A DNA stretch of 64,000 bases. Source: Nitriliruptorales bacterium. GTDB lineage: Bacteria > Actinomycetota > Nitriliruptoria > Nitriliruptorales > JAHWKO01. This document shows, in pieces, positions 1-64,000 of the stretch (within the stretch, counting starts at the first letter, position 1; each line of letters begins with the position of its first letter). The notes beneath the pieces were generated by a model. That model made no database searches, was not told the origin of the DNA, and saw only the letters and a list, made by a program, of their open reading frames with translations. Location of the stretch: contig JBHELG010000084.1 in the NCBI GenBank assembly GCA_046263195.1, positions 4,855 through 68,854 of the forward strand. Reading direction: 5' to 3'. The translations under genes were made by a program, and so were the position numbers.

Positions 1-40
1 CCACGAACGGGGTCTCGCCCGGGCCCGGGCGAAAAGGGAA

Positions 41-778
41 GTGCACCATCGCCTCGAACGCCGTCGGCGAAGGGTCACCGTCGGCGTCGTCGGCCTTCTT
101 GTGCTCCTGCTCGTCGTGACGCTGATCCTGTCCGTCTTTCCCCCGAGCAGGGATGCGCCCACGCTCGAAGACCAGCGAGCGGAGGCCTCTGCGGGAGCCT
201 CCAGCGCTGTCGCCTGCGCTGCTGGCCGTCCCGAGTCAGCCGGGCGCGAGCGCCGTCAGTACGCCGCGCCGGAAGAAGTCCTTCAGCCCACCACTGACTA
301 CCGGGCGCGTATCGTCACCTCCTGCGGCACCATCGTCGTCGACCTTTACGAGGACCGCACGCCGAGGACCGCCAATAGCTTCGCCTTCCTCGTGCGAGAG
401 GGCTTCTACGACGGCACCATCTTCCATCGCGTGGAGCCCGGCTTCGTCATCCAGGGCGGGGATCCGACGGGTACCGGTCAAGGGGGCCCCGGCTACGAGG
501 TCGAGGACGAACTCGCCGTAGCCCGACAGGAGGGCTATCCGGCCGGCACGCTTGCCATGGCAAACAGCGGACCCAACACGAACGGGTCCCAGTTCTTCAT
601 CACGCTCGGGCAGGTGGGGCAGCTGGCCCCCAACTACACGGTCTTCGGGCGGGTCCTACAAGGTATGGACGTCGTCCATCGCATAGGCGGTCTCCTGGTT
701 CATCGTGATCCTCGGAGCGGACTCCAGGTTCCCGACGAGGTCGTCTATGTCGAGACGATCACGATCGAGGCCGCCTGA
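41..778 (+). CDS. Cyclophilin-type peptidyl-prolyl cis-trans isomerase with N-terminal membrane anchor
   Basis: Motifs FHRVEPGFVIQGGDPTGTG, GTLAMANSGPNTNGSQFFI and YTVFGRV. Basic patch followed by a hydrophobic helix (VTVGVVGLLVLLLVVTLILSVF) at the N-terminus. Confidence 0.9.
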   Translation: MHHRLERRRRRVTVGVVGLLVLLLVVTLILSVFPPSRDAPTLEDQRAEASAGASSAVACAAGRPESAGRERRQYAAPEEVLQPTTDYRARIVTSCGTIVVDLYEDRTPRTANSFAFLVREGFYDGTIFHRVEPGFVIQGGDPTGTGQGGPGYEVEDELAVARQEGYPAGTLAMANSGPNTNGSQFFITLGQVGQLAPNYTVFGRVLQGMDVVHRIGGLLVHRDPRSGLQVPDEVVYVETITIEAA

Positions 779-844
779 CCGCGTTCCTCCCCGCCCCGGG
801 CTCCTTCCCCGCAATGAAGGCCCACGAGCAGTCCAAGAAAGGGA

Positions 845-1366
845 TTGACGGTGTCTCAGACCTATCCTCAACCTCCCGAACTGGAGATCGATCCACGCCG
901 GCCGTACTCGGCGACGATGGAGACGTCCACGGGCACGATCCGGCTCGATCTGTATGCCGCCGAAGCCCCACGGACGGTCAACAACTTCGTGTTTCTCGCG
1001 CGCAACGGCTTCTACGAAGGGGTGCTCTTCCATCGGGTCATCGCGGGCTTCATGATCCAGGGAGGCGACCCGACCGGTACCGGCCGAGGTGGTCCCGGCT
1101 ACCGCTTCGAAGACGAACTGGATCTCGCTCGGCGCCATGGCTATCCCCGTGGCACCCTCGCCATGGCCAACGCCGGGCCTAATACCCAGGGATCGCAGTT
1201 CTTCATCGTGCACGAGGACGCGCCTCTGTCGCCGGACTACACCGTCTTCGGGCGGGTTGTCGAGGGCCTGGAGGTAGTCGATGCGATCGCGACATCGCCC
1301 ACCGACCGCAACGACCGTCCACTCGAGGACGTCCGAATCGAGGGAGTGAGGATCCACGAGTCCTGA
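845..1366 (+). CDS. Cytoplasmic cyclophilin-type peptidyl-prolyl cis-trans isomerase
   Basis: FHRVIAGFMIQGGDPTGTG, GTLAMANAGPNTQGSQFFI, YTVFGRV; no signal peptide. Confidence 0.93.
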   Translation: MTVSQTYPQPPELEIDPRRPYSATMETSTGTIRLDLYAAEAPRTVNNFVFLARNGFYEGVLFHRVIAGFMIQGGDPTGTGRGGPGYRFEDELDLARRHGYPRGTLAMANAGPNTQGSQFFIVHEDAPLSPDYTVFGRVVEGLEVVDAIATSPTDRNDRPLEDVRIEGVRIHES

Positions 1367-1390
1367 GCATCAACGGCGGCAACGGGGGCT

Positions 1391-1921
1391 GTGAGCGTGC
1401 ATGAGCAGCAGCAGCAGGCTGGCCTCGAGCCACGCCGCTCGGAAGGGGTCAGGTTCGCCCGCACCATGACCCGACTCGACGCCAACCTCATCGGTTGCGT
1501 GGACGGCGGCGTCATCATGAAGGAGGTGGATATCGCGGCGGGTATCGCCGCGGCGCGGCATGCGGGACGCGTCTGTGTAACGGCCGCAATCGACGAACTG
1601 AGCTTCTTCGAACCAGTCCACGTCGGCGACGTCGTCATCGTCCATGCCCGCGTGAACGATGCGGGCAAGACATCGCTCGAGGTCGGGGTGCGAGTCGAGG
1701 CTGAGCCGTGGCGTGGTGGCGAGCGGCGCCACACGACGAGCGCCTACCTGGTCATGGTTGCGCTCGATGACCAAGGCCGTCCCGCTGACGTTCCCCCGCT
1801 GCTCGCCATGGGTGAGAAAGAGCAGCGCCGGCAAGAACAGGCACGCATCCGCCGTCAGATCCGAAAGGAGCGGCTCGAACGGCTTGGCAGCTACGGGCCT
1901 GGCCCCGATCGAGCGCGCTGA
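1391..1921 (+). CDS. Acyl-CoA thioesterase (hotdog fold, YciA-like)
   Basis: DANLIGCVDGGVIMKEVD, VTAAIDELSFFEPVHVGD and VMVALDDQGRP motifs. Confidence 0.88.
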   Translation: MSVHEQQQQAGLEPRRSEGVRFARTMTRLDANLIGCVDGGVIMKEVDIAAGIAAARHAGRVCVTAAIDELSFFEPVHVGDVVIVHARVNDAGKTSLEVGVRVEAEPWRGGERRHTTSAYLVMVALDDQGRPADVPPLLAMGEKEQRRQEQARIRRQIRKERLERLGSYGPGPDRAR

Positions 1922-2060
1922 CGCTCCGAACTCCTGGTCTGCTGCGACTGCCCTGTGGCTTGCCCCGGGGGAGCTGGCTGCGAATACCAGTCCGCTGACC
2001 GAATCTGCGTCGTGCCGGAGCAGGCGCCTGAACGAGGGGAGGCCTTCGAAACTACCTTCC

Positions 2061-2447
2061 CTATTTGTCCTCCCCGGGCCAGGGCGGCAGGTCCTCGAGA
2101 CGGACGGTGTCCGGCTTCACCCCGCGGTCGTAGTCGCGCATCCGCTTCGGATAGCCGATCTTCGCCGCGTCGTAGAGGGGCGCCCCGTGCTTCTTGCACA
2201 CCGCCTGAGCCTGACCTCGATCCCTCACCGGCCGCCGCAGGTACTCTCCGTCGCTGGCTACCAGCAGCAAAGTTGTCGAGTAGACGGCGGTCTTCGGTTC
2301 AAGATAGCCCTCCACACCTTGGCGGGTACGGATGAACTCTTCGAGTTCCTTGATGCCCCTGTCGAAGCTCGGGCCACCACTCCTCCCAGGAGCCGCTCGT
2401 CGGGTCTCTCCTTTGAACCATGCGCGGAGGCGCTCACGGAAGTTCAC
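2061..2447 (-). CDS. Conserved actinobacterial hypothetical protein
   Basis: VEGYLEPKT...LLLVASDGEYLRRP...PLYDAAKIGYPKRMRDY resembles a recurrent small actinobacterial family (recalled, not searched). Confidence 0.7.
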   Translation of the reverse strand: MNFRERLRAWFKGETRRAAPGRSGGPSFDRGIKELEEFIRTRQGVEGYLEPKTAVYSTTLLLVASDGEYLRRPVRDRGQAQAVCKKHGAPLYDAAKIGYPKRMRDYDRGVKPDTVRLEDLPPWPGEDK

Positions 2448-2756
2448 GAGGCGATCCGACGAGGAATCCGGCCGGGACTACGGGCTCTGCGACCGTGACG
2501 CGGGCGTGGAGACGACGGCGGACAGGTAGTTAGCGGCGGGCGCAAGGGGCGCTGCGCGCAAAGTCGTCCGGCCGCCTCCACGTGGAGGGCCTCGACCTTA
2601 CGCTCGCCCATGACCTCCTCTCAGGGCGTGACCGACGCCTGAGGCTACCAAGAAGGGACGAGACTCGTCTGGCCCGCCCGACTCGCTACGGTGCCGGTAA
2701 AGTCAGCGCTAGATAGTGCTGGGAGCTACCTGGGGACTCACGCGACCGAGGGAGGG

Positions 2757-5057
2757 ATGTTCGACTGGCGTAGCGCGTTGCTTCGGCGCCTCGCCCGGCG
2801 CTTCCACATCGGGGAAGACGTCGTCCGACACCTGTCGACGTTCCAGCGACTGGGTGAGCGGTTCGAGATACAGCCCCCGAGCGAGATGCTTCCCGTAGGG
2901 GCTCGGACGCTTCTGCGGGCTCTGCGCACCCGCGGAGCGGCTCAGATCCGGCCGGAATGGGTGTGGCCGTTCTGGCTCGAGCGTCAACTCGACCCGACCT
3001 CGGTCGACTTCGTGCCTCGGGGTCATCTCCCGTTCGCAGCGAACGTCACCCATCGCAACTGGACGGCGGTCGGCAACCTCGACTCGGCCTGGGAGGCGAT
3101 CGTCGATCCGAGCGGACTCGTCACCCCGATGCCGGACTCCTGGTCCGTCGACTGGTGGATACGTGAGGCCGACCGATGGCATCTACCCAGCCGCGCCAGC
3201 GATTTGCGCCAGACGCTGGTCGATAGTACTCCCATGCTGGAGACGACCCTACGGCTCGACAACGGCGCAGCCGTGCATCGCGTCTATGCAGTAGAGCTCG
3301 GGACCGGCGAGTTCGTCATAGTTGAGGTCCTCAACCGCTGCTCGGTTCCCCTGGAAGTGGCCTTTGCCCTGCGCCCCTACAACCCCGAGGGCCTGGCAGT
3401 GGTCCAAGAGGTCGAGGTCACCGGGGACGTGGTGATTGCCGATGAGCAGGAAGCACTGGTACTGCTCGCGCCGCCCCTCGGAGGGGTGGCATCCACGTAC
3501 CACCTTGGCGATGCGTTCCACGCCCTTCTCGCCGGGCATGTCAGGCAGCCTCCGCTCAAGGTGAACGACCCATCAGGACTTGCCCATGCTGCCGTTGTCT
3601 ACGCGGTGGAAGCGGGTGGAGTGGTGAAGGTCGGCCTCCCGCTGCCGCCTCGTTCTGGCCTCAGGGCGATGGATTCCGAGCGGGGGCGCGTGCGGGTGTC
3701 GCGACCCGAACCCCATGAGCTGCCCGAGGCGGTAGACGTCGTGTCACGGTGGGCTCGCAAGCTCGATCAGGGGCTTGGGGTGCGGTTGCCCGATGACCGT
3801 CTCCAGCAGGCGGTGGACGCGAACCGTTGCTACCTGCTACTGCTCCACGATCCCGGCGACATCACGGCCGGTCCCTCCACCTACCACCGCTTCTGGTTCC
3901 GCGACGCCGCCTACCAACTCGTCGCCCTCGATCGCTGGGGCTTCCACGCCGAGGCGGCCGACGTGCTCGCCTCGTACCCCGACCGTCAGCACGCGGACGG
4001 CTTCTTCTACAGTCAATGGCGGGAATGGGACGCGAATGGGGCGGCGCTGTGGGCGATTGCCGAACATCATCGGCTCACCGAGGACAACGAGCTCATCGAT
4101 CGTCTCCTGCCATCCTTGAGGCAGGCGGTCAACTGGATCGAGCGCATCCGCAGCAGGGGTTGGGGGGGTAGCCCGGAACTCGAGGGCCTACTGCCGGCAG
4201 GCGTCTCTGCCGAGCATCTCGGCCCCTTCGACTACTACTACTGGGACGACTTCTGGTCCCTTCGGGGCCTGCTGGACGGGGCGTATCTCGCCCGTGCCCG
4301 CGGTGAGCAGCGGTCAGCTGCCAGGATCGAGGCCGCAGCGGAGCGCTTCCGCCAGAACATTCTCGATTCGATCGCCACCACCCGGTCCCGCACGAATGCA
4401 ACGGTCATCCCCGCCGGCCCTCATCGGGGTATCGACGCGGGCATGATCGGATCCCTGGCCGCCTGCTCACCGCTCGGCCTCCTCGCGGCCGACGACCCCT
4501 GGATCGTGGGGACACTCGAACTTATTCGTGAGCGCTTCTGCGTCGGGGACGCCTTCTACCAGTCGATCTCGCACACCGGTCTGGGCACGTACCTCACGCT
4601 CCAGCTTGCCGCGGTCGAACTCGAAGCTGGAGACCTACGGAGCTGGCGCCGTCTCGCCTGGTTGTTGGGAGCGGCCACGTCGACGTTCACTTGGCCGGAG
4701 GCGATCCACCCCCAGCTCGGAGGAGGGTGCATGGGAGACGGTCACCATGGGTGGGCGGCCGCGGACTTCTTGAACTTCGTGCGCAACGTACTGGTCTCTG
4801 ACACCCGCGACGGCGTGACCGCGGCGCTCAGCCTGCTGCCGCCGGAGTGGATGGGACGAGAGGTCGAGGTTCGCGAAGCGCCAACTCACGCCGGGCGGCT
4901 GTCGTACCGACTGAGCTGGGACGGCGTGCGGCCCGTGCTGACCTGGGAGTGGACGAGTGGCGGGGGCGTGCTGACAGCACCCGGACTGGACCCGAGCTGG
5001 AGCAGCACCGACCCTGCCGGCGAAGCTGTCCTGGCCAGGGTGGCGACACCTCATTAG
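2757..5057 (+). CDS. Large six-hairpin glycosidase-like protein (GH15/amylo-1,6-glucosidase-like fold), substrate unknown
   Basis: ATG 2757 follows GGAGGG, in frame with ORF 2691-5057. Motifs FWFRDAAY, EWDANGAALW, YYYWDDFWSLRG and HGWAAAD are typical of (alpha/alpha)6 glycosidases. Confidence 0.68.
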   Translation: MFDWRSALLRRLARRFHIGEDVVRHLSTFQRLGERFEIQPPSEMLPVGARTLLRALRTRGAAQIRPEWVWPFWLERQLDPTSVDFVPRGHLPFAANVTHRNWTAVGNLDSAWEAIVDPSGLVTPMPDSWSVDWWIREADRWHLPSRASDLRQTLVDSTPMLETTLRLDNGAAVHRVYAVELGTGEFVIVEVLNRCSVPLEVAFALRPYNPEGLAVVQEVEVTGDVVIADEQEALVLLAPPLGGVASTYHLGDAFHALLAGHVRQPPLKVNDPSGLAHAAVVYAVEAGGVVKVGLPLPPRSGLRAMDSERGRVRVSRPEPHELPEAVDVVSRWARKLDQGLGVRLPDDRLQQAVDANRCYLLLLHDPGDITAGPSTYHRFWFRDAAYQLVALDRWGFHAEAADVLASYPDRQHADGFFYSQWREWDANGAALWAIAEHHRLTEDNELIDRLLPSLRQAVNWIERIRSRGWGGSPELEGLLPAGVSAEHLGPFDYYYWDDFWSLRGLLDGAYLARARGEQRSAARIEAAAERFRQNILDSIATTRSRTNATVIPAGPHRGIDAGMIGSLAACSPLGLLAADDPWIVGTLELIRERFCVGDAFYQSISHTGLGTYLTLQLAAVELEAGDLRSWRRLAWLLGAATSTFTWPEAIHPQLGGGCMGDGHHGWAAADFLNFVRNVLVSDTRDGVTAALSLLPPEWMGREVEVREAPTHAGRLSYRLSWDGVRPVLTWEWTSGGGVLTAPGLDPSWSSTDPAGEAVLARVATPH

Positions 5058-5093
5058 GGGCTTTACGAAGGCTCCCCTTCACTCGGCGTAAGG

Positions 5094-5756
5094 TCAGCCC
5101 CGACGACGACGGACCACCCAGAACGCGATCGAGGCACCGCCGGCGGTCAGGAGCATCGCGAGCGTCTTCAGCCACCCTGAGATTCGGCTCTCCGTCTTCT
5201 CACTCTTGGTCCGGTGCGACATGCCCTCACAGATGAAGGCGTCCACCTCCATCCCGAGCTCGGAGACGGCGGAGTTCAGCGCCGCCTCGACTTTGTAGCC
5301 GGACCTGGCCTCTGGCTCGAGCGACTCGAACAGCTCACGTCGCACCGCCCGCTCACCGGTGAGCTGCGGCAGAAGGTGGAGGAAGATCGGGTTGAGAAGA
5401 GACCCCCGGTCGAACAGCCCACAGGACATGCCGGCTTCGCCCTCGAGCACAGGACGAGCGAGCCGATCGACATGGTCGGGCTGCAGGCCGGTCAGATCAG
5501 CGTCGAGAAAGACAAGCACCTCGGCGTCGGTTGCGGCCACCCCAGCGGCCATCGCCTGGCCCTTGCCTCCCTCCGAATGGGAGACGAGGCGGGCCCCGTG
5601 CTCCTCGGCCACCTCAGTCGTGCCGTCGCTCGAGCCGTTGTCTACGACGATCACCTCGTCGACCCGGCTCGCGCTCTTCGCCACATCGACCACCTCGCCG
5701 ACCGTCGCTTCCTCGTTGTAGGCGGGGATGATGACAGCAACGCGCTCGTCGCTCAT
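5094..5756 (-). CDS. Glycosyltransferase family 2
   Basis: VIIPAYNEE, VIVVDNGSSDGT, GKGQAM and the DxD motif FLDADL. Confidence 0.87.
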   Translation of the reverse strand: MSDERVAVIIPAYNEEATVGEVVDVAKSASRVDEVIVVDNGSSDGTTEVAEEHGARLVSHSEGGKGQAMAAGVAATDAEVLVFLDADLTGLQPDHVDRLARPVLEGEAGMSCGLFDRGSLLNPIFLHLLPQLTGERAVRRELFESLEPEARSGYKVEAALNSAVSELGMEVDAFICEGMSHRTKSEKTESRISGWLKTLAMLLTAGGASIAFWVVRRRRG

Positions 5757-5832
5757 TTATCCTCTCCGTCGCTGTCGTAGGCGCCCTAAGACAGCTCGTC
5801 TCGCGTCGCTCCTGCGGCCGCTCACGGCACGA

Positions 5833-6255
5833 TCAGGCCTCGTCGGGCGGGCGACCGTCCTCGACCAGCTCGACGAGGACCCCACCCGTCCCCTTCGGGT
5901 GGATGAAGGCGACTTGATGCCCACCTCCGCCAGGTCGTGGCCGTTCGTCGATGACTCGAACACCGAGTCTCTTGAGATGTTCGAGCGCCTCTGCCACCGA
6001 CCCTACGGCGAAGCCCACATGGTGAAGTCCTGGCCCGCTCCGGGCGAGGAAGCGGGCGACCGTGGATTGTTCGCTTGTTGGTGCGATGAGTTGGATGTAG
6101 CCGTCTCCGACCGCGAGCATGGCCTCCTCGACCTGGTCGCTTGCGACAACCTCCCGACGGTGCAGCGCGGCCCCGAAGGCCTGCTGCCAGAAGTCGATGG
6201 CGGCATCGAGATCCGTCACTGCAATGGCGACCTGATCGATGCGGTTCAGCTTCAC
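5833..6255 (-). CDS. mce: Methylmalonyl-CoA epimerase (VOC family)
   Basis: GTG start at 6255 with a GGAGG RBS. IQLIAP, GLHHVGF and AFIHPKGTGGVLVELVE. Divergent from thiolase-meaB, a usual actinobacterial arrangement. Confidence 0.88.
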   Translation of the reverse strand: MKLNRIDQVAIAVTDLDAAIDFWQQAFGAALHRREVVASDQVEEAMLAVGDGYIQLIAPTSEQSTVARFLARSGPGLHHVGFAVGSVAEALEHLKRLGVRVIDERPRPGGGGHQVAFIHPKGTGGVLVELVEDGRPPDEA

Positions 6256-6403
6256 GTCCCCTCCTCCGAGTTCACCCTTGCTCGGGCGGCCAGACCTCAT
6301 CGTGCCGGGTGGGGCGAGGACACGGCACCACCTGGCCGTCCGTCCGACGGTCACCCCTGCCGTTGAAGGCTCCCCCTACCATGAGGTTTTGAGCCAGGAA
6401 ATT

Positions 6404-6439
6404 CTGTCCCGCCCGCGGTCTTGGCCGAGCCTTGACCGC
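6404..6439. repeat. Short copy of the dispersed hairpin repeat family (reverse orientation)
   Basis: CTGTCCCGCCCGCGGTCTTGG (6404-6424) matches the reverse complement of the 3' end of the 19764 copy at 19 of 21 nt. Stem GCGGTC 6415-6420 / GACCGC 6434-6439. Confidence 0.7.
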
Positions 6440-6468
6440 TCGCAATTCGAAACGCGAAGGAGCGCACA

Positions 6469-7656
6469 GTGACCACGGAGACCGTCATCGTTGGCTACGC
6501 CCGCACACCGATCGGCAAGTTCGGCGGTGGCTTCAAGCCGCTGTCCGCGATGGACCTGGGGGCCGAGGCGATCAAGGCTGCACTCGATCGCGCCGGCGTC
6601 TCCCCCGAGCAGGTCGGCTACTGCATCATGGGCCACGTCATCCAAGCCGGCCAGGCGGAGATCACCTCGAAGCAGGCGGCGGTGAGCGCCGGGCTGCCCA
6701 TGGAGGTCCCCTGCACGACCACGAACAAGGTATGTCTGTCGGGCATGACGGCCATCGCCGAGGCAGACCGCCACATCCGCGTCGGTGACTTCGACATCGT
6801 CGTCGCCGGAGGGATGGAGTCGATGACGAACGCCCCTTACCTCCTCCCCGAGGCCCGCTTCGGCTACAAGAGGGGCTCAGGCGAGATCCTCGACGCGATG
6901 ATGTGGGACGGGTTGACCGATCCCTTCGAGCACAAGCCGATGGGGGCGGTCAGCGACCCCCCGAACGAAGAGCTCGGGATCAGTCGCGAGGATCAGGACG
7001 AGTTCTCGGTCGAGTCCCACCAGCGCGCCGCCGACGCCTGGAAGAACGGCCGCTTCGAGGGGGAGGTCGTCCCCGTCGAGGTGCCGCAGGACAAGGGCGA
7101 CCCCCAGACGGTGGACCAGGACGAGGGCTTCCGCTCGGACGCGTCGCTCGACACCATGAGCAAGCTGCCGGCTGTCTTCACCCAGGACGGCACGATCACC
7201 CCCGGCAACTCCTCCCAGGTCTCCGACGGCGGCGCGGCCGTCGTGCTGACGACCCGGGAGAAGGCCGAAGAACTCGGGCTCACCCCGCTCGCTACCATCA
7301 GAGGCTGGGCCACCACGGCCGGACCGAAGAACTGGCTGCACAATCAGCCCGGTGACGCGATCCAGAAGGTCTCGAAGCACCTCGACCTCGACCCGGCCGG
7401 ATACGACCTCTACGAGATCAACGAAGCCTTCGCCGCGGTCGTGATCCAGGCGATGCGCGACCTCAACATCTCCCGGGACAAGGTGAACGTGAACGGCGGA
7501 GCCGTCGCCATCGGTCACCCCATCGGGTGCACGGGCACCCGTATCGTCGTCACGCTCCTGCACGAGCTGCACAATCGGGGCGGCGGCCGGGGCGTTGCGG
7601 CCTTGTGTGGCGGTGGCGGTCAGGGAGACGGGCTCGTCATCGAGGTCGAGGGCTGA
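6469..7656 (+). CDS. Acetyl-CoA C-acyltransferase (thiolase)
   Basis: NKVCLSG (active Cys), NEAF, GHPIGCTG and CGGGG motifs. Confidence 0.94.
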   Translation: MTTETVIVGYARTPIGKFGGGFKPLSAMDLGAEAIKAALDRAGVSPEQVGYCIMGHVIQAGQAEITSKQAAVSAGLPMEVPCTTTNKVCLSGMTAIAEADRHIRVGDFDIVVAGGMESMTNAPYLLPEARFGYKRGSGEILDAMMWDGLTDPFEHKPMGAVSDPPNEELGISREDQDEFSVESHQRAADAWKNGRFEGEVVPVEVPQDKGDPQTVDQDEGFRSDASLDTMSKLPAVFTQDGTITPGNSSQVSDGGAAVVLTTREKAEELGLTPLATIRGWATTAGPKNWLHNQPGDAIQKVSKHLDLDPAGYDLYEINEAFAAVVIQAMRDLNISRDKVNVNGGAVAIGHPIGCTGTRIVVTLLHELHNRGGGRGVAALCGGGGQGDGLVIEVEG

Positions 7657-8723
7657 GTGGCCCCAGCGCCCAGGACGATCCGGCCATCCCAAGGCTGATC
7701 CGGGCACTCGAGGACGGTGAGCGGCGCGCGGTGGCGCGTCTGCTCACCGTCATCGAAGACGGGAGCTACGAGCAGCTCGGGGAGGTCGTGCGCGGCCTCT
7801 ACCCCCGCACCGGCAAGGCTCGAGTCGTCGGCATCACGGGAGCTCCGGGGGTCGGCAAGTCGACGCTGACGAACGCGCTCGCCGCCAAGCTCCGCAAACG
7901 AGGTCGTGCGGTGGCCGTCGTGGCAGTCGATCCCTCCTCTCCCTTCTCCGGGGGGGCCCTGCTCGGCGACCGGGTACGCATGCAGTCGCATCACGCCGAC
8001 CCTGGCGTCTTCATCCGGTCCATGGCCGCGCGGGGGCACCTCGGAGGCATCGCCCTCGCGACCCCGCAGGCGGTGCTCGTCCTCGATGCGGCCGGATACG
8101 ACGACGTCGTCATCGAGACCGTGGGGGTCGGGCAGTCCGAGGTCGAGGTCGCCTCGACCGCCGACTCGACCGTCGTTTGCCTCGCCCCCGGCATGGGCGA
8201 TTCCATACAGGCTGCGAAGGCGGGGATCCTCGAGGTTGCCGACGTGTTCGTCATCAACAAGGCCGACCAGGGGGGGGCGGGCAAGACCGAGTCCGAGCTG
8301 CGATCGATGCTCGAGCTGGGACATGAGCTCGGCGGGAACGGCTGGTGGCCGCCCATCGTCCGCACGGTTGCGGTACGGGGGGAAGGGCTCGACGACCTGG
8401 TGACGGCCCTCGAAGAGCACCGCGCGTACCTGGTGAGCAGCACGCGACTGCTCGAACGGCAACGACAGCGCGCCCGCCACATCGTCCGCGAGATTGCCAC
8501 CTCGAACGTCCGCCAACGCTTCGAAGGCCTCACGTCCAGTGAGGAGAACGATGAGCCCCTGCTCCGGGCTCTGGCAGAGAAGGTAGCCAGTAGGGAGCTC
8601 GACCCTTATACGGCCGCCGACCAGCTTCTCGACTCGCTGAGCAGGAGCGAGGGGGAGCGCCGGCCGCAGGCCGGCAGGCGGCAGGGTGGTATGGGATACC
8701 TCGACGCGAAGGCGGACGGCTGA
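7653..8723 (+). CDS. meaB: MeaB/ArgK GTPase chaperone of methylmalonyl-CoA mutase
   Basis: GITGAPGVGKST, AVDPSSPFSGGALLGDRVRM, IETVGVGQSE and NKAD. Start uncertain; a CTG at 7653 overlapping the thiolase stop is proposed. Confidence 0.9.
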   Translation: MSGPSAQDDPAIPRLIRALEDGERRAVARLLTVIEDGSYEQLGEVVRGLYPRTGKARVVGITGAPGVGKSTLTNALAAKLRKRGRAVAVVAVDPSSPFSGGALLGDRVRMQSHHADPGVFIRSMAARGHLGGIALATPQAVLVLDAAGYDDVVIETVGVGQSEVEVASTADSTVVCLAPGMGDSIQAAKAGILEVADVFVINKADQGGAGKTESELRSMLELGHELGGNGWWPPIVRTVAVRGEGLDDLVTALEEHRAYLVSSTRLLERQRQRARHIVREIATSNVRQRFEGLTSSEENDEPLLRALAEKVASRELDPYTAADQLLDSLSRSEGERRPQAGRRQGGMGYLDAKADG

Positions 8724-9400
8724 TGGACGTCACCCCGGGCTCGATAGTCGTCTACTCCGACGTCAGCTGTCCTTGGGCTCACCTCTCCGTCGCACGACTC
8801 CATGCTGCCCGCCGCCACCTGGGCCTCGAAGACCGGGTCGCCTTCGACCACCGGGCGTTCCCACTCGAGCTGCACAACCGGAGACCCACCCCATGGCGGA
8901 TCCTCGCCGCGGAGATCCCCGTCATCGGGGCGCTTTCTCCCGAGGCGGGCTGGCAGATGTGGCAGCGGGAGCCTTGGGAGTGGCCGGTGACGACCCTGCT
9001 GGCGCTTGAAGCGGTGCAGGCCGCGAAGGAACAGGGATTGCATGCCAGCGACCGACTGGACCGAGCGCTACGCGTCGCGCTGTTCCGCGACAGCCGCTGT
9101 GTCGCGCTGCGCCATGTCGTCCTGGAGATCGCCGCAGTCACGGAGGGTGTGGACGACGCCAAGCTCCGCGAGACTTTGGACGACGGGCGCGCCCGCAGAG
9201 CCGTCATGGATCAGTTCGAGGCCTCCAGGTCGGAGCAGGTTCTCGGAAGTCCCCATCTATTCCTGCCCGACGGCTCGGAGGTTCACAACCCCGGGGTGGA
9301 GATGCACTGGGAGGGTGAGCACGGGAGCGGGTTCCCGGTCGTTGATTCCGACGATCCCAGCATCTACGAGCGTCTGCTCGAGTCGGCTGCCGAGGCCTAG
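8723..9400 (+). CDS. DsbA/thioredoxin-fold protein (single-Cys CPWA motif)
   Basis: YSDVSCPWAH and VLGSPHLF (cis-Pro loop). TGATG overlap with meaB. Confidence 0.75.
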   Translation: MDVTPGSIVVYSDVSCPWAHLSVARLHAARRHLGLEDRVAFDHRAFPLELHNRRPTPWRILAAEIPVIGALSPEAGWQMWQREPWEWPVTTLLALEAVQAAKEQGLHASDRLDRALRVALFRDSRCVALRHVVLEIAAVTEGVDDAKLRETLDDGRARRAVMDQFEASRSEQVLGSPHLFLPDGSEVHNPGVEMHWEGEHGSGFPVVDSDDPSIYERLLESAAEA

Positions 9401-10837
9401 TCATGTCCGTTCGGCCTGCTCCTCGATCAGGGCCAGGACGCTGCGAACGTCGTGTTCGGTGGTGAGGAGGTTGCCCACCGCGAGTCGCAACGCGAAGCGT
9501 CCGTTGATCCGGGTGTGAGAGAGGTAGGCCTGACCGGTCCCATTCACCCGCTCGAGTAAGTCCGCATTGCGAAGGTCGGCCTCCGCGCCGGAGACCCGAT
9601 CGAACAAGGCCCGGAAGCAAACAGTCGAAAGTGTGGTCGGGGCGACCCGTTCGAAGAGAGGGCGGGAGTCGACCCACTGCGCGGCGAGACGGGCAAGTCG
9701 AACGTGCTCACGGATCCGCGCGGCGAGCCCCTCCCGTCCGAAGTAACGTATGACCATCCAGAGCTTCAGGGCCCGGAATCGCCGTCCGAGTTGCACGCCC
9801 CAGTGCATGTAGTCCTCGACGCCATCCTCCTGCGCAGGCAGATAGTCGGGACCAGCCCGAACGTTCGCTTCAGCGTCGCCGGGTCGCGCACGTAGAGCAC
9901 GCTGCAGTCGATCGGGGTGAAGAGCCATTTGTGAGGGTTGACGACGAGCGAGTCGGCCCTGTCGACGCCTTCGAGCACCCAGCGCAGCTCGGGGACGACC
10001 GCCGCCAATCCGCCATACGCCCCGTCGACGTGCAGCCAAAGGCCGTGCTCTCTGCACACCTCAGCTATGAGGGGCACTGGATCGATACTGGTCGTCGAGG
10101 TCGTACCCACGGTGGCGACCACTGCGAACGGATGCCAACCTGCGGCGATGTCCTCCTCCACAGCGAGGGCGAGTGCGGCCGTGTCCATCCTGAAGACGCC
10201 ATCCGTGGTGATCTTGCGCACGCTCTGCTGCCCGAGTCCGAGGGTGATGGCGGCCTTCTCGACTGACGAGTGCGCCTCCGTCGAGGCGTAGACGCGCAGG
10301 CGGGGGACCTCCGGGCGTCCGAGGAGCCCTCTGACCCGGACGTCGAATCCTGCCTGTTCCCGGGCGGCGGCGAGCGCAACGAGGGTCGACGTCGAAGCGG
10401 TGTCCATGATGACGCCTGCGAAGCCCTGCGGCAGGCCGAGTAGTTGCCGTAGCCAGTCGAGCACGGCCTGCTCGAGTTCGGTCGCCACAGGGGAGGTGCG
10501 CCACAGCATCCCGTTCACGTTGAGGGCGGCGGTAACGAGTTCCCCGATGATGCCCGGACCTGATGGCGAAGTAGGCGAAGAAGCGAGGGTGATTCCAGTG
10601 AGTCAACCCCGGCAGTACGACGGTGTCGAGGTCAGCGAGGATTCGCTGCATCGGCTCCCCCTGCTCGGGGGGGACAGCAGGGAGCCGGGCACGAACCTCC
10701 CCCGGTGCGACTGGGGCGAGGACCGGATAGTCACCCACGTCACTGAGATAGTCGCTGACCCAGTCCACAGCGGCGTGTCCCCAGCGGCGTAGCTCCTCGC
10801 TATCCATGTCGCCGAGATCAGGCGGCAGGCCCTGCAC
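9401..10837 (-). pseudogene. Group II PLP-dependent (aromatic amino acid-type) decarboxylase, two frameshifts
   Basis: Continuous homology split over three frames: THWNHPRFFAYF, then NGMLWRTSP..HVDGAYGG..NPHKW, then DYL..WGVQLGRRFRALKLW. Lesions at about 10560 and about 9849. GTG start at 10837 with an AGGAGA RBS. Confidence 0.87.
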
Positions 10838-10912
10838 GGAGTCTCCTGGTCGTGCCGCTATTACGGATTTGATCGCGGCCACTAGCCTGGCACCAGCGAC
10901 GAAGGGGAGGCG

Positions 10913-11140
10913 ATGGCGTTCTGCTTGCACTGCGGGGCGGACAACCCTGACGAGGCGCGCTACTGCCACAATTGCGGCGTCGAACTCGGGTTTGTCCAGA
11001 CCCCTACCCCACGTCCAGAGACGGTGGTCGAAGGGGTGCCAAACCCGGATGATCGCGCGCAACGTGCCGCGAGGCCGAAGCCGCAGGCAGGTGGCGGTGA
11101 TGCCGGAGCCACGGACCCGACAGAGGCCGAGGAGATCTGA
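10913..11140 (+). CDS. Small zinc-ribbon protein
   Basis: CLHCG..N..ARYCHNCG double CxxC; GGGGAGG RBS. Confidence 0.72.
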   Translation: MAFCLHCGADNPDEARYCHNCGVELGFVQTPTPRPETVVEGVPNPDDRAQRAARPKPQAGGGDAGATDPTEAEEI

Positions 11141-11174
11141 GCCGCCGCACCCGCTCCGCCATAGGTCACCCGGC

Positions 11175-11213
11175 CCTCACCCGAAGCAGCGGCGACACCG
11201 AGACCGGGTGAGG
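11175..11213. terminator. 9-bp inverted repeat, possible terminator
   Basis: CCTCACCCG 11175-11183 / CGGGTGAGG 11205-11213, downstream of the zinc-ribbon gene; 21-nt loop and no U tract. Confidence 0.3.
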
Positions 11214-11233
11214 ACACGAGTACCCTGGCTCCG

Positions 11234-12040
11234 ATGCCTGTCCTCGTCACCGGCCCCGGCTCGACCCTTGGCCTGCAGGTCGCCCGGGTGCTTGCGGCCA
11301 CCGGGGGGGAGGTCCGCGCTTTCTGCGACCGCGACGCCTTCCTCCACGAGCTGCGACAGCTCGGGATCTTCTGCGCGGTAGGGTCGCTGCTCGACGAAGG
11401 CCATCTCGAGACGGCGATGGAGCAGGTGCATACCGTCGTCCATCTGCCGGTCGGGCCGCTCGCAGCCGACCCCGAACGGATCATCGACGAGGCAGCGACG
11501 GTGGTCGCTGCGGCAATCGGCGCCCAGGTGCGACGCATCGTGTGCCTGTCGGTCCCGGCCCCCGCCCTCGACGCACCCGACCGCCTGCGTCGAGCGGCCG
11601 CCGATGTGGAGCTGCTCGTCGCGGAGGCACCTTCTGCCACGGCCGTGATCAGAGCCTCGTTGGTCGACACCCCGGAACTGCGCGCCGCCCTTGCGCGCAC
11701 GCCGTTGCGTCGCGAGGCGCTCGAGTGCCTCGTCGCACCCCTGCGGCCGGAGGACCTGGCCGAGCTCATCCATTGGCTCGACGATCGCGACAACGTTGCG
11801 GGTGGCCATGACGTGTTCGCCGCCGACGGGCCCGAGGTGGTACCGCTGCGCATGCACCTACGAGCCCTCGGGCTCACCCCCCTGTCAGTGGTTGGCAGGG
11901 TCACCGAACGTCTCAGGTCCGGACCCGCACCGCTCCTCAGCGAGGTGTTCGCCACTCCCTGGGCGTCGGTCACGGACATCGTGAGCGCCTGGGAGGCGAG
12001 CGGCATCACACCACTCTCACCGCTCGAAGCCACAACGTGA
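11234..12040 (+). CDS. Atypical SDR / NAD(P)-binding Rossmann protein (NmrA/epimerase-like)
   Basis: N-terminal VLVTGPGSTLG, plus VHTVVHL and VRRIVCLS strands. Confidence 0.7.
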   Translation: MPVLVTGPGSTLGLQVARVLAATGGEVRAFCDRDAFLHELRQLGIFCAVGSLLDEGHLETAMEQVHTVVHLPVGPLAADPERIIDEAATVVAAAIGAQVRRIVCLSVPAPALDAPDRLRRAAADVELLVAEAPSATAVIRASLVDTPELRAALARTPLRREALECLVAPLRPEDLAELIHWLDDRDNVAGGHDVFAADGPEVVPLRMHLRALGLTPLSVVGRVTERLRSGPAPLLSEVFATPWASVTDIVSAWEASGITPLSPLEATT

Positions 12041-12120
12041 CCAGGCTCTGTCACGGTCGAAGATGCGGGCCGCTACTGCTCATGTCCTGTCTCGCCGCCA
12101 CAGTCGGCCCTGCTGATGCC

Positions 12121-12166
12121 GTCAACAAGGATTGACAAACACGTCTGGTCAACGTAGGTTGACAGC
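12121..12166 (+). promoter_or_regulatory. Leaderless sigmaA-type promoter with two GTCAAC-N4-GTTGAC operators
   Basis: TTGACA 12132-12137, 17 nt, TAGGTT 12155-12160, 6 nt, ATG 12167. Palindromes GTCAAC-AAGG-ATTGAC (12121-12136) and perfect GTCAAC-GTAG-GTTGAC (12148-12163). Confidence 0.75.
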
Positions 12167-12382
12167 ATGGCGGACACGAGAGAGCTGGCTCAGGCAGCCA
12201 CGAGTCGCGACCCAGCCGTCGGACTGCGAGCCGTTGCCTCCCTGCGGCTGCTTGTGGAGCAACTGCAAGTACTGCAGGTCGACAACGCGCGCAGCCACGG
12301 CTGGTCGTGGCAGCAGATCGCCGACGCTCTCGGCGTGAGTAGGCAGGCGGTTCACAAGCGCTACGCCAGGCGGAGGCTCTAG
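12167..12382 (+). CDS. Small helix-turn-helix protein
   Basis: ARSHGWSWQQIADALGVSRQAVHKRY HTH; family usually found upstream of Clp N-domain genes in Actinobacteria. Confidence 0.85.
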   Translation: MADTRELAQAATSRDPAVGLRAVASLRLLVEQLQVLQVDNARSHGWSWQQIADALGVSRQAVHKRYARRRL

Positions 12383-12467
12383 CGGCGGCAGACCACGCGC
12401 GGGGGCTTGCCTGTCGCGAGACGAGGTGGAGGCGAGGGACCGGTTACGAGGCCCGGGAGGCTAGGCG

Positions 12468-13091
12468 ATGTTCGAGCGGTTCACGCAGGCTGCTCGCCAT
12501 GCGGTTCGGCTTGCCCAACAGGAGGCCCGGGCACTCGGGCACGGCTACCTCGGGACGGAGCACCTTTTGCTGGGCCTGCTCGCCGAAGGCACGGGGGTCG
12601 CTGCACGGGTCCTTGCCGAACTGGGCGTCGATCCCGAGACGATGCGTAGCAGAGTGGTGGAGATCATCGGTCGCGGTCCGCCCACCAAACCTGATCGGGA
12701 AGCCCTGCGTTCCATCGGTATCGACATCGACCTGGTCCGCAGCAAGATCGAAGAGGCCTTCGGGCCCGGCGCCCTCGAGCGGACCTGGCCGGCCAAGTCC
12801 GACAGACGCGGATCCAGGTTGGGCCGGCTGATCGGTCGAAGAACCTGCCGGCAGTCGCAGGCTCCGGGGTACGTCCCGTTCACGCCGAGGGCGAAGAAGG
12901 TTCTCGAGCTCAGTCTGCGGGAGGCGCGCCAGCTCGGGCACAACTACCTCGGGACCGAGCACGTCCTTCTCGGTCTTCTCGCCGAGGGGGAAGGCGTCGC
13001 TGCCACGCTGCTCGAAGGATCCGGCGTGGACTTCTCGTTGGCAAGGGACAAGGTTCTCGAGGAGCTGGGGCCGAGCGCGGACGCTGGTTGA
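12468..13091 (+). CDS. Stand-alone Clp N-terminal repeat domain protein (no AAA+ module)
   Basis: MFERFT..A..EARALGHGYLGTEHLLLGLL and FTPRAKKVLELSLREARQLGHNYLGTEHVLLGLL. Confidence 0.9.
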   Translation: MFERFTQAARHAVRLAQQEARALGHGYLGTEHLLLGLLAEGTGVAARVLAELGVDPETMRSRVVEIIGRGPPTKPDREALRSIGIDIDLVRSKIEEAFGPGALERTWPAKSDRRGSRLGRLIGRRTCRQSQAPGYVPFTPRAKKVLELSLREARQLGHNYLGTEHVLLGLLAEGEGVAATLLEGSGVDFSLARDKVLEELGPSADAG

Positions 13092-13152
13092 ACGAGTTCG
13101 ACAGCTTTGTGCCGAAAAGAGCCATGGTGACGTCTTCCCACGACGGGCGCTT

Positions 13153-13950
13153 TCAACGCGCTCGGCGAACGAGCACGGCTGTGATGATGACGAGCAGGAC
13201 CCCGAAGGCCCGTGACAGCACCGTCGCGGGGAGGGCCAGCGCCACCTCGGCGCCCAGGAGCGAGCCGACAAGGCCTCCCGCACCGAGGCGCAGCCCGACA
13301 GACCAGTCCGTGTAACTGCGACGGCCATGCGTGGCCGCCCCGGCAAGCGCCGTCGGCACGATGACGGCGAGCGAAGTGCCTTCGGCCAAGTGCTGGCCAT
13401 AACCGAAGCCGATGACGAGCACGGGCACGACGATCGCGCCGCCGCCGATCCCGAGCAGGGCGGAAGCTGTCCCGCTCACCAAGCCGAGGAGTGCGTGAAG
13501 GCCGGCCTCTCCAGCTGCCATCAGCGGGGGCTGGCCTCCTGACGGGCCGATCGGGTCGGCGGGGCCGAAGACGAGCAGCCGCAACGCCATGACCGCGAGC
13601 AGCAACGCGAAGAGAAGCTGGAGACGCCGCTCGGAGACGCGCGGGAGAAGCGCCGCCCCGAGCTGCACGCCGGCCAGAGCACCGGCAGCGACCACGCCAG
13701 CAGCACCCCAGGCGACAGCGCCGCCGAGAGCGAAGCGCAGTGAGCCAGCGAGCGCGGGAACGGTGATCGCCACGAGCGAGGTGGCGTGCGCGACGTGCTG
13801 CGAGCGCCCGAGCACGAGCACGAGCAACGGGACGAGCAGCACGCCGCCACCGACCCCGAAGAGGCCTGCGAGAAGACCAGCGGCCAGCCCACCTCCCAGG
13901 GGCACGAGCCAGTCGCGCCATGCCGACCCTTCCATCGTGGGGCTCCTCAT
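13153..13950 (-). CDS. TauE/SafE sulfite exporter family membrane protein
   Basis: AGLFGVGGGVLLVP...AHATSL repeated as LLGIGGGAIVVP...AEGTSL; about 8 TM helices. Confidence 0.88.
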   Translation of the reverse strand: MRSPTMEGSAWRDWLVPLGGGLAAGLLAGLFGVGGGVLLVPLLVLVLGRSQHVAHATSLVAITVPALAGSLRFALGGAVAWGAAGVVAAGALAGVQLGAALLPRVSERRLQLLFALLLAVMALRLLVFGPADPIGPSGGQPPLMAAGEAGLHALLGLVSGTASALLGIGGGAIVVPVLVIGFGYGQHLAEGTSLAVIVPTALAGAATHGRRSYTDWSVGLRLGAGGLVGSLLGAEVALALPATVLSRAFGVLLVIITAVLVRRAR

Positions 13951-14176
13951 GGATGCGACAGGCCACCCCCGTTGAGCTCGGGAGGAGTCACGCGGTACTG
14001 CCCCTGCGACGCTCCCCCCATTCCTGACTGCGCGGGGCTGTCGTCACGGGAAAGTCTTGGGCCTCCCGAGACGTGTGGTGCGTTACCGGTCGACCTTAGA
14101 CTCTCCTCGCCGAGACAGGGCATCACGGCGCCGAGCCGGGAGCGTCGCGACCGTCCGGGCGCCAGGGAGGGCAGCG

Positions 14177-14959
14177 ATGAGGGAGTACGTTCGACTCGAT
14201 GTCGATCCCCAGCGCCGGGTCGCAACCGTCCGCGTGGACCGAGCACCCTTGAACGCGCTCAACCGGCAGGTGTGGGCCGAGATCGCAGAAGCCGCTCGGG
14301 AGGCTGATGACCGCGAGGATGTGGGAGCGGTCGTCGTCTGGGGCGGGCCCAGGGTGTTTGCCGCTGGCGCGGACATCAAGGAGTTCCCTGAGCACGACTA
14401 TCACGACGTGCGGACAGCGGGTCGTATCCTGCACCACAGCCTGGCGGTGCTCGAACGGGTTCCGAAGGTGACGATCGCCGCAGTGAATGGTTACGCCCTC
14501 GGTGGCGGCTGTGAACTCGCAATGGCCTGCGACTTCCGGTTCTTGGCCGAGGACGCGAAGCTTGGCCAGCCCGAGATCCTCCTGGGTCTCATCCCCGGGG
14601 CCGGGGGCACCCAGCGCCTGCCACGGCTCGTCGGTCTGTCCCGGGCGAAGGAGCTCATCTTCTCGGGCCGCATCGTTGACAGTGAAGAGGCACGAGCGAT
14701 AGGTCTGGCAGACGCGGTCTATCCGGCTGACGAGGTCTACAACCAGGCCATGTCAGCCGCAGCCCGATACGCAGCCGGCCCATTCGCTCTCCGGCTCGCG
14801 AAGCAGGCCATCATGGACGGTATCGAGATGAGCCTCGACGAGGCGCTACGTCTCGAGGCGTCGCTCTTCGCCGAATGTTTCGCTACGCAGGACGCCCGCA
14901 TCGGCATCCAGAGTTTCCTCGAGCAAGGCCCCGGGAAGGCGACGTTCACCGGACGTTAG
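14177..14959 (+). CDS. Enoyl-CoA hydratase/isomerase
   Basis: FAAGADIKE, NGYALGGGCELAMACDFR and GQPEILLGLIPGAGGTQRL. ATG 14177 after GGGAGGG. Confidence 0.92.
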   Translation: MREYVRLDVDPQRRVATVRVDRAPLNALNRQVWAEIAEAAREADDREDVGAVVVWGGPRVFAAGADIKEFPEHDYHDVRTAGRILHHSLAVLERVPKVTIAAVNGYALGGGCELAMACDFRFLAEDAKLGQPEILLGLIPGAGGTQRLPRLVGLSRAKELIFSGRIVDSEEARAIGLADAVYPADEVYNQAMSAAARYAAGPFALRLAKQAIMDGIEMSLDEALRLEASLFAECFATQDARIGIQSFLEQGPGKATFTGR

Positions 14960-15837
14960 GATGCCCCTGCTAGCAGGCTCTCGAGCGACAACTCAGCGGC
15001 GTCCCAGGCAGGACGCGAGACGAACAGCTCCGCGTGGTAGTAGCCGCACGCCTCCTTGCTGCTGACGTCCACGCCGGCGCCCGCGAGTTCGTCGAGGGCG
15101 TACTGTCGCTCCTCGGCGTGGGCGAACCGGCGCTGCGGGAAGGTGCGCGCCGCGAGCTTCTCGGTGACGAGGCCATACCGGGACAGCGCCTCGGCGATGG
15201 GCTCGTAGGACACCATGCGGAGAACGAAAGCCGCTATCCAGGGCGGCTCGACCATGCAGTCGAGAATCCGCTGGAACGTTCGCTGTGAGATGTACCCGAT
15301 CCCGCCGGTTACGGTGATGAGACCGGCACGAGCGGCGGCGGCCTGAAGGCCCGGGCTGGGCTCGCTGTTTTCGAGGTTCTCGGCGAACCCTTCGTCGAGC
15401 AAACCGACCTCCAGCGCGTATCCGACCGCGTTTGACGCGGCGTCGACTCCTACCGAGCCATAGGCCGTGAGACGCCGCCGAGCGGCGAAGAAGGCACGAT
15501 CGATTGCGGCGAGCTCGAAGCTGGAGAGGTTGTCCGCCTCCCCGGAGGCGTAGTGCGCATAGAGATCCTCCAGGCTCAACTCATGGTTCAAAAGCGTTGC
15601 GTTGACTCCGTAGGAGCAGCACAGGTCGAGCACGATTCGCCGGTTCTCTTCCCCGTACGTCCCACGCCGAGCCTCCGTCAAGGTCCGGAACACCCGCTGA
15701 CCGTGCTGGGGGATCTGGTAGTCGAGGCGGCGCAAGGTCTCAAAATAGGCCCGGGGATCCGGCCGGTCATAGATGTCGTCGAAGCGTGCTTTTCCCGGCT
15801 TTACGTGACTGCTTCGACTCACAGCCCGTTCATGCAT
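14956..15837 (-). CDS. Conserved hypothetical protein, SAM-dependent methyltransferase-like
   Basis: KARFDDIYDRPDPRAY, VLDLCCSYGVN (motif I-like) and ITVTGGIGYI; coding-like composition. Confidence 0.62.
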   Translation of the reverse strand: MHERAVSRSSHVKPGKARFDDIYDRPDPRAYFETLRRLDYQIPQHGQRVFRTLTEARRGTYGEENRRIVLDLCCSYGVNATLLNHELSLEDLYAHYASGEADNLSSFELAAIDRAFFAARRRLTAYGSVGVDAASNAVGYALEVGLLDEGFAENLENSEPSPGLQAAAARAGLITVTGGIGYISQRTFQRILDCMVEPPWIAAFVLRMVSYEPIAEALSRYGLVTEKLAARTFPQRRFAHAEERQYALDELAGAGVDVSSKEACGYYHAELFVSRPAWDAAELSLESLLAGAS

Positions 15838-16012
15838 CCGACCGCTCCTCCTCTTCACGCCCAGCCATGGACCCCCTGACGTCATGCGGCTGCTTCATCA
15901 ACCTGGGGGCGTGGCGGTCGCAGTCAACAGGAAGTCCCTCGCCGTGAAAAGCTGGTCCTCGCGCCATGCGAAGGCGACGGCAAGCCGAGTTCTCCGCGCT
16001 ACCATCGCGGAC

Positions 16013-16231
16013 GTGGGCCGTTCGCTTGGGCTGATGATCATCCTGTTCGGGGCCCTCGCGATGGTCGTTGGCCTCGTCATCTGGGCCGGTGGTCTGTCGT
16101 GGTTCGGACGGCTTCCCGGGGACATCCGCATCGAGGGTGAACACACTCGCGTCTACATCCCCCTCGTGTCGATGCTCGTCGTCTCGGTCATCCTGACCGT
16201 CCTGCTCAACCTCATTGGCCGGTGGCTGTAG
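16013..16231 (+). CDS. DUF2905 family small membrane protein
   Basis: WFGRLPGDIRIEG..TRVYIPLVSML signature between two TM helices. Confidence 0.8.
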   Translation: MGRSLGLMIILFGALAMVVGLVIWAGGLSWFGRLPGDIRIEGEHTRVYIPLVSMLVVSVILTVLLNLIGRWL

Positions 16232-16446
16232 GCGGCAGTCGTGAGGTGGCGGCGTCGAGCCGGCCTGCAGCAGCGCCCCGAATGAGGAAGGAGCGACGGA
16301 ACCGAGAGTGGTGCCGACTCACCCCAGAGCTTCCGTTGGGCACTCGTCACGGACCAGAGTGGGCCTGATAGTCGCTGCAATCGACGGCTGCGGTAGCGTA
16401 TCCGGCCGCGAGACCGTGGTCGTGGGACCAGCCAAAGGAATGGGCA

Positions 16447-17235
16447 ATGAAGGTCATCGTGCCTGTCAAGCGCGTCCCCGACACCGCCGGCGAAAAGCCA
16501 CTCGACGCCCACGACTTCACGCTTGACCGAGAGAAGGTCGAGTCGATCCTGTGCCCGATGAACGAGTACGCCATCGAGGAGGCCTGCCGCCTGAAGGAAC
16601 GCCACGGTGCCGAGGTCACGGTGCTGCTCGTCGGACCCGAGAGCGGGCAAGCGGTGGTCCGCAAGGCGCTGTCGTACGGCCTGGACGCGGCCGTGCAGGT
16701 GAGCGACGAGGCCATCCATGGCTCTGACGCCATCGCCACCGCGAAAGTCATCGCTGGCGCCCTCCGGCAGGAGGAGTTCGACGTCGTCATCATGGGCGCA
16801 CAGGCAACGGACGCGCGCACCTCTATCGTGCCGGCAGCGGTCGCCGAGCTGCTCGGCCTGCCGTCGCTCACCTACGCGCGACGACTCGATATCGACGGCG
16901 ACAGACTCGTCGTCCACCGGGAGACCGACGAGGGATGGAATGTCGTCGAATCGTCGCTGCCGGCGGTCGTCTCGGTGGTGGAGTCGATCAACGAGCCACG
17001 CTACCCCTCGTTCAAAGGCATCATGGCCGCGAAGTCGAAGCCGCTCGTGATGAAATCCCTGGTCGACGTCGGAGTGGACCCGGGCGAGGTTGGGTTCGAG
17101 CAGCAGCGGGCGAGGGTCGTCGACGCGCAACCGAGACCCCGCAAGGAGGAGGGCAAGAAGGTCGAGGACGACGGAACCGGCGAGATCGGGGCGAAAGCTC
17201 TCGTGGACTGGCTCGTCGAGCAGAAGATCATCTGA
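16447..17235 (+). CDS. etfB: Electron transfer flavoprotein beta subunit
   Basis: MKVIVPVKRVPD, NEYAIEEA, GAQATD and NEPRYPSFKGIMAAK. Confidence 0.95.
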   Translation: MKVIVPVKRVPDTAGEKPLDAHDFTLDREKVESILCPMNEYAIEEACRLKERHGAEVTVLLVGPESGQAVVRKALSYGLDAAVQVSDEAIHGSDAIATAKVIAGALRQEEFDVVIMGAQATDARTSIVPAAVAELLGLPSLTYARRLDIDGDRLVVHRETDEGWNVVESSLPAVVSVVESINEPRYPSFKGIMAAKSKPLVMKSLVDVGVDPGEVGFEQQRARVVDAQPRPRKEEGKKVEDDGTGEIGAKALVDWLVEQKII

Positions 17236-17271
17236 AGCAGGGACAGAACCGCCGAGAGCCCGGAGGCGCGA

Positions 17272-18264
17272 GTGGGCGAGACAGAGTTGCTCGTACTCGT
17301 CGATCATGATCGTGGCACGCCACGCAAGGTCACGAACCAGATCCTAACGAAGGCTCGCGAGCTCGCGGCCGCCACGGAGGCGACGCTGGCTGCTGTGGCG
17401 TTCGGAGGGCATGCAGCGGAATGTGCCGAGCGTCTCGGCGCCTTCGGAGCGCAGAAGCTCTATATCTGGGACACTCCCCCGGCTATCAACTATGTCACCG
17501 TGCCCATGGTAGATGCCCTCGAGGAGATCTTCGCCCGCTCCGGGGCACGCACCCTGCTCTTCCCCTCCTCGAACTTCCTCAAGGACGTCGCCTCCCGCCT
17601 CGCCGTGCGGCTCGAGGCCGGGATCATCGTCGATGCCTCCGACCTCGAACTCTCCGACGGAAACCTCACCGTCACGAAGGAGATCTTCGGTGGCGTGACC
17701 ATCACGAGATCGCAGGTCACCGAAGGCCGTCCCGCTCTCATTGGCGTGAACGCGAACGCCTTCCCGGCCGAGGAGAGCGGCGGGGCGCTTCCCGAGATCG
17801 TGGAGCTCGATTTCGAGCTCTCATCGGAGGCCGAGCGGGCGCGTGTCGTAGACCGGGTCATCCAGTTGGAGGGCCACCGCCCCGACGTGTCAGAAGCTGC
17901 CGTCGTCGTAGCCGGTGGACGGGGCCTTGGCGATGCCTCAGGGTTCGAGTTGCTCGGCGAGCTTGCTGACCTGCTCGGTGCGGGGGTCGGAGCGTCACGG
18001 GCGGCTGCGGACGCCGGTTGGGTGCCTCATCGCCAGCAGATCGGGCAGACCGGCAAAACGATCTCCCCTCAGCTCTACATCGGATGTGGGATCTCAGGGG
18101 CCATTCAACACCGTGCCGGCATGCAGACCTCGCAACTCATCGTCGCCATCAACAAGGACGCCGAGGCCCCCATCTTTCAGATCGCCGACTTCGCGGTCGT
18201 AGGCGATCTCTACCGTGTCGTCCCGAAGCTCATCGAGGAGATCCGTCGGCGGCAGAGCGAGTAG
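17272..18264 (+). CDS. etfA: Electron transfer flavoprotein alpha subunit
   Basis: VVVAGGRGLG, QIGQTGKTISPQLYIGCGISGAIQHRAGM and AINKDAEAPIF. Confidence 0.96.
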   Translation: MGETELLVLVDHDRGTPRKVTNQILTKARELAAATEATLAAVAFGGHAAECAERLGAFGAQKLYIWDTPPAINYVTVPMVDALEEIFARSGARTLLFPSSNFLKDVASRLAVRLEAGIIVDASDLELSDGNLTVTKEIFGGVTITRSQVTEGRPALIGVNANAFPAEESGGALPEIVELDFELSSEAERARVVDRVIQLEGHRPDVSEAAVVVAGGRGLGDASGFELLGELADLLGAGVGASRAAADAGWVPHRQQIGQTGKTISPQLYIGCGISGAIQHRAGMQTSQLIVAINKDAEAPIFQIADFAVVGDLYRVVPKLIEEIRRRQSE

Positions 18265-18270
18265 CGCCCA

Positions 18271-18291
18271 ACTCCTTGTGCGGCAAGGAGT
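18271..18291 (+). terminator. Hairpin after etfA
   Basis: Perfect 8-bp stem ACTCCTTG / CAAGGAGT with a 5-nt loop, 6 nt after the stop. Confidence 0.5.
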
Positions 18292-18331
18292 CCTGTCAAG
18301 TGGGTGGGACTTATTCCGCGGGGAGCACCTG

Positions 18332-19756
18332 ATGAGCCGGCCGTGGGACCGGCGCAGCCTGCGTCAGCAGCAACGGGTGCAGAGCCTCGTCCTCCGCCAC
18401 TGGATGCCTGCAGCGGCGTCCTTCAGTTCCTTCTGGGGAGCCCACTTCGCGGCAGCCGGGGTAGACCCGGGAACGGTCGACTCCCCGGCGCGACTGAGGC
18501 AGATACCACCCGTCCGCGAGCGCGACATCCTCAACGCTGATGGACCAGGCGGCCCAGGGCTCTTGTTGCGCCCCACCGAGGACCAGGTGAAGGCACGTGC
18601 CAACCTGGCCACACTTTGGCACATCGCACGGGACATGCGCGGCGGGGGGACCGCCGGCAAGAGACTGGCGCTGCTCCGGGAGTACCAGCCGATCCACCTG
18701 CACCCGAGCGGCCGCGACGGCGAACTCATGATCGCGTACTCCCGGAGTGATCTCGACCGCTTCCATCGTCTCGGTGCTCGAGCTGCCGCAGTGCTGGGGC
18801 TCACTTCTTCCGATTATCTCGTTTCCGCTGTGCCTGCCGATGGCACCCTGGCCTTCTGGGGCGTCTACCACCTCGCGCTCGGAGCCTCCATCCTCGCCAT
18901 TCATGCGCGAGGAACCGGGCAGAGGCTCGAGATCGTGGCGCCCGCGTTCCGACTCGTGCCGGCTACGACCGTCGCTGTGCCCGTCGACGAAGCCGTCGCT
19001 CTGGCGGGCGCCCTCCGCCGGGCTGGAACTGAGCTCGAGCGGCTGACAACGGTGGTGCTCGTGGGTCCACCGCCGCCAAGGGTGGAGCGTGACCGGATCG
19101 CACAGGCGTGGCGGACAGCCGGGCCACCAGCGGGGGTCCGGGTCGTGGCCTTGTGGGCGCCGCCCGGAGGACGTGCCCTCTGGGCGGAATGTGCGGAGGG
19201 GGCCGCTACCGGGGAGGAGAGCGGGCTACACACCTACCCCGACCTCGAGGTGGTCGAGCTTCTCGACCCCGCGACCGGTCGGCCTGTCGCGGCAGGCGGA
19301 GACCTCACCTACACATCGGCCGGTTGGCATGGGACCGCACTGATCCGATACCAGACCGGGGACTATGCCGCCGGGCTCCGTACCGACCCCTGTACTGCCT
19401 GTGGCCGGACGGTGCCCCGTGTCCAGCCGGAGATCTCACCGGGCGCGTGGGAGCCGGAGCTGCGCAGCGGCGAGCGTTCCGTCAGGGTTGACCTGCGTGG
19501 CGCGGGGGCCGCACTGGCCGCAGACCCTGCCGTGGATGCGTGGCTGCTCGAGGTTCGGGGCCCGTCGGGCCGCCGATCCGGTGACGAGTATGTGGTCATG
19601 CTCGCCGGTCAGCTCGACAGGAAGCATCTCGTGGATCTGGATCGTCGTCTCGCGACTGCCGTGGGTCAGCCACCGCTCCAACTCATCGTCGCGGATCGCG
19701 AGGTTCTCGAGGCTGACATCGTCGAAGTTGGCGGTGCCTTCATCGACGCCCGCTGA
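18332..19756 (+). CDS. Phenylacetate-CoA ligase (PaaK)-like protein with degenerate catalytic motifs
   Basis: PaaK-like N-terminus (FAAAGVDP..LRQIP), AYSRSDL, GLH..DLEVVELLDP and LIRYQTGD. The SSGTTG loop is replaced by PSGRDG. Confidence 0.68.
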   Translation: MSRPWDRRSLRQQQRVQSLVLRHWMPAAASFSSFWGAHFAAAGVDPGTVDSPARLRQIPPVRERDILNADGPGGPGLLLRPTEDQVKARANLATLWHIARDMRGGGTAGKRLALLREYQPIHLHPSGRDGELMIAYSRSDLDRFHRLGARAAAVLGLTSSDYLVSAVPADGTLAFWGVYHLALGASILAIHARGTGQRLEIVAPAFRLVPATTVAVPVDEAVALAGALRRAGTELERLTTVVLVGPPPPRVERDRIAQAWRTAGPPAGVRVVALWAPPGGRALWAECAEGAATGEESGLHTYPDLEVVELLDPATGRPVAAGGDLTYTSAGWHGTALIRYQTGDYAAGLRTDPCTACGRTVPRVQPEISPGAWEPELRSGERSVRVDLRGAGAALAADPAVDAWLLEVRGPSGRRSGDEYVVMLAGQLDRKHLVDLDRRLATAVGQPPLQLIVADREVLEADIVEVGGAFIDAR

Positions 19757-19763
19757 CCTGGGT

Positions 19764-19844
19764 GGAAGGGCGGTCTCGGCTTGCCCGGGGAAGGGCCGCA
19801 GGCCCGGCGGGCGGGAGATGCAGGACCGCCGGCGGGACAGGTAG
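19764..19844. repeat. Long copy of the dispersed hairpin repeat family
   Basis: About 64 of 76 positions identical (by eye) to 62464-62540. Stem GGCGGTC / GACCGCC; tail GGCGGGACAGGTAG. Confidence 0.85.
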
Positions 19845-19848
19845 CTGG

Positions 19849-21639
19849 TCACTCCTGGAACAGCGGAACGAGCTCGACCTCGCCGCCCATGCCGACGATC
19901 AGCAGCGCGCGAGCAGTATGGACCTGGCGGAGCCGGACGACGATCTCGTCCAGGTCGCCCTCACCGAGGGCGCTCGCGTCGATGTCGGGACGCCGCCACG
20001 CTGTGACCTGCACGTCGAGCCGCCTACGCAGCTGCACGGCCAGCGACCCGGGCTGTGGGGCCACGACGATCAGTTCACGCAGCGTGAGGGCTGGGGCCTC
20101 CTCGGGTGCTTCCGCGCGGTCTTCACGCAGCACCAGAGCGTAGTGGACGCTCACCGCTCCGGCCGTGAGCAGCAGGGAGATGCTCCAGCGCTGCTCCTCG
20201 ATCAGGTCCGCCCTCAACATCCCGGACAGCAGCGCGTCGAACAGCTCGAACAGCAGGATGCTGAGAGCCACGACCGTCGTGATGATAGCCCCACCGAAGG
20301 CGCCGAAGATCAGCACCCTCCGGGCAAGAGCCGTGCGTTCGGATCGAGCATCGCGCACTCGTTGCTGGATGGAGTACCAGAACCGACTCCAGAGTGGCAC
20401 GCCGATGATCAGCAGCGTCAGCCCTACGGCGATTACGTCACGTACCCCGCCGGGGGCTTGGATCAGTGTCCGCCCAGGGACCGCCAAGTCGAGGCCGACC
20501 ATGAGCACGGTGGCGATGCCGCCCGCGGCTGTGAGCATCCCGGCGGCGGCGACCAGATAGCGGTAAACGCGCTCTGGGCCGCTCCACACGCCCGGGGAAG
20601 TTGGTTCGAACTCCCCCAGCAGGGCGCGGTGGTAGCCCCACAAGGCGAGCCCGAGGGTCAGTCCGGCGAGCGCGGAGGGCACCACGTCGAAGTGGATCGT
20701 CGCCGCTTCATGGTTCGCCTGCAGGACCCAGGCCAGCAGGCGGTGCAGCAGTACGCTGCCAGATACGACGGCGGTCACGGTCCCGGACAGGACGCCCACC
20801 AGGAACACGTACACGAACCAGGCCTTCGATGCGACGTCACGACGACCCACCAGCAGGAGGTGCCACCACCACAGCCCCGCACCCACAGCCCCGGCGACGA
20901 GAGGCGGCCGCAGCTCGAACGGGAGTGGGTGCCCTGCGAGAAGCGTCTGCGTGCCTGCCGCGGCGTCGTACAGGGTTGCGAGGGAACGAGCCAGGATCCC
21001 CGCAAGGGCGACGGCCAGCAGCGCGATCCCCACCATGGCGGCCAGATAGACCTCGGCTCGATCGATTCGTCGCGTGTGTTCCGATCCGAATGGCACCTCG
21101 GCGGCGACACGTTCGTGGTACGCCCACAGCACTCCCCATACGAGCAGCCATGCGACAGCCCGGGCCTCATACGGCTCCGCGCCGACCAGCCACAACCCCG
21201 ACCGGATGGCGGAAGGAACAGCGACGGTGAGGGTCACCCCCCGCAGGGCGGCGAGGTACAAGCGCCGAGCAGGCGAGTTGCGCTCGCTGAATGCTCGCTG
21301 CACGTCTCGCTGCGCCGCCTGCCACGACAGGACCCACACAGGAAGACCCACCACCGTCAGCGACAGGCCGAGCGCCAAGCCTCGTTCCGATTCACTCACG
21401 AGCGTCCGGCCCCCGAACGTCTCGAGAGCCACCCGGAGTACGCCCGACAGGCCAGACGCGGTGAGCAGAGCGCCGAGCAGGGAGGAGGAATAGAGGAACA
21501 CCTGACGAAGCGTGTGGTGGCTTCTGCCGGCCTCCGCGCCGCTGGTGCCGTCGGAACGCTGGCGGACCACGAGAACGACGATGACGATGCTGACGACGAC
21601 CAGGACGGGCAGGAGGCGCAACACGATCAGGCCGGGCAC
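19849..21639 (-). CDS. Polytopic membrane protein with repeated DUF5671-like domains
   Basis: Repeats of RQVFLY / RRLYLA / ERVYRY..L..G followed by LALGLSL.VVGLPVW..SW type segments; about 14 TM helices. Confidence 0.72.
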   Translation of the reverse strand: MPGLIVLRLLPVLVVVSIVIVVLVVRQRSDGTSGAEAGRSHHTLRQVFLYSSSLLGALLTASGLSGVLRVALETFGGRTLVSESERGLALGLSLTVVGLPVWVLSWQAAQRDVQRAFSERNSPARRLYLAALRGVTLTVAVPSAIRSGLWLVGAEPYEARAVAWLLVWGVLWAYHERVAAEVPFGSEHTRRIDRAEVYLAAMVGIALLAVALAGILARSLATLYDAAAGTQTLLAGHPLPFELRPPLVAGAVGAGLWWWHLLLVGRRDVASKAWFVYVFLVGVLSGTVTAVVSGSVLLHRLLAWVLQANHEAATIHFDVVPSALAGLTLGLALWGYHRALLGEFEPTSPGVWSGPERVYRYLVAAAGMLTAAGGIATVLMVGLDLAVPGRTLIQAPGGVRDVIAVGLTLLIIGVPLWSRFWYSIQQRVRDARSERTALARRVLIFGAFGGAIITTVVALSILLFELFDALLSGMLRADLIEEQRWSISLLLTAGAVSVHYALVLREDRAEAPEEAPALTLRELIVVAPQPGSLAVQLRRRLDVQVTAWRRPDIDASALGEGDLDEIVVRLRQVHTARALLIVGMGGEVELVPLFQE

Positions 21640-22115
21640 ACGTCGTAGGGCCAGAACATCTCGGCGATGCCCCAGGTGGCGTCGACTCGCTCGACGACGA
21701 ACACCTCCCGGTGGTCATACCCTCCGCCCCCGAGCGGCGGCTCCCCGTAGAACTCGGTGATGCGGACCCTTACCTCGACGGTCTCGTCGTCGATCTGACG
21801 CGTTCCGAGAAGGTCGGCCTCGAAGGTCAGACGCTCCTCGGAGAAGGGGGGACGTCGTCGTGGCTCCTCCCGCTCGCAGCGCTCACGCAGCTGGGGCGTG
21901 TACGTGTCACGGAGCGAGGCGGAGTCCCCTTCGGCCACCGCACGCAGATACCGCTGCACGACGGCCTCTGGGCTTCCGGGCGGGAGGGCGGGGGGCTCTC
22001 GGACGGTGGCGACCACGATCGCGACGATGGACACGACGAGAACCAGGGCGACGGTCCCGCTGAGCCAACGAGTCGAGGGCGCGACGGCGTTCCCCCCTAC
22101 CGGACCAGGTGACAA
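21627..22115 (-). CDS. Exported/anchored hypothetical protein (NTF2-like segment PEAVVQRYLRAVAEGD)
   Basis: One N-terminal TM helix; overlaps the start of the DUF5671-like gene; start codon uncertain. Confidence 0.68.
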   Translation of the reverse strand: MSPGPVGGNAVAPSTRWLSGTVALVLVVSIVAIVVATVREPPALPPGSPEAVVQRYLRAVAEGDSASLRDTYTPQLRERCEREEPRRRPPFSEERLTFEADLLGTRQIDDETVEVRVRITEFYGEPPLGGGGYDHREVFVVERVDATWGIAEMFWPYDVCPA

Positions 22116-22187
22116 CGATACTCCCCGCGAGCTCCCACCCGCGCAGCTTTACTTCCGAGCCTGTCCACGCCGATGCATGCGCCCCCC

Positions 22188-23324
22188 CTAGGCTGTCGCG
22201 GCCGGCGCGTCTGGTATAGCGCTCCCCCTTGGAGCGCAGACGATGTCGATGCGATGCCAGGCGTTGTTTGCGTACCCCTTGAAGTTCCACAGGGGCGCGA
22301 CTTGCTCTGGCTGGCTGTTGCCTGCGGAATCGAAGGCACGCACGGCAATCCGATGACGGCCGGGAGACAGGTCGAGCTCTGCCTGCCACAGCGTCCAGCC
22401 CCACGGTCCCGAACGGGTCAGCCCCGTGGCAGGACTCCACCTAGCGCCCTCGTCGCTGGTGACTTCCACTCGCTCGATGCGACGGCCTGCGCCCGACAGG
22501 GCATATCCCTCGAATCGCGCCCGGCCAGATGGGAGTACAGCCCCTTCAGTGGGACTGCAGATGACCGCGTTCAGCGTGAGTTCGCCCAGCATCGTGCCCT
22601 GCTCCCAGCGCACGTTGTCCGCGCTGATCTCGGGCGGGAACAGGCGATAGGCGCGCTGCTGGTAGTAGTTGATGGAGGGCTCCGCAATCGCCTCGATCCG
22701 GGCCAGCCACTTCACGCTGCGAGCGCCGATGTAACCGGGCACCACCAGACGCAGCGGGAAGCCGTGCACGGGCAGCAGCGGCTCGTCGTTCATACGGTCG
22801 GCGAGCAGCACCTCCCCCCCCAGGGCCTTGCCGAGCGGGATGGACCCCCCGAAATGCTCACTCGGGGCGTTCGGATGGCCAACCACGTCCGATCCCGCAA
22901 AGGCCAGGTGCCGCGCGGAGGTGGATGGCTGGGCTGCCGCGAGGACATCGTGCAGCCGCCACCCCGACCAGAGCACGTTACTGACCGCATCGACTCCCCA
23001 AGGCGTCTCCGAGGGGATATCGCTGACAGCCATGAGCTCCCGGCGCCGGTTTCCGGCGCAGCACAGCGCCGCCACCACTTCCACGCGCTCGAAGCGATCG
23101 GCCAGGACCGCCAGTGACAACTCCAGCGGTCGCTGCACCAACCCCTCCACTCGCAGGCGGAGGTCGTCAGCAGCCAGGAGTGGTATCTCCGCGTGCGCCC
23201 GCACGAACACCATCTCGGTCGGCGTAATGAGATGGTCCACGAGCCGGCCCCGTGGGGCCCCCGCGTTGAGGGGTGCCTCCTGGTACACGACCATGTCCGA
23301 GGCCTTGCCTGACGGCAGCGACAT
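22188..23324 (-). CDS. Sulfite oxidase family molybdoenzyme (Mo-co plus dimerisation domain)
   Basis: ITPTEMVFVRAH, LCCAGNRR, HGFPLRLVVPGYIGARSVKWL and WNFKGYANNAW. ATG 23324 with a GGAGG RBS; the ORF-track extension to 23933 is spurious. Confidence 0.88.
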   Translation of the reverse strand: MSLPSGKASDMVVYQEAPLNAGAPRGRLVDHLITPTEMVFVRAHAEIPLLAADDLRLRVEGLVQRPLELSLAVLADRFERVEVVAALCCAGNRRRELMAVSDIPSETPWGVDAVSNVLWSGWRLHDVLAAAQPSTSARHLAFAGSDVVGHPNAPSEHFGGSIPLGKALGGEVLLADRMNDEPLLPVHGFPLRLVVPGYIGARSVKWLARIEAIAEPSINYYQQRAYRLFPPEISADNVRWEQGTMLGELTLNAVICSPTEGAVLPSGRARFEGYALSGAGRRIERVEVTSDEGARWSPATGLTRSGPWGWTLWQAELDLSPGRHRIAVRAFDSAGNSQPEQVAPLWNFKGYANNAWHRIDIVCAPRGSAIPDAPAATA

Positions 23325-23371
23325 CTCCCCCCTCCTCCCTTCGGAGCGCCTCTCCGCAAGGGCCCGTCGAC

Positions 23372-23773
23372 TCAGCCCATGGTGTTCGCGTGTTGCGGTT
23401 CGATGTGAACGATCACGCGCTCCGCCTGCGGCTGCTTGTGCGGGTACTCGTCCTCGTCGAGGTACTTCTGAGCCAGCAGGTCGATGAACTCCTTCTGCGG
23501 GTCGTTTTCGACCTCGACGACCCGACCCCGCACCTCCAGATATCGGTAGGGGTTCTCCGGGTCCAGGATCGAGACCGCCACCCTGCCGTCGCGTTGCACG
23601 TTCTCGTACTTCTGGCGCTGTTTCGTCGTGCTGATGAGCAACTTTTCGTTCCGCCACAGATACCACACCGGGTGGGACTGGGGCTCCCCGTCGTGACCCA
23701 ACGACGCGAGATGCGCGAACCCTCTCTTGTCGAGCAGGTCGGCATGACTCTCCGGGATGACATCGGCTGGCAT
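23372..23773 (-). CDS. PPOX-class F420-dependent oxidoreductase
   Basis: AHLASLGHDGEPQSHPVW, QKYENVQRDGRVAVSILDPENPYRYLEVRG. Confidence 0.88.
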   Translation of the reverse strand: MPADVIPESHADLLDKRGFAHLASLGHDGEPQSHPVWYLWRNEKLLISTTKQRQKYENVQRDGRVAVSILDPENPYRYLEVRGRVVEVENDPQKEFIDLLAQKYLDEDEYPHKQPQAERVIVHIEPQHANTMG

Positions 23774-23931
23774 GCTCTACCTCCTGTCCCTCGACGTCTC
23801 CATCCTCCCCCTGCCAGGTCTCGAGGTCGAGCCGCTGCAGCCGTGCTCCCCTGACACGACCCCCAGCCGGGCAGCGGACGCCGCACCTCTCTTCCCGGTA
23901 CCGTCCCTTCGACGCACAGGACCGGAAGCAC

Positions 23932-25092
23932 ATGATCTACCTCGACCATGCGGCGACGACCGTCCCACGAGACGAGGCACGCCAGGCCCTGGACCGCTGG
24001 CTCGATCCCCGCTCGATGGTGGGCAACGCCTCCTCAGCGCACACCGCCGGGCGGCGGGCGCGACTCGCGGTGGAGCAGGCCCGCGAGCAGATCGCTGCCG
24101 CCCTGGGAGCGTCCCCGGCCGACGTCGTATTCACCTCAGGGGGTACCGAATCGGACAACCTGGCGCTCAAGGGCCTCGCCTGGGCCGCAGCAGAGCGGGG
24201 ACGGCGCCACCTCGTGACCTCCGCGGTCGAGCATCCTGCTGTCCTCGACAGCCTCCGCTGGCTGGCGGAGCACGACGGCTTCACGCTGAGCGTTGTCCCC
24301 CCGCAGCGAGATGGGCGAGTCGATGTGGAAAGGGTGCTCGGAGGGGTGCGCGAAGACACGGCCGTCGTTTCCGTGATGGCCGCCAACAACGAGCTCGGAG
24401 CTGTGAACGATGTCGCCACGCTCGGCCGCGCGCTGCGTGAGCGTGGTATCGCCTTCCACGTCGACGCAGTGCAGGCGTACGCCACACTCGACGTGGACGT
24501 GTCCGCCTGGCCGGTCGACGCGCTCGCCCTGTCCGCGCACAAGTTCGGGGGCCCGGGCGGGGTCGGCGTGGCTTACCTGAGGCGGGGCGTTCCCGTTGTC
24601 CCCCTGCTGCACGGGGGAGGCCAGGACCGAGGGGTCCGGTCCGGCACCTTCGCGGCTGCGCTCGACGCGGCCTGCGCCGCAGCCGCAGTCGCCGCCGCCG
24701 CCGAGCGTTCCGAGCTGAAGGCGCGCCTCGCAGTCCTCGCCGAACGGCTTGCGTCCGCCTTCACTGAAGTCGGCGGGGTGAGGCGCAACGGTCCCAACGA
24801 TCACGCCTGGCGACTCCCCTCTCACGTCCACGTGTCGGTGCAAGGCGTCGACGCTGAGGCCCTGCTCTTCGCCCTGGATCAAGCCGGCCTGTGCGTCTCC
24901 ACCGGGTCGGCGTGCCACTCGGGGGCGAACAAGGCCAGTCACGTACTCGCTGCAACCGGGCTCGACGACCTCGCCTCGGTCCGGGCCTCACTGGGCTGGA
25001 CGACGACGAGTGGGGACATAGACGCGGCAGCGGCGATATTCGCTGAAGCGGTCGCCAAGCTCCGCTCGGTGGGTGGGGGAGGCGTGGCGTGA
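23932..25092 (+). CDS. iscS: Cysteine desulfurase (IscS-like)
   Basis: IYLDHAATT, GNASSAH, FTSGGTESDN, LSAHKFGGP and VSTGSACHSG; GTGA-coupled to mnmA. Confidence 0.9.
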   Translation: MIYLDHAATTVPRDEARQALDRWLDPRSMVGNASSAHTAGRRARLAVEQAREQIAAALGASPADVVFTSGGTESDNLALKGLAWAAAERGRRHLVTSAVEHPAVLDSLRWLAEHDGFTLSVVPPQRDGRVDVERVLGGVREDTAVVSVMAANNELGAVNDVATLGRALRERGIAFHVDAVQAYATLDVDVSAWPVDALALSAHKFGGPGGVGVAYLRRGVPVVPLLHGGGQDRGVRSGTFAAALDAACAAAAVAAAAERSELKARLAVLAERLASAFTEVGGVRRNGPNDHAWRLPSHVHVSVQGVDAEALLFALDQAGLCVSTGSACHSGANKASHVLAATGLDDLASVRASLGWTTTSGDIDAAAAIFAEAVAKLRSVGGGGVA

Positions 25093-26216
25093 AGGTCCTC
25101 GTGGCCATGAGCGGGGGTGTCGACTCGGCCGTCGCCGCGGCGCTGCTCGTCGATGAGGGCCACGACGTCACCGGTGTCCACCTCAAGCTTTCCAACCTCC
25201 CGATCGACGAGCAGGTAGCCGGCCAAGGTTGCTGCACCTTCGACGATGTTCAGGACGCACGACGCGTGGCGCAGGTGCTTGGTATCCCCTTCTACGTCTG
25301 GGACCTCACCGACGTGTTCAGCAGGGAGGTCGAGCAGCCCTTCACGGCGACGTACGCGCGGGGATGGACCCCCAACCCGTGCATTGCGTGCAACCGGCAC
25401 GTGAAGTACGGGGCGCTGCTGTCGCGCTCACGCGTGCTCGGCTTCGATGCGCTCGCCACCGGTCATCACGTCCGCCGCCGTAGGGGTCACGATGGTGGCT
25501 GGCGCCTCCTACGGGCGGCCGATCGTGCGAAGGATCAGACGTACGTGCTGTACGTCGCCACTCAGGAGCAACTCGCTCACTCGTTGTTCCCCGTTGGCGA
25601 GCTCCTAAAGGAGGACGTGCGGGAGGAGGCGGAGCGGCGCGGCTTGCGTGTGGCACGCAAACGGGACTCCTACGACATCTGCTTCGTCCCGGGCGGGGAC
25701 ACCAACTCCTACCTCCGCACCCGTCTTGCCCCCGGATCTGGACCCATCCTCGACGTCGATGGGAGGGTCCTCGGCACACATGAGGGCGTCTGGCGCTACA
25801 CGGTCGGCCAACGTCGGGGACTGGGCCTGGGGAACCACGAGCGGCGCTACGTCGTCGCCCTCGACGGCAAGCGGAACACCGTGCTGGTTGGACCACGGGA
25901 GGCGCTGGCATGCTCGTGGATCGAGCTCGCCACTGCCACCTGGGTGAGCGGCAAGGAGCCACACGGCCCGGTGGCCGCCCAGATCCGTGCTCATGCTGAT
26001 CCGATCGCCGCGGTCCTGTCCCGTCGTGGGAGCGCATGGCGTGTCAACTTCGAGCACCCTCTGGATGGCGTGGCCGAAGGTCAGGCATGCGTGCTCTACT
26101 CGGGCCAGGACGGTGAGGAGTGCCTGGGCGGCGGAAGGATCGTCGCAGCGGAGCGACCCGACGTGGCAGTGGAGAGTCCCTTCCCCGACCAGGACCGATC
26201 AGGCTGCTGCCCGTAA
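25089..26216 (+). CDS. mnmA: tRNA-specific 2-thiouridylase
   Basis: VAMSGGVDSAV, TPNPCIACN, KDQTY, DSYDICF and YTVGQRRGLG. Confidence 0.96.
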   Translation: MKVLVAMSGGVDSAVAAALLVDEGHDVTGVHLKLSNLPIDEQVAGQGCCTFDDVQDARRVAQVLGIPFYVWDLTDVFSREVEQPFTATYARGWTPNPCIACNRHVKYGALLSRSRVLGFDALATGHHVRRRRGHDGGWRLLRAADRAKDQTYVLYVATQEQLAHSLFPVGELLKEDVREEAERRGLRVARKRDSYDICFVPGGDTNSYLRTRLAPGSGPILDVDGRVLGTHEGVWRYTVGQRRGLGLGNHERRYVVALDGKRNTVLVGPREALACSWIELATATWVSGKEPHGPVAAQIRAHADPIAAVLSRRGSAWRVNFEHPLDGVAEGQACVLYSGQDGEECLGGGRIVAAERPDVAVESPFPDQDRSGCCP

Positions 26217-26301
26217 GATCGGATCAGACCGAGCACCCTCAGCGCCCCCCGGGTTGGCGACGAAGACGCCGGGAGGAAGGGCCTGACGGAAGGCATCTCA
26301 G

Positions 26302-28613
<2,312 letters not shown>

Positions 28614-28628
28614 GGCTTAGCGGGTTCG

Positions 28629-29079
28629 GTGATGGAGGTGGTAACTCCGAAATCGCCTACACAAGCAGGGCTGCGGGCAGGCCCCGAAGAGGCCGAGCCC
28701 TGGGGGTTTCTGTTCGCGTACGGGAGCCTGCAACCGGGCGAGTGCCGCTGGCCCCTCATCGCCGAGCTCGTAGAGGTGCTCGGACCGGCGACGACCCCGG
28801 GGCGTCTCGTCTCGACGCCCATGGGGTGGCCGGCTGCCACCTTTGGGGGTGGCGGCCAGGTGCACGGCACCTTGTTGCGTTCACGCGGGCCGACCGCCGG
28901 CCCGGGAGCTGTGGCGGATCACCGACCTCGTCGAGGACGCCGGCCACCTCTTTCTTCGCAGCGTCATTCCAGTCCTCTTCCGCGATGCGGTGCACTGGGC
29001 GACTGCGTACGCCTGGAACTGGGCGCGCGGTGCACCTCCCGGCCAGGAGGTGCCGGACGGACGCTGGCGGGGGTCCTAG
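28629..29079 (+). pseudogene. Gamma-glutamylcyclotransferase (AIG2-like), frameshifted
   Basis: FLFAYGSLQPGE..VHGTLL in one frame continues as LWRITDLVED..ATAYAWN in the +1 frame; shift at about 28880-28905. Confidence 0.7.
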
Positions 29080-29197
29080 CGGTACGAGGTCGTTCCAATT
29101 CGACTCAGGACGCCGAACAACGAAGTCGAAACCGTCGTCAGGAGATTGGACCACTTCGTCCCTTTAGGAGGCGTTGTCCAATCCTGTGGGTGTCCGT

Positions 29198-30096
29198 TCA
29201 GTCGGGTGGTGGTGGTGAACGTCGGAGGGGTGTTCCGCGTGGGAGGGAGGTCCAGGTGCGGCCGTTTCGGGTGATCGTGAACGCCCCGGTTTGGGGGTCG
29301 AGCCGCTGTTTCCAGTTGAGGTCGTGCACGAGCTTGTGCCAGCGGCGCAGCAGCAGGGTGAGCTGGTCGGGATGGTGGTCACCGTCGTCGGCCTGCTCGA
29401 CCACATGGTGAATGTCCGCCCACGGGGCGGGGCCGGTGGATCCGGGGAAGCGACAGCCCTTGTCCCGCGCTCGTACGGCTAGTCGGATGTCTGCGGGGAT
29501 GGCGGCGGCTTTGATTTTGGCGGACACGGCCAGGGGACGTGCCCCGTTGAACACCACGACCCGCAGGTCCCCATCCCGCGTGAGGGCTGCGACGGTGGCC
29601 GCACTCAGGGTGGGCACGACACCGGGAGCGGCCAGCTCCACCATCCCAGCCGCGGTCGCGGTGACGTTCGCCAGGTCGACGTGGGCGATGAGCAGGGGGC
29701 GGGCTCGACGGCGTCTGCCCCGCCCCCACCCATCCAGTCGGTGCAGATGCGCACCAGCCCCTGGGCACGCTGCCTCGCCCTCGGCGAACAGCATCTTCGT
29801 GACGGCACGCGTTCGAGCACCCGCCCCGCCTCCAGCAGCATACGAGCATCGGAAGAGACCATGCGGTGCTCGAGTGCCAGCAGCAGCTCCAGGGGCAGGC
29901 CTTCGATGACCTCGACCACACCGGCGCGCTGCACCTTGCCGGCCAGGTCCACCGCCTCCGCGGTGGCCCGCTGCATAACCCGTAGCGCATCCGAGAGCTC
30001 GGCCAGCAGCCCCGCACCCTCCGCCAGGCTCACCTCCCCCTCAGGTCGGCCGGCAGGCCGGGTTACCGGAGGCTCAGGAGTCGCAGCGCTTTTCAT
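29198..30096 (-). pseudogene. Decayed DUF222/HNH endonuclease gene (REP13E12/Rv1128c-like), internally deleted
   Basis: IRLAVRARDKGCRFPG, WADIHHV and LTLLLRRWHKLVH (Zn/HNH cysteines lost). QRAQGLVRIC segment in another frame; several indels between about 29700 and 29810. Confidence 0.8.
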
Positions 30097-30099
30097 ACT

Positions 30100-30115
30100 T
30101 CGAACATGCGTTCAC
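30100..30115. promoter_or_regulatory. LexA (SOS) box
   Basis: TCGAAC-ATGC-GTTCAC versus the actinobacterial consensus TCGAAC-N4-GTTCGA; 3 nt from the DUF222/HNH start codon. Confidence 0.7.
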
Positions 30116-30199
30116 CCAGTGCCATGCGTGAGATCGAAGCCTGAGAAGATGTGGAAAAGTGGCGGGGGGGAGGCGGGTGTCGGGCAGGGGGCCGCCAGC

Positions 30200-31126
30200 T
30201 CACTCCCCGATCACGACATCGAGGCAGGCGTCGACGAAGCCTTCGGCGTCGAGCGAGGACACCACTTCGGCGGGAATGCCGTCGACGGGGTCGATGAAGG
30301 TCCGGACCGAACCCTCATGGACGGCGACCGTGACGGGCAGCTCCTCGACGGAGACGAAGCGGCGATCGACAAGGCACGCCACGGTCAGCGGGTCGTGCAG
30401 CGTCGCGACCTGGTCAGCGACGCGGAGGTCGCCCCCGCGCCTGAGCACCTCGGCCCAGCGATCCGTCAGCCAGGCCAGCGACTGGCACAGGCCATCGCCG
30501 TCGCGGAGCCGTTCGAGGTGGCGGCGAGTGACGATCGCGTCGACCGTGACGTTGCATGGCACGTAGAGCAGCGGAAGCCCGGCGTTCAACGAGCGCAGGG
30601 CACTGACCTGGTCGACGTTGACGTTGTGGTCGCGCGACGGTGCGACACGCGCCCCGTCCGACCGGGCCCCGAACACCCCGCCCATGACCGCCAGCTTCGT
30701 CACCCGCTCGGCGAAGCGGGGCTCGCGGTCGAGGGCAGCGGCGATGTTCGTCTGTGCTCCGATCGTCGCAAGGTGGAGGGGTCTTCCGGCCCGCGACGCC
30801 GCAACGCTTTCCTCGAGCAACAGGCCTACGCCGTCCCGTCGGGACAGCTCTGGTTGCTCACCAGGTTCGAGTAGCCCTTCGCCTTCATGGCCCATCCAGG
30901 CCGATCGGGGGCCTGCCTTCGGTGCGATGGAGCGTCCGGCCGCTACCTCTATCTCGGGACGTCCGGCCAGCCCGAGGAGCTTGCGAGCCATGTGCCCGCG
31001 GCGCCGGACATCACCAGAGACCGTCGTGACGGCGACGAGGTTGATGTCTGGATGGCGCAACGCGAACGCGAGCGCGTAGGCGTCGTCGACGTCCGTGCCG
31101 ATGTCGGTGTCGAGGATGAGATCCAT
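30200..31126 (-). CDS. Nucleoside hydrolase (IU-NH family)
   Basis: ILDTDIGTDVDDAYAL, VMGG, HNVNVD and LHDPL. Confidence 0.9.
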   Translation of the reverse strand: MDLILDTDIGTDVDDAYALAFALRHPDINLVAVTTVSGDVRRRGHMARKLLGLAGRPEIEVAAGRSIAPKAGPRSAWMGHEGEGLLEPGEQPELSRRDGVGLLLEESVAASRAGRPLHLATIGAQTNIAAALDREPRFAERVTKLAVMGGVFGARSDGARVAPSRDHNVNVDQVSALRSLNAGLPLLYVPCNVTVDAIVTRRHLERLRDGDGLCQSLAWLTDRWAEVLRRGGDLRVADQVATLHDPLTVACLVDRRFVSVEELPVTVAVHEGSVRTFIDPVDGIPAEVVSSLDAEGFVDACLDVVIGE

Positions 31127-31251
31127 GAGTTTGTGAGGATGGTCGTTCCATCATGCCAGTCGAAAGGTCGGCGGGCACCGCGGGTTCTGGCCACGCACTA
31201 CCCTGGCGGAGATCGGCACCACGAGCCGTTCAGCCTGCGGAGGACTGCGAC

Positions 31252-31548
31252 GTGCCCCTGTCACCCGAGGAGGTCCGCTACGTGGCGTGGCTTGCCCGCC
31301 TCGCGCTGTCTGACGAGGAGGTCGAACGCCTCGCGCCGCAGCTGAGCAAGATCCTCGACTACGCCGAGCAGGTCGGGGAGGTCGCTGCGGATGACGTCCC
31401 GCCCACCTCCCATCCCTACCGGCTGCGTAATGTGACTCGTTTCGACCGAATCCGCCCGTCCCTGTCCCGAGACGAGGTTCTCGCAGCCGCCCCGGACGCC
31501 GAGGACGATCGATTCGCCGTCCCACGCATCTTGGCGGAAGAGGTCTGA
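31252..31548 (+). CDS. gatC: Asp/Glu-tRNA amidotransferase subunit C
   Basis: [29 protein letters not shown]; GTG 31252 after GGAGG. Confidence 0.93.
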
Positions 31549-31687
31549 GTGGGAGACCACAGGAACGACCTGGACAGAAAGGGCGCGGCTGGTCCAAGGC
31601 TGGGAGAGCCGCGTGAGACTGGTCCAAAACCCGACAGGGCCGTCCAGCGGCGCGAGGAGGCGGGAGGGATCTGATTTGGACGGCCCC

Positions 31688-33202
31688 ATGGAGCTCGTGA
31701 CGAAGAGCGCCACCGAGCTGGCGCGTCTGCTCGCGGCCCGGGAGATCACTGCGCGCGAGCTGGTCGATGTCCACCTCGAGCGCATCGCGGCCGTGGACGG
31801 GGAGTTGACGCATCCCGGCCAGCACGGCGTGCACGCCTTCCTCCATGTCGCAGCCGAGACGGCACGCGATCACGCCACTCGTGTCGATGAGCGCCGCGCC
31901 CGGGGCGACGAGCTCGGGGTCTTTGCGGGTGTCCCCCTCGCGTTGAAGGACGTGTTCAGCACCAAAGGCATGCCCACGACCTGCGGCTCGCGCATCCTCG
32001 AGGACTGGATCCCGCCGTACGACGCGACCATCGTGTTGCGCCTGCTCGCCGCCGACGTGGTGGTGCTCGGCAAGACGAACATGGACGAGTTCGCAATGGG
32101 CTCGTCAACGGAGAATTCAGCGTTCGGACCCACCCGCAACCCCTGGGACCTCGACCGCATCCCCGGTGGGTCCTCGGGGGGTTCGGCGGCGGCACTCGCA
32201 GGGCTCATGGCCCCCCTCGCGGTCGGAACCGACACGGGGGGGTCCATCCGCCAGCCCGCCGCCGTCACGGGGACGGTGGGTCTCAAGCCCACCTACGGTC
32301 GGGTGTCGCGCTACGGCCTGGTCGCCTTCGCCTCGAGCCTCGATCAAGCCGGTCCCATGGCCCGCACCGTGGAGGACACGGCCCTGCTCTACACGCTCAT
32401 CTCCGGTCACGACCCCCTCGACTCGACCTCCATCCCCAAATCGCCTGGCGACGTCCTGGGCAGCCTCCGCCGTGGGGTCGCAGACCTGCGCGTGGGAGTG
32501 GTCGGTGAGCTCGGAGGCGAGGGCTACGAGCCGGCCGTAGCGACCCGCTTCCGGGAGGCTCTGGAACGTCTCGCCGGCCTGGGAGCGGAGATCGTCGAGG
32601 TTTCGCTGCCCCATGCGCCGTACGGGCTGCCGGCCTATTACCTCATCGCCCCTTCGGAGGCTTCATCGAACCTTGCCCGCTATGACGGCGTCCGCTACGG
32701 ACTCCGGGTCGACGCCCCGACAGCCGAGGAGATGAACGCGTCGACCCGAGCTGCTGGTTTCGGCGACGAGGTGAAGCGCCGCATCATGATCGGAACCTAT
32801 GCCCTGTCAGCCGGCTACTACGACGCCTACTACGAGCAGGCGAGCCGGGTCCGCACCCTCATCCTCCGCGACTTCGAGACCGCCTTCACACAGGCCGATG
32901 TGCTCATGAGCCCCACTTCCCCCAACACCGCCTTTCTGATCGGGGACAAGGTTGACGACCCTCTCGCGATGTACCTCAACGACATCGCGACGGTCCCGGC
33001 CAACCTTGCCGGCGTGCCAGCCATCTCGATCCCCGCTGGGCTCGACGAGCGGGGCCTGCCGGTGGGCCTCCAGCTCATGGCCCCGGTCCTGCGGGAAGAT
33101 CTCCTGCTGCGTGCCGCCTGGGCCTTCGAGCAGGACCTAGCCTTCGACCCCGTCCCTCGAGGTGACAACGCCGTTCCCGTCCCGGCCGAGGTGGTCCCGT
33201 GA
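31688..33202 (+). CDS. gatA: Asp/Glu-tRNA amidotransferase subunit A
   Basis: [40 protein letters not shown] and [11 protein letters not shown]. Confidence 0.97.
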
Positions 33203-33272
33203 GCGGCGCTTCGGAGAAGCGCCGCGAAAGGAGCTGTCTTAGCTCCCCTGAGACAGCGACGGAGATGATCCG

Positions 33273-34865
33273 ATGAAAGAGGGTTGGGAGCTCGTGGTAG
33301 GGCTCGAGGTGCACGTCGAGCTGAACACCGCGAGCAAGATGTTCTGCGGCTGCGCGACCGACTTCGGCGCCCCACCCAACACCCGCATCTGCCCCGTGTG
33401 CGTCGGTCTTCCGGGTGCGCTGCCGGTCGTGAACGCGGCTGCCGTCGAGGCTGCCACGCGGCTCGGGCTCGCACTCAACTGCACCGTCGCGGAGACATGC
33501 GTCTTCCACCGCAAGAATTACTTCTACCCCGACCTCGCGAAGAACTACCAGATCAGCCAGTACGACCTGCCTCTCTGCAGCGACGGCTGGCTCGAGGTCC
33601 GGACGGAAGGCAGGGGAAACCGGGAGGACGGCCGGGGAAATCGGGAGGACGGCCGGGGAAACCGGGAGGACGGCCGGGGAAACCGGGAGGACGGCCCTGG
33701 GGGTCCTCGCGACGAGGGCGTCACCCGCGTTGGCATCGAGCGGGTGCACATGGAGGAGGACACGGGCAAATCGCTTCACATCGGAGCCACCGGCCGTCTC
33801 CACGGAGCCGCCCGCACCCTCATCGACTACAACCGCTCGGGTATCCCGCTGCTCGAGTGCGTGTCCCGTCCGGACATCCGCAGCCCGGAGCAGGCCCAGG
33901 CGTACCTGCGTGAACTGCAGGGCGTCGTGCGGGCGCTCGGCATCTCCGACGCGAAGATGGAGGAGGGCTCGATGCGCTGCGACGCGAATGTCTCGGTGCG
34001 CCGCCAGGGCGAGGAGTTCGGGACCCGCTGCGAGATCAAGAACCTCAATTCTGTTCGGTCGCTCGGGCGGGCGATCGCCTACGAGGCCGAACGGCAGATC
34101 CACGTGCTCGAGTCCGCCGGCGCGATCGTTCAGGAGACTCGCCACTGGGACGAGGACAGAGGAGTCACCGAGACCTTGCGACGCAAGGAAGCGGTAACCG
34201 ACTACCGCTACTTTCCCGACCCCGACCTCGTCGAGGTGGTCTCGCCTCCCGAGGAAGTCGAGCGGCTGAGAGCTACCTTGCCCGAGCTGCCGGCCGCTGC
34301 TCGTGCCCGGCTCGCCGCAAGTGGCGTGGACGCGGCCTTCTCGAGCGTCATCGTGGGCGCGGGGCTGTTGCACTGGTTCGACGAGGCCCTGGGGACGGGC
34401 GCCGACCCTCGCTCCGTGTCCATCTGGCTCACGGGGGAAGTCGTGGCCCAGCTCAACCTGCGCGGTCTCGATCCTGACGAGTCGGGGGTCACCGGAGCGC
34501 ATGTCGCCGAGCTCGTCCGCCTCGTAGAGGACGGCACCCTTTCGACGACTCTGGCCAAGGACGTCCTCGACACGGTCTTCGAGCTCGGAGGGCGCAAGAC
34601 CCCCGCCCAGGTCGCGGCCGAGCGCGGGCTCGAGCAGCTGTCGGACGTGACCGAGCTGCAGGGGCTGGTGGACAGGGTCGTCGCTACCAGCCCTGCGGTC
34701 GTGGCGAAGATCCGCGCAGGGGCGGACAAGGCAATCGGGGCGCTGGTCGGGCAGATCATGCGCGAGACTCAGGGAAGAGCCAACCCCCGGCTGGTCAACG
34801 AGCTGCTCCGGGAGGCTATCCGGGCGGACTCACCGGAAAACGACAGCAAGGCGGGAAGCGGCTGA
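33273..34865 (+). CDS. gatB: Asp/Glu-tRNA amidotransferase subunit B with repeat insertion
   Basis: [38 protein letters not shown] and YRYFPDPDL. Confidence 0.97.
33609..33692 (+). repeat. In-frame 21-bp tandem repeat x4 (GRGNRED) inside gatB
   Basis: Units GGCMGGGGAAAYCGGGAGGAC at 33609, 33630, 33651 and 33672. Confidence 0.97.
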
Positions 34866-34974
34866 TTGAGCGGTTGAGGCCAGATCAACGGCGACACGGT
34901 CCGCTACCATGCCGCGTCGCGCCCTCGTCGCAGCAGGACCGCCTTTCGCCGGTACGAAGTCACCAGGAGGATCC

Positions 34975-35544
34975 ATGGGGCCCCTCCCGTCCGACGCGCT
35001 CGTCCGCATGGACTCGACGCATGACGCGTTCTGCTCGACCCCAACGGACGTCCGCGTGGAGGGGGAGCTCGACCTCTCCCAGCGCGTACCGCTGATAGCC
35101 CGAGCCACCATCTCCGTGAACACCGAGCGAGCTTTTCACGTCCTCGACGTCACCGACGAGGCCCGGGCGCTCGTGAGACGGACCGGAGCCCGAGACGGCA
35201 CCCTCGTCGTCTTCACCCCCCACACGACTTGCGCGGTGAAGATCAACGAGCGCGAGACGTGCTTCCTCGAGGACTTCCGGCTCTTCATGGAGCAGCTCGT
35301 GCCCAGTTCGGCCTACTACCGTCACGACGACTTCGAGCTTCGCACCGAGAACCTCGAAGACCCGGTGAGCGAACCGGTCAACGGGCACGCGCACATCAAG
35401 TCGATGCTGGTCGGTTCCTCCTCTGAGCACGTGCCCATCGTGGACGGCGAGCTGGCCATGGGTCGATGGCAGCGCATCATGTTCATCGAGCTCGACCAGG
35501 CCCGCCCCCGACGGATCGTGCTTCAGGTGCAGGGCTGGCGCTGA
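34975..35544 (+). CDS. YjbQ/UPF0047 family protein
   Basis: FTPHTTCAVKINE, NGHAHIKS and LAMGRWQRIMFIELD; AGGAGG RBS before ATG 34975. Confidence 0.85.
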   Translation: MGPLPSDALVRMDSTHDAFCSTPTDVRVEGELDLSQRVPLIARATISVNTERAFHVLDVTDEARALVRRTGARDGTLVVFTPHTTCAVKINERETCFLEDFRLFMEQLVPSSAYYRHDDFELRTENLEDPVSEPVNGHAHIKSMLVGSSSEHVPIVDGELAMGRWQRIMFIELDQARPRRIVLQVQGWR

Positions 35545-35665
35545 CGGCATCTCGCCGCCTCCCATCATCCACCGGACCTGAAACGAGTGGCGTCTTTCGG
35601 GTGCATCGTCACGCCACCGGGAGTAGCCTCCCCCAGGGGAAGCCCGAACCCAGGAAGGGGGGCCT

Positions 35666-36088
35666 ATGGAGCCAAGGGACGTGGTCGAGGCGTGGCTGGG
35701 CGCGTTCAACAATCACGACGCTGATCGTTGCGGGGAGCTCTGCGCCGACGACGTTCACTTCATGGCAGGTGGCGGCCGGGAAGTAGTGGATGGGCGCATG
35801 GTGCTCATGACGGACCTCAAGCTCGCGTTCGAGCACTGGGAGAAATGGACGCTCACCCCGAATCGATGGACCTGTGAGGATGACCGTGTGGTCGTCGAGG
35901 TCTACAACTACGCCATCTGCGGGGAGACGGGGAAGGTGCGCGAGGCGGAGGATTGCATCGTCTTCGTGGTGCGGAGCGGCAAGATCGCCGAGCTGGACTT
36001 GTACTTCGACTCAGCCGCGACCCGGGACGCGAACACCCGGTCGCCAATGACCACAACCGGCTCTCGAGCCGAATTGAGCGCTGTCTGA
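35666..36088 (+). CDS. NTF2/SnoaL-like protein
   Basis: DVVEAWLGAFNNHD...DRVVVE...FVVRSGKIAELDLYFD. Confidence 0.8.
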   Translation: MEPRDVVEAWLGAFNNHDADRCGELCADDVHFMAGGGREVVDGRMVLMTDLKLAFEHWEKWTLTPNRWTCEDDRVVVEVYNYAICGETGKVREAEDCIVFVVRSGKIAELDLYFDSAATRDANTRSPMTTTGSRAELSAV

Positions 36089-36261
36089 AGCCAACTGGCC
36101 CGTGTCCTTCTGCGCGTGGCAGTGGTATCTTCGGGTCGAGTTGACCCGGGTGGCGGGCGGCGTCAGCATTGGCGGCAACGGCCGCACCTGACTTGGCCAT
36201 GGTCTCGCGCGGCTGCGGCATCTGGGAGTGGCGTTGGCAGGAAGTATCTGAGGAGTAGCGC

Positions 36262-36330
36262 GTGCTCGCTCACGTAACGTTCGACATGCTCTCGCCAAGC
36301 GGCGTGGCCGTCATCGTCGTCGTGATGTAG
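36262..36330 (+). CDS. ilvB leader peptide (MLAHVTFDMLSPSGVAVIVVVM)
   Basis: GAGGAG RBS at 36250-36255, GTG 36262, TAG 36328-36330. Val-Ala-Val-Ile-Val-Val-Val run just before the stop. Not in the ORF track. Confidence 0.78.
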   Translation: MLAHVTFDMLSPSGVAVIVVVM

Positions 36331-36353
36331 CGCGGGCTGCGGTTCCTGGCTCG

Positions 36354-36377
36354 CGGACCTCCCGGACGGGAGGTCCG
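36354..36377 (+). promoter_or_regulatory. Attenuator-like hairpin upstream of ilvB
   Basis: Perfect 10-bp stem CGGACCTCCC / GGGAGGTCCG with a GGAC loop, between the leader stop and the ilvB ATG; no U tract. Confidence 0.72.
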
Positions 36378-36408
36378 ACTCATGAGGGACTGACGGAGGT
36401 GCAGGCGA

Positions 36409-38163
36409 ATGCAGGTGACCGGCGCTCAAGCGGTCATGAAGAGCCTGGAGATGCTCGGTGTCGATGTCGTCTTCGGTCTACCGGGGGGTGCGATCCTGCC
36501 CGCCTATGACCCGCTGCTCGACTCGTCCGTCCGCCACATCCTCGTCCGCCACGAGCAGGGTGCGATCCACGCGGCTGAAGGCTACGCGCATGCCACCGGG
36601 CGAGTCGGGGTGACGCTCGTGACGTCGGGACCGGGCGCCACAAACATCGTGACCGGGCTGACCGATGCGATGATGGACTCCATCCCGGTGCTCGCCATCA
36701 CCGGACAGGTCCCGACCAGTGCAGTCGGCTCCGACGCATTCCAAGAGGCTGACGTGACCGGCATCACCATGCCGTGCACGAAGCACAACGAGCTGGTCAC
36801 GGAGGTCGAGCGGGTACCCGCAGCCCTCAAGGAGGCGTACCACATCGCAGGAAGTGGCCGGCCCGGCCCGGTCCTCGTCGACATCCCCAAAGACGTGCTG
36901 AATGCCGTATTCGAGTGGCGCTGGCCCCAGCAGCTCAACCTGCCTGGCTACCGGCCCACCGTCCGTGGTCACGGCAAGATGGTGCGCGACGCGCTCGATC
37001 TCATCTCTCGGAGCCGCCGACCGGTCATCTACGCCGGTGGGGGCATCGTCCGGGCGAATGCCCACGACGAGCTGCGTGCCTTCGCGGAACTGCTCGAGAT
37101 TCCCGTCGTGACGACCCTCTTGGCCCGGGGGTCCTTTCCCGACGGCCATCCTCTCCAGCTCGGGATGCCGGGCATGCACGGGCTGTGGCACGCGGTGCAG
37201 GCCATGCAGGAGTCCGACCTGCTCATCGCGCTCGGCACCCGTTTCGACGATCGGGTCACCGGCAAGCTCAGCGCCTTCTGTCCCCGCGCCCGCATCATCC
37301 ACGTGGACATAGATCCGGCGGAGATCGGGAAGAATCGGGTGGCGGACGTGCCCATCGTCGGGGACGCGAAGATCGTGATCGGCCAGCTCGTCGAAGCCGC
37401 CCGCAAGCGCCCTGAGGAGGTGAAGCCCGACACGAGCGCCTGGCGGGCTCTGCTCCGACGTTGGCAGGAGGAGCACCCGCTGCGCTGGGAGCAGGATCCC
37501 GACGGGCCGCTGAAGCCTCAGACCGCCATCCAGGCGATGGGGGAGCGCTTCGGGGAGGAGGCGATCTACGTGGCTGGGGTCGGCCAGCACCAGATGTGGG
37601 CCTCGCAGCTGCTCAAGTTCACTCAGCCCCGCAGCTGGATCAACTCGGGGGGTCTCGGCACGATGGGCTTCGCGGTCCCGGCGGCGATCGGGGCCAAGGT
37701 CGGTCGACCTGACAAGAGGGTCGTGGTAATCGACGGTGATGGCTGCTTCCAGATGACGCTGCAGGAGCTGGCTACAGCCAAGCAGCACGCCATCCCGGTG
37801 GTGTTCTGCGTGGTGAACAACGGCTTTCTCGGCATGGTCCGGCAGTGGCAGGAGCTGTTCTACGACAGCCGCTTCAGTGAGGTGGAGCTCCCCCCAGACC
37901 TGCCGGATCTCGTCAAGCTGGCCGACGCCTATGGGATCCCGGGGCTTCGAGCCTCCACCGTCGAAGAGCTCGGTCCCGTGCTCGACAAGGCCTTCGAGAT
38001 CACCGACGAGTCGGTGCTCATCGACCTGCGGGTCGATCCCACCGAGAAGGTCTTTCCGATGGTCCCGGCCGGTTGCGGCAACGACGAGATCATCGAGTCC
38101 GCCGAGGAGTGGTGGGCCCGTCAGCACGGCCTGCCGCAGGCAAGCGAGCCCGAGACCGACTAG
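36409..38163 (+). CDS. ilvB: Acetolactate synthase large subunit
   Basis: FGLPGGAILP, VRHEQGA, TSGPGATN, GVGQHQMW and IDGDGCFQM. Confidence 0.97.
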   Translation: MQVTGAQAVMKSLEMLGVDVVFGLPGGAILPAYDPLLDSSVRHILVRHEQGAIHAAEGYAHATGRVGVTLVTSGPGATNIVTGLTDAMMDSIPVLAITGQVPTSAVGSDAFQEADVTGITMPCTKHNELVTEVERVPAALKEAYHIAGSGRPGPVLVDIPKDVLNAVFEWRWPQQLNLPGYRPTVRGHGKMVRDALDLISRSRRPVIYAGGGIVRANAHDELRAFAELLEIPVVTTLLARGSFPDGHPLQLGMPGMHGLWHAVQAMQESDLLIALGTRFDDRVTGKLSAFCPRARIIHVDIDPAEIGKNRVADVPIVGDAKIVIGQLVEAARKRPEEVKPDTSAWRALLRRWQEEHPLRWEQDPDGPLKPQTAIQAMGERFGEEAIYVAGVGQHQMWASQLLKFTQPRSWINSGGLGTMGFAVPAAIGAKVGRPDKRVVVIDGDGCFQMTLQELATAKQHAIPVVFCVVNNGFLGMVRQWQELFYDSRFSEVELPPDLPDLVKLADAYGIPGLRASTVEELGPVLDKAFEITDESVLIDLRVDPTEKVFPMVPAGCGNDEIIESAEEWWARQHGLPQASEPETD

Positions 38164-38173
38164 AAAGCCCTCC

Positions 38174-38701
38174 ATGCGCGATCGGCACACACTCTCCATG
38201 CTCGTCGAGAACAAGCCGGGCGTGCTGGCCCGCATCGCCGGGTTGTTCAGCCGGCGCGGCTACAACATCCACTCCCTCGCGGTCGGACCGACCGAGGACC
38301 CCCGGGTGTCTCGCATGACCATCGTCATCGCGGCCGAGGCTCCACATCTAGAGCAGGTGACCAAGCAGCTGAACAAGCTCATCAACGTGCTGAAGATCGT
38401 CGAGCTGGATCCAGACACCACCGTCGGTCGCGAGCTGCAACTGGTCAAGGTGAGCACCGAGGGGGGTACCCGCAGCCAGATCATCGAGCTCTGCGACGTG
38501 TTCCGGGCCAGCGTCGTCGATGTCGACCACGACTCGATGACCATCGAGACGTCGGGGTCGCCTGACAAGTTGGACGCGATGGTCAGCCTCCTCGAGCCAT
38601 TCGGGATCCGCGAGATGGTCCGGACCGGGCAGATCGCTCTCGCCCGGGGCAGCAAGTCGATCACGGACGGCTCGAAACTCCGGTTGCAGCGCATCGTCTG
38701 A
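38174..38701 (+). CDS. ilvN: Acetolactate synthase small subunit
   Basis: LSMLVENKPGVLARIAGLFSRRGYNI and QVTKQLNKLINV. Confidence 0.96.
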   Translation: MRDRHTLSMLVENKPGVLARIAGLFSRRGYNIHSLAVGPTEDPRVSRMTIVIAAEAPHLEQVTKQLNKLINVLKIVELDPDTTVGRELQLVKVSTEGGTRSQIIELCDVFRASVVDVDHDSMTIETSGSPDKLDAMVSLLEPFGIREMVRTGQIALARGSKSITDGSKLRLQRIV

Positions 38702-38705
38702 CGGC

Positions 38706-39512
38706 ATGGACAGACCCGGCGCAGTTGTCGAGTTCGCCGACGTGGGCTTCGTCCGCGAACGGCGGCCCATCCTCACTGACGTCACCTGGCGGGTTCGTCC
38801 CGGAGAGCGCTGGGTCGTGCTCGGCCCGAACGGGGCGGGGAAGTCGACCCTGCTGCGCCTGGCCAGCACCTACGAGCTGCCCACCTACGGGAGGGTGTGG
38901 GTCCTGGGCCGCCGAGTCGGGGGGGTGGACCTGCGGACCGTGCGGCCCCACATAGGCTACGTGAGTGCGTCGCTGGCCCGGGCCGTGGCCGAGCGCACCA
39001 CCGCCCTCGACGCCGTTGTCACCGGCAAGGACGCCAGTCTGCGCCGGTGGCGGCAGGAGTACACGGACGAGGACTGGCGGAAGGGGACTCGGCTGCTCGA
39101 GGAGCTCGGCTGCGGTCATCTGCTCGGCGCCTGGTTCTCCACCCTGTCCGAGGGCGAACGCCAACGGGTCCAGATCGCCCGCAGTCTCATGAGCGACCTG
39201 CAGCTGCTCCTGCTCGACGAGCCCACGGCAGGTTTGGATCTGGGAGGCCGCGAGCACCTGGTCGCTGCCCTGTCGCGGCTCGCCGCAGACCTCAGCCTGC
39301 CCGCTATCGTGTTCGTCACGCACCATGTCGAGGAGATCCCTCGAGGTTTCACCCACGCCCTGCTGCTGCGGGCCGGTCGCATGCTCGAAGCTGGACCGAT
39401 CGACGACGTACTGACCTCCACCAGCCTCTCCGCCTGCTTCGGCCTGCCGATCACGCTCGGACGGCACGACGGCCGCTACCTGGCCGCAGCGAGGGAGACA
39501 GCCCGTCTGTAG
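38706..39512 (+). CDS. Orphan ABC ATP-binding protein (ModF-like)
   Basis: [18 protein letters not shown] and LLLLDEP; no permease adjacent. Confidence 0.88.
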
Positions 39513-39550
39513 CGCGAGCCAACATCCGTTTGACGACGAGAGGGAGTGCC

Positions 39551-40552
39551 ATGGCCACCATGTGGTACGACGAGGATGCGGACCTGTCCCTCTTGGACGG
39601 GCGCACCGTGGCGGTACTCGGCTACGGCTCCCAGGGGCATGCCCACGCCCGCAACCTGCGGGAATCGGGTGTCGAGGCGGTGGTAGGTCTGCCGGAGACC
39701 TCCCGCTCGCGACAACGGGCCCGCGAGGCGGGTCTCGAGGTCCTCGACGTGAACGAGGCCGCCAGACGCGGGCAGATCATCGCCATGCTCCTGCCTGACA
39801 CCGCCCATAAGGCGGTTTACGAACGCGACGTCGCCCCTCACCTCGAGTCGGGCGACGCGCTGCTCTTCGCGCACGGATTCAACATCCACTTCGGGCAGAT
39901 CAGCCCGCCGTCCGAGGTCGACGTCGTCATGGTCGCTCCCAAGGCGCCGGGTCACCTCGTGCGCCGTACCTACGTCGAAGGCAACGGCACGCCAGCGCTT
40001 GTGGCGGTTCACCGTGACGCGACCGGACGGGCGCGCCAGTTGGCCCTCTCCTATGCGAAGGGGCTCGGCTGCACGCGCGCGGGAGTGCTTGCGACCACCT
40101 TCGCCGAGGAGACGGAGACCGACCTGTTCGGCGAGCAGGCGGTGCTGTGCGGCGGCGTGTCGAATCTCGTCATGAAGGGCTTCGAGGTGCTCGTCGAGGC
40201 CGGTTACCAGCCCGAGATCGCCTACTTCGAATGTCTCCACGAACTCAAGCTCATCGTCGACCTCTTCTACGAGGGGGGCCTGTCGCGGATGCGCTACTCC
40301 GTGTCCGACACCGCGGAGTACGGCGACTACGTGTCCGGGCCGCGACTCATCGACGAGGGCACCAAGCAGCGCATGCGGCAGCTGCTCGCCGAGGTGCAGG
40401 ACGGGTCGTTCGCGAAGCGTTGGATCGAGGAGAACGAGGCCGGCCGGCCCTGGTTCAACGAGGAAAGGCGTCGCCAGGCCGAACATCCCATAGAGCGGGT
40501 GGGCAAGGAGCTGCGGGCGATGATGAGCTGGCTGCCCCAACCCGAGGACTGA
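39551..40552 (+). CDS. ilvC: Ketol-acid reductoisomerase
   Basis: [36 protein letters not shown] and SDTAEYG. Confidence 0.97.
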
Positions 40553-40566
40553 ACCTCGGGGGAGGC

Positions 40567-41127
40567 TCAGCCCGAACGGACTCCTCCCCCTGCCTCCTCC
40601 TTCTCCAGCTCTTCGTAGTCGAAGACGTTCTGAAAGATGTCGAGGTCGAGCTCGCCCTCGCCGTGCAGGACGCTGATGTCGCCGGTGGTCTCCAGGACGA
40701 CGGCACGCAAGGTGTCGTAGTTGTAGACGTTCGCCTCACGCAGCTTCGCGCGGACGTCGTCCCCGGTCACCCGCGACTGGCGGAGGTTGTCGTCGAGCAT
40801 CCGCTGGCCGGCCATCAGGATGAGCGGCTGGTTGTCGACGAGCCTGCTGAAGCGGTGGCGGCGTCGCCCCAGCGCGATCGCAAACTGCACGGCGTAGAGC
40901 GTCGCGAGCGCCACCAACCCGTCGAGGAGTGACGAGTTCGACAGTGAGATCGTCGCCATGAGCGAGCCGATGGCCACGGTGATGGCGAAGTCGAAGCTCG
41001 ACATCTTCGAGAAGCTCCGCAGCCCGAGGATTCGCGTGTAGGTCACGACTGCGGCGAAGATCCCGAGGGTCGAGGTGACGACGAGCCACAACGACGTCCA
41101 GCTCGTTCCGAGCTCCGTCTTGATCAT
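40567..41127 (-). CDS. DUF421/YetF family membrane protein
   Basis: GLRSFSKMSSFDFAITVAIGS...AVVLETTGDISV. Confidence 0.85.
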   Translation of the reverse strand: MIKTELGTSWTSLWLVVTSTLGIFAAVVTYTRILGLRSFSKMSSFDFAITVAIGSLMATISLSNSSLLDGLVALATLYAVQFAIALGRRRHRFSRLVDNQPLILMAGQRMLDDNLRQSRVTGDDVRAKLREANVYNYDTLRAVVLETTGDISVLHGEGELDLDIFQNVFDYEELEKEEAGGGVRSG

Positions 41128-41190
41128 CCCGCTGCTCCCATCTCGTGCGGGCCATCCTATGGCGTCGGTTCCACGTATCCTCATCTGATT

Positions 41191-42726
41191 GTGTTGCTCG
41201 CGGAACTCGTCGCCACCTCGTACGCGCTCGCCGCCACGCGAAGCCGCCGGCGCAAGACGGAGCTGCTCGCCGCCTGCCTGCGGGCCATGGCTGCAGAGGA
41301 GGTGGCGACCGGCGCCCTCTACCTCGCCGGCATGGTGCGCCAGCCACGGCTGGAGCTGGGCTGGGCGGCCGTGCGCCGGGTCTCGCCGCCGCCCGCGGAG
41401 GCGGCGTCCCTCGACCTGCTCGGCGTCGACCAGGCCCTCGAGGAGTTGGCCGGCTTCCACGGGACCGGGTCCCGGACCGCGCGTCTCGAGGCGCTAGGCG
41501 AGCTGCTTGCCGCCGCCACGGCGGACGAGCAACATTTCATGCGCCGCCTCGTGCTGGGAGAGCTTCGCCAAGGCGCTCTGGAGGGGATGCTGACCCAGGC
41601 CATCGCAGTGGCCTTCACGGTGCCCGAGGCCGACGTCAGACGAGCGCTCATGCTGCGCGGCGACTTGGGGGACGTGGCTCAGGCGGCCAGCCGGGGGGGC
41701 GCCGCAGCGATACGGAACTTCCGGCTCACGCTGTTCCAACCACTCCAGCCCATGCTGGCCCAGACGGCGGGAGACCTGAGCGAAGCCTTCGAAGAGCTCG
41801 GTCAGGCGGCCGTGGAGTACAAGCTGGACGGTGCCCGGATACAGGTGCACCGGGAGGGCAGCGAGGTCCGCGTGTACAGCCGCAACCTACGCGACATCAC
41901 CGACCGCCTCGACGAAGTCGTCGCCGCCGCTGCGACCCTGCCCGCAAAACAGCTGGTGCTCGACGGCGAAGTCCTGTCCCTGCGACCCGAGGAAGTCCCC
42001 GAGGCGTTTCAGGACACGATGCGCCGGTTCGGCAGCGACCGGTCGCCCCACGCTCTTCCGATGATGGCGTTCTTCTTCGACTGTCTGCACCTTGACGGCG
42101 AGGATCTGTTGGATCGGCCGCTCGGGCAACGCATCGCCGCTCTCGAGGATGCCGTCCGGCAGCCTCTGCTCGTCCCCCGCCGGATCGTGGCGGGCGTCGA
42201 GGCGGCACAGGGGATGTTGGAGGAGGCGCTACGCCTTGGGCACGAAGGCGTCATGGTGAAGGCCGTCGACGCCTCCTACGAGGCGGGTCGGAGGGGGGCC
42301 GCATGGCGGAAGGTCAAACCGAGCCACACCCTCGACCTCGTGGTGCTCGCGGCGGAGTGGGGGCATGGCCGGCGTCGCGGCTGGCTGTCCAACCTCCATC
42401 TGGGGGCGCGCGACCCTTCGACCGGCGGCTTCGTGATGCTGGGCAAGACCTTCAAAGGCCTCACTGACCAGCTGCTCGAGTGGCAGACCCGCCACCTGCT
42501 CGAGCTGGAGGTCGGCCGTGAAGGCCACATCGTCCATGTACGTCCGGAGCTCGTGGTTGAAGTGGCCTTCGACGGTGTGCAGGTCAGTCCCCGCTATCCC
42601 GGCGGACTCGCGCTGCGCTTCGCGCGCGTGAAGCGCTACCGCCCGGACAAGGCAGCGAGCGGGGCCGACACGATCGAGATTGTGCGGGCGATCCATGCTC
42701 GGCGGGGAGAGGAACGGACCACCTGA
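41191..42726 (+). CDS. ligB: ATP-dependent DNA ligase (LigB-type)
   Basis: EYKLDGARIQ, LDGEV, EGVMVK, GRRGAAWRKVK and LRFARVKRYRPDK. Confidence 0.93.
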   Translation: MLLAELVATSYALAATRSRRRKTELLAACLRAMAAEEVATGALYLAGMVRQPRLELGWAAVRRVSPPPAEAASLDLLGVDQALEELAGFHGTGSRTARLEALGELLAAATADEQHFMRRLVLGELRQGALEGMLTQAIAVAFTVPEADVRRALMLRGDLGDVAQAASRGGAAAIRNFRLTLFQPLQPMLAQTAGDLSEAFEELGQAAVEYKLDGARIQVHREGSEVRVYSRNLRDITDRLDEVVAAAATLPAKQLVLDGEVLSLRPEEVPEAFQDTMRRFGSDRSPHALPMMAFFFDCLHLDGEDLLDRPLGQRIAALEDAVRQPLLVPRRIVAGVEAAQGMLEEALRLGHEGVMVKAVDASYEAGRRGAAWRKVKPSHTLDLVVLAAEWGHGRRRGWLSNLHLGARDPSTGGFVMLGKTFKGLTDQLLEWQTRHLLELEVGREGHIVHVRPELVVEVAFDGVQVSPRYPGGLALRFARVKRYRPDKAASGADTIEIVRAIHARRGEERTT

Positions 42727-42742
42727 CCCTGACTGTGGGGGA

Positions 42743-43503
42743 TCAGCCCCCGGCGCGCTCGGCGTTGGCATGGATCGCGTCGCGCACGTACTGCGCGAGG
42801 CCGGCTGCCCGCTCCTCGTAGTGGGACGTGAAGCGGGGGTCTTCCAGGTAGAGGTCACCGAGCCGACCGTGCAGCTCGTGGGAGCAGTCGTAGAACCAGC
42901 GACTGATGTGCTTGCGGTGCGCCTCGGCGGCGTCCATCGCGGCCTCGGAGTGGGGGGACACACCGGCGGCGAGGGCAGCTGCGAATCGCCGCTCGATCTC
43001 CTCGCCCTCGCCCGGATCGCCACCCACTGCGCCTTCCCATAGCTGCCCGTGCGTCGCGTACTCTCGCGGTAGGCGCCGCTGCCGCCCCAGCGCTGCTTCA
43101 CCTCCTCGGCGTACTGCGTCACGTCGTCTCCACCGAACACCTCGAGCATCTCTTCGGGTGTCAGGTTGATGCCCATCTGTCTCGCCCCCATCGTCAGTCG
43201 CACCGCGGCTCGCATGTCCTCGAGCCGCCCGATGCGCGCGGTCTGCAGCTCGTGCTGTCGCCTCAGATGCTCCATCGCGTCCACCTGCGGGTCGTCGAGC
43301 AGGACCGCGATCTCGTCCAAGGGGAAGCCGAGCTCGCGGTAGAACAGCACCTGCTGCAGCCGGACGAGGTCATCGTCGTCGTACTGGCGGTAACCGGCCG
43401 GTGTCCGCCCCCTGGGGGACACCAACCCGGTCTCGTCGTAGTGGTGCAGGGTCCGCACGGTGACCCCCGCGAACCGGGCGACCTGGCTCACGGAGTAGCT
43501 CAT
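42743..43503 (-). pseudogene. tipA: TipA (MerR-family thiopeptide sensor) with one frameshift at about 43010
   Basis: MSYSVSQVARFAGVTVRTLHHYD (MerR HTH); internal MGINLTPEE (ATG 43176); C-terminal HRKHI..YDCSHELH..Y..DPRF..GLAQYVRDAIHANA in another frame. Confidence 0.85.
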
Positions 43504-43558
43504 TCGGCTTTCTCTCCTGGCGCCGAACGCGGGCGGATGGCACGTTCTGGTGCCCTCC

Positions 43559-43589
43559 AAGCTACGGCCTGACGCGACGTGAGGGTCAA
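43559..43589 (-). promoter_or_regulatory. MerR-type promoter/operator of tipA
   Basis: Minus strand TTGACC - 19 nt - TAGCTT, with imperfect dyad CTCACGTCGCGTCAG in the spacer. Confidence 0.78.
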
Positions 43590-43648
43590 GGCATGGTCCC
43601 GATGCTTCGATAGCACGAGACTGCCGGGCGCCGACGATCGGGGAAGCC

Positions 43649-44786
43649 ATGAGAAGGGAGGGCCCGCATCGAGGTCGCATCCTCGGCCTCGCGGTCGTCA
43701 CGGCTGCCCTCGTCCCGATGGGCCTTGCCATGGCTCAGGAACGGGAGCTGGAGGGCAAAGTCCGCAGTGGCGGGGAGGTAGTCGTGCCGGAAGGTTGAGA
43801 CGGTAACCGGCGACCTCTACGCCTCCGGAGGGATGGTGCGGATGGAGGGGACCGTGGAGGGAGACCTCGTGGCCGCCGGCGGTCAGGTTCAGATGGTGGG
43901 AAGGGTCGGCGGTGACCTGGTCATGGCCGGGGGAAGCCTCACGGTGCCCGGTGAGGTAGGAGGCGACATACGGGCCGCAGGGGGACAGTTCACCATGAGC
44001 GGATCCGCGGGGGAGGACCTCCTGTTCGCAGGCGGCCAAGCCTCCGTCTCCGGCACGGTCGGGGACGACCTCATCTTCTCGGCAGGTCAGACGAGACTGG
44101 ACGGCCAGGTGTCGGGGGACGTCCTGGGCAACGCCGGCACCTACGAGCGACAGGGGACGGTGGGCGGTACGGAGGATGTGACGGTCGGGGAGAAGGAGAA
44201 GGCACCTCCCAGCACTGGTGAGCGGATCCTCGCAGCCTTCCGTCGCTACGTCGCCGTGCTCGTGGTGGGGGCCCTCTTCCTATGGCTGGCCCCAGCTCTC
44301 CTCCAAGCGGCCTCCAGCCGGCTGCGGCAGCAGCCCCTGCCTTCCCTGGCCGTCGGGCTGCTCGAGATGGTGGGTTTCGTGCTAATCGTGCTCGTTGCCG
44401 TCCTCGTCGCGGTGCTGACTGCCGTGATCCTCGGCCTGCTGGGCCTCGGGAGCCTCGCGGCCACGACCGTCCTCGCGACCCTGCTCGGGGTGGGCGCCTT
44501 GAGCCTGGCCTTCGTCGTAGCGGTGGTCTTTGTCGCCGACGCCGTCGCCGGGCTCACCCTCGGTCGGCTGGTCTCCCCCGGTGGCGGGAAGGCAACCCCG
44601 ATCCAACAGCTCGTCCTCATGGCCCTCGGCGTGCTGCCTGTTGTCGGCATCACCGCCCTGCCCGTCGTCGGAGGCTGGGTGAGGCTCCTCGTCGTCCTCT
44701 TCGGTCTCGGAGCTCTGCTGCTGGGCGCCAGAAGCGTCGCGGCTGGTCGACGGACCGGCGGGCGGGCAGGCATGGCCCAGACGTAG
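43649..44786 (+). pseudogene. Membrane protein with Gly-rich beta-solenoid (polymer-forming-like) repeats, +1 frameshift at about 43796
   Basis: Signal-like N-terminus from ATG 43649 reads GAA GGT TGA. Removing one T gives GAA GGT GAG ACG GTA, in frame with the repeats (V.GDL..AGG) and five C-terminal TM helices. Confidence 0.72.
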
Positions 44787-44849
44787 AGGCGCACCGCGCG
44801 TGCCACCGGTTAGGGTCGGGTCACACAGCCACCACATGGGAGGAACACG

Positions 44850-45284
44850 ATGCCCACACGTAGCGCCGAGGCCCGCTGGGAAGGCACCCTCGAACAGGGC
44901 AAGGGCAGTATGCGGCTTCCCAGCCAGGGGTACGAAGGCCCCTTCACCTACGCCTCGCGCTTCGAGGAGGAGGAGGGCACGAACCCCGAGGAGCTGCTCG
45001 GCGCGGCGCTCGCCGGCTGTCTCTCGCAGTTTCTCGCCGGACTGCTCTCCGACGCGGGCTACGAGCCCAGCGCCATCTCCACCACCGCGAAGGTCACGAT
45101 CGAGGAGGTGGATGGCGCCCCGACCATTACCCGCATCGAGCTCACCATCGAAGCGGACGTGCCGCAACTCGGCGACGACGAGTTCCAGGCCAAGCTCGAG
45201 CAGGCAAAGGACCAGTGTCCCGTCTCGAAGGCGCTCGCCGGCGTGGAGGAGATCACCGCGACGGGGAAGCTGAACCCGTCCTGA
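44850..45284 (+). CDS. osmC: OsmC family peroxiredoxin
   Basis: SRFEE..GTNPEELLGAALAGC and AKDQCPVSKAL. Confidence 0.92.
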   Translation: MPTRSAEARWEGTLEQGKGSMRLPSQGYEGPFTYASRFEEEEGTNPEELLGAALAGCLSQFLAGLLSDAGYEPSAISTTAKVTIEEVDGAPTITRIELTIEADVPQLGDDEFQAKLEQAKDQCPVSKALAGVEEITATGKLNPS

Positions 45285-45312
45285 GGATGCTCTGCAGGGG
45301 CGGGGACCTCAC

Positions 45313-48264
45313 ATGATCGCCCCGACCCAGCTCGCAGCCGAGCTGACCGCGTCCATCGACGGTGAAGTGCGCTTCGATGACGGCTACCGGGCCATGTACG
45401 CCTACGACGCCTCCGTCTACCGCCAGACACCGATCGGCGTCGTCATCCCCAGGCACGCCGAAGACGTCGTGTCCGCGCTCGAAATCTGCCGCGCCTACGA
45501 TGTCCCCCTGCTACCGCGGGGCAGTGGGACGAGCCTGAACGGCCAGTGCTGCAACGTGGCGGTCGTCTTCGACTTCTCGAAGTACCTCCACGGCATCGTC
45601 GATCTCGACCCGCGACGCAAGCTCGCCCGCGTCCTGCCAGGCACGATTCTCGACTCGTTGCGCAACGCCGCTGAAGCCCATCGGCTCACCTTCGGCCCCG
45701 ACCCCGCCACCCACGACAGTTGCTCGCTCGGCGGCATGATCGGCAACAACGCCTGTGGCACCCATTCGCTCATTGCCGGCCGCACGAGCGACAACGTCGA
45801 GGAGCTAGAGATCCTCACCTACGACGGCTTGCGCATGCGGGTCGGGCGCACGAGCGCAGAAGAGCTCGAGAGCACCGTCGCCAGCGGTGGCCGACGAGGA
45901 GAGATCTACGCCGGGCTGAAGCGGCTCCGAGACCGTTATGCCGCCCCCATCCGCCAGCTTTTCCCCGCCATCCCACGGCGGGTGTCGGGCTACAACCTCG
46001 ACGAGCTGTTACCCGAGAACGACTTCAACGTGGCCCGGGCACTCGTCGGCACCGAGGGCACCTGTGCCTTCGTCCTCGAGGCCACGGTCAGCCTCATCGA
46101 CAGTCCCCAGTACCGCACCCTCGTCGTCGTCGGCTACCCGACCATCCCGGCTGCCGGACGCGCCGTCCCAGAGCTCCTCACCCACCCGCTGATCGGACTC
46201 GAATGCTTCGATCGCAAGGCCATCGCAAATCAGCAAGCGAAGGGTCTCCGCTTTCCGGGTTGGGACCTCCTGACCGAGGGGGACGCCTGGCTGCTCGCAG
46301 AGTTCGGCGGGGCCTCGCAGGAAGAGTCGGACACCTTGGCCTCGGCGTTCGCCACCATGCTCGAGCAGGCCCGGGGCGCCACACACGTTCGTCTGGTCAG
46401 TAGTTACCGGGACCAGGCGGCCGTGTGGGACATCCGCCGGCACGCGGCGGGCACCACTCGGACACCGGTGGGACAGGGGGGGCACGCGGGCTGGCCGAAC
46501 TTCGAGGACGCAGCGGTGCCACCCGAGCGGCTCGGCGACTACCTGGAGGACTTCCTGGGGCTCCTCGACGTCTACGGCTACCACGGGGCGCTCTACGGCC
46601 ACTTCGGGGAGGGTTGCGTGCACTGCCGCCTCGATTTCCGGCTACGCAGCGTCGAAGGCGTCGCGAAGATGCGCCGCTTCATGGAGGCGGCCACCGACCT
46701 CGTCGTCTCCTACGGAGGTTCCATCTCGGGGGAGCACGGCGACGGTCAGCGGGGCGAGCTGCTGGTGCGAATGTACGGTCCCGAGTTCGTGCGAGCGTTC
46801 GAGGAGTTCAAAGCCCTCTGGGACCCGAAAGGCCGCATGAACCCGGGCAAGGTGGTCGACCCCTATCCACTCGACGTGAATCTGCGTGAGGGGCCCGGCT
46901 ACCGCCTGCTGCCACTGGAGACCCACTTCGCCTACCCCCAGGATGGCGGCAGCTTCGGGGAGGCGGGCGCGCGCTGCTTCGGGGCAGGCAGATGTCGCCA
47001 CCTGGAGGGTGGAACGATGTGCCCGAGCTACATGGTCACGCGAGAGGAGATGCACTCGACGCGAGGCCGGGCGCGCCTGCTGCTCGAGCTCGCGGTGCCG
47101 TCGAGCCCGATCGCCCGGGATGGCTGGCGCAGCCGGCACGTGAAGCAGGCTCTCGACCTCTGCCTGTCCTGCAAGGGATGCAAGGGCGAGTGCCCGGTTC
47201 GGGTCGACATCGCCAGCTACAAGTCCGAGTTCCTGTCGCATTACTACGCCCGACGGCTGCGTCCGAGGACCGCCTACGCCTTGGGGCTCGTGTCGCTGTG
47301 GGCACGCCCCCTGTCACGGCTCCCGAGGCTCGTGAATGCGGCAATGCAGCATCCAGGCCTGAGCCAGGCGCTGAAGGCCGCGGTCGGCATCGCCCCGCAG
47401 CGACCCCTGCCTGCATTCGCGCCCCGCACCTTCAGGGACTGGTTCCGCAAGCGCTCTCCCCAGGTGTTGAACCGGGCACAGGAACACCTCGTGCTGCTCT
47501 GGCCCGACACGTTCACGAACTACTTCGAACCCCACATTCCCATCGCGGCGACGGAGGTTCTCGAAGCGGCGGGCTTCCGGGTCGTCATCCCCGACAGGTG
47601 GCTGTGCTGCGGGCGGCCGCTCTACGACTACGGCATGCTGACGCTCGCCAAGCGCCTCCTGCGGAACGTCCTCGATGAGCTTCGACCTGCCATACGCGGC
47701 GGTGTCCCCCTTGTAGGACTCGAGCCGAGTTGCGTAGCGGTCTTCCGCGACGAGCTCATCAACTTCTTCCCCGACGACGCAGACGCCCGGCAGCTCGCCC
47801 AGCAGTCCTACGTTCTGGCGGAGTTCTTGGCGGACAAGGCCTCGGACTTCCCCCTACCGAAGCTCGGTCGCAAGGCCCTCGTCCAGATGCACTGCCATCA
47901 GGCGGCCTTGGCCGGCACCGCGGCCACCCAGCGGGTGCTCGAACGGCTGGGCCTTGACTTCGAGATCCCCGACAGCGGCTGCTGCGGGATGGCAGGCAGC
48001 TTCGGCTATGAGTCGGGTGAGCACTACGAGGTGTCCATGAGGTGTGCGGAGCGAGTCATCCTTCCCACCGTGCGGGAGGCGAGCAGGGACACGATGATCC
48101 TCGCCGACGGGTTCAGCTGCCGAGGACAGATCGCCCAGGGCACGGCCCGCCATCCCCTCCATCTAGCCGAGGTCCTCCACATGGGCCTACGGGGTCTCGA
48201 CCCCCCCGACGCGTCAGCACCCGCCGAGCTCGGGCGAGCCCGGCCACCGTCCGGACCGCCGTGA
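45313..48264 (+). CDS. FAD-linked oxidase / Fe-S (GlcD-GlcF/GlpC-type) fusion oxidoreductase
   Basis: PRGSGTSLNGQ, SGEHGDG, CFGAGRC, CLSCKGCKGECP and CCG motifs. Confidence 0.9.
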   Translation: MIAPTQLAAELTASIDGEVRFDDGYRAMYAYDASVYRQTPIGVVIPRHAEDVVSALEICRAYDVPLLPRGSGTSLNGQCCNVAVVFDFSKYLHGIVDLDPRRKLARVLPGTILDSLRNAAEAHRLTFGPDPATHDSCSLGGMIGNNACGTHSLIAGRTSDNVEELEILTYDGLRMRVGRTSAEELESTVASGGRRGEIYAGLKRLRDRYAAPIRQLFPAIPRRVSGYNLDELLPENDFNVARALVGTEGTCAFVLEATVSLIDSPQYRTLVVVGYPTIPAAGRAVPELLTHPLIGLECFDRKAIANQQAKGLRFPGWDLLTEGDAWLLAEFGGASQEESDTLASAFATMLEQARGATHVRLVSSYRDQAAVWDIRRHAAGTTRTPVGQGGHAGWPNFEDAAVPPERLGDYLEDFLGLLDVYGYHGALYGHFGEGCVHCRLDFRLRSVEGVAKMRRFMEAATDLVVSYGGSISGEHGDGQRGELLVRMYGPEFVRAFEEFKALWDPKGRMNPGKVVDPYPLDVNLREGPGYRLLPLETHFAYPQDGGSFGEAGARCFGAGRCRHLEGGTMCPSYMVTREEMHSTRGRARLLLELAVPSSPIARDGWRSRHVKQALDLCLSCKGCKGECPVRVDIASYKSEFLSHYYARRLRPRTAYALGLVSLWARPLSRLPRLVNAAMQHPGLSQALKAAVGIAPQRPLPAFAPRTFRDWFRKRSPQVLNRAQEHLVLLWPDTFTNYFEPHIPIAATEVLEAAGFRVVIPDRWLCCGRPLYDYGMLTLAKRLLRNVLDELRPAIRGGVPLVGLEPSCVAVFRDELINFFPDDADARQLAQQSYVLAEFLADKASDFPLPKLGRKALVQMHCHQAALAGTAATQRVLERLGLDFEIPDSGCCGMAGSFGYESGEHYEVSMRCAERVILPTVREASRDTMILADGFSCRGQIAQGTARHPLHLAEVLHMGLRGLDPPDASAPAELGRARPPSGPP

Positions 48265-48443
48265 TTGGCGCATGCCGTCAGATTGCGTGGCACCCCACGG
48301 CACGGGCATGGTCGACGATCTGCGCCCGATTCTCAGCAGCGTTCTGGACCTTTGGCCCGTCTGACTTGCCCGAGACGCGGGCGCGACAGTTTCGCGGAGG
48401 GAGGCTCGAGCCTGGGGCCAACGTGTCCAGGCAGGAGCTGGAG

Positions 48444-49217
48444 ATGCCGTCAGGAGCTCAGGGTCAAGGGACCTTCCGGGTCGTCGCCCGGCTCGTCATC
48501 CTCGCCGCGCGGACCCTGCGTTGGCGCTACGACGTGGACGGCGTCGAGAACGTGCCCGAGCGGGGTGGCGCCGTGCTCGCCTGGAACCACCACAGCTACC
48601 TCGACCCGATCACGGTCGCCTGGGGCGCTTATCGGCGCTTCGGCCGTCCCGTGCGCTTTCTCGGCAAGCAGGAGTTGTTCGACCTCCCCGGGCTCGGGCG
48701 GGTGCTCCGCTCCTCCGGGCACATCCCCGTCGCCAGGGCCAGCCGCGCGGGCCGGAAACGGGCCTTCGACACGGCCGTCGAGACACTACGGGCTGGCGAC
48801 CTCGTGGCGGTCGCGCCTGAGCAGACCATCTCCGAGTCCTTCGAGCTGCTGCCGTTCACCACCGGTGCGGTGCGCATGGCCAAGCAGGCCGACGTGCCGT
48901 TGATCCCGGTCGTGTCCTGGGGCGCCCAACGCGTGGCGACCAGGGGCCGCCGGCGGCTACGAAACCTCGCGGGCCTGGTGGTGCTCGTGCGCTACGGGCG
49001 GCCTCTGCGGCTGGGTCCCGACGAGGACTCCGAGGCCGCGACACAGCGCCTCCGCGAGAGGATGGCCCAGATGCTCGACGAGGCGCAGCGCGCCTATCCG
49101 GTCGAGCCTGGTCCAGGCGATGCCTGGTGGCAGCCCCGACGACTGGGCGGCAGTGCACCGCCCCACGACGAGGTACTCCGTAAGCACGGCGAGCGAGGAG
49201 CCGAGTGGGGGGACTGA
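48444..49217 (+). CDS. Lysophospholipid acyltransferase (PlsC family)
   Basis: NHHSYLD (HxxxxD), RFLGKQELF, APEQTIS and FTTGAVRMA. Confidence 0.87.
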   Translation: MPSGAQGQGTFRVVARLVILAARTLRWRYDVDGVENVPERGGAVLAWNHHSYLDPITVAWGAYRRFGRPVRFLGKQELFDLPGLGRVLRSSGHIPVARASRAGRKRAFDTAVETLRAGDLVAVAPEQTISESFELLPFTTGAVRMAKQADVPLIPVVSWGAQRVATRGRRRLRNLAGLVVLVRYGRPLRLGPDEDSEAATQRLRERMAQMLDEAQRAYPVEPGPGDAWWQPRRLGGSAPPHDEVLRKHGERGAEWGD

Positions 49218-49274
49218 GCCCTGCTCCGCCGTCAGCGGAAAACGAGCGACGCGCCGCTGGATTTGTCATGAGGG

Positions 49275-49297
49275 GCGCATCCAATGCAAGGATGCGC
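49275..49297. terminator. 8-bp hairpin in the plsC-citE spacer
   Basis: GCGCATCC / GGATGCGC with a 7-nt loop. Confidence 0.35.
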
Positions 49298-49314
49298 GTT
49301 CAGCGACCGGAGAT

Positions 49315-49360
49315 CTGTCCTATACACGGTCTTGGGCAATCCAAGACCGCTGGCCCGCCC
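49315..49360. repeat. Short copy of the dispersed hairpin repeat family (reverse orientation)
   Basis: CTGTCC-N6-CGGTCTTGG-GCAAT-CCAAGACCG-CTGGCCCGCCC; perfect 9-bp stem 49327-49349; same CTGTCC spacing as the 6404 copy. Confidence 0.75.
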
Positions 49361-49371
49361 AAGGAGGACCC

Positions 49372-50373
49372 GTGCCAGCAACTCCCCGCCGCCCCTACCA
49401 CCCCCGCCGCTCCTGTCTCGCGGTGCCGGGCTCCTCTGAGAAGATGCTGACGAAAGCTCAGGGCTTCAACGCCGACCAGGTGTTCCTGGACCTCGAGGAC
49501 TCGGTCGCACCCGACGTGAAACCCGAAGCACGCGGGATGGTCGTCGAGGCGCTCCGGAACGGTGACTGGGCCGACCGAGTCCGGGTGGTGCGTACCAACG
49601 ACGTCTCGACGCCCTGGTGCCTGCGCGACATCGACCACGTCGTCTCCCACACGGGTCCCGACTACCTCGACTGCATAATGATCCCCAAGGTCCAGGACGC
49701 CGGTCAGGTCCATTTCGTAGACCACGTGCTCACCCAGCTCGAGCGGGAGAACAGCTGGCCGGTCGGTTCGATCGGCCTCGAGTTGCAGATCGAGAACGCC
49801 CAGGGGCTCACGAACGCCGACGAAATCCTCGCCGTCAGCCCCCGTACCGAGACCTTCATCTTCGGACCGGGCGACATGGCGGCTGCCCTCGGCATGCCCT
49901 CGCTGACCGTCGGCGCCATTCAGCCCGACTATCCGGGCGACCACTGGCACTGGGTGCTCATGCGCGTCCTCGTGGCGGCGCGCAATGCCGGCGTGCAGGC
50001 CATCGACGGGCCCTACGCCCGGATCCGGGACACCGAGGGCTTTCGCGAAGTGGCCACACGCAGCCGGGTGCTCGGCTTCGACGGCAAGTGGGTGCTCCAT
50101 CCCGGACAGATCGACAGCGCCAACGAGGTGTACGGGGTCACCCAGGAGGAGTACGAGCGTGCCGAGGACATCCTCGCCGCCTACGAGCACGCGAGAGGTG
50201 CGGAGCGACGGGGCGCGGTCATGTTCGGTGACGAGATGATCGACGAGGCGACCCGCAAGATGGCCGCGGTGAACGCCGAGAAGGGCCGCCGCCAAGGAAT
50301 GGCGCCCCGCCCCGTTCCCCAGGACGTCCCCTTCCACGCCCGGGCGGAGTGGCGCGCGGAGCATGCCGTCTAG
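49372..50373 (+). CDS. HpcH/HpaI-CitE family CoA ester lyase (malyl-CoA/citryl-CoA lyase-like)
   Basis: RRSCLAVPG, VFLDLEDS, LQIEN, FGPGDM, IDGPY and GFDGKWVLHP; GTG 49372 after AAGGAGG. Confidence 0.9.
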   Translation: MPATPRRPYHPRRSCLAVPGSSEKMLTKAQGFNADQVFLDLEDSVAPDVKPEARGMVVEALRNGDWADRVRVVRTNDVSTPWCLRDIDHVVSHTGPDYLDCIMIPKVQDAGQVHFVDHVLTQLERENSWPVGSIGLELQIENAQGLTNADEILAVSPRTETFIFGPGDMAAALGMPSLTVGAIQPDYPGDHWHWVLMRVLVAARNAGVQAIDGPYARIRDTEGFREVATRSRVLGFDGKWVLHPGQIDSANEVYGVTQEEYERAEDILAAYEHARGAERRGAVMFGDEMIDEATRKMAAVNAEKGRRQGMAPRPVPQDVPFHARAEWRAEHAV

Positions 50374-50400
50374 CCAGGGCCAGCTCGAGGAGGAACCGGA

Positions 50401-50910
50401 ATGCAGTTCGGTCGCTATTTCGAGGACTTCGAGGTGGGTGACGTCTACAAGCATTGGCCTGGCAAGACGATCACCGAGTACGACGATCACCTCTTCTGCG
50501 CCATCACCATGAATCAGCACCCCCTGCACTCGGACGCTCACTATGCCCAGACGTCGACCCACTTCCGACGTAACGTCGTCGTCGGCAACCTCGTCTACTC
50601 CCTGGTGCTCGGTCAGAGTGTCCCGGACGTGTCCGGCAAGGCCATCGCCAACCTCGAGGTCGAGTACTTGAGACACGCGAACCCGACCTTCCACGGCGAC
50701 ACGATCTATTCGGAGACCGTCGTGGTGGACAAGCGGGAGTCCCGCTCGAGAGCCGACCGGGGAGTCGTCACGGTCGAGACGATCGGTTACAACCAGGACG
50801 GCACTATCGTCTGCGAGTTCCGCCGCAAGGTCCTGGTACCGAAACGAGAGGCGGGGTTCGAGGCGCAGCCTGGTCGACCGGTGCCGAAGCGGGGTGATGA
50901 GAGCGGGTAG
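50401..50910 (+). CDS. MaoC-like dehydratase
   Basis: YKHWPGKTITEYDDHLFC..TMNQHPLH, DVSGKAIANL and PTFHGDTIY. Confidence 0.9.
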   Translation: MQFGRYFEDFEVGDVYKHWPGKTITEYDDHLFCAITMNQHPLHSDAHYAQTSTHFRRNVVVGNLVYSLVLGQSVPDVSGKAIANLEVEYLRHANPTFHGDTIYSETVVVDKRESRSRADRGVVTVETIGYNQDGTIVCEFRRKVLVPKREAGFEAQPGRPVPKRGDESG

Positions 50911-50966
50911 GCTGCGCACGGCGCTGCGGCGGCCAGGTTGCCCGGTCGTTCAGGAGGGACACGGCG

Positions 50967-51377
50967 ATGAGCGTGATGCTCCGGGACGTCATGACCAGGA
51001 ATGTGCTCACGACAGCTCCCGACGCGACCGTTGCCGATGCGGCCAAGGCCATGACCGACCGCAAGGTCGGCTCCGCCTGTGTCGTGGACGAACAAGGGCG
51101 GCTGCTGGGCATCATCACGGAGCGAGACGTGTTACGGGCAGCCGGATCGGGCCGGAATCTCGTGAATGAGTCCGTGACCGAGTGGATGACACCGGACCCC
51201 ATCACGATCGGACCCGACGAGATGCCCTGCTCCGAGATCGCGAACATCATGATGGAGCGCGGCTTCCGGCACCTGCCGATCCTCGACGGAGACGAACTCA
51301 TCGGCATCGTTTCCATGCGGGACGTCTGGCGCTTCTCGTTTCTCCCTTCTGAGCCCGACGACGTCCTCCGGGCGTGA
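50967..51377 (+). CDS. Tandem CBS domain protein
   Basis: LRDVMT..KVGSACVVD..GIITERD and FRHLPI..GIVSMRD. Confidence 0.9.
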   Translation: MSVMLRDVMTRNVLTTAPDATVADAAKAMTDRKVGSACVVDEQGRLLGIITERDVLRAAGSGRNLVNESVTEWMTPDPITIGPDEMPCSEIANIMMERGFRHLPILDGDELIGIVSMRDVWRFSFLPSEPDDVLRA

Positions 51378-51394
51378 GCATTGGCAGGAAACAC

Positions 51395-51517
51395 GGGCTG
51401 GCCGAGCGGTCTTGCAGTGGGAGGGGCCTCGAGCGAGGAGCGGTGTTGGCTCCCCCAAGACCGGGAAAGCTGGACCAAGACCGGGACAAGCCTGATCAAG
51501 ACCGCAGCGGGACAAAA
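51395..51517. repeat. Expanded copy of the repeat family with three internal CAAGACCG direct repeats
   Basis: GCGGTCTTG 51406-51414 / CAAGACCGC 51497-51505, then GGGACAA. CAAGACCG at 51456, 51476 and 51497. Confidence 0.7.
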
Positions 51518-51829
51518 CTCCGCTCGGCTCGAACTCATGCGCCTTTTCTGACCCAATCAGGCGGGGTTTGGGAGAGTACTGGTCACGTTGCTCGTAAAAG
51601 GACTCCGAGTTGGAGTCACCGCAATGTCCGAAAATACCTTGCCTTGCCAGCACCGCATGTCTACCGTCCCAGGGGTGCCCAGGTCGGCTTTTCCGCGAAT
51701 GACCTCGTCGAGTAGCGAGGCGTTTCCGCCTGACGAGGTACCGCAAGGGACTCTACTCATTTTACGGGCTGATCTCCTTTGTCACCCTCCGCTGTCCGAA
51801 TGACCACCTCATCTATCTCTTGGGGCGAG

Positions 51830-52444
51830 ATGACTGATTCTCATATACTGAGTGATGAGCCTCTTGCCAGCTCGAGGCGACGGGACGGAAGGGGTCAAGA
51901 GGTGGCGGCCAACAGGGTTCGTCTGCCGCCAGCGGCTGTCGAACGTATCCTGACCTGGGCGCACCACAGGTCATCGCGGGGTTGGCGCCCACTGACGGAG
52001 GTTCCGACGCTGCTCTACAGCGATGAATCGGAGTCCCTCGTCTACCTCGTGAATGCGGAGATAGTCGTGCGTCCCCCCGCCCTCGCTGGTGCCGGCTACT
52101 CGTGGGGCGAGGTCCGGTCGGGTTCTGGCGACCCGCAGCTCACCGCCGTCGGCGCGACCAGACAGCTGCAGCTGGGTGAGATGTCCCGATGGGGCGAGAG
52201 CGTGCCGGATTCTGATCCGGAAGTGGCCTCCACGCGGTCTCGTTGGGCCGAGACCCTGACGGTTACGGCCGATCCTGCGTTCTCCTTCTCCCGCCCCCGA
52301 GAGGCCCAGCCGGCAAAGATCTGGTCTGCCAGGGCGCTTCCCGCTTGGACCAGACCCGCCTCGGTCGATCGGGGGTCATCCGCCGAGAAGCGCGCTCCGG
52401 TAAGGACGTGGACCGCTCACGTTCCCCCTCCGAGGACTACCTGA
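51830..52444 (+). CDS. Hypothetical orphan protein
   Basis: Open frame 51779-52444 with GC-rich third positions in its central part; start could be ATG 51830 or GTG 51902; no recognisable motif. Confidence 0.4.
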   Translation: MTDSHILSDEPLASSRRRDGRGQEVAANRVRLPPAAVERILTWAHHRSSRGWRPLTEVPTLLYSDESESLVYLVNAEIVVRPPALAGAGYSWGEVRSGSGDPQLTAVGATRQLQLGEMSRWGESVPDSDPEVASTRSRWAETLTVTADPAFSFSRPREAQPAKIWSARALPAWTRPASVDRGSSAEKRAPVRTWTAHVPPPRTT

Positions 52445-52502
52445 GCGACACGGGCGGTAGCATCACGGAAGCTCCCCGCATCCCCGCCGCTCGAGGTCGA
52501 AT

Positions 52503-54104
52503 GTGAGGGTCCTCGTTGCTGACCGCCTGTCCGAGGCAGGCGTCACCGCGCTCGCCTCCCGTCATGAGGTCGATGTGAAGACCGGTCTCACGAAGGAGGA
52601 GCTGGTCCACGTCGTCCCCGCCTACGACGCGGTGGTCGTGCGCTCGTCCACGACGATCGACTCTGATGTTGTGGCGGCCGGCACGAACCTCAAGGTGATC
52701 GCACGGGCCGGCATCGGACTGGACAACGTCGACCTGAACGCGGCCACCCGCGCCGGCATCATCGTCTGCAATGCCCCTCAGTCGAACATCGTCTCGGCAG
52801 CTGAGCACACCCTCGGGCTCCTGTTGGCGCTGGCCCGAAACATCCCACAAGCAGACGCTCAACTGCGTAGCGGCCGCTGGGATCGCAACCGCTGGAGCGG
52901 TACCGAGCTGCATGGGAAGACGCTGGGCGTGATCGGGCTGGGGCGGATCGGAGTGCTGGTAGCCCAGCGCTGCAACGCCTTCGGCATGCGACTCATGGCC
53001 TACGACCCCTACATCTCGGTCGAGCGGGCGGCGCGCATGGGCGTCGCACTCGTCGACGAACTCGACGATGTGCTCCGACAGGCGGACTTCGTCACGCTCC
53101 ATCTGCCGAAGACGTCCGAGACGATGGGTCTCATCGACCGCGAGCGGCTACGACTCATGAAGCCCACCGCCCGGCTCGTCAATGCCGCCCGGGGAGGGGT
53201 GATCGACGAAGACGCGCTCTACGAGGCCCTGCGCGACGGCATCATCGCGGGGGCGGCGCTCGACGTATTCTCGGTCGAGCCGCTCACGACGAGCCCGCTG
53301 TTCTCGCTCGACAACGTCGTGCTCACGCCCCACCTCGGCGCTTCAACCCAGGAGGCGCAGGACAAAGCCGGCATCCAGGTGGCCGAAGCCGTCAACCTCG
53401 CCCTCGCCGGTGAGTTCGTGCCTTCGGCGGTCAACGTACAAGGCGGGCCAGTCGACGACCTCGTGCGTCCCTTCCTGGGACTGGCCCACAAGCTCGGACG
53501 GCTCTTCACCGCTCTCTGTGAGGGTGGCTTCGGGGGCGAGGTCAGCGTCAGCTACGTCGGCGAGATCGCCGGCGCCGACAGCCGCCTGCTCGGCCTGGCG
53601 ATGCTGAATGGGCTACTCAGCGACGTGGTCCACGAGCCGGTGACGTTCGTGAACGCACCTCTGCTCGCCGAAGAGCGGGGCATCCACCTACGCGAGGTGA
53701 GTGAAACCCACAGCGAGGACTTTGTCTCGCTGCTGCGGGTCGAAGGAACCGATCGGGACGGCAAGCGGCTCCGAGTGGCTGGGACGGTGCTCCAGCCGGT
53801 GGGACGGGAGCGGATCGTGGAGGTATGGAACGTCCCCGTCGACGTGGAACCCACGCGCTACATGGCCTTCTTCCGCTACGAGGACCGTCCCGGCATCATC
53901 GGCACCGTGGGAACCATTCTCGGCGAAGGCGACGTGAACATCGCCAATATGCAGGTGGGCAGGTTGGCTGCTGGCGGCGAGGCGATCATGGTCATGTCCC
54001 TCGACCAGCCAGTCGGGCGTGACGTGCTCGACAAGATCGTGGCAGAGATCGGCGCCTTCGAGGCTCGCGCCATCACCCTCGACGAACACTCGGGGGCAGG
54101 CTGA
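52503..54104 (+). CDS. serA: D-3-phosphoglycerate dehydrogenase
   Basis: ARAGIGLDNVD, SAAEHT, GLGRIG, VNAARGG, TPHLGAST and a C-terminal ACT domain (DRPGIIG). Confidence 0.96.
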   Translation: MRVLVADRLSEAGVTALASRHEVDVKTGLTKEELVHVVPAYDAVVVRSSTTIDSDVVAAGTNLKVIARAGIGLDNVDLNAATRAGIIVCNAPQSNIVSAAEHTLGLLLALARNIPQADAQLRSGRWDRNRWSGTELHGKTLGVIGLGRIGVLVAQRCNAFGMRLMAYDPYISVERAARMGVALVDELDDVLRQADFVTLHLPKTSETMGLIDRERLRLMKPTARLVNAARGGVIDEDALYEALRDGIIAGAALDVFSVEPLTTSPLFSLDNVVLTPHLGASTQEAQDKAGIQVAEAVNLALAGEFVPSAVNVQGGPVDDLVRPFLGLAHKLGRLFTALCEGGFGGEVSVSYVGEIAGADSRLLGLAMLNGLLSDVVHEPVTFVNAPLLAEERGIHLREVSETHSEDFVSLLRVEGTDRDGKRLRVAGTVLQPVGRERIVEVWNVPVDVEPTRYMAFFRYEDRPGIIGTVGTILGEGDVNIANMQVGRLAAGGEAIMVMSLDQPVGRDVLDKIVAEIGAFEARAITLDEHSGAG

Positions 54105-54107
54105 ACC

Positions 54108-54124
54108 GCCAAGACCGCCCTCCC
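54108..54124. repeat. Half copy of the repeat family
   Basis: GCCAAGACCGCCCTCCC is the exact 17-nt reverse complement of 62464-62480. Confidence 0.75.
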
Positions 54125-54127
54125 AGC

Positions 54128-54913
54128 CTAGAGGCCTTCGAGCATTGCCCTGGTTACCGGCTCGAAGAGGCTGGGTGCGAGATTGTCGTCGATCGGCAGG
54201 ACGCCGTCCGTGCGCCCCCGCGCCTGCGCGAGGATGAGGGCCGGATCGTTCACGTCCACTATGGACAGGGCAGGGATGCCCCGTTCCACGGCCGCCCCGC
54301 TCATGCCATGGTCACCGATGACGAGATCGGGCAGCTGGTCGCGGGTCGAAAGCTCGGCCAGCATCGCCTCCATGAGCCCGCTTCGGTGGGTGTGCATGAG
54401 CTCCCCACCGGAGAAGGCACAGGCGACGCCGTCCAAGTAGCGGATCCCGAGCTTGCGGTCTCCCTGCTCCATGAGGTCGCTGACGTCGTCGAGCGGGTTG
54501 AGGACCTCGCAACCGGCAGCTTGGAGCGCCCGCGAGATGGCCTGATAGTGGGGGAGGAGACCTGTCGGATGCCCGGTTGCGAGCAGGACCCGCCCGCCTT
54601 CGAGCGCAAAGGCGGCGAGGCGATCGCGGTGTAGTCCCACGGCGACCACACAAGCGTCAGGGTCGATCCATCCTGGTCCGTCCGGGTCTCGTGTCGTAGC
54701 CCGCTCGCCGCATAGGTCCGCTACCGCCGCTACAACCTCGTGCTCGGTGGCCGTCCGCCAGTCCGACAGGCCGAACGTGTAGTCGACGTTGCCTGCCACG
54801 ACCTTCGCGCAGTTGCCGAGGACATTGCGCGGCGAGGTCTGGACGTCACCTGCGAGGCGCGCGATGACGAGGTGCGCGCGCAGATCTCCCCCGTCGTCCG
54901 GCGCCAAGGGCAC
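54128..54913 (-). CDS. Actinobacterial putative phosphatase family protein
   Basis: LRAHLV.ARLAGDV, LLATGHP.GLL.HY, DLVIGDHG and DVNDPAL (family recalled as PF15698-like). Confidence 0.72.
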   Translation of the reverse strand: MPLAPDDGGDLRAHLVIARLAGDVQTSPRNVLGNCAKVVAGNVDYTFGLSDWRTATEHEVVAAVADLCGERATTRDPDGPGWIDPDACVVAVGLHRDRLAAFALEGGRVLLATGHPTGLLPHYQAISRALQAAGCEVLNPLDDVSDLMEQGDRKLGIRYLDGVACAFSGGELMHTHRSGLMEAMLAELSTRDQLPDLVIGDHGMSGAAVERGIPALSIVDVNDPALILAQARGRTDGVLPIDDNLAPSLFEPVTRAMLEGL

Positions 54914-55104
54914 GAGGCCTCCTTTTCGCAGGAAAGGTAACGAGCTGCCCGGCGGGGAGCCACCTACCGCCGACGCGCAAGGGCCGATGCGGGAAGCATG
55001 CCGCGACCGAGCCCCGAAATTCGGGCATAGCGCCCGACCACCGCCGATCTTCCTTCTGGCACGAAGAACGAAGGTTAGGCTCCCCTAAGCACGAAGGGGG
55101 CAGT

Positions 55105-56721
55105 ATGCGACGTCTGGTGCTTCTCGCGCTTGTCACGACACTGCTCGCAACAGCTTGCGCGGAAGGCGGTGGCGACCGGCAGGTAGCTAGCGAGCCCCCG
55201 AGCCGCTTGAGGGTGGCGGTCACGCGGGACTTCGGGTCGCTGAACATCTTCGCGGCGGACTTCGACGAGGAGGGTCTGACCGAGCTCGTCTACGACAAGC
55301 TGCTCGCTCCCTCGCCCTACGTCAGGGAGCCGCAGCCCTGGCTCGCGACGCGGGTGATCGCGCTCGACTCCTCGACGTGGCAGGTGACCCTCCGCGAGGA
55401 CGTGACGTGGCACGACGGGGAGCCGTTCAACGCCGACGACGTCGCTTTCACCATCGAGTACTTCAAGAAGGCGCCGACCGGCCGCTGGACGCACCATGTC
55501 AGCGAGGTCCCCGAGATCTCACAGGTCGAGGTGGTCGATCCCACCACCCTACGACTGAGGTGCGCCTATCCCTGTCCGGAGCTGGGAACGATAACGCTTG
55601 CTGACCTGCCCATCATCCCGGAACACCTCTGGCGCGGCATTGCCCAACCCCGTCAGTCCCCCGCCCCGCCTGTCGGCACGGGCCCGTATCGGCTCGCCGA
55701 CTACAGTCCGACGACGGGCTACCGGTTCGAGGCGAACGAGCAGTACTTCGCCGGCAAGCCGCGGATCCGCGAGCTGCTCATGCCGGTGATCCCCGACCCC
55801 TCCACGGCGTTCACCGCCCTGCGAACCGGTGAGATCGACGTCGCCGACCGGCCGGTGCCGCCGGAGCTGGCAGACGAGCTCCGAGGCGCACCCGGTATAG
55901 AGCTCATCTCCTCGGCACCGCTGGAGTTCCCCGAGCTGCGGCTGAACTTCCAACGCCCCGCTTTCGCCAACCACGAGGTTCGCCGGGCCCTTTCGCTCGC
56001 GGTCGACCGCGAGGCGCTGCTGCGGATAGTCGCCCTCGGACAGGGCCGGGCTGCGATGAAGGGCTACCCGCATCCCGACTCGCCCTGGACGAACCCCAAC
56101 CTCAACACGCCGTACGACCCCGGGGCAGCTCGGGCAATCCTTGACAGTGCCGGCTTTGCCGACCGCAACGGTGACGGCACCCGTGAGGCGCCCGACGGGA
56201 CGCCCCTTGCATTCTCCATACAGGTGACCGCAACAGAACCGGTGGAAGTCCGCGCCGCCGAGCTCCTAAGCGAGCAGTTCAGCACGGTCGGGGCCTCGGC
56301 CAACGTCCAGCCTGTGGATGCAGGGACGATCGACGGGCTGTTCCGAATGCGGCAGTTCGATGCCTATGTCAACGTCATCAGCGCGCACGGGGTGGCCGAC
56401 CCGACCCAGTACATCATGTCCCACCGCTCCGGCTACCTCTGGGACGCCCCAGAGGTTCCCTATCCCGCATGGGACGCACTGCACGAGCGCTGGCGGCAGG
56501 CCGCGACCCTCGACGAGCGTACACAGACCCTGTTCGAGATGCAGGAGCTCTTCAACCGGCAGCCCACAGCGATCCCCCTCTACTACCCGGAGGTCTCCTA
56601 CGCTGTGCGCCCTGCTTCCTACGACGGCTGGGTGACCTTGCCCGGCTACGGCGTCATGCACAAGTGGTCGCTGCTGCCCGAGGACGTGGGTCGGGCGGCC
56701 AATGCAGTGCAGGCGGAGTGA
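55105..56721 (+). CDS. ABC transporter substrate-binding lipoprotein (peptide/nickel, SBP family 5)
   Basis: Lipobox LATAC; VTWHDGEPFNADDVAFT, VGTGPY and VRRALSLAVDR. Confidence 0.92.
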   Translation: MRRLVLLALVTTLLATACAEGGGDRQVASEPPSRLRVAVTRDFGSLNIFAADFDEEGLTELVYDKLLAPSPYVREPQPWLATRVIALDSSTWQVTLREDVTWHDGEPFNADDVAFTIEYFKKAPTGRWTHHVSEVPEISQVEVVDPTTLRLRCAYPCPELGTITLADLPIIPEHLWRGIAQPRQSPAPPVGTGPYRLADYSPTTGYRFEANEQYFAGKPRIRELLMPVIPDPSTAFTALRTGEIDVADRPVPPELADELRGAPGIELISSAPLEFPELRLNFQRPAFANHEVRRALSLAVDREALLRIVALGQGRAAMKGYPHPDSPWTNPNLNTPYDPGAARAILDSAGFADRNGDGTREAPDGTPLAFSIQVTATEPVEVRAAELLSEQFSTVGASANVQPVDAGTIDGLFRMRQFDAYVNVISAHGVADPTQYIMSHRSGYLWDAPEVPYPAWDALHERWRQAATLDERTQTLFEMQELFNRQPTAIPLYYPEVSYAVRPASYDGWVTLPGYGVMHKWSLLPEDVGRAANAVQAE

Positions 56722-56796
56722 GGCGTGCGGAGCCGGAGTAGTGGGGCCTGGGCATTCCGCGGAGGTCGGAGTAACGGTCTTGGGCCTGTCAGGGCA

Positions 56797-57759
56797 GTGC
56801 GACGTTGGGGCCAGTACGCCCTCGTGCTGTGGGTCGCCCTGACCCTGAACTTCCTCCTCCCGCGCCTCGCGCCCGGAGACCCGATCGACTACGTGCTCGG
56901 TGAGTCCGTCGTGCCGAACGCCTCGGACCTGGAGCGCCTGCGGGCCGAGTACGGCCTCGAGGGTTCCCTGCCCGAGCAGTACGCCGACTACTGGACTCGC
57001 CTGGCCAGCGGACAGCTGGGCATATCGGTGCGCTTCGGCGAACCCGTCGCCAAAGTGCTCGCCGACCGGCTCCCCTGGACGGTCCTGCTCGTCGGCCTCG
57101 GCACGCTCGCCAGCGCGCTGCTCGCAACTCTGGCCGGGGCAGTCGCGGCCTGGAGACGTGGCGGGCGGCGGGACATCGGACTCGTGACCGGTCTGCTCGC
57201 GCTCGACGCGATGCCGGGCTTCTGGATCGGCATGCTGCTCATCTCGGTCTTCGCGGTCGAACTGGGATGGCTGCCCTCCTTCGGCGCGACGCCATTGGTG
57301 GCCTCCGGCCGCATCGACTGGGTGCTCGAGGTGGCACGGCGGCTCGTGCTGCCGGTCACGACGCTCGTGCTGGCCACTCTCGGTGGGACCTTTCTGCTCG
57401 CCCGCGGAGCGATGCTCTCCACCCTCGAGGAGGGATACGTACGCATGGCGCGGGCGAAGGGGGCCCCCGAACGCCGAGTTGTCATCCGCCACGGGCTGCG
57501 CACCGCGCTGCTGCCCATCTACACCAACGTCGCGCTGAGCTTCGGGGCTCTCCTGTCGGGCGCGGTCGTGGTCGAGACCGTGTTCGCGTACCCGGGCATA
57601 GGACGGCTGCTCTTCGAGGGCGTGCTCGCCCGCGATTACCCGCTGCTCCAAGGGGCCTTCGTCCTCGTCACGCTCGGCGTCGTGGCCGCCAACCTCGTCG
57701 CCGACCTCACCTACCCGCTGCTCGACCCGCGGGTCCGCCACGCGGGAGCCCAGTTGTGA
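56797..57759 (+). CDS. ABC transporter permease (DppB/OppB-like)
   Basis: LNFLLPRLAPGDP, EGYVRMARAKG (EAA loop) and ARDYPLLQG; start could be 56725. Confidence 0.92.
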   Translation: MRRWGQYALVLWVALTLNFLLPRLAPGDPIDYVLGESVVPNASDLERLRAEYGLEGSLPEQYADYWTRLASGQLGISVRFGEPVAKVLADRLPWTVLLVGLGTLASALLATLAGAVAAWRRGGRRDIGLVTGLLALDAMPGFWIGMLLISVFAVELGWLPSFGATPLVASGRIDWVLEVARRLVLPVTTLVLATLGGTFLLARGAMLSTLEEGYVRMARAKGAPERRVVIRHGLRTALLPIYTNVALSFGALLSGAVVVETVFAYPGIGRLLFEGVLARDYPLLQGAFVLVTLGVVAANLVADLTYPLLDPRVRHAGAQL

Positions 57760-59504
57760 GGATGTCTGGGAGTGGGCGTCGCGTGGGCTTGGTCGGGCTC
57801 GTCATCCTCCTCACCTTGGTGACGGTGGCCATCGCGGCGCCCCTGGTCGCCCCCTACCCGCCTCAGAGCCGGATCGGACCTCCGTTCTCATCCCCGGGCC
57901 TGCACAATCTGCTCGGCACGAACGACGTCGGTCAGGACCTGCTCAGCGGCCTGCTGTTCGGCGCACGCATCTCCCTGTCGGTAGGACTCGTTGCCGCCCT
58001 CACCGCCACAGTGGTCGGCACGGTCGTGGGGTTGCTGGCCGGCTACCTGGGCGGGGCGGTGGACAGCCTGCTCATGCGTCTCGTCGACGTCGTGCTGTCA
58101 CTGCCGTTCCTGCCGCTCATGATCGTCGTCGGCGCCTTCGTCGGGCCTGGGCTCGCCACGCTGATGCTCGTGATCGGCGCCATCATCTGGGCCGGGCCCT
58201 CCCGGGAACTGCGCGCCCAGATCATCTCGGCCAAGGAGCGGGAGCACGTGCAGGCGGTGCGCATCATGGGCGCATCGCACGGCTACGTGCTCGTGCGCCA
58301 TCTCCTGCCGGCCGTCGCCCCCCTCGTCGTGTCGCAGTTCGTGAGCACCGCGAAGATCGCGATCCTGCTCGAGGCCAGCCTGAGCTTTCTCGGACTCGGG
58401 GACCCCACGGCTCAGAGTTGGGGGACGATGCTCCATCACGCCTACGCTCGCAGCGCCTTTCTCAGCGACGCCTGGCTGTGGTGGGTGCTGCCGCCGGGAG
58501 CCGCGATCGCAGCGGCGGTTGTCTCTTTCGCCTTCCTCGGCTACGCCCTGGAGGAGCGGGCCCGTCCCCAGCTGGGCACGAGCCGGCCCCCGTTCCCGCC
58601 GAGGCGCTCGGCTCGAAGGACCCCGGCAGCCAAAGTCTCGGACACAGCCGCCGGGGGGCCTGGCCCGACCCCGCGGGCCGGTGGCGACGATTCAATCGTG
58701 CTCGCCTTCGAACGCCTCACGGTCGACTACGCGGGGCCGTCCGGCCAGCATCGGGCGGTCGAGGAGATCACCCTCTCGCTGGCTAGAGGTGAGGCGGTCG
58801 GGCTCGTAGGGGAGTCCGGCAGCGGCAAGTCGACCCTCGTATCGGCCGCACTCGGGCTCCTGCCTGCGGCCGCCCTCGTCACCAGTGGCCGGGTCGCCAT
58901 CGAGGGTCGCGACCTGAAGCGCCTCACCCGCGCGGAGCTCCGCCGCGTCCGGGGCGGCACGGTAGGCCTCGTCCCGCAGGAGGCCATGAATGCCCTCAAT
59001 CCCGTCATCCGTGTAGGGGAGCAGATTGCCGAATCCGTGCGTCTGCACGGCGGTGGCAGCCGTGCCGCCGCTCAGGCCCGGGCCAGGGAACTCCTCGAGG
59101 TCGTCGAGGTCGGGGCGGAAGCGGCCCGGGCCTGGCCGCACGAGCTGAGCGGAGGGATGCGCCAACGCGCGGTCATCGCCATGGCGCTTGCGGCCGAGCC
59201 GGGCATGTTGTTGGCCGACGAGCCCACTACCGGGCTCGACGTCGTCGTCCAGGCCAGCATCGTGCGCCTGATCGAGGATCTACGGCGACGCTTCGGTCTG
59301 ACCCTGCTGCTCGTGTCCCACGACCTGCCTGTGGTGCTGCGGCTGGCTGAGCGCGTCTGCATCATGGAACGGGGGCGGATCGTCGAGCAGGGTCCCATCC
59401 CCGCACTGGTGGCGTCGCCGCGTCATCCCGTCACCCGTCGCCTGCTGGACTCGGTACCTCGACTGCCTGTTCCCTCCGAGGGAACTCCCGCGAGGCGGTC
59501 GTGA
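57756..59504 (+). CDS. Fused ABC permease (DppC-like) + ATPase (DppD-like)
   Basis: LGTNDVGQD, ARISLSVG and EASLSFLGLG, then GESGSGKST, LSGGMRQR and ADEPTTGLD in one frame; GTGA overlap with the upstream permease. Confidence 0.9.
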   Translation: MRMSGSGRRVGLVGLVILLTLVTVAIAAPLVAPYPPQSRIGPPFSSPGLHNLLGTNDVGQDLLSGLLFGARISLSVGLVAALTATVVGTVVGLLAGYLGGAVDSLLMRLVDVVLSLPFLPLMIVVGAFVGPGLATLMLVIGAIIWAGPSRELRAQIISAKEREHVQAVRIMGASHGYVLVRHLLPAVAPLVVSQFVSTAKIAILLEASLSFLGLGDPTAQSWGTMLHHAYARSAFLSDAWLWWVLPPGAAIAAAVVSFAFLGYALEERARPQLGTSRPPFPPRRSARRTPAAKVSDTAAGGPGPTPRAGGDDSIVLAFERLTVDYAGPSGQHRAVEEITLSLARGEAVGLVGESGSGKSTLVSAALGLLPAAALVTSGRVAIEGRDLKRLTRAELRRVRGGTVGLVPQEAMNALNPVIRVGEQIAESVRLHGGGSRAAAQARARELLEVVEVGAEAARAWPHELSGGMRQRAVIAMALAAEPGMLLADEPTTGLDVVVQASIVRLIEDLRRRFGLTLLLVSHDLPVVLRLAERVCIMERGRIVEQGPIPALVASPRHPVTRRLLDSVPRLPVPSEGTPARRS

Positions 59505-60319
59505 GACTCGGCCAGCCGTCCCGACGTTCCCCGCCGTCCCCGCACGCCCCGCTGCTGCGAGTCGTGGAGATCCACAAGGTCTTTCGGCACGGGACGGTTA
59601 CTGCCGCCGAGGGCGTATCTTTCGCAGTGATGCCCGGTGAGGCGGTCGGGCTCGTGGGGCGAAGCGGTGCCGGGAAGACGACCATTGCCCGCATCCTCGT
59701 CGGGATGACAGCCCCGGACGCCGGTGAGGTCTTCTTCGAGGGACGCGACATCGTCAAGCTGGACCGTGGCGAGCGCCGTCGACTTGGCCGTGACATGCAC
59801 CTCATCTTTCAGGACCCCTACTCGGCCCTGCCACCCGGCATGCGGGTCGGTGACATCGTCGCTGAGCCGCTGGTCATCCAACGCACGCAGGGGGACATCA
59901 CGGGGCGCGTGCTCGAAGCGCTCACCGATGTGGCGCTCGACTCGCGCTACATCCGGCGTCTCCCGGGGGAGCTGTCCGGCGGCGAGCGTCAGCGGGTCGC
60001 GCTCGCACGAGCCATCATCACCCGTCCGCGGCTCATCGTCGCCGACGAGCCCACGGCGATGCTCGATCCATCCAGCGGCATGGATCTCCTGCGGACCATG
60101 GCCCGCCTGCGGGACGAGCACGGCGTCGCCTGGCTGTACATCACCCACGACTTGGCGCTGACGGCAGCGTATTGCACTCGCCTACTCGTGATCGACGGTG
60201 GCCGCATTGTGGAGTCCGGCGCCACCGCTGCGGTGTTGGGACGACCCGCGCACCCGCGGACACGAGAACTCGTGCACGCTGTCCGCGACCTGCACATGGC
60301 CCTTCCCTCCCCGTCATGA
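59501..60319 (+). CDS. ABC transporter ATPase (DppF-like)
   Basis: GRSGAGKTT, FQDPYSAL, LSGGERQR and ADEPTAML; GTGA overlap. Confidence 0.92.
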   Translation: MRLGQPSRRSPPSPHAPLLRVVEIHKVFRHGTVTAAEGVSFAVMPGEAVGLVGRSGAGKTTIARILVGMTAPDAGEVFFEGRDIVKLDRGERRRLGRDMHLIFQDPYSALPPGMRVGDIVAEPLVIQRTQGDITGRVLEALTDVALDSRYIRRLPGELSGGERQRVALARAIITRPRLIVADEPTAMLDPSSGMDLLRTMARLRDEHGVAWLYITHDLALTAAYCTRLLVIDGGRIVESGATAAVLGRPAHPRTRELVHAVRDLHMALPSPS

Positions 60320-60912
60320 GGAGGGTGGCGATGGTGGACATGGACCTGCGACTGCCGGGTGATCCGGTGCGGCACCCAGAGATCGAGCCGCTCGACTGCT
60401 ACTCCTTGCCGTCGTTGGACCTCGACACCTACGCCGGGCTCATCGTGCCCACGATGGTCGACCAGGAGTTCCTCCAACGCCACCGAAAGGTCCTGCGCGC
60501 CTACCTCGACCGCCGTGGTGTCATCGCTTTCAGCGGACACCTCCACCGCCCGTGGCTACCCGGCGCGGGCCTGTTCGAGCCGAAGCGGGTGCGGACCTTC
60601 CGTGACTATGAGGTACGCATAGTCGCCGACCACCCGGTCTTCGCCGGAGTGCAAGACGCCGACCTGACCTATCGCCGAGGCGTCGCCGGCTTCTTCGCCC
60701 GCGGCTACCACCGTCCGCCCCCAGGAGCGCAGGTACTCGTCGAGTTCACGAGCGGCGAGCCGGTCGTCTACGTCGACGAAGTCAGCACCGCGGGGACCCT
60801 TCTCGTTCATGCGGGCAACGACCTGGTCAACCTCGCGGGGGATGGGTCGAGCGCTTCCCGGGTAGGCGACCAGCTCGTGTCCTGGATACGGGGAGGGGGA
60901 GGTCAGGCATGA
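60316..60912 (+). CDS. Conserved uncharacterised protein (flavodoxin/GATase-like fold inferred), paralog 1
   Basis: ATGA overlap. DQEFL..L.AYL..G.....G..PWLPG, HPVFAGV..DLTYRRGVAGFFARG and VYVD..ST.GTLLVHAGNDL. Confidence 0.8.
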   Translation: MRRVAMVDMDLRLPGDPVRHPEIEPLDCYSLPSLDLDTYAGLIVPTMVDQEFLQRHRKVLRAYLDRRGVIAFSGHLHRPWLPGAGLFEPKRVRTFRDYEVRIVADHPVFAGVQDADLTYRRGVAGFFARGYHRPPPGAQVLVEFTSGEPVVYVDEVSTAGTLLVHAGNDLVNLAGDGSSASRVGDQLVSWIRGGGGQA

Positions 60913-61517
60913 CCGTTGCCGCGCTGTATGGGGGCTCCGCACCACATCATCAGGCGCTGCACGGCGAGCCGGCCGGACCCTGGATCGACGAGGTCATCTA
61001 CCTGCCGCATGCCACCAACGCGGATCTGAGCCACCACCAGTTCCTGCTCGTTCCCGAGCGACTGCACCGTGGACTGCTCCACCTCGCGGCTCCGATTGTC
61101 ATGGACTTCCTCGGAAGCGGTGGGACGGTCGTCGCTTTCGGGGGCCAGCCCACCGGCTGGTTGCCGGGCCTGCACTGGGAGCATCGGCCGACGAACTTCT
61201 GGTGGTGGCGAGAGCCGGAAGGACGGAGTGGACTCGTCGCCCGCGACCCCGACCACCCCTTCTTCCGTCATGTCCCCTTACGAGACGCTACCTGGCACTT
61301 CCACGGCGTCTTCCATCCGTCCCCGGGGGCCGAGACGATCCTCGCGAGCGACGTCGGCGGCGCAGTGCTCTACATCGACGAGGCTTCCACCGGCGGGACC
61401 CTCATCGTGACGTCGCTCGATCCCCTCTACCACGTCGGGTCCTACTTCATGCCCGCGGCAGGGCGCTTCCTGGCAGGCTTTCTGCCGTGGCTGTTGGGAC
61501 CCCGCCCCGGGCCTTGA
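60909..61517 (+). CDS. Conserved uncharacterised protein (same fold), paralog 2
   Basis: ATGA overlap. FL..GGTVV.FG..WLPG, NFWWW, HPFF..TWHFHG and LYID..ST.GTLIVTSLDP.YH. Confidence 0.8.
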   Translation: MTVAALYGGSAPHHQALHGEPAGPWIDEVIYLPHATNADLSHHQFLLVPERLHRGLLHLAAPIVMDFLGSGGTVVAFGGQPTGWLPGLHWEHRPTNFWWWREPEGRSGLVARDPDHPFFRHVPLRDATWHFHGVFHPSPGAETILASDVGGAVLYIDEASTGGTLIVTSLDPLYHVGSYFMPAAGRFLAGFLPWLLGPRPGP

Positions 61518-61541
61518 CGCGCGGCCTGACTCGATGACGCG

Positions 61542-61814
61542 CTAGCCGCCCTCCGCCGTCCGCTCGCCTGACCGAGCGTTCTGCTCGGCGGTCTCCTGCT
61601 GGGAGCGGGCGGTCTGCTCGGTGGTCTCCTGCTGCGAGCGCGCCCAGAAGCCGGCGAGCTGCTGCTGGGTGTCGGCCCAGAGACGTACCAAGTCCTGCTG
61701 CCACCGCATAGCCTCGCTGAACAGACGCTCGTTGACCTCCTGGAAGCCGAGTAGCGCCTGGTTCCACGCATCGGCAGCATCCGAGGTGCGCCGCCGCTCA
61801 CCCTGATCCGACAT
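61542..61814 (-). CDS. Small Gln-rich amphipathic protein with 11-aa repeat
   Basis: ATG 61814; AWNQALLGFQEVNERLFSEAMRWQQDLVRLW; ARSQQETTEQT/ARSQQETAEQN. Confidence 0.6.
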   Translation of the reverse strand: MSDQGERRRTSDAADAWNQALLGFQEVNERLFSEAMRWQQDLVRLWADTQQQLAGFWARSQQETTEQTARSQQETAEQNARSGERTAEGG

Positions 61815-61921
61815 CCTTCGGCCCTTCGATAAAACGAACACCTTCATCTCTAACCGATTGCGGCGACCGCATCAAGGGGCGGGCGTGCGCAACGTTCGAA
61901 ACACGTCCGGTTCACGTCCGG

Positions 61922-62425
61922 TTACAGGTAGAGCCCGCTGGCCTGCTCGGTAGGCTGCTCCGGCGGGGGCAGCGCCTGGCGGCGACGCAGCTGGGCGAGC
62001 TGCTGTTGCGCCGCCGCCTGCTGCGCGGCGATCGTCGCCTGTATGCCGTGGAAGACTCCTTCGAGCCAGCCGAGCAGCTGAGCCTGAGCCACGCGCAACT
62101 CAGCCTCGGTGGGCGGACCGTCGTCGACTGTGAGGGCGACTTCATCCAACTCGTCCCGGAGGTTCTCGCTCACCGCTTCGCCGAGCATGTGCAGGCAGCG
62201 CCGATGGATCTCGGCCAGTCGACTGCGACCACGCTCGTCGAGCTCGACCTGTCGCACCTCGTCGAGCATCGCCCGGGTCATGGACGCGAGGCGAAGGAGT
62301 CGGGCGGGGTGGTCGATCTCCTCGTGGGGACCGGAAGGGACCATTCCCGGCGGCCCAGAGGGGCTCTCGGATGTCTGCTGCTCTTGCGGCTGCGGATCCG
62401 CTGGGGCCGGCCCATCCGTCGCCAT
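61922..62425 (-). CDS. bpa: Bacterial proteasome activator Bpa/PafE
   Basis: PARLLRLASM..LDEVR..LDE, ELRVAQAQLLGWLEGVFHGIQ and a C-terminal HbYX motif GLYL. Confidence 0.93.
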   Translation of the reverse strand: MATDGPAPADPQPQEQQTSESPSGPPGMVPSGPHEEIDHPARLLRLASMTRAMLDEVRQVELDERGRSRLAEIHRRCLHMLGEAVSENLRDELDEVALTVDDGPPTEAELRVAQAQLLGWLEGVFHGIQATIAAQQAAAQQQLAQLRRRQALPPPEQPTEQASGLYL

Positions 62426-62463
62426 GAGGTCTCCATTCGTCGCTGACGAACCAGCTTAAGGGC

Positions 62464-62540
62464 GGGAGGGCGGTCTTGGCTTGTCCGGGGAGGGCCGCAG
62501 GCCTGGAGGGCGGGGACAGACAAGGCCGCCGGCGGGACCA
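62464..62540. repeat. Long copy of the dispersed hairpin repeat family
   Basis: Homologous to 19764-19840. Stem GGCGGTCTTG / CAAGGCCGCC; tail GGCGGGACC. Confidence 0.85.
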
Positions 62541-62722
62541 TTGAAGGGCGGAGAGGACGGTCTCGGGCAGCCGCAGATGCACCTGAAGCCGGGTCGCCTC
62601 GACGGTCCGTTTCGCGGCGCTAGGCTCGCCGCATCGGTCGCGGGAGGTCCCCGCTCCCCTGGATCTCAGGTCACACGGCAGGTCGTGCTGCGAGCTGCCG
62701 AGCGCTAAGAGGAGGGACCGCG

Positions 62723-63832
62723 GTGTCCGAGACGGTGAGGCTCGACCCGGTGAGCAACGACGTGCTGTTGCCCGATCCCCAGCCGGTCCAATTGCTCGAC
62801 CCAGCCGGGAACTTGCGCGAGCACGACGAGTACCCGCTCGATCTCAAGGACGACGATCTCCACAGCCTCTACCGCTACCTCATCATTGCCCGTCGCGTCG
62901 ACAAGGAGGCGATGAACCTTCAGAGGCAGGGCCAGCTGGCGGTTTATCCACCGTCCTTGGGACAGGAGGCTGCCCAGGTCGGCAGCGCCTACGCGATGGC
63001 GACGCAGGACTGGGCCTTCACCTCATACCGGGAGACCGCCGTCGCGCTCGTTCGAGGTGTCGACCCGGTCGCCATCCTGCACTTCTTCCGCGGCACGTGG
63101 CTGAGCGACCACGACCCCTACGAGCACAACTTCGCTCCCATGACGATCTCGATCGGAACACAGACCCCTCACGCGGTCGGATTCGCGCTGGGCGCGAAGC
63201 TCGCTGGGGACCCGCTCGTCACCGTCGCCTACTTCGGGGACGGCGCCACATCCGAGGGCGACACCCACGAGGCCCTGAACTTCGCCGGAGTCTTCCAGAC
63301 GCCGTGCGTCTTCCTGTGTCAGAACAACCACTATGCGATCTCCGTGCCGCTGTCCCAGCAGACCCGCGCCCCGAGCATCGCCCACAAGGCGGTCGGTTAC
63401 GGCATGCCAGGAGTGCGCTGCGACGGGAATGACGTGCTAGGCACGTACGCCACGACGAAGAGAGCCGTCGAACGAGCACGGGCCGGTGGGGGGCCGACAT
63501 TGGTGGAGGCTGTCACCTATCGTCTCGAAGCCCATACGACCTCGGACGATCCGACCCGCTATCGCTCGAGGGAAGAGCTCGACTACTGGGCGACCTTCGA
63601 TCCCATCGTCCGCTTCGAGAAGTTCCTCAAGGATCGGGAGCTTTGGAGCGAAGATCTCGCCTCCGCGGTCGTCGACGAGGCGGACGAGTTCGCGGCCCGG
63701 GTGCGCGCCGAGATCTTCGATGCTCCTCACGGTGACCCGCTCGAGCTGTTCGAGCACGTGTATGTCGATCCGCCCCACGACTACCTGCGTCAGCGAGCGC
63801 AGTTGCAGGCCGAGCTCGAGCGAGAGGCCTAG
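62723..63832 (+). CDS. pdhA: 2-oxoacid (pyruvate/branched-chain) dehydrogenase E1 alpha
   Basis: RQGQL..YPPS.GQEAAQVG, YFGDGATSEGD, QNNHYAIS and HTTSDDPTRYR. Confidence 0.93.
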   Translation: MSETVRLDPVSNDVLLPDPQPVQLLDPAGNLREHDEYPLDLKDDDLHSLYRYLIIARRVDKEAMNLQRQGQLAVYPPSLGQEAAQVGSAYAMATQDWAFTSYRETAVALVRGVDPVAILHFFRGTWLSDHDPYEHNFAPMTISIGTQTPHAVGFALGAKLAGDPLVTVAYFGDGATSEGDTHEALNFAGVFQTPCVFLCQNNHYAISVPLSQQTRAPSIAHKAVGYGMPGVRCDGNDVLGTYATTKRAVERARAGGGPTLVEAVTYRLEAHTTSDDPTRYRSREELDYWATFDPIVRFEKFLKDRELWSEDLASAVVDEADEFAARVRAEIFDAPHGDPLELFEHVYVDPPHDYLRQRAQLQAELEREA

Positions 63833-63835
63833 CGA

Positions 63836-64000
63836 ATGGTCGTGACGATGGCCCAGGCCCTGAACCAGGCCCTTCGCGACGCGATGGAGCAGGACGAGCG
63901 CGTCCTCGTCTTCGGTGAGGACGTGGGCCGGTTGGGTGGGGTCTTCCGCATCACCGACAGGCTCCAGGAGAAGTTCGGCGGAGAGCGCTGCTTCGACACT
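63836..64000 (+). CDS. pdhB: 2-oxoacid dehydrogenase E1 beta, 5' part (runs off window)
   Basis: [41 protein letters not shown]...RCFDT; not in the ORF track. Confidence 0.92.

What the first reader, a model, noticed from the sequence alone, without database searches (positions are those of the whole stretch)
12121..13091. Split ClpC2-like module: autoregulated leaderless HTH gene plus stand-alone Clp N-domain
Seen: TTGACA-17-TAGGTT-6-ATG gives a leaderless start. Two GTCAAC-N4-(G/A)TTGAC palindromes overlap the -35 and -10 boxes. The downstream protein has both Clp repeats with the RFT/GTEH and FTP/GTEH residues but no ATPase. Established: these residues bind phospho-arginine and cyclomarin-type antibiotics in ClpC; mycobacterial ClpC2 (HTH plus Clp repeat in one chain) represses its own gene and acts as a decoy. 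Inference: a two-gene version in which the HTH represses via these operators and the ClpN protein senses or sequesters pArg proteins or ClpC1-targeting drugs.
Basis: partly seen in the sequence, partly recalled or inferred. Interest (0 to 1): 0.62.

Follow-up and report, generated by a model that had tools for sequence, protein, structure and literature searches.

The report
Two-gene ClpC2-like repressor and decoy
A small DNA-binding repressor gene and a separate gene for a free copy of the ClpC1 protease's docking domain form one self-repressed operon; it is a widespread two-gene relative of the mycobacterial ClpC2 stress and antibiotic sensor, and it points to which part of ClpC2 reads the DNA.

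Summary

- **Operators:** two GTCAAC-N4-RTTGAC palindromes (12121-12136, 12148-12163) cover the -35 (TTGACA) and -10 (TAGGTT) boxes. These are the only two strict sites in the 2.88 Mb genome.
- **ORF1 (12167-12382):** its ATG lies 6 nt after the -10 box. It encodes a 71-aa helix-turn-helix (HTH) protein homologous to the ClpC2 (Rv2667) N-terminal module.
- **ORF2 (12468-13091):** it has its own GGGAGG ribosome-binding site. It is a free ClpC1 N-domain mimic with no ATPase and both phospho-arginine pockets intact.

The split is not a frameshift. Of the 80 closest HTH loci across Actinomycetota, 62 have the same two-gene order, and 49 of those 62 carry N4 operators. Fused ClpC2 genes carry the same half-sites with an N5 spacer. 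The two types coexist in one mycobacterium-like genome.

Three related genomes have the HTH and the operator but no free Clp-N protein. This argues that the HTH reads the operator, not the Clp domain.

Dual operators over a leaderless promoter are already published for clpC2. The two-gene N4 form appears in none of the ClpC2 papers I could read. DNA binding, ligand sensing and the transcription start remain untested.

The parts
12121..12136 (.). Distal operator O1, GTCAACAAGGATTGAC (GTCAAC-N4-ATTGAC). Its right half-site supplies the -35 box.
   Evidence: An equivalent distal site lies 27-29 bp upstream of the proximal site in 37 related loci.
12132..12137 (+). -35 hexamer TTGACA
   Evidence: It is embedded in O1, and the operator right half-site TTGAC is fixed in all 37 distal sites.
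12148..12163 (.). Proximal operator O2, GTCAACGTAGGTTGAC, a perfect palindrome. It ends 3 nt before the ATG.
   Evidence: The same position (start at -18 or -19 from the start codon) is seen in at least 13 loci whose alignment begins at residue 1.
12155..12160 (+). -10 hexamer TAGGTT (TANNNT type), 17 nt after the -35 and inside the spacer and right half of O2
   Evidence: It is not recognised by the E. coli-consensus scanner.
12167..12382 (+). ORF1, a 71-aa HTH protein and the predicted autorepressor. The A of its ATG is the predicted transcription start (leaderless).
   Evidence: - HTH models match.
- The profile hits Rv2667 NTD 8ADA at E=3e-7 and RelI 9SDC at E=5e-11.
- The AlphaFold model has pLDDT 93.7, with helices 4-10, 16-43, 48-55 and 59-70.
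- The C-terminal approximately 31-36 residues superpose on DNA-bound HTH domains.
12383..12467 (+). 85-nt intergenic spacer with the ribosome-binding site GGGAGG at 12455-12460, 7 nt before the ORF2 ATG
   Evidence: It folds no better than shuffled sequence (z=+1.5). It is the longest spacer among 60 related cassettes, which mostly have -1 to +9 nt.
12468..13091 (+). ORF2, a 207-aa stand-alone Clp N-domain protein (ClpC1-NTD mimic). Residues about 72-132 form an insert between the two repeats.
   Evidence: - Clp_N matches twice and no ATPase is found.
- ClpC1 NTD scores E=3e-46, against 1e-20 for ClpC2 CTD.
- The model has pLDDT 87.8 and TM 0.94 to Mtb ClpC1 NTD.
- It is 61% identical to Mtb ClpC1 NTD over 141 aligned columns.

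Best explanation
This is a self-repressed two-gene operon of the ClpC2 kind.

**ORF1, the repressor.** ORF1 is a 71-aa protein with a long dimerising helix and a C-terminal helix-turn-helix. It most likely binds as dimers to the two 16-bp palindromes GTCAAC-N4-RTTGAC. The palindromes sit on the -35 and -10 boxes of its own, probably leaderless, promoter, so binding would block RNA polymerase.

**ORF2, the decoy.** ORF2 is made from the same transcript through its own ribosome-binding site. It is a free copy of the ClpC1 N-terminal docking domain. It keeps both phospho-arginine pockets and the residues that hold cyclomarin-type peptides. It should therefore bind the same ligands as ClpC1 and buffer them, as mycobacterial ClpC2 and ClpC3 are reported to do.

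**The sensing step (least certain).** In fused ClpC2 the ligand breaks up oligomers held together by the Clp domain. Here the Clp domain is a separate chain. I propose that ORF2 docks on ORF1, possibly through its family-specific inter-repeat insert, and acts as a ligand-sensitive co-repressor.

**Shown here:**
- the sequence anatomy;
- homology of both proteins;
- uniqueness of the operator in the genome;
- conservation of the operator-HTH-ClpN triad.

**Inferred:** DNA binding by ORF1, the leaderless start, ligand binding by ORF2, and any ORF1-ORF2 contact.
For: **Anatomy and chance**
- establish the features and show they are not chance matches.

**ORF1 belongs to the ClpC2 N-terminal module**
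- The profile hits 8ADA at E=3e-7. The pairwise match to a ClpC2 ortholog is E=2e-8 over residues 37-84.
- The ClpC2 dimer salt-bridge pair D46-R57 aligns with E31 and the family-invariant R42 of ORF1.
- The ORF1 model is confident, with pLDDT 93.7.

**The published clpC2 promoter has the same logic**
- It has two pseudopalindromes on -35 and -10 and a leaderless mRNA.
- A double operator binds about 24-fold tighter than a single one.

**The triad is conserved**
- Of the 80 best HTH loci, 62 have a ClpN gene directly downstream.
- Of those 62, 49 have at least one N4 operator and 35 have two.
- Of the 18 loci without ClpN, only 2 have operators.
- All 88 operator sites have an N4 spacer.

**Evidence that the HTH reads the operator**
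- Genomes G012, G014 and G027 (96-98% complete) have the HTH gene with an N4 operator on its -10 box.
- In those genomes Clp_N is found only inside open frames of 869-1241 aa, the size of ClpC1 or ClpB.

**ORF2 as a ligand binder**
- It is 61% identical to Mtb ClpC1 NTD, with TM 0.94.
- It keeps F2, F138 (= ClpC1 F80), L150 (= L92), RFT/GTEH and FTP/GTEH.

**This pair is the only ClpC2-like system here**
- Elsewhere in the genome only one ClpC1-type Clp_N match (contig C33) and one weak single-repeat match (C146) are found, and there is no fused ClpC2.
Against: - No experiment or transcript data bears on this locus.
- The E. coli-type promoter scan finds nothing.
- Published mutagenesis implicates ClpC2 CTD arginines R185/R189 in DNA binding. 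A contribution of the Clp domain to DNA contact therefore cannot be excluded.
- Nothing here shows that ORF1 and ORF2 touch each other.
- Most relatives couple the two genes translationally (-1 to +9 nt). This locus has an 85-nt spacer, so stoichiometric co-synthesis is less assured here.
- HTH-only relatives show that the repressor can exist without a ClpN partner. ClpN could therefore be mere cargo.
Confidence: 0.8

Rival explanations
1. Broken ClpC2: a once-fused clpC2 gene was split by a frameshift or an assembly error, so the two ORFs are pseudogene pieces.
For: - The genome is a 157-contig assembly.
- A nearby decarboxylase gene in the window is read in three overlapping frames.
- ORF1 and ORF2 lie in different frames, 85 nt apart.
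Against: - The split layout recurs in 62 of 80 loci from many families, usually with overlapping stop and start codons.
- ORF2 starts with the family's invariant MFERF and has its own GGGAGG site.
- The split lineage has N4 operators and the fused lineage has N5.
- Both types coexist in one genome (G171).
- ClpC2 CTDs form their own clade.
Confidence: 0.02
2. Simple autoregulated cargo: ORF1 is a plain negative autoregulator that only holds ORF2 at a steady low level. ORF2 never signals back, and any induction comes from turnover of ORF1 or from other regulators.
For: - HTH-plus-operator units exist without any ClpN.
- This locus is not translationally coupled.
- No ORF1-ORF2 contact has been demonstrated.
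Against: - Operators and ClpN are strongly associated: 49 of 62 loci with ClpN have operators, against 2 of 18 without.
- Tight gene coupling is the rule in relatives.
- A conserved, confidently folded insert is found in the ClpN proteins of the two-gene cassettes aligned here (L80 and G84 invariant; pLDDT 92-95). It has no counterpart in Mtb ClpC1 NTD or in the ClpC2 sequences inspected.
- In ClpC2 the Clp domain is the ligand switch.
Confidence: 0.15
3. Toxin-antitoxin-like pair: ORF1 is an antitoxin-type HTH and ORF2 is a growth inhibitor that blocks ClpC1 by competing for its substrates. ORF1 would neutralise ORF2.
For: - The best solved relative of ORF1 by sequence is RelI, the antitoxin of the M. 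tuberculosis RelS-RelI system (E=5e-11; PMC13284704).
- The layout matches typical TA operons: a small HTH gene first, overlapping genes, and palindromes on the promoter.
Against: - Strong induction of ClpC2 (300- to 600-fold) is protective in mycobacteria, not toxic.
- ORF2 has no toxin-like domain, only Clp_N.
- RelI-like pairs in relatives have a different partner gene.
Confidence: 0.03

Closest known systems
Mycobacterial/actinobacterial ClpC2 (Rv2667; M. smegmatis and Streptomyces thermoviolaceus ClpC2). Sources: Taylor et al. 2023, PMC10030653; Anderson et al. 2026 preprint, 10.64898/2026.06.30.735635.
   Same: - The N-terminal module is homologous and includes the HTH.
- The partner is a ClpC1-NTD-like Clp-repeat domain.
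- GTCAAC/GTTGAC inverted repeats sit on -35 and -10, usually as two sites.
- The last site ends 2-4 nt before the start codon, implying a leaderless mRNA.
- The gene product represses its own promoter.
   Different: - Here the HTH and the Clp domain are separate polypeptides from two ORFs.
- The operator spacer is N4 (16 bp), not N5 (17 bp).
- ORF2 keeps both pArg pockets and the ecumicin-critical Leu (L150). ClpC2 keeps one pocket and has Phe at that position.
- ORF2 is much closer to ClpC1 NTD than to ClpC2 CTD.
- ORF2 has a roughly 60-aa inter-repeat insert with no counterpart in Mtb ClpC1 NTD or in the ClpC2 sequences inspected.
ClpC3, a small Clp protein of mycobacteria (Hoi et al. 2023, known to me only through reviews PMC12678426 and PMC10864484)
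   Same: - It is a stand-alone ClpC1-NTD-like protein restricted to actinobacteria.
- It binds cyclomarin and ecumicin and competes with ClpC1.
- It is induced together with ClpC2.
- A mycobacterium-like genome (G171) carries the two-gene cassette. Its ClpN has lost the first pArg motif (RPEH), matching the statement that ClpC3 lacks the pArg receptor.
   Different: - Identity of ClpC3 with the cassette's ClpN is inferred. I could not read the primary paper.
- The reviews I could read mention no upstream HTH gene or operator.
- ORF2 here keeps both pArg motifs.
ClpC1 / ClpC N-terminal domain (PDB 3WDB, 3WDC, 5HBN)
   Same: - The fold matches (TM 0.94).
- It is 61% identical to Mtb ClpC1 NTD over 141 aligned columns.
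- F2, F80, L92 and both pArg pockets are conserved.
   Different: - ORF2 has no AAA+ modules, so it cannot unfold or deliver substrates.
- It carries an extra helical insert and an Arg-rich loop between the repeats.
- It ends in a small-residue tail.
RelI antitoxin of the RelS-RelI system (Rv2663-Rv2664; PDB 9SDC; PMC13284704)
   Same: It has the same small HTH family signature (SW..IG..LG[VI][ST].QA), and it is the best sequence match among solved structures.
   Different: Its partner gene is an RNase toxin, not a Clp N-domain. I did not compare operators.

Membership tests
ClpC2 (Rv2667-type fused autorepressor/sponge) | N-terminal dimerisation/HTH module homologous to Rv2667 residues 1-90 | tested here: met
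   The profile of ORF1 relatives hits 8ADA at E=3e-7. BLASTP to a ClpC2 ortholog gives E=2e-8 at 38% identity over ClpC2 residues 37-84. The equivalents of D46 and R57 are E31 and R42.
ClpC2 (Rv2667-type fused autorepressor/sponge) | HTH module and Clp-repeat domain in one polypeptide of about 240-255 aa | tested here: not met
   There are two ORFs in different frames, separated by a TAG stop and 85 nt, and the second has its own SD. The same split is found in 62 of 80 relatives.
ClpC2 (Rv2667-type fused autorepressor/sponge) | GTCAAC...GTTGAC inverted repeats overlapping -35 and -10 of a leaderless promoter | tested here: met
.
ClpC2 (Rv2667-type fused autorepressor/sponge) | Operator spacer of 5 nt (CGTCAAC-n5-GTTGACG) | tested here: not met
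   Both sites here are N4. All 8 fused genes that carry an operator have N5. All 88 sites beside stand-alone HTH genes have N4.
ClpC2 (Rv2667-type fused autorepressor/sponge) | Ligand (pArg, cyclomarin) releases the repressor from DNA | not testable with these tools
   This needs EMSA or BLI with purified proteins.
Two-gene HTH + ClpN cassette of Actinomycetota (informal; N4 operators; probably the ClpC3 type) | Stand-alone HTH gene of about 65-90 aa directly upstream of a stand-alone Clp_N gene on the same strand | tested here: met
   The family is defined.
Two-gene HTH + ClpN cassette of Actinomycetota (informal; N4 operators; probably the ClpC3 type) | One or two GTCAAC-N4-RTTGAC sites, 27-29 bp apart, upstream of the HTH gene | tested here: met
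   The two sites start 27 bp apart.
Two-gene HTH + ClpN cassette of Actinomycetota (informal; N4 operators; probably the ClpC3 type) | ClpN has an MFERF start, the inter-repeat motif D..AL...G[IV]D...FGpGAL, and an Arg-rich loop | tested here: met
   ORF2 residues 76-102 read DREALRSIGIDIDLVRSKIEEAFGPGAL. L80 and G84 are invariant in 54 sequences.
Two-gene HTH + ClpN cassette of Actinomycetota (informal; N4 operators; probably the ClpC3 type) | Translational coupling (stop and start overlapping or within about 10 nt) | tested here: not met
   The spacer here is 85 nt, the largest of 60 measured. An own SD compensates.
ClpC/ClpC1 AAA+ unfoldase | Two AAA+ ATPase modules after the N-domain | tested here: not met
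   ORF2 is 207 aa and matches Clp_N only. The real ClpC1 lies on contig C33.
RelS-RelI type toxin-antitoxin | HTH antitoxin paired with a RelS-type toxin gene | tested here: not met
   The HTH similarity is present, but the only partner gene is a Clp_N protein.

The most novel reading that the evidence does not exclude
This cassette is a natural two-chain version of the ClpC2 sensor.

**Proposed roles.** The small HTH protein alone reads the GTCAAC operators. The free Clp N-domain protein supplies ligand sensing in trans, docking through its family-specific insert.

**Consequence for ClpC2.** The DNA-reading head of ClpC2 would be the unrecognised HTH at about residues 60-84. Its recognition helix (about residues 73-84) is missing from both published crystal constructs (4-72 and 94-252). 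The Clp-domain helix 174-189 proposed in 2023 would not be the reading head.

**Consequence for the spacer difference.** The one-base-pair difference (N4 against N5) would keep the two paralogous circuits from cross-talking when both sit in one genome.
Probability: 0.35. Interest if true: 0.6.

Novelty: new variant of a known kind. Interest (0 to 1): 0.45.

Why it matters
ClpC1 is a leading antibacterial target in mycobacteria. ClpC2 and ClpC3 blunt ClpC1-directed drugs by soaking them up.

How ClpC2 recognises its operator, and how ligand binding is passed on to DNA release, are still open questions. The 2026 preprint says that further structural work is needed.

The two-gene form separates the DNA-binding part from the ligand-binding part. 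Each step could then be tested with simple proteins. The comparative data already point to the N-terminal HTH as the operator reader.

The family is also large: 148 of 401 sampled genomes of the phylum have a match to the HTH profile, a count that also includes fused ClpC2 and RelI-like HTH proteins. Phospho-arginine or ClpC1-ligand buffering may therefore be a general actinobacterial trait, not a mycobacterial speciality.

This particular locus is an ordinary member of that family.

Tried and rejected
1. **Frameshifted ClpC2:** rejected on conservation of the split and on the N4/N5 difference.
2. **E. coli-type promoter and terminator scan of 11900-13300:** no promoter and no terminator were found. 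This is uninformative for a TANNNT -10 box. The next gene is convergent.
3. **Regulatory RNA in the 85-nt spacer:** it folds no better than shuffles (z=+1.5).
4. **Fold search with the ORF1 model:** no significant PDB match (best E=0.86). Only generic HTH domains match, over 31-36 residues, and 8ADA is not among the top 50. Homology to ClpC2 therefore rests on sequence profiles.
5. **Single-sequence phmmer of ORF1 against PDB:** it missed 8ADA. Only the 8-sequence profile found it.
6. **Tree of Clp N-domains:** deep branches are unresolved (7 of 63 starred). It cannot say whether the free ClpN arose from ClpC1 or shares an origin with the ClpC2 CTD.
7. **Hoi et al. 2023 (ClpC3):** the paper is not held, so the ClpC3 link stays an inference.
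9. **Complex prediction for ORF1+ORF2:** not possible.
10. **Other operator sites in the genome (a wider regulon):** there is no other N4 site. Two N6 look-alikes on C60 and C135 were not pursued.
Full report
**1. Observation**

- GTCAAC-AAGG-ATTGAC lies at 12121-12136.
- TTGACA lies at 12132-12137. A 17-nt spacer follows, then TAGGTT at 12155-12160.
- GTCAAC-GTAG-GTTGAC lies at 12148-12163.
- Six nucleotides follow the -10 box, then the ATG at 12167.

ORF1 is 12167-12382 (71 aa) and ORF2 is 12468-13091 (207 aa). GGGAGG at 12455-12460 lies 7 nt before the ORF2 ATG.

With one mismatch allowed, the palindrome pattern matches only these two places in the window. That is 4 strand-matches against 0.21 expected, and no shuffle out of 100 reaches 4. 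The strict pattern occurs nowhere else in the 2.88 Mb, 67% G+C assembly. The E. coli-consensus scanner calls no promoter or terminator in this stretch. TAGGTT is a TANNNT-type -10 box, not a TATAAT-like one.

**2. The two proteins**

*ORF1*
- It matches several HTH models (HTH_23, E=1.4e-6).
- Its AlphaFold model is confident (pLDDT 93.7). It has a short helix, a long helix at 16-43, and an HTH at 48-55 and 59-70.
- The HTH part superposes on DNA-bound HTH domains, but no fold match is significant.

*ORF2*
- It matches only Clp_N, twice, with no ATPase.
- It scores far higher against ClpC1 N-domains (E=3e-46) than against ClpC2 C-terminal domains (E=1e-20).
- Its model superposes on Mtb ClpC1 NTD with TM 0.94.
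- It is 61% identical to Mtb ClpC1 NTD over 141 aligned columns.
- It keeps R4-F5-T6 with G29-T30-E31-H32, and F138-T139-P140 with G162-T163-E164-H165.
- It also keeps F2, F138 (ClpC1 F80) and L150 (ClpC1 L92, which is Phe in ClpC2).
- Between the repeats it carries an insert. Two confident helices (77-82, 87-98) are followed by a disordered Arg-rich loop.

*Rest of the genome.* Elsewhere there is one ClpC1-type Clp_N match on contig C33 and one weak single-repeat match on C146. There is no fused ClpC2.

**3. What is published**

- Taylor et al. 2023 showed that ClpC2 represses its own promoter through CGTCAAC-n5-GTTGACG pseudopalindromes.
- These are often two sites overlapping -35 and -10, ending 1-2 nt before the ORF, so the mRNA is taken to be leaderless. 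Cyclomarin lifts the repression.
- The 2026 preprint adds three points. Phospho-arginine and rufomycin break up ClpC2 oligomers and release the DNA. Two operators bind about 24-fold tighter than one. One of the two pArg pockets is kept in ClpC2.
- Neither text contains 'helix-turn-helix' or 'HTH'.
- Taylor et al. assign DNA recognition to helix 174-189 of the Clp domain.

**4. Homology of ORF1 to the ClpC2 N-terminal module**

- A profile of eight ORF1 relatives hits PDB 8ADA (Rv2667 residues 4-72) at E=3e-7. The alignment runs to the last residue of that chain, '...SWSDIGKSMGV'.
- In ClpC2 orthologs fetched here, the sequence continues 'TKQAAQKRF'. In the ORF1 model this is the recognition helix.
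- That helix therefore lies outside both crystal constructs (4-72 and 94-252).
- Pfam finds no HTH in a canonical ClpC2.
- ORF1 aligns to ClpC2 residues 37-84 at 38% identity (E=2e-8). This puts E31 and the invariant R42 on the D46-R57 salt bridge of the ClpC2 dimer.
- The best solved relative by sequence is RelI, the antitoxin of RelS-RelI.

**5. The split is a conserved family**

*Relatives of the window's genome*
- The same layout appears in a genome of the same family. L002 has a 70% identical HTH, two N4 operators, and overlapping genes.
- It also appears in two genomes of the order, L003 and L004.

*The 80 best loci from named genomes.* These include Streptomyces, Geodermatophilus, Blastococcus, Cellulosimicrobium, Isoptericola, Mumia, Nocardioides, Micromonosporaceae, Mycobacterium MAGs, Acidimicrobiia and Solirubrobacteraceae:

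| Feature | Count |
|---|---|
| Stand-alone HTH gene | 80 of 80 |
| ClpN gene directly downstream | 62 of 80 |
| ClpN-positive loci with at least one N4 operator | 49 of 62 |
| ClpN-positive loci with two N4 operators | 35 of 62 |
| ClpN-negative loci with operators | 2 of 18 |
| Operator sites with an N4 spacer | 88 of 88 |

- Paired operator sites start 27-29 bp apart.
- The gap between the two genes is mostly -1 to +9 nt. The 85 nt here is the extreme.
- In at least 13 loci the proximal site starts 18-19 nt before the start codon, as it does here.

**6. Fused against split**

- Eight fused genes that carry an operator all have N5 spacers. In the seven ClpC2 genes of 239-254 aa the two sites lie at about -48 and -20. 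L009 (235 aa) has a single site at -47.
- One mycobacterium-like genome (G171) carries both types. It has a split cassette with an N4 site and a 241-aa ClpC2 with N5 sites.
- ClpC2 C-terminal domains form their own clade (SH-aLRT 93). Deeper branches are unresolved.

**7. Which part reads the operator?**

- G012, G014 and G027 are 96-98% complete. Each has the HTH gene with a single N4 operator on the -10 box of its own promoter.
- In those genomes Clp_N is found only inside open frames of 869-1241 aa, the size of ClpC1 or ClpB.
- The operator thus travels with the HTH, not with a free Clp domain.
- This is comparative inference. It does not exclude a supporting DNA contact by the Clp domain in ClpC2.

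**8. Mechanism**

*Most likely*
- ORF1 dimers occupy both operators and block the promoter.
- ORF2 is co-transcribed. It binds ClpC1 ligands as a decoy.

*The sensing step is the weak point*
- I favour ORF2 as a ligand-sensitive co-repressor that docks on ORF1.
- Reason 1: the operator and ClpN co-occur strongly.
- Reason 2: the genes are usually translationally coupled.
- Reason 3: the ClpN proteins of the two-gene cassettes aligned here share a conserved structured insert. L80 and G84 are among only eight invariant columns. The insert has no counterpart in Mtb ClpC1 NTD or in the ClpC2 sequences inspected.

*The rival.* ORF2 could be unsensed cargo. This is not excluded.

**9. Novelty**

- The promoter logic and the decoy idea are published for ClpC2.
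- A free ClpC1-NTD-like protein (ClpC3) is published too. I could not read the primary paper.
- The ClpC2 papers and reviews I could read do not describe three things:
  - the separate HTH gene;
  - the N4 operator class;
  - the implication for which part of ClpC2 reads DNA.
- Earlier notes of this scan reached the same reading in other genomes. I re-derived each point here independently.
- This locus is an ordinary member of the family. It has two local peculiarities: the long spacer, and an unusually ClpC1-like ORF2 that keeps both pArg pockets.

Noticed in passing
window 9401-11062, minus strand: A PLP-dependent decarboxylase-like gene is read in three overlapping ORFs in different frames (9401-10057, 9766-10518, 10061-11062). 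This suggests two frameshifts, from either a pseudogene or assembly errors in this 157-contig genome.
   Followed up: no
L002 (G005:C13), ClpN gene downstream of the 70%-identical HTH: In a genome of the same family, the ClpN partner carries a C-terminal ClpX-type C4 zinc finger (zf-C4_ClpX, E=1.7e-17, residues 219-255). This is a ClpC-docking domain fused to a ClpX-type adaptor-binding domain.
   Followed up: partly
alignment A3 (54 ClpN proteins); window 13080-13088 for ORF2's tail: All 54 ClpN proteins end in a small residue, and 31 end in Ala-Ala (9 in AS, 5 in AG, 4 in SA). ORF2 ends in AG. An Ala-Ala end resembles the ssrA-type degron, so proteolysis may set ClpN levels.
   Followed up: partly
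L005, L006, L007 (G014, G027, G012; same order as the window's genome): A 71-82-aa HTH gene with a single GTCAAY-ATAY-GTTGAC operator on its -10 box, a leader of about 30 nt with an SD, and no ClpN gene downstream. Each genome has Clp_N only inside ClpC1/ClpB-sized frames.
   Followed up: partly
L008, L015, L016, L017 (relatives G021, G001, G022, G035): Weaker HTH relatives (90-91 aa, '...SW.KIG..LGTSGEAARQRY') form a separate conserved subfamily. In L008 and L015 they follow a 77-80-aa ORF in a toxin-antitoxin-like layout. They resemble the RelI branch, not the ClpC2 branch.
   Followed up: no
L102, L105 (ClpC2 orthologs) and PDB 8ADA: Pfam detects no HTH in canonical ClpC2. The crystallised N-terminal fragment (4-72) stops at 'MGV', just before the predicted recognition helix 'TKQAAQKRF'. 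This may explain why the HTH has gone unremarked.
   Followed up: yes
L107 (G310) and L122 (G163): Two further fused HTH+Clp_N proteins (275 and 263 aa) have no GTCAAC operator within about 400 nt upstream. They are a third architecture that I did not explore.
   Followed up: no
genome contigs C60:24906 and C135:12279: Two GTCAAT-N6-RTTGAC look-alikes are the only other near-matches to the operator in the genome. Their spacer is N6, and their context was not examined.
   Followed up: no

What the first reader, a model, noticed from the sequence alone, without database searches (positions are those of the whole stretch)
19764..19844. Unannotated dispersed hairpin repeat: about 77-nt element repeated 43 kb away with structure-preserving changes
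Seen: 19764-19838 and 62464-62538 align at about 64 of 76 positions (by eye). Both fold into a long stem (GGCGGTC../..GACCGCC versus GGCGGTCTTG/CAAGGCCGCC), and the stem differences swap between U-A, U-G and mismatch states. Both share an inner GGCC-GCA-GGCC hairpin and a one-sided tail GGCGGGAC(AGGTAG). One copy lies between convergent genes, the other between divergent genes (bpa/pdhA), which argues against a simple terminator role. Established: REP/BIME elements are intergenic hairpins with a conserved motif at one foot (GTAG) and are spread by HUH (RAYT) transposases; MITEs are spread in trans. Inference: this is a lineage-specific REP-like/MITE or small structured-RNA family. No cognate transposase is in this window.
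Basis: partly seen in the sequence, partly recalled or inferred. Interest (0 to 1): 0.75.

Follow-up and report, generated by a model that had tools for sequence, protein, structure and literature searches.

The report
Small mobile hairpin repeat, Rickettsia-like
The two 85-base look-alike sequences are copies of a small hairpin-forming repeat present about 90 times in this uncultured actinobacterial genome. It behaves like selfish mobile DNA, not like a functional RNA, and no enzyme that moves it could be found.

Summary
They belong to a dispersed repeat with about 86 confident copies in this 2.88-Mb genome: 33 long (about 85-87 nt) and 53 short (about 50 nt). The long form is the short hairpin unit plus a 36-nt G-rich module.

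- **Distribution.** Among 143 genomes of the class and 185,579 species genomes, only this genome and two MAGs of a sister genus carry it.
- **Mobility.** The copy A site is empty in both sister-genus genomes. Twenty-nine of 34 element sites in those genomes have no element in the orthologous interval here. Copies are 76% intergenic, lie in both orientations, and some sit in frame inside genes such as argC and ribBA.
- **Against a functional RNA.** I found no orientation bias and no significant covariation. G·T and A·C mismatches are equally common in the stems. The element changes faster than its flanks between strains. It has no Rfam match and no terminator or promoter signature.
- **Against REP/RAYT.** No Y1 (RAYT/IS200) transposase is present in any of nine family genomes.

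Best reading: a lineage-specific, non-autonomous palindromic mobile element, closest to Rickettsia palindromic elements, with an unknown mobiliser. Earlier agents of this scan reported the same family elsewhere in this genome.

The parts
19759..19842 (+). Long-form copy A. Layout: 5' flank TGGGTGGAAG, outer stem GGCGGTCTC/GGACCGCC, the 36-nt G-rich module with the GGGCC-GCA-GGCCC hairpin, and the 3' tail GGCGGGACAGGTA. It fills almost the whole 92-nt spacer between two convergent stop codons.
   Evidence: (E = 6e-15). The orthologous spacer is only 16 nt in G008 and 18 nt in G003, with no element. A strain about 97% identical in soil metagenomes has the element at the same site.
62459..62542 (+). 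Long-form copy B in the divergent bpa-pdhA spacer. A degenerate 5' half-copy (GGGCGGAGAGGACGGTCTCGG, about 62547-62567) follows it.
   Evidence: (E = 2e-14). Metagenome contigs break inside the element.
6404..6442 (-). Short-form copy (hairpin unit without the 36-nt module), partly degenerate.
   Evidence: (E = 1.7e-6).
49314..49362 (-). Short-form copy: TTGGGCGGGCCAGCGGTCTTGGATTGCCCAAGACCGTGTATAGGACAGA.
   Evidence: (E = 6.5e-9). It is present in the related strain in metagenome contigs.
51400..51525 (+). Degenerate, expanded composite copy. The outer arms are AGCGGTCTTG ... CAAGACCGC-AGCGGGACAA, with triplicated CAAGACCG inside.
54108..54124 (-). Solo 5' half of an element (GGCTGGGAGGGCGGTCTTGGC), next to the stop of gene 52503-54104.
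33197..33272 (+). Related subfamily 'B/D' intercistronic repeat between an amidase (GatA-like) gene and gatB. The stop TGA lies inside GTGAGCG, two hairpins follow (the second is AGCTGTCTT/GAGACAGC), then GACGGAG lies before the ATG.

Best explanation
The two sequences are copies of a lineage-specific, modular, hairpin-forming, non-autonomous mobile DNA element.

**Anatomy.** The basic unit is about 50 nt: T(T/A)GGGYGGGAG-rGCGGTCTTGG-CTTGY-CCAAGACCGCs-GGCGGGACAA. It is a 10-bp GC-rich palindrome between two G-rich, non-palindromic flanks. The long form, which includes both window copies, carries an extra 36-nt G-rich module, GGGGAAGGGCCGCAGGCCCGGCGGGTGGGGAGATGC. The module is inserted two bases into the 3' arm.

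**Shown.** Copies have been gained at new chromosomal sites since this genus and its sister genus split. They land in either orientation. Most sit in short intergenic spacers and a minority sit in frame inside genes. After insertion they decay like neutral DNA.

**Inferred.** The window's two copies are passive insertions: one between two convergent stop codons, one in a divergent promoter region. I found no evidence that either does anything for the flanking genes. The element is probably copied in trans by an enzyme that recognises the conserved flank-plus-hairpin sequence. The argument is that the consensus is nearly identical in both genera while individual copies drift.

**Unknown.** That enzyme was not identified, and it is not a RAYT/IS200-type HUH transposase.
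For: **Family size and shape.** There are 37 long-form nhmmer hits and 53 further short-form hits. The long loop is 45 nt against 9 nt in the short form, which gives the 36-nt module. The module is amplified in tandem on its own in G003, and a solo 36-nt module is present in G008 but absent in G000.

**Location.** 65 of 86 copies are intergenic, against 15% non-coding DNA (binomial p = 3e-36).

**Mobility.**
- The copy A site is empty in G003 and G008, and in the more distant relatives whose gene order is kept.
- The 87-nt argC insert is absent in seven relatives.
- Of 34 collinear element sites in G003/G008, only 5 have an element in the orthologous G000 interval. Length differences of 87, 87, 87, 86, 54, 51, 50 and 36 nt match element sizes.

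**Restricted range.** The element is found in 3 of 143 class genomes, from 2 of 70 genera. Among 185,579 species genomes, only two Actinomycetota MAGs have multiple copies. There is no match in plasmids or phages.

**Conserved master sequence.** One G008 copy is 98% identical to the consensus built from G000 copies. G000 copies average 85% to that consensus. The one orthologous shared copy is 81% identical between the genera, about the same as its flanks at 79-86%.

**Neutral decay.**
- Between strains, 7 differences fall in about 80 nt of copy A, against 21 in about 920 nt of flank (my count).
- The shared G000/G008 copy has lost different stem pairs in each lineage.
- G·T and A·C mismatches are balanced: 8 v 10, 3 v 2 and 16 v 11.

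**Both orientations.** In co-directional spacers, 18 copies are sense and 23 antisense (p = 0.53). Inside called ORFs, 11 are sense and 6 antisense.
Against: - No mobilising enzyme was found. Y1_Tnp is absent. TnpB is found only in an element-free relative. IS110 is present in all nine genomes and is not adjacent to elements. The multi-copy DUF222 genes do not track the element. Genes flanked by two elements are housekeeping genes.
- There are no terminal inverted repeats beyond the internal palindrome.
- There is no consistent target-site duplication. One junction has a 14-nt duplication, one a possible 6-nt duplication, and one has none.
- No insertion polymorphism was seen within the about 97% identical strain population. 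Current activity is therefore not shown.
- Mean pairwise identity of 80% suggests most copies are old.
- Lineage-specific precise deletion, instead of insertion, cannot be excluded for the sites that lack an outgroup.
- The gene calls behind the genome-wide statistics come from my own codon-usage caller. They are not a curated annotation.
Confidence: 0.75

Rival explanations
1. A true REP/REPIN family, mobilised by a RAYT (HUH Y1) transposase that recognises the hairpin and a GTAG-like foot on single-stranded DNA. The RAYT gene would simply be missing from these incomplete MAGs.
For: The short unit is about 50 nt including flanks, within the published REP range of 21-65 bp (PMC3184786). Copies are intergenic, hairpin-forming and often in tandem clusters. 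Subfamily C has GTCGTAGT directly 5' of the palindrome in about 8 copies. The three element-bearing genomes are 96%, 70% and 59% complete.
Against: PF01797 found nothing in G000, which is 95.6% complete, or in any of eight family relatives. The same search rang in 6 control genomes. The main subfamily has GGGYGGGAG, not GTAG, and the GTAG of subfamily C varies (GGAGT, GCAGT). No gene in G000 is flanked by inverted copies in the RAYT arrangement. In-frame genic insertions in both orientations are not typical of REPs.
Confidence: 0.07
2. A functional structured RNA, or RNA-level cis element, carried by many transcripts. Examples would be an sRNA, an mRNA 3'-end stabiliser, or a U-tract-less terminator.
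For: The G-rich strand folds more stably than its complement as RNA: -38.4 v -31.5 and -37.7 v -27.4 kcal/mol. The mid helix CTTGCCC/GGGYGGG pairs only on the G-rich strand, with 68 G·U cells against 1 A·C. Many copies lie within 3-25 nt of a stop codon. REPs are described as multifunctional elements, with work on post-transcriptional control of an operon (PMC3184786).
Against: Folding energies are no better than shuffles for the long copies (z from +0.04 to -0.92). RNAalifold gives a covariation term of 0 and drops the outer stem. Five pairs show double changes, against 3.6 in shuffles. There is no orientation bias relative to transcription. There is no Rfam match and no terminator-like or promoter-like site. 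Copies evolve faster than their flanks, and only about 15% of sites are conserved between genera. The excess of G·U in the mid helix follows from the module's G-richness. It is not evidence of selection.
Confidence: 0.08
3. Dispersed binding or structural sites that the host has put to use. Examples are a site for a nucleoid-associated protein or gyrase, as with BIMEs, or a G-quadruplex-forming signal. Under this reading mobility is only how the sites spread.
For: The G-rich flanks and the module hold many G3+ tracts. The G4Hunter score of the 36-nt module is 1.25. The consensus is conserved across two genera. The flanks GGGYGGGAG and GGCGGGAC are conserved although they do not pair.
Against: Positions are not conserved between genera. 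Individual copies decay. No candidate binding protein or experiment is available. A G4Hunter score of 1.25 is borderline. Conservation of the consensus is equally well explained by the needs of the copying machinery.
Confidence: 0.07

Closest known systems
Rickettsia palindromic elements (RPE; Ogata et al. 2000, as summarised in PMC10969869 and PMC3184786)
   Same: Small palindromic dispersed repeats with tens of copies per genome. They occur both between genes and in frame inside unrelated housekeeping genes, where they are read through as extra peptide. Their mobiliser is unknown and they are restricted to one lineage.
   Different: RPEs are about 105-150 bp and occur in AT-rich, obligately intracellular alpha-proteobacteria. 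This family is 50-87 nt and about 75% G+C. It is built from separable modules (hairpin unit plus 36-nt module, nested copies, tandem arrays). It lives in a free-living soil actinobacterial lineage. There is no sequence similarity.
REP/BIME elements and REPINs with RAYT transposases (PMC3184786)
   Same: A short GC-rich imperfect palindrome with a conserved non-palindromic foot. Copies are intergenic, often clustered or in tandem, and number in the tens to hundreds.
   Different: No RAYT or Y1 transposase is present in nine genomes. The main subfamily has no conserved GTAG. Genic in-frame copies occur. The flanks are G-rich direct-repeat-like (GGGYGGGA ... GGCGGGA), not a tetranucleotide.
Bacterial MITEs (e.g. 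Correia, ERIC, Chunjie; PMC10969869)
   Same: Non-autonomous, dispersed and mostly intergenic. They show filled and empty sites between relatives and are variable in size through internal deletions or insertions.
   Different: Typical MITEs have terminal inverted repeats matching a parent IS, and a fixed target-site duplication. Here the inverted repeat is internal, the termini are not inverted, no parent IS was found, and the duplications are inconsistent.
Mycobacterial interspersed repetitive units (MIRU; Supply et al. 1997, as summarised in PMC3184786)
   Same: Actinobacterial repeats of 40-100 bp with about 40-50 copies, G-C-rich internal inverted repeats and tandem arrays. The related B/D subfamily here sits between cistrons, overlapping the upstream stop and supplying an SD-like GGAG before the next start.
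   Different: There is no sequence similarity. The family A copies of this finding are not confined to operons, occur in both orientations, and occur inside genes.

Membership tests
REP/REPIN-RAYT system | A cognate RAYT (Y1 HUH transposase, Pfam PF01797) in the genome, usually flanked by inverted REPs | tested here: not met
   PF01797 found 0 of 9 family genomes, while 6 control genomes were positive. Genes flanked by two elements are nuoM, relA and nadBA.
REP/REPIN-RAYT system | Conserved GTAG-type tetranucleotide at the 5' foot of the palindrome | tested here: not met
   The main subfamily, including both window copies, has GGGYGGGAG at the 5' foot. Only the minor subfamily C has GTCGTAGT, and that varies.
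REP/REPIN-RAYT system | Short extragenic imperfect palindrome in many dispersed copies | tested here: met
   10-bp stem, about 86 copies, 76% intergenic.
MITE | Terminal inverted repeats related to those of an autonomous IS in the same or a related genome | tested here: not met
   The termini TTGGGYGGGAG and GGCGGGACAAGT are not inverted repeats. The only multi-copy genes are of the DUF222 type, with unrelated ends. The three IS110 copies are not associated with elements.
MITE | Fixed-length target-site duplication | tested here: inconclusive
   Four filled/empty junctions give 14 nt, about 6 nt, none, and one that cannot be read. Intergenic divergence between genera limits the precision.
MITE | Filled versus empty orthologous sites (mobility) | tested here: met
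   Copy A and argC are empty in relatives. 29 of 34 sites in G003/G008 have no element in the orthologous G000 interval.
Rickettsia palindromic element-like (by behaviour) | Palindromic repeat found in frame inside unrelated protein-coding genes, without breaking the frame, as well as in spacers | tested here: met
   Elsewhere in the genome, in-frame copies sit in argC (87-nt insert, antisense), ribBA, an ABC transporter, a 1762-aa STAND-like protein and a membrane protein. No copy in this window is genic.
Rickettsia palindromic element-like (by behaviour) | Sequence homology to RPE families | not tested
   No RPE sequences were compared. The composition (about 75% G+C against AT-rich RPEs) makes homology implausible. 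This is an analogy only.
Structured non-coding RNA family (Rfam-type) | Significant covariation supporting a conserved secondary structure, and a consistent transcribed strand | tested here: not met
   Covariation term is 0. Five double-change pairs against 3.6 in shuffles. G·T roughly equals A·C. 18 sense v 23 antisense. No Rfam match.
Intrinsic terminator | GC-rich hairpin followed by a T/U run | tested here: not met
   No terminator-like site at either copy. The tails are GGCGGGAC on one strand and CTCCCACCC on the other.

The most novel reading that the evidence does not exclude
The family is a new kind of transposase-orphan, modular 'hairpin-in-hairpin' mobile element. Three features point that way.
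- A 36-nt, G-quadruplex-prone module is mobile in its own right. It occurs as a solo insertion and in tandem arrays, and it sits at the same position in three different outer-arm subfamilies.
- Units nest preferentially inside the arms or loops of existing hairpins.
- The sequence is stop-free in all six frames, and typical insert sizes are 36, 51 and 87 nt. It can therefore colonise coding sequence in either orientation.

Under this reading, mobilisation would use an enzyme class not yet linked to small palindromic repeats, or a template-switch or gap-repair route seeded by the GGGYGGG flank. That motif is already present at two empty sites.
Probability: 0.15. Interest if true: 0.8.

Novelty: new variant of a known kind. 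Interest (0 to 1): 0.5.

Why it matters
Small palindromic repeats that survive inside genes are known mainly from Rickettsia. How they move is still unknown. A second, unrelated family with the same habit, in a free-living, GC-rich actinobacterial lineage, shows the phenomenon is not a quirk of reduced intracellular genomes. This family also offers useful handles: separable modules, two genera with mostly different insertion sites, and no RAYT. These make it a cleaner system for asking which enzyme or repair pathway copies such elements.

On the practical side, the repeats break metagenome contigs. They also add 25-45 residue loops to housekeeping proteins. Annotators should recognise those loops and not read them as novel domains.

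For this window specifically, the two copies look like inert passengers.

Tried and rejected
- **Rfam.** The gathering-threshold search of the whole window and the E-value search around copy A gave nothing meaningful.
- **Candidate mobilisers.** Y1_Tnp/RAYT is absent in all nine family genomes. TnpB (PF07282) occurs only in element-free G001. IS110 (PF01548) is in all nine genomes, and the three G000 copies are not near elements. The two multi-copy gene families of G000 (about 400 aa; one matches Pfam DUF222, and I read an HNH-like motif in both by eye) are not adjacent to elements. They have unrelated conserved ends, and their counts do not track the element across genomes. No gene flanked by two elements is a transposase.
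- **Population polymorphism.** Four soil-metagenome runs hold a strain about 97% identical, at 3-5x depth. The elements are present at the same sites and no empty-site joints were seen. This shows no current activity, but the depth is too low to exclude it.
- **RNA evidence.** No RNA run holds the stretch.
- **Replication-strand bias.** The GC skew of the window is flat and uninformative.
- **Plasmid and phage origin.** No match.
- **Earlier claim that every unit length is a multiple of three.** Insert sizes of 36, 51, 54, 87, 96 and 111 nt fit, but 50 and 86 do not. Intergenic tandem periods are 46, 48, 50, 50, 50, 53 and 53 nt. The claim is only partly borne out.
- **Six-frame openness as an adaptation.** The consensus has no stop in any frame. 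Copies are more often stop-free than shuffles: 39% and 72% against 10-12%. Because the copies share ancestry, this is roughly one observation with p of about 0.1.
- **Gene callers.** My first two GC3-based gene callers mis-called the region around copy A. I replaced them with a codon-usage caller.

Full report
**1. The observation**

Window 19759-19842 and 62459-62542 are clearly related. Both copies have four parts:
- a G-rich 5' flank, GGG(T/C)GG(A/G)AG;
- an outer stem, GGCGGTCT(C/T)/…GACCGCC or GGCCGCC;
- an inner GGGCC-GCA-GGCC(C/T) hairpin;
- the 3' tail GGCGGGAC.

The window is contig C84:4855-68854 of a 2.88-Mb, 67% G+C, 157-contig genome. Bpa (PF10759) beside copy B, and the titles of the only related records ("MAG: Actinomycetota bacterium"), place it in the Actinomycetota. 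Earlier agents of this scan call it Nitriliruptorales. I did not verify that.

**2. A genome-wide family with a modular build**

An iterated nhmmer profile of the two copies finds 37 hits in the genome, 33 of them at E < 1e-7.

A second, shorter form is even commoner. Its unit is T(T/A)GGGYGGGAG-rGCGGTCTTGG-CTTGY-CCAAGACCGCs-GGCGGGACAA, about 50 nt. It often lies in tandem arrays with periods of 46-53 nt, most often 50.

The long form is this unit with 36 extra bases, GGGGAAGGGCCGCAGGCCCGGCGGGTGGGGAGATGC, between ...GGCTTGCCC and AAGACC.... The loop is 45 nt instead of 9.

There are also sister subfamilies with the same or a compensated stem and different flanks:
- Subfamily B has GAGAGG-AGCTGTCTT...GAGACAGC-GACGGAG. 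Its stem differs from GCGGTCTT/AAGACCGC by a compensated G-C to T-A change.
- Subfamily C has GTCGTAGT...GACGGAGGCGGGAGGG.

Copies are sometimes nested inside one another.

In the sister genus the 36-nt module is repeated in tandem on its own. At one site it is present as a solo 36-nt insert that G000 lacks.

Besides the two long copies, the window holds:
- two short copies (6404-6442 and 49314-49362, both on the minus strand);
- a degenerate expanded copy (about 51400-51525);
- a solo 5' half (54108-54124);
- a B/D-type intercistronic copy between an amidase (GatA-like) gene and gatB (33197-33272).

**3. Where copies lie**

With a codon-usage gene caller that I trained on the genome (2780 calls, 85% coverage), 65 of 86 confident copies are intergenic, against 15% non-coding DNA (p = 3e-36).

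Orientation is unbiased. In spacers between co-directional genes, 18 copies are sense and 23 antisense (p = 0.53). Twenty lie between divergent genes and 8 between convergent genes.

Seventeen copies fall inside called ORFs. At least five of these are unmistakable in-frame insertions in real genes: ribBA, argC, an ABC transporter, a 1762-aa STAND-like protein and a membrane protein. For argC, the 29-residue (87-nt) insert is missing in all seven relatives that have the gene region. I found this independently. It matches what earlier agents reported for another window of this genome.

**4. Evidence for mobility, including in this window**

Copy A fills a 92-nt spacer between two convergent stop codons. 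In G008 and G003 the same two genes are 16 and 18 nt apart, with no element. These are the two sister-genus genomes, and both carry the family elsewhere.

I also ran the reverse test. I mapped 34 element sites of G003/G008, through their flanking coding sequence, onto this genome. Only 5 have an element in the orthologous interval. At most of the others the G000 interval is shorter, and where the junction could be aligned the difference matches an element size: 87, 87, 87, 86, 54, 51, 50 and 36 nt.

One shared site (G000 C131:9252-9336, matching G008 locus L009) shows an insertion older than the split. Its two copies are 81% identical, about the same as their flanks (79-86%). They have lost different stem pairs.

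The family is confined to this genus and one sister genus:
- 3 of 143 genomes of the class, from 2 of 70 genera;
- only two MAGs with multiple hits among 185,579 species genomes;
- nothing in plasmids or phages.

The consensus built from G000 copies matches one G008 copy at 98%. G000 copies themselves average 85% to the consensus and 80% to each other. So the source sequence has been kept the same in both genera while individual copies drift. That is what one expects if the copying machinery reads the sequence.

**5. Evidence against a functional RNA or a terminator**

- As RNA, the long copies fold no better than dinucleotide shuffles (z from +0.04 to -0.92). The same holds as DNA. Only the short unit's 10-bp hairpin stands out (z = -3 to -4, on both strands).
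- On 31 long copies, my three-helix model is 86% paired. Five pairs have double changes, against 3.6 in shuffles, and the covariation score is not convincing. RNAalifold gives a covariation term of zero and does not even keep the outer stem.
Family-wide, however, G·T mismatches (tolerated on the G-rich strand) are no commoner than A·C mismatches (tolerated only on the other strand). The counts are 8 v 10 in the outer stem, 3 v 2 in the apical stem, and 16 v 11 in short copies.
- Between this assembly and a strain about 97% identical in soil metagenomes, copy A carries 7 differences in about 80 nt, against 21 in the other about 920 nt. None of them is compensatory (with positions worked out).
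- There is no Rfam match and no promoter-like or terminator-like site. No RNA data were available.

**6. What moves it**

I could not find out.
- PF01797 (RAYT/IS200 TnpA) is absent from all nine genomes of the family, with positive controls.
- TnpB is found only in an element-free relative.
- IS110 is in all nine genomes and is not next to elements.
- The only multi-copy genes in G000 are two families of about 400 aa. One matches Pfam DUF222, and I read an HNH-like motif in both by eye. They are not adjacent to elements and do not track them across genomes.
- Genes bracketed by two elements are nuoM, relA and nadBA.

The junctions are inconsistent. One is a 50-nt insert with a 14-nt direct duplication, AGACAG(Y)GGGTGGG, whose empty site already contains GGGTGGG. 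Another empty site holds CCCACC. One junction has a possible 6-nt duplication. One clean 85-87-nt insert has none. MAG assemblies tend to lose multi-copy IS elements, so absence of a mobiliser is weak evidence. Still, a classical REP/RAYT or IS-derived MITE origin has no support.

**7. Comparison with known families**

By behaviour, the closest known family is the Rickettsia palindromic elements. Those are palindromic repeats found both in spacers and in frame in unrelated genes, with an unknown mobiliser (PMC10969869, PMC3184786). By size and shape the short unit resembles REPs, but two defining REP features fail here (RAYT and GTAG). It shares filled and empty sites with MITEs, but it lacks terminal inverted repeats and a parent IS. 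The related B/D subfamily has a MIRU-like intercistronic layout (PMC3184786).

I therefore class it as a new variant of a known kind: small non-autonomous palindromic repeats. It is not a member of REP/RAYT, MITE or RPE in the strict sense.

**8. Verdict**

The "REP-like/MITE" reading is supported in the broad sense. The "structured RNA" and "RAYT" parts are not. The two window copies are most likely inert insertions.

The family as a whole is moderately interesting, for four reasons: RPE-like behaviour in a free-living, high-GC actinobacterial lineage; a modular build; a separately mobile 36-nt module; and no known mobiliser. It has already been described by earlier agents of this scan from another window. 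This window adds:
- an intergenic empty-site proof;
- the genome-wide and class-wide statistics;
- the 34-site shared/unique test;
- the mismatch-symmetry test;
- negative tests of several candidate mobilisers.

Noticed in passing
window 33197-33272 (+); about 20 copies genome-wide (e.g. C39, C29, C63, C132): A composite intercistronic repeat with a fixed layout. The upstream gene's stop TGA lies inside GTGAGCGGCGC. Two hairpins follow, then GACGGAG (SD-like) lies 6-9 nt before the next gene's ATG/GTG, which is often followed by AGC. Here it sits between an amidase (GatA-like) gene and gatB. The design resembles MIRUs, and family A elements are often nested in its second hairpin.
   Followed up: partly
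window 29198-30063 (-); G000 contigs C115, C56, C53, C31, C84:77621-78877 and others: Two multi-copy gene families of about 400 aa, with about 21 and 20 matching pieces in this genome. One matches Pfam DUF222, and both show an HNH-like motif by eye. Many copies have in-frame stops. Copies share a conserved upstream CTTTTCCACA...AACGTATGTTC leader. They are the only highly repeated genes in the assembly and are not linked to the hairpin elements.
   Followed up: partly
G003 locus L093:900-1007; also L090, L097, L100, L102: In the sister genus, the 36-nt G-rich module alone is repeated two or three times head to tail. In some places it has no outer hairpin arms.
   Followed up: partly
G008 locus L075:902-947 against G000 C40:54883-54891: A clean filled/empty pair. 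The 50-nt short unit is flanked by a 14-nt direct duplication, AGACAG(Y)GGGTGGG, and the empty site already carries the element's own 5' motif GGGTGGG. This hints at homology-guided insertion or deletion.
   Followed up: partly
window 18278-19756 (+): A 492-aa ORF upstream of copy A with no Pfam hit. It is conserved in all nine family genomes (51-78% identity). By eye it resembles adenylate-forming (PaaK/F390-synthetase-like) enzymes.
   Followed up: no
window 62547-62567 (+): A degenerate second 5' half-element, GGGCGGAGAGGACGGTCTCGG, directly after copy B in the bpa-pdhA spacer.
   Followed up: no

What the first reader, a model, noticed from the sequence alone, without database searches (positions are those of the whole stretch)
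60316..61517. Two paralogous uncharacterised cytoplasmic proteins translationally coupled to an ABC importer
Seen: both genes are joined by ATGA overlaps to the ABC ATPase and to each other. They share a pattern (FL..GG.V..FG/SG..PWLPG, HP.F, Y.D..ST.GTL.V), so they are ancient paralogs. Neither has a signal peptide. Conserved-looking polar and aromatic clusters differ (RRGVAGFFARG and HAGND versus NFWWW, WHFHG and DP.YH). From recall only, similar pairs carry unhelpful database names and sit beside metal or cofactor ABC systems. Inference: a heterodimeric enzyme or binding module that processes the imported ligand (metallophore, cofactor or modified peptide). This is a candidate undescribed uptake-and-release system.
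Basis: partly seen in the sequence, partly recalled or inferred. Interest (0 to 1): 0.72.

Follow-up and report, generated by a model that had tools for sequence, protein, structure and literature searches.

The report
Iron-regulated two-protein importer accessory module
Two related, unnamed cytoplasmic proteins always occur as a pair or fused into one, sit beside metal-chelate ABC importers in at least five phyla and carry iron-repressor sites at their promoters, so they are probably an undescribed step in handling imported iron chelates.

Summary
Genes A (60331-60912; alternative start 60316) and B (60909-61517) are true paralogs. They end a six-gene Nik/Opp-type ABC importer operon.

- **Fold:** both model confidently as class I glutamine-amidotransferase-like (ThuA-like) domains. 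Neither has the catalytic cysteine, and neither matches any Pfam, NCBIfam or PDB sequence family.
- **Pairing:** A lies directly upstream of B in 79 of 80 genomic loci. The two are fused A-B in 18 of those loci and in Helicobacter and Campylobacter. A soil subfamily is fused in the reverse order, B-A. This is strong Rosetta-stone evidence for a heterodimer.
- **Neighbours:** of 60 loci with long flanks, 41 adjoin a peptide/nickel-type importer, 12 adjoin a FecCD-type importer and 7 adjoin neither.
- **Regulation:** Fur boxes mark the promoters in 41 of 45 low-GC loci. IdeR/DtxR boxes do so in Actinomycetota and haloarchaea. The only such site in this 64-kb window lies 16 nt before the binding-protein gene.

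My reading is an iron-starvation-induced cytoplasmic heterodimer that acts on the imported metal chelate, probably releasing or accepting the metal at an invariant His/Asp/His, Trp-lined site in B. The chemistry and the ligand are inferred, not shown. I found no description of the family.

The parts
55071..55089 (.). IdeR/DtxR-type operator-like site GAAGGTTAGGCTCCCCTAA, 16 nt upstream of the binding-protein start codon
   Evidence: It matches TWAGGTWAGSCTWACCTWA at 16 of 19 positions and is the only site of at least 15/19 in the 64-kb window. Equivalent sites occupy the same position in related actinobacterial loci. The genome encodes DtxR-family regulators.
55105..56721 (+). Lipoprotein substrate-binding protein, family 5 (Nik/Opp/Dpp type)
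   Evidence: Pfam SBP_bac_5, E = 1.4e-76. It scores below the cut-offs of every NCBIfam equivalog (NikA, Opp4A, CntA). Nearest solved relatives are 4oet, NikA and HbpA.
56725..57759 (+). ABC permease (NikB/OppB-like)
   Evidence: BPD_transp_1. The best NCBIfam model is the Opp2B nickel permease, 254.8 bits against a cut-off of 350.
57756..59504 (+). Fused permease (NikC/OppC-like) plus ABC ATPase (NikD-like). The GTG at 57756 overlaps the preceding stop codon (GTGA); an alternative ATG lies at 57762.
   Evidence: OppC_N, BPD_transp_1 and ABC_tran occur in one ORF. Sequence read.
59501..60319 (+). Second ABC ATPase (NikE-like, no C-terminal oligo_HPY extension)
   Evidence: ABC_tran. NikE model scores 209.7 bits, below its cut-off.
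60331..60912 (+). Gene A: 193-aa cytoplasmic class I GATase-like protein (alternative start 60316 gives 198 aa)
   Evidence: AF2 pLDDT 89.4. Foldseek top hits are 2gk3 and 3soz. Family of at least 280 clusters. AGGAGG precedes the ATG at 60331.
60909..61517 (+). Gene B: 202-aa cytoplasmic class I GATase-like protein, His- and Trp-rich, sharing an ATGA overlap with A
   Evidence: AF2 pLDDT 92.8. Foldseek top hits are 2gk3, 4jqs, 3rht and PabA-type GATases. Family of at least 535 clusters. Universal invariants are W100, W129, H130, D171, P172 and H175.

Best explanation
A and B form an obligate cytoplasmic heterodimer of two diverged class I glutamine-amidotransferase-like (ThuA-like fold) domains that have lost the Cys-His-Glu triad. 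The pair belongs to the iron-starvation regulon: IdeR/DtxR in Actinomycetota and haloarchaea, Fur in Bacillota. It works downstream of a metal-chelate ABC importer. That importer is a Nik/Opp-type system here and a specific FecCD/Peripla_BP_2-type system in other lineages. I propose that the heterodimer takes the imported Fe-chelate from the transporter's cytoplasmic side and frees or accepts the metal without oxygen. The proposed site is in subunit B, at the position of the old amidotransferase active site. It is built from the universally invariant His130, Asp171 and His175 (a 2-His-1-carboxylate-like set) and lined by invariant tryptophans. Subunit A would contribute an arginine/glycine-rich loop (RRGVAGFFARG). 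Shown here: paralogy, fold, loss of the triad, obligate pairing and fusion, linkage to importers, and operator sites. Inferred: heterodimer contact, iron as the physiological metal, and the release or acceptor chemistry.
For: - **Paralogy and fold:**
- **No cysteine at the nucleophile elbow:** A reads S-G-H and B reads F-G-x-Q. Neither family has an invariant Cys.
- **Pairing:** A lies directly upstream of B in 78 of 80 loci by the tblastn screen. One of the two exceptions (L034) has A present but frameshifted, making 79 of 80. The other (L049) lies 30 nt from a contig end.
- **Fusion:** 18 of the 80 loci carry a single A-B ORF. A-B fusions also occur in Helicobacter and Campylobacter. Reversed B-A fusions occur in a soil subfamily.
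- **Importer linkage:** 41 Nik/Opp-type, 12 FecCD-type and 7 with neither among 60 long-flank loci. Gene order varies between lineages. In Campylobacterota the locus includes TonB-dependent receptors. Of the B-A fusion loci, 23 of 24 lie in Peripla_BP_2-FecCD-ATPase operons.
- **One partner subfamily:** the FecCD-type binding proteins from four lineages are 32-37% identical (E 1e-59 to 1e-92), against E of 1e-12 or weaker for an unrelated Peripla_BP_2 protein.
- **Fur boxes:** 109 sites against 12.2 expected. At least one lies at a module promoter in 41 of 45 low-GC loci, and many match 14 of 14 positions.
- **IdeR boxes:** 25 sites against 2.0 expected, nearly all directly before the first gene of the operon or before the fused gene. 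Two such boxes precede the Haladaptatus operon.
- **This window:** it holds one site only, at 55071-55089.
- **Oxygen independence:** the pair occurs in genera commonly described as aerobic (Paenibacillus, Brevibacillus) and as anaerobic (Romboutsia, Clostridium).
- **Candidate site:** invariant H130, D171 and H175 persist across all subfamilies.
Against: - No biochemical or expression data exist for any member.
- About 12% of loci have no adjacent importer.
- Several high-GC loci, including Rubrobacter, show no IdeR-like site.
- Across the window's own genome, IdeR-like sites at this threshold are no more frequent than in a shuffle: 8 against 7. The call for this window therefore rests on position and on conservation in relatives.
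- The transporters resemble nickel systems (NikA-E, CeuE) more than classical siderophore systems.
- The Helicobacter promoter shows a different palindrome, not a Fur box.
Confidence: 0.55

Rival explanations
1. The pair handles heme or another iron tetrapyrrole. Both partner importer types have heme-transporting members, and A/B would bind heme and extract its iron without oxygen (a dechelatase or chaperone).
For: - Solved relatives of the binding protein include the heme-binding protein HbpA.
- The module is regulated by Fur and IdeR.
- B is rich in His (16) and Trp (8).
- In Clostridia the pair sits beside NifH/D/K-like genes. Characterised relatives of those genes include tetrapyrrole reductases (review PMC13474568).
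- The pair occurs in anaerobes that cannot use oxygen-dependent heme oxygenases (inference).
Against: - No heme oxygenase, PhuS/ChuS-type or NEAT gene appears among the Pfam-annotated or recurrent neighbours.
- The closest solved relatives of the FecCD-type partner binding protein are 4ovk, MolA and CeuE, which bind small ligands, not heme.
- The nitrogenase-like neighbours occur in only 3 of 80 loci.
Confidence: 0.17
2. The physiological cargo is a nickel, cobalt or other metal chelate, not iron. The pair would be a metallochaperone or release factor for Ni-(His)2-type or opine-type metallophore complexes.
For: - The permeases, ATPases and binding protein score best against Nik/Opp2/Cnt models.
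- The FecCD-type partner binding protein is related to H. pylori CeuE, deposited as a nickel-binding protein.
- The frequent third partner is FmdE-like. An earlier scan note linked FmdE-importer operons to nickel.
- The Helicobacter jaachi promoter has a non-Fur palindrome.
Against: - The operators in Bacillota match the Bacillus Fur 7-1-7 consensus TGATAATnATTATCA, often at 14 of 14 positions. They do not match Zur or PerR variants (consensus from established B. subtilis work).
- The actinobacterial sites match the IdeR iron box.
- All Nik equivalog cut-offs are missed.
Confidence: 0.13
3. The pair is not catalytic. It would be a cytoplasmic regulator or docking adaptor of the importer's ATPase domains, for example gating uptake according to cytoplasmic metal status.
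For: - A is tightly coupled to the ATPase genes.
- The catalytic triad is lost.
- GATase1-like domains serve as oligomerisation or binding modules elsewhere, as in the GH42 trimerisation domain and the IFT52 N-terminal domain among the Foldseek hits.
Against: - The same pair serves two unrelated ABC architectures, type I Nik/Opp and type II FecCD.
- It also occurs with no importer nearby.
- A polar His/Asp/His plus Trp set, invariant across all subfamilies, looks like a ligand or metal site more than a protein-protein surface.
Confidence: 0.1
4. The pair is an amidohydrolase or peptidase that breaks down an imported peptide or gamma-glutamyl compound for nutrition (nitrogen or sulfur).
For: - The fold matches that of gamma-glutamyl hydrolases such as PuuD, SpuA and GGP1.
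- The importer here is of the peptide-type family.
- One Clostridium locus lies among sulfur-metabolism genes.
Against: - There is no nucleophile cysteine.
- Iron-repressor operators, not nitrogen or sulfur control elements, mark the promoters. No T-box or S-box riboswitch was found in 13 loci.
- Linkage to FecCD importers and TonB-dependent receptors does not fit peptide nutrition.
Confidence: 0.05

Closest known systems
ThuA-like / GATase1-like proteins of unknown function (PDB 2gk3 STM3548, 3soz STM1381, 4jqs, 3rht; Pfam PF06283, PF07090, DUF4159)
   Same: Same fold: a class I glutamine-amidotransferase-like flavodoxin-type sheet. These are the best Foldseek hits for both A and B (TM 0.55-0.59 normalised to the query, probability 1.00). 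They also lack the catalytic cysteine.
   Different: Sequence identity is only 10-14%. Neither A nor B matches any Pfam model at E <= 10. One B-A fusion touches DUF4159 below its cut-off. The obligate A+B pairing or fusion, the iron operators and the importer linkage are not known features of those families (from my own knowledge).
Class I glutamine amidotransferases and gamma-glutamyl hydrolases (PabA/TrpG, GuaA and CTP synthase domains, PuuD, SpuA)
   Same: Same core fold. B's conserved motif LDPxxHxG lies after the last core strand, where these enzymes carry the His and Glu of the triad (the position is inferred from secondary-structure order).
   Different: The Cys-His-Glu triad is absent. 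The elbow reads S-G-H in A and F-G-x-Q in B. No synthase partner domain is present.
Cytoplasmic iron-release or utilisation proteins encoded with iron-chelate importers (siderophore-interacting reductases ViuB/YqjH, FhuF, esterases Fes/BesA, heme proteins PhuS/ChuS, IsdG, HmuO)
   Same: Same genomic and regulatory logic: a soluble cytoplasmic protein co-transcribed with a metal-chelate ABC importer under Fur or IdeR control. This is the role I propose for A/B.
   Different: The folds and sequence families are unrelated. A/B has no FAD, Fe-S or serine-hydrolase motif and no invariant cysteine. It is heterodimeric or fused, and it occurs in both aerobes and strict anaerobes.
NikABCDE / Opp2 / CntABCDF (Opp1) nickel and opine-metallophore importers
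   Same: The window's transporter has the same five-domain architecture and scores best against these models.
   Different: It falls below every equivalog cut-off. One permease is fused to an ATPase. The promoter carries an IdeR-type site, not a NikR- or Zur-type site. As far as I know those systems have no A/B-like genes; this was not tested here.
FmdE family (PF02663), the frequent third partner gene
   Same: A roughly 175-aa protein next to A/B in 30 of 80 loci gives full-length but sub-threshold FmdE matches in 8 of 14 members. Earlier scan notes link FmdE proteins to metal importers.
   Different: It lacks the cysteine of the FmdE HGHxCPG motif (the motif is from memory). It is absent from this window and its genome.

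Membership tests
Class I glutamine amidotransferase (catalytic) | Flavodoxin-like GATase fold | tested here: met
   AF2 models have pLDDT 89.4 (A) and 92.8 (B). Foldseek hits to PabA, GuaA, CTP synthase and PuuD domains have probability about 1.0.
Class I glutamine amidotransferase (catalytic) | Cys-His-Glu triad with Cys at the nucleophile elbow after the fourth strand | tested here: not met
   The elbow is S-G-H/Q/M in A and F-G-x-Q in B. Neither 40-sequence alignment has an invariant Cys.
ThuA-like / GATase1_like / DUF4159 (Pfam) | Match to the family HMM above the gathering score | tested here: not met
   A and B match no Pfam or NCBIfam family at E <= 10. One B-A fusion scores 22.7 bits against DUF4159, below its cut-off of 25.9.
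ThuA-like / GATase1_like / DUF4159 (Pfam) | Structural similarity to solved members | tested here: met
   Hits to 2gk3, 3soz, 4jqs and 3rht have TM 0.55-0.59 normalised to the query.
PhoH (name given to family A in some records) | PhoH P-loop ATPase domain | tested here: not met
   No Pfam or NCBIfam match of any kind, and the fold is GATase-like. The 'phosphate starvation-inducible protein PhoH' label is a misannotation.
Iron (IdeR/DtxR or Fur) regulon | Operator matching the regulator's consensus, placed at the promoter and conserved in orthologous loci | tested here: met
   The window has a 16/19 IdeR-type site 16 nt before the first gene. IdeR-type sites number 25 against 2.0 expected, and Fur-type sites 109 against 12.2 expected. 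Both are concentrated at module promoters.
Iron (IdeR/DtxR or Fur) regulon | Regulator binding and iron-dependent transcription | not testable with these tools
   The window comes from an uncultured genome. No expression study of a carrier organism turned up.
NikABCDE nickel importer (equivalogs) | Scores above the NCBIfam equivalog cut-offs | tested here: not met
   NikA scores 137 bits (cut-off 393), Opp2B 255 (350), NikD 218 (319) and NikE 210 (333).
Obligate heterodimer (Rosetta-stone criterion) | Partner genes always co-occur and are found fused in other genomes | tested here: met
   A and B are adjacent in 79 of 80 loci. There are 18 A-B fusions, further A-B fusions in Campylobacterota, and B-A fusions in a soil subfamily.
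Obligate heterodimer (Rosetta-stone criterion) | Physical A-B interface | not tested

The most novel reading that the evidence does not exclude
A/B would be the founding member of a new class of oxygen-independent metal-release enzymes or acceptors. A heterodimer built on a repurposed amidotransferase scaffold would strip iron (or another metal) from an imported small chelate at a 2-His-1-Asp site. It would have spread by horizontal transfer as a plug-in module onto two unrelated ABC importer architectures in bacteria and archaea.
Probability: 0.35. Interest if true: 0.82.

Novelty: new variant of a known kind. Interest (0 to 1): 0.72.

Why it matters
How cells get the metal out of an imported chelate is known for only a few siderophore and heme systems. 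To my knowledge it remains open for opine metallophores, Ni-(His)2-type complexes, most Gram-positive xenosiderophores and archaea.

This pair is a compact, rare family: 467 representatives among 1.84 billion protein clusters. Even so, it occurs in Actinomycetota, Bacillota, Chloroflexota, Campylobacterota, haloarchaea and soil metagenomes (the reversed-fusion subfamily). It is controlled by two unrelated iron repressors and attached to two unrelated importer types. It has no Pfam or NCBIfam model, and some records mislabel it as PhoH.

That gives a concrete, testable candidate for a missing cytoplasmic step of metal-chelate utilisation. It also gives an immediate annotation fix. Cultured carriers such as Brevibacillus, Paenibacillus, Rhodococcus, Romboutsia and enterohepatic Helicobacter are candidates for genetic tests.

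Tried and rejected
- **Sequence family searches:** Pfam and NCBIfam gave nothing for A or B at E <= 10. Profile searches of PDB sequences gave nothing for B and only chance-level DJ-1 fragments for A.
- **Riboswitches and leader RNAs:** Rfam found none in the operon region of the window or in 13 related loci. This gave no support for cobalamin, SAM or T-box control. The weak CRISPR-DR8 hit inside gene B (E = 0.2) is chance.
- **Sulfur hypothesis:** it arose from a Clostridium locus flanked by TauE, rhodanese, DsrE and TusA genes, and from LysR regulators in Paenibacillus. I dropped it because those neighbours are not conserved and the promoters carry Fur boxes.
- **Nitrogenase-like neighbours in Clostridia**: they occur in only 3 of 80 loci and are treated as a side observation. 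The review PMC13474568 gave no function for such clusters.
- **Literature:** searches for the family, and for iron regulons of carrier taxa and haloarchaea, found no description. Leyn & Rodionov 2015 on archaeal DtxR regulons is not held.
- **Sigma-70 promoter and terminator scan of the operon:** uninformative in this high-GC genome.
- **Genome-wide IdeR scan of the window's own genome:** no overall enrichment, 8 sites against 7 in a shuffle. It therefore cannot validate the site by count alone.
- **Model coordinates:** they were not available in the Python box, so residue distances could not be measured.
Full report
**What is in the window**

Positions 55105-61517 (+) hold six tightly packed genes:
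- a family-5 substrate-binding lipoprotein (55105-56721);
- a NikB/OppB-like permease (56725-57759);
- a permease fused to an ABC ATPase (57756-59504);
- a second ATPase (59501-60319);
- gene A and gene B.

The transporter scores best against nickel/opine/oligopeptide (Nik, Opp2, Cnt) models but misses every equivalog cut-off. Its nearest solved binding proteins are 4oet, NikA and HbpA.

Gene B (60909-61517, 202 aa) overlaps A by ATGA. Gene A most likely starts at the ATG at 60331, which follows AGGAGG and is the start of the 193-aa protein on record. The ATGA-overlapping ATG at 60316 lacks a ribosome-binding site. Neither protein has a signal peptide or membrane segment.

- A and B are paralogs. 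BLASTP gives 28% identity, E = 9e-13. Profile-profile comparison of 40-member alignments gives 99.5% probability, E = 3.6e-23.
In A they are DQE, G-x-x-x-x-x-W-LPG, RGVAGFFARG and H-x-G-N-D. In B they are TNFWWW, TWHxHG and LDPxxHxGSYFMPA..RFL..FLPW.

**Fold and family**

- No Pfam or NCBIfam model matches either protein at E <= 10. No PDB sequence matches meaningfully.
- AlphaFold2 models are confident: pLDDT 89.4 for A and 92.8 for B.
- Foldseek places both in the class I glutamine-amidotransferase-like fold. The best matches are the uncharacterised Salmonella proteins STM3548 (2gk3) and STM1381 (3soz), ThuA-like proteins (4jqs, 3rht), GH42 trimerisation domains, and true amidotransferase domains such as PabA and PuuD. 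TM scores are 0.5-0.6.
- The catalytic cysteine is absent. The elbow reads S-G-H in A and F-G-x-Q in B, and neither family has an invariant Cys.
- In an alignment of B domains from every subfamily found, the universal invariants are G9, G71, W100, W129, H130, G133, G163, L170, D171, P172, H175 and G177.
- The LDPxxHxG segment follows the last core strand, where amidotransferases carry their His and Glu. This placement is inferred from the order of secondary-structure elements.
- Some records label family A 'PhoH'. Nothing supports that name.

**The two proteins belong together**

- A scan of one genome for each of 185,579 species found 399 stretches encoding B relatives. I analysed 80 loci.
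- A lies directly upstream of B in 78 of the 80 by the tblastn screen. One exception has A present but frameshifted. The other lies at a contig end.
- In 18 loci A and B form one 390-550-aa ORF (most 410-450 aa) with a short variable linker. These include Pseudonocardiaceae MAGs, Lolliginicoccus and Rhodococcus.
- A profile of these fusions, searched against 1.84 billion cluster representatives, found only 467 proteins at E <= 1e-3. Among them are A-B fusions from enterohepatic Helicobacter and Campylobacter, and a subfamily fused in the opposite order, B-A.
- Fusion in both orders in different lineages is classical Rosetta-stone evidence for physical interaction. The window's genome has a single pair.

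**Neighbours**

- Of 60 loci with at least 6 kb on both sides, 41 adjoin a family-5/Nik-Opp-type importer, 12 adjoin a Peripla_BP_2/FecCD-type importer and 7 adjoin neither.
- Gene order varies:
  - importer then A-B, as in the window, Brevibacillus, Paenibacillus and Haladaptatus;
  - binding protein, A-B, then permeases, as in Rubrobacter;
  - A-B then importer, as in many Paenibacillus;
  - A-B divergent from the FecCD-type importer, as in Bacillaceae.
- In Campylobacter the fusion is the fourth gene of a Peripla_BP_2-FecCD-ATPase operon next to a TonB-dependent receptor. In Helicobacter jaachi it sits among three such receptors.
- In the B-A subfamily, 23 of 24 metagenomic loci carry the same FecCD-type operon contiguous with the fusion.
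- The FecCD-type partner binding proteins of Bacilli, Clostridia, Campylobacter and Helicobacter form one group: 32-37% identity, E 1e-59 to 1e-92. An unrelated Peripla_BP_2 protein scores E of 1e-12 or weaker. Their nearest solved relatives are 4ovk, MolA and CeuE, a nickel-binding protein.
- Stand-alone A-B operons also exist, sometimes with the third gene described below.

**Regulation**

- Upstream of the pair in Bacillaceae I saw near-perfect Bacillus Fur boxes. Across the 45 low-GC loci, sites matching TGATAATnATTATCA at 12 or more of 14 positions number 109, against 12.2 expected from shuffles.
- Of those sites, 67 fall in the 11% of sequence lying within -350 to +40 of a module gene start. 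At least one such site occurs in 41 of 45 loci, and many match 14 of 14.
- In high-GC loci, IdeR-type sites matching TWAGGTWAGSCTWACCTWA at 15 or more of 19 positions number 25, against 2.0 expected. Nearly all lie just before the first gene of the operon, or before the fused gene where no importer is present.
- The window has exactly one such site, GAAGGTTAGGCTCCCCTAA at 55071-55089, 16 nt before the binding-protein start.
- Two DtxR-type boxes precede the Haladaptatus operon, and one precedes the Halopenitus operon.
- The window's genome encodes two DtxR-family regulators. Its other best sites flank an SBP_bac_6/8-family binding-protein gene (by eye Fe3+-type) and a lipoprotein gene that by eye looks cupredoxin-like but has no Pfam match.
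- Caveats: genome-wide counts in that genome are not above a shuffle, 8 against 7. Some actinobacterial loci lack a site. The Helicobacter promoter shows a different palindrome.

**Other partners**

- A roughly 175-aa protein accompanies the pair in 30 of 80 loci across Bacillota and Actinomycetota. It is a divergent FmdE-like protein: 8 of 14 members hit PF02663 over its full length, with a best E-value of 4.5e-5 and scores below the cut-off in the member tabulated. It is absent from this genome.

**Most likely mechanism**

- **Shown:** a pair or fusion of triad-less amidotransferase-fold domains. It is under iron-repressor operators in three lineages. It is attached to two unrelated classes of metal-chelate importer. 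It occurs in genera commonly described as aerobic and as anaerobic.
- **Inferred:** the heterodimer acts in the cytoplasm on the imported chelate, without oxygen. It would release or accept the metal at a site formed by H130, D171 and H175 of B, with the tryptophans stacking on the ligand and A's arginine-rich loop binding carboxylates.
- I give about 0.85 to 'iron-regulated heterodimeric accessory of metal-chelate import' and about 0.35 to the specific release or acceptor chemistry.

**Rival readings**

- Heme-specific handling.
- A nickel or cobalt cargo rather than iron. The transporters look Nik- and CeuE-like, but the operators are iron-type.
- A non-catalytic adaptor of the ATPases. This is hard to reconcile with two importer architectures and with stand-alone pairs.
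- A nutritional amidase. The pair has no nucleophile and the wrong regulation for this.

**Comparison with the known**

- By fold, the pair belongs to the GATase1-like/ThuA-like superfamily. It fails sequence membership of every curated family and fails the catalytic-triad test.
- By role, it resembles the cytoplasmic utilisation proteins of siderophore and heme systems (ViuB/YqjH, FhuF, Fes/BesA, PhuS/ChuS, IsdG). It shares no fold or cofactor motif with them.
- I found no paper describing it.
- I classify it as a new variant of a known kind: a new protein family filling the 'cytoplasmic partner of a metal-chelate importer' niche.

**Limits**

- No experiment or expression data exist for any member.
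- No multimer model could be made.
- The ligand is unknown.
- The regulatory sites are consensus matches, supported by enrichment, position and conservation across lineages only.

Noticed in passing
L025:2493-3017, L048:6136-6660, L086:4033-5113 and 27 other loci: A third conserved partner of about 175 aa sits next to A/B in 30 of 80 loci, in both Bacillota and Actinomycetota (two tandem copies in Rhodococcus). It is a divergent FmdE-like protein with invariant H24, G65-P66-G67, R69-D70 and E73. It lacks the FmdE cysteine and scores below the Pfam cut-off.
   Followed up: partly
L069:1063-7401 (Romboutsia lituseburensis); also L059, L084: In Clostridia the pair lies beside a divergent operon encoding NifH-like, NifD-like and NifK-like proteins followed by Peripla_BP_2, FecCD and an ATPase. 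A Crp/Fnr regulator lies between them, and Fur-like boxes lie in the intergenic regions. This is an uncharacterised nitrogenase-like system tied to a metal-chelate importer.
   Followed up: partly
L056, L059, L069, L084, L089: the roughly 80 nt before the start codon of gene A: Clostridial loci share a conserved hairpin (GTTACTGTAAAA ... TTTTCAGTAAC). It lies between a Shine-Dalgarno-like GGAGAT and the ATG of gene A. It could be a translational control element or a structure that bridges the ribosome-binding site to the start codon. It matches no Rfam family.
   Followed up: no
L001:8606-12025, L008:8606-12569, L025 (+575 to +4000 from B): In Brevibacillus and Paenibacillus the Fur-box operon continues past A/B. 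It adds an FtsE-like ATPase, an FtsX-like permease with an FtsX_ECD domain, and two secreted proteins with no Pfam match, one of them coiled-coil. This would be an iron-regulated FtsEX paralog of unknown role.
   Followed up: no
own genome, contig C124:18104-20074: Two IdeR-like boxes (17/19 and 16/19) flank a 203-aa lipoprotein gene that by eye looks cupredoxin-like but has no Pfam match. They precede an SBP_bac_6/8-family binding-protein gene that by eye resembles Fe3+-type binding proteins. These are probably other members of this organism's iron regulon.
   Followed up: partly
window 57756-59504; L005:9615-12080; L003:6409-8004: Domain fusions in the partner importer differ by lineage: permease-ATPase here and in Bacillota, permease-ATPase-ATPase (821 aa) in Rubrobacter, and ATPase-ATPase in Haladaptatus. 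A Dehalococcoidia operon (L007) has no ATPase gene at all.
   Followed up: no
L093:8905-8945 (Helicobacter jaachi): The promoter of the fused A-B gene carries the palindrome TATTGCA-N13-TGCAATA instead of a Fur-like box. This may mean a different metal regulator controls the module in Helicobacter.
   Followed up: no
L105, L107, L109, L100/L130: upstream of the Peripla_BP_2 gene: Several loci of the B-A fusion subfamily carry the palindrome TGCGAAT-N-ATTCGCA, or close variants, at the promoter. It resembles Fur-family boxes of some Proteobacteria. Other loci of the subfamily share only a conserved TTGACT-N17-CATGAWAT promoter.
   Followed up: no
L034:8690-9318 (Paenibacillus sp. TAB 01): Gene A is split by a frameshift into two overlapping ORFs while B is intact. 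This is either a sequencing error or a recent pseudogene.
   Followed up: partly
window 54128-54913 (-): The gene divergent from the operon encodes a PF15698 'Phosphatase' family protein (E = 1.1e-61). It shares the 190-nt intergenic region that holds the IdeR-like site, so it may be co-regulated.
   Followed up: no
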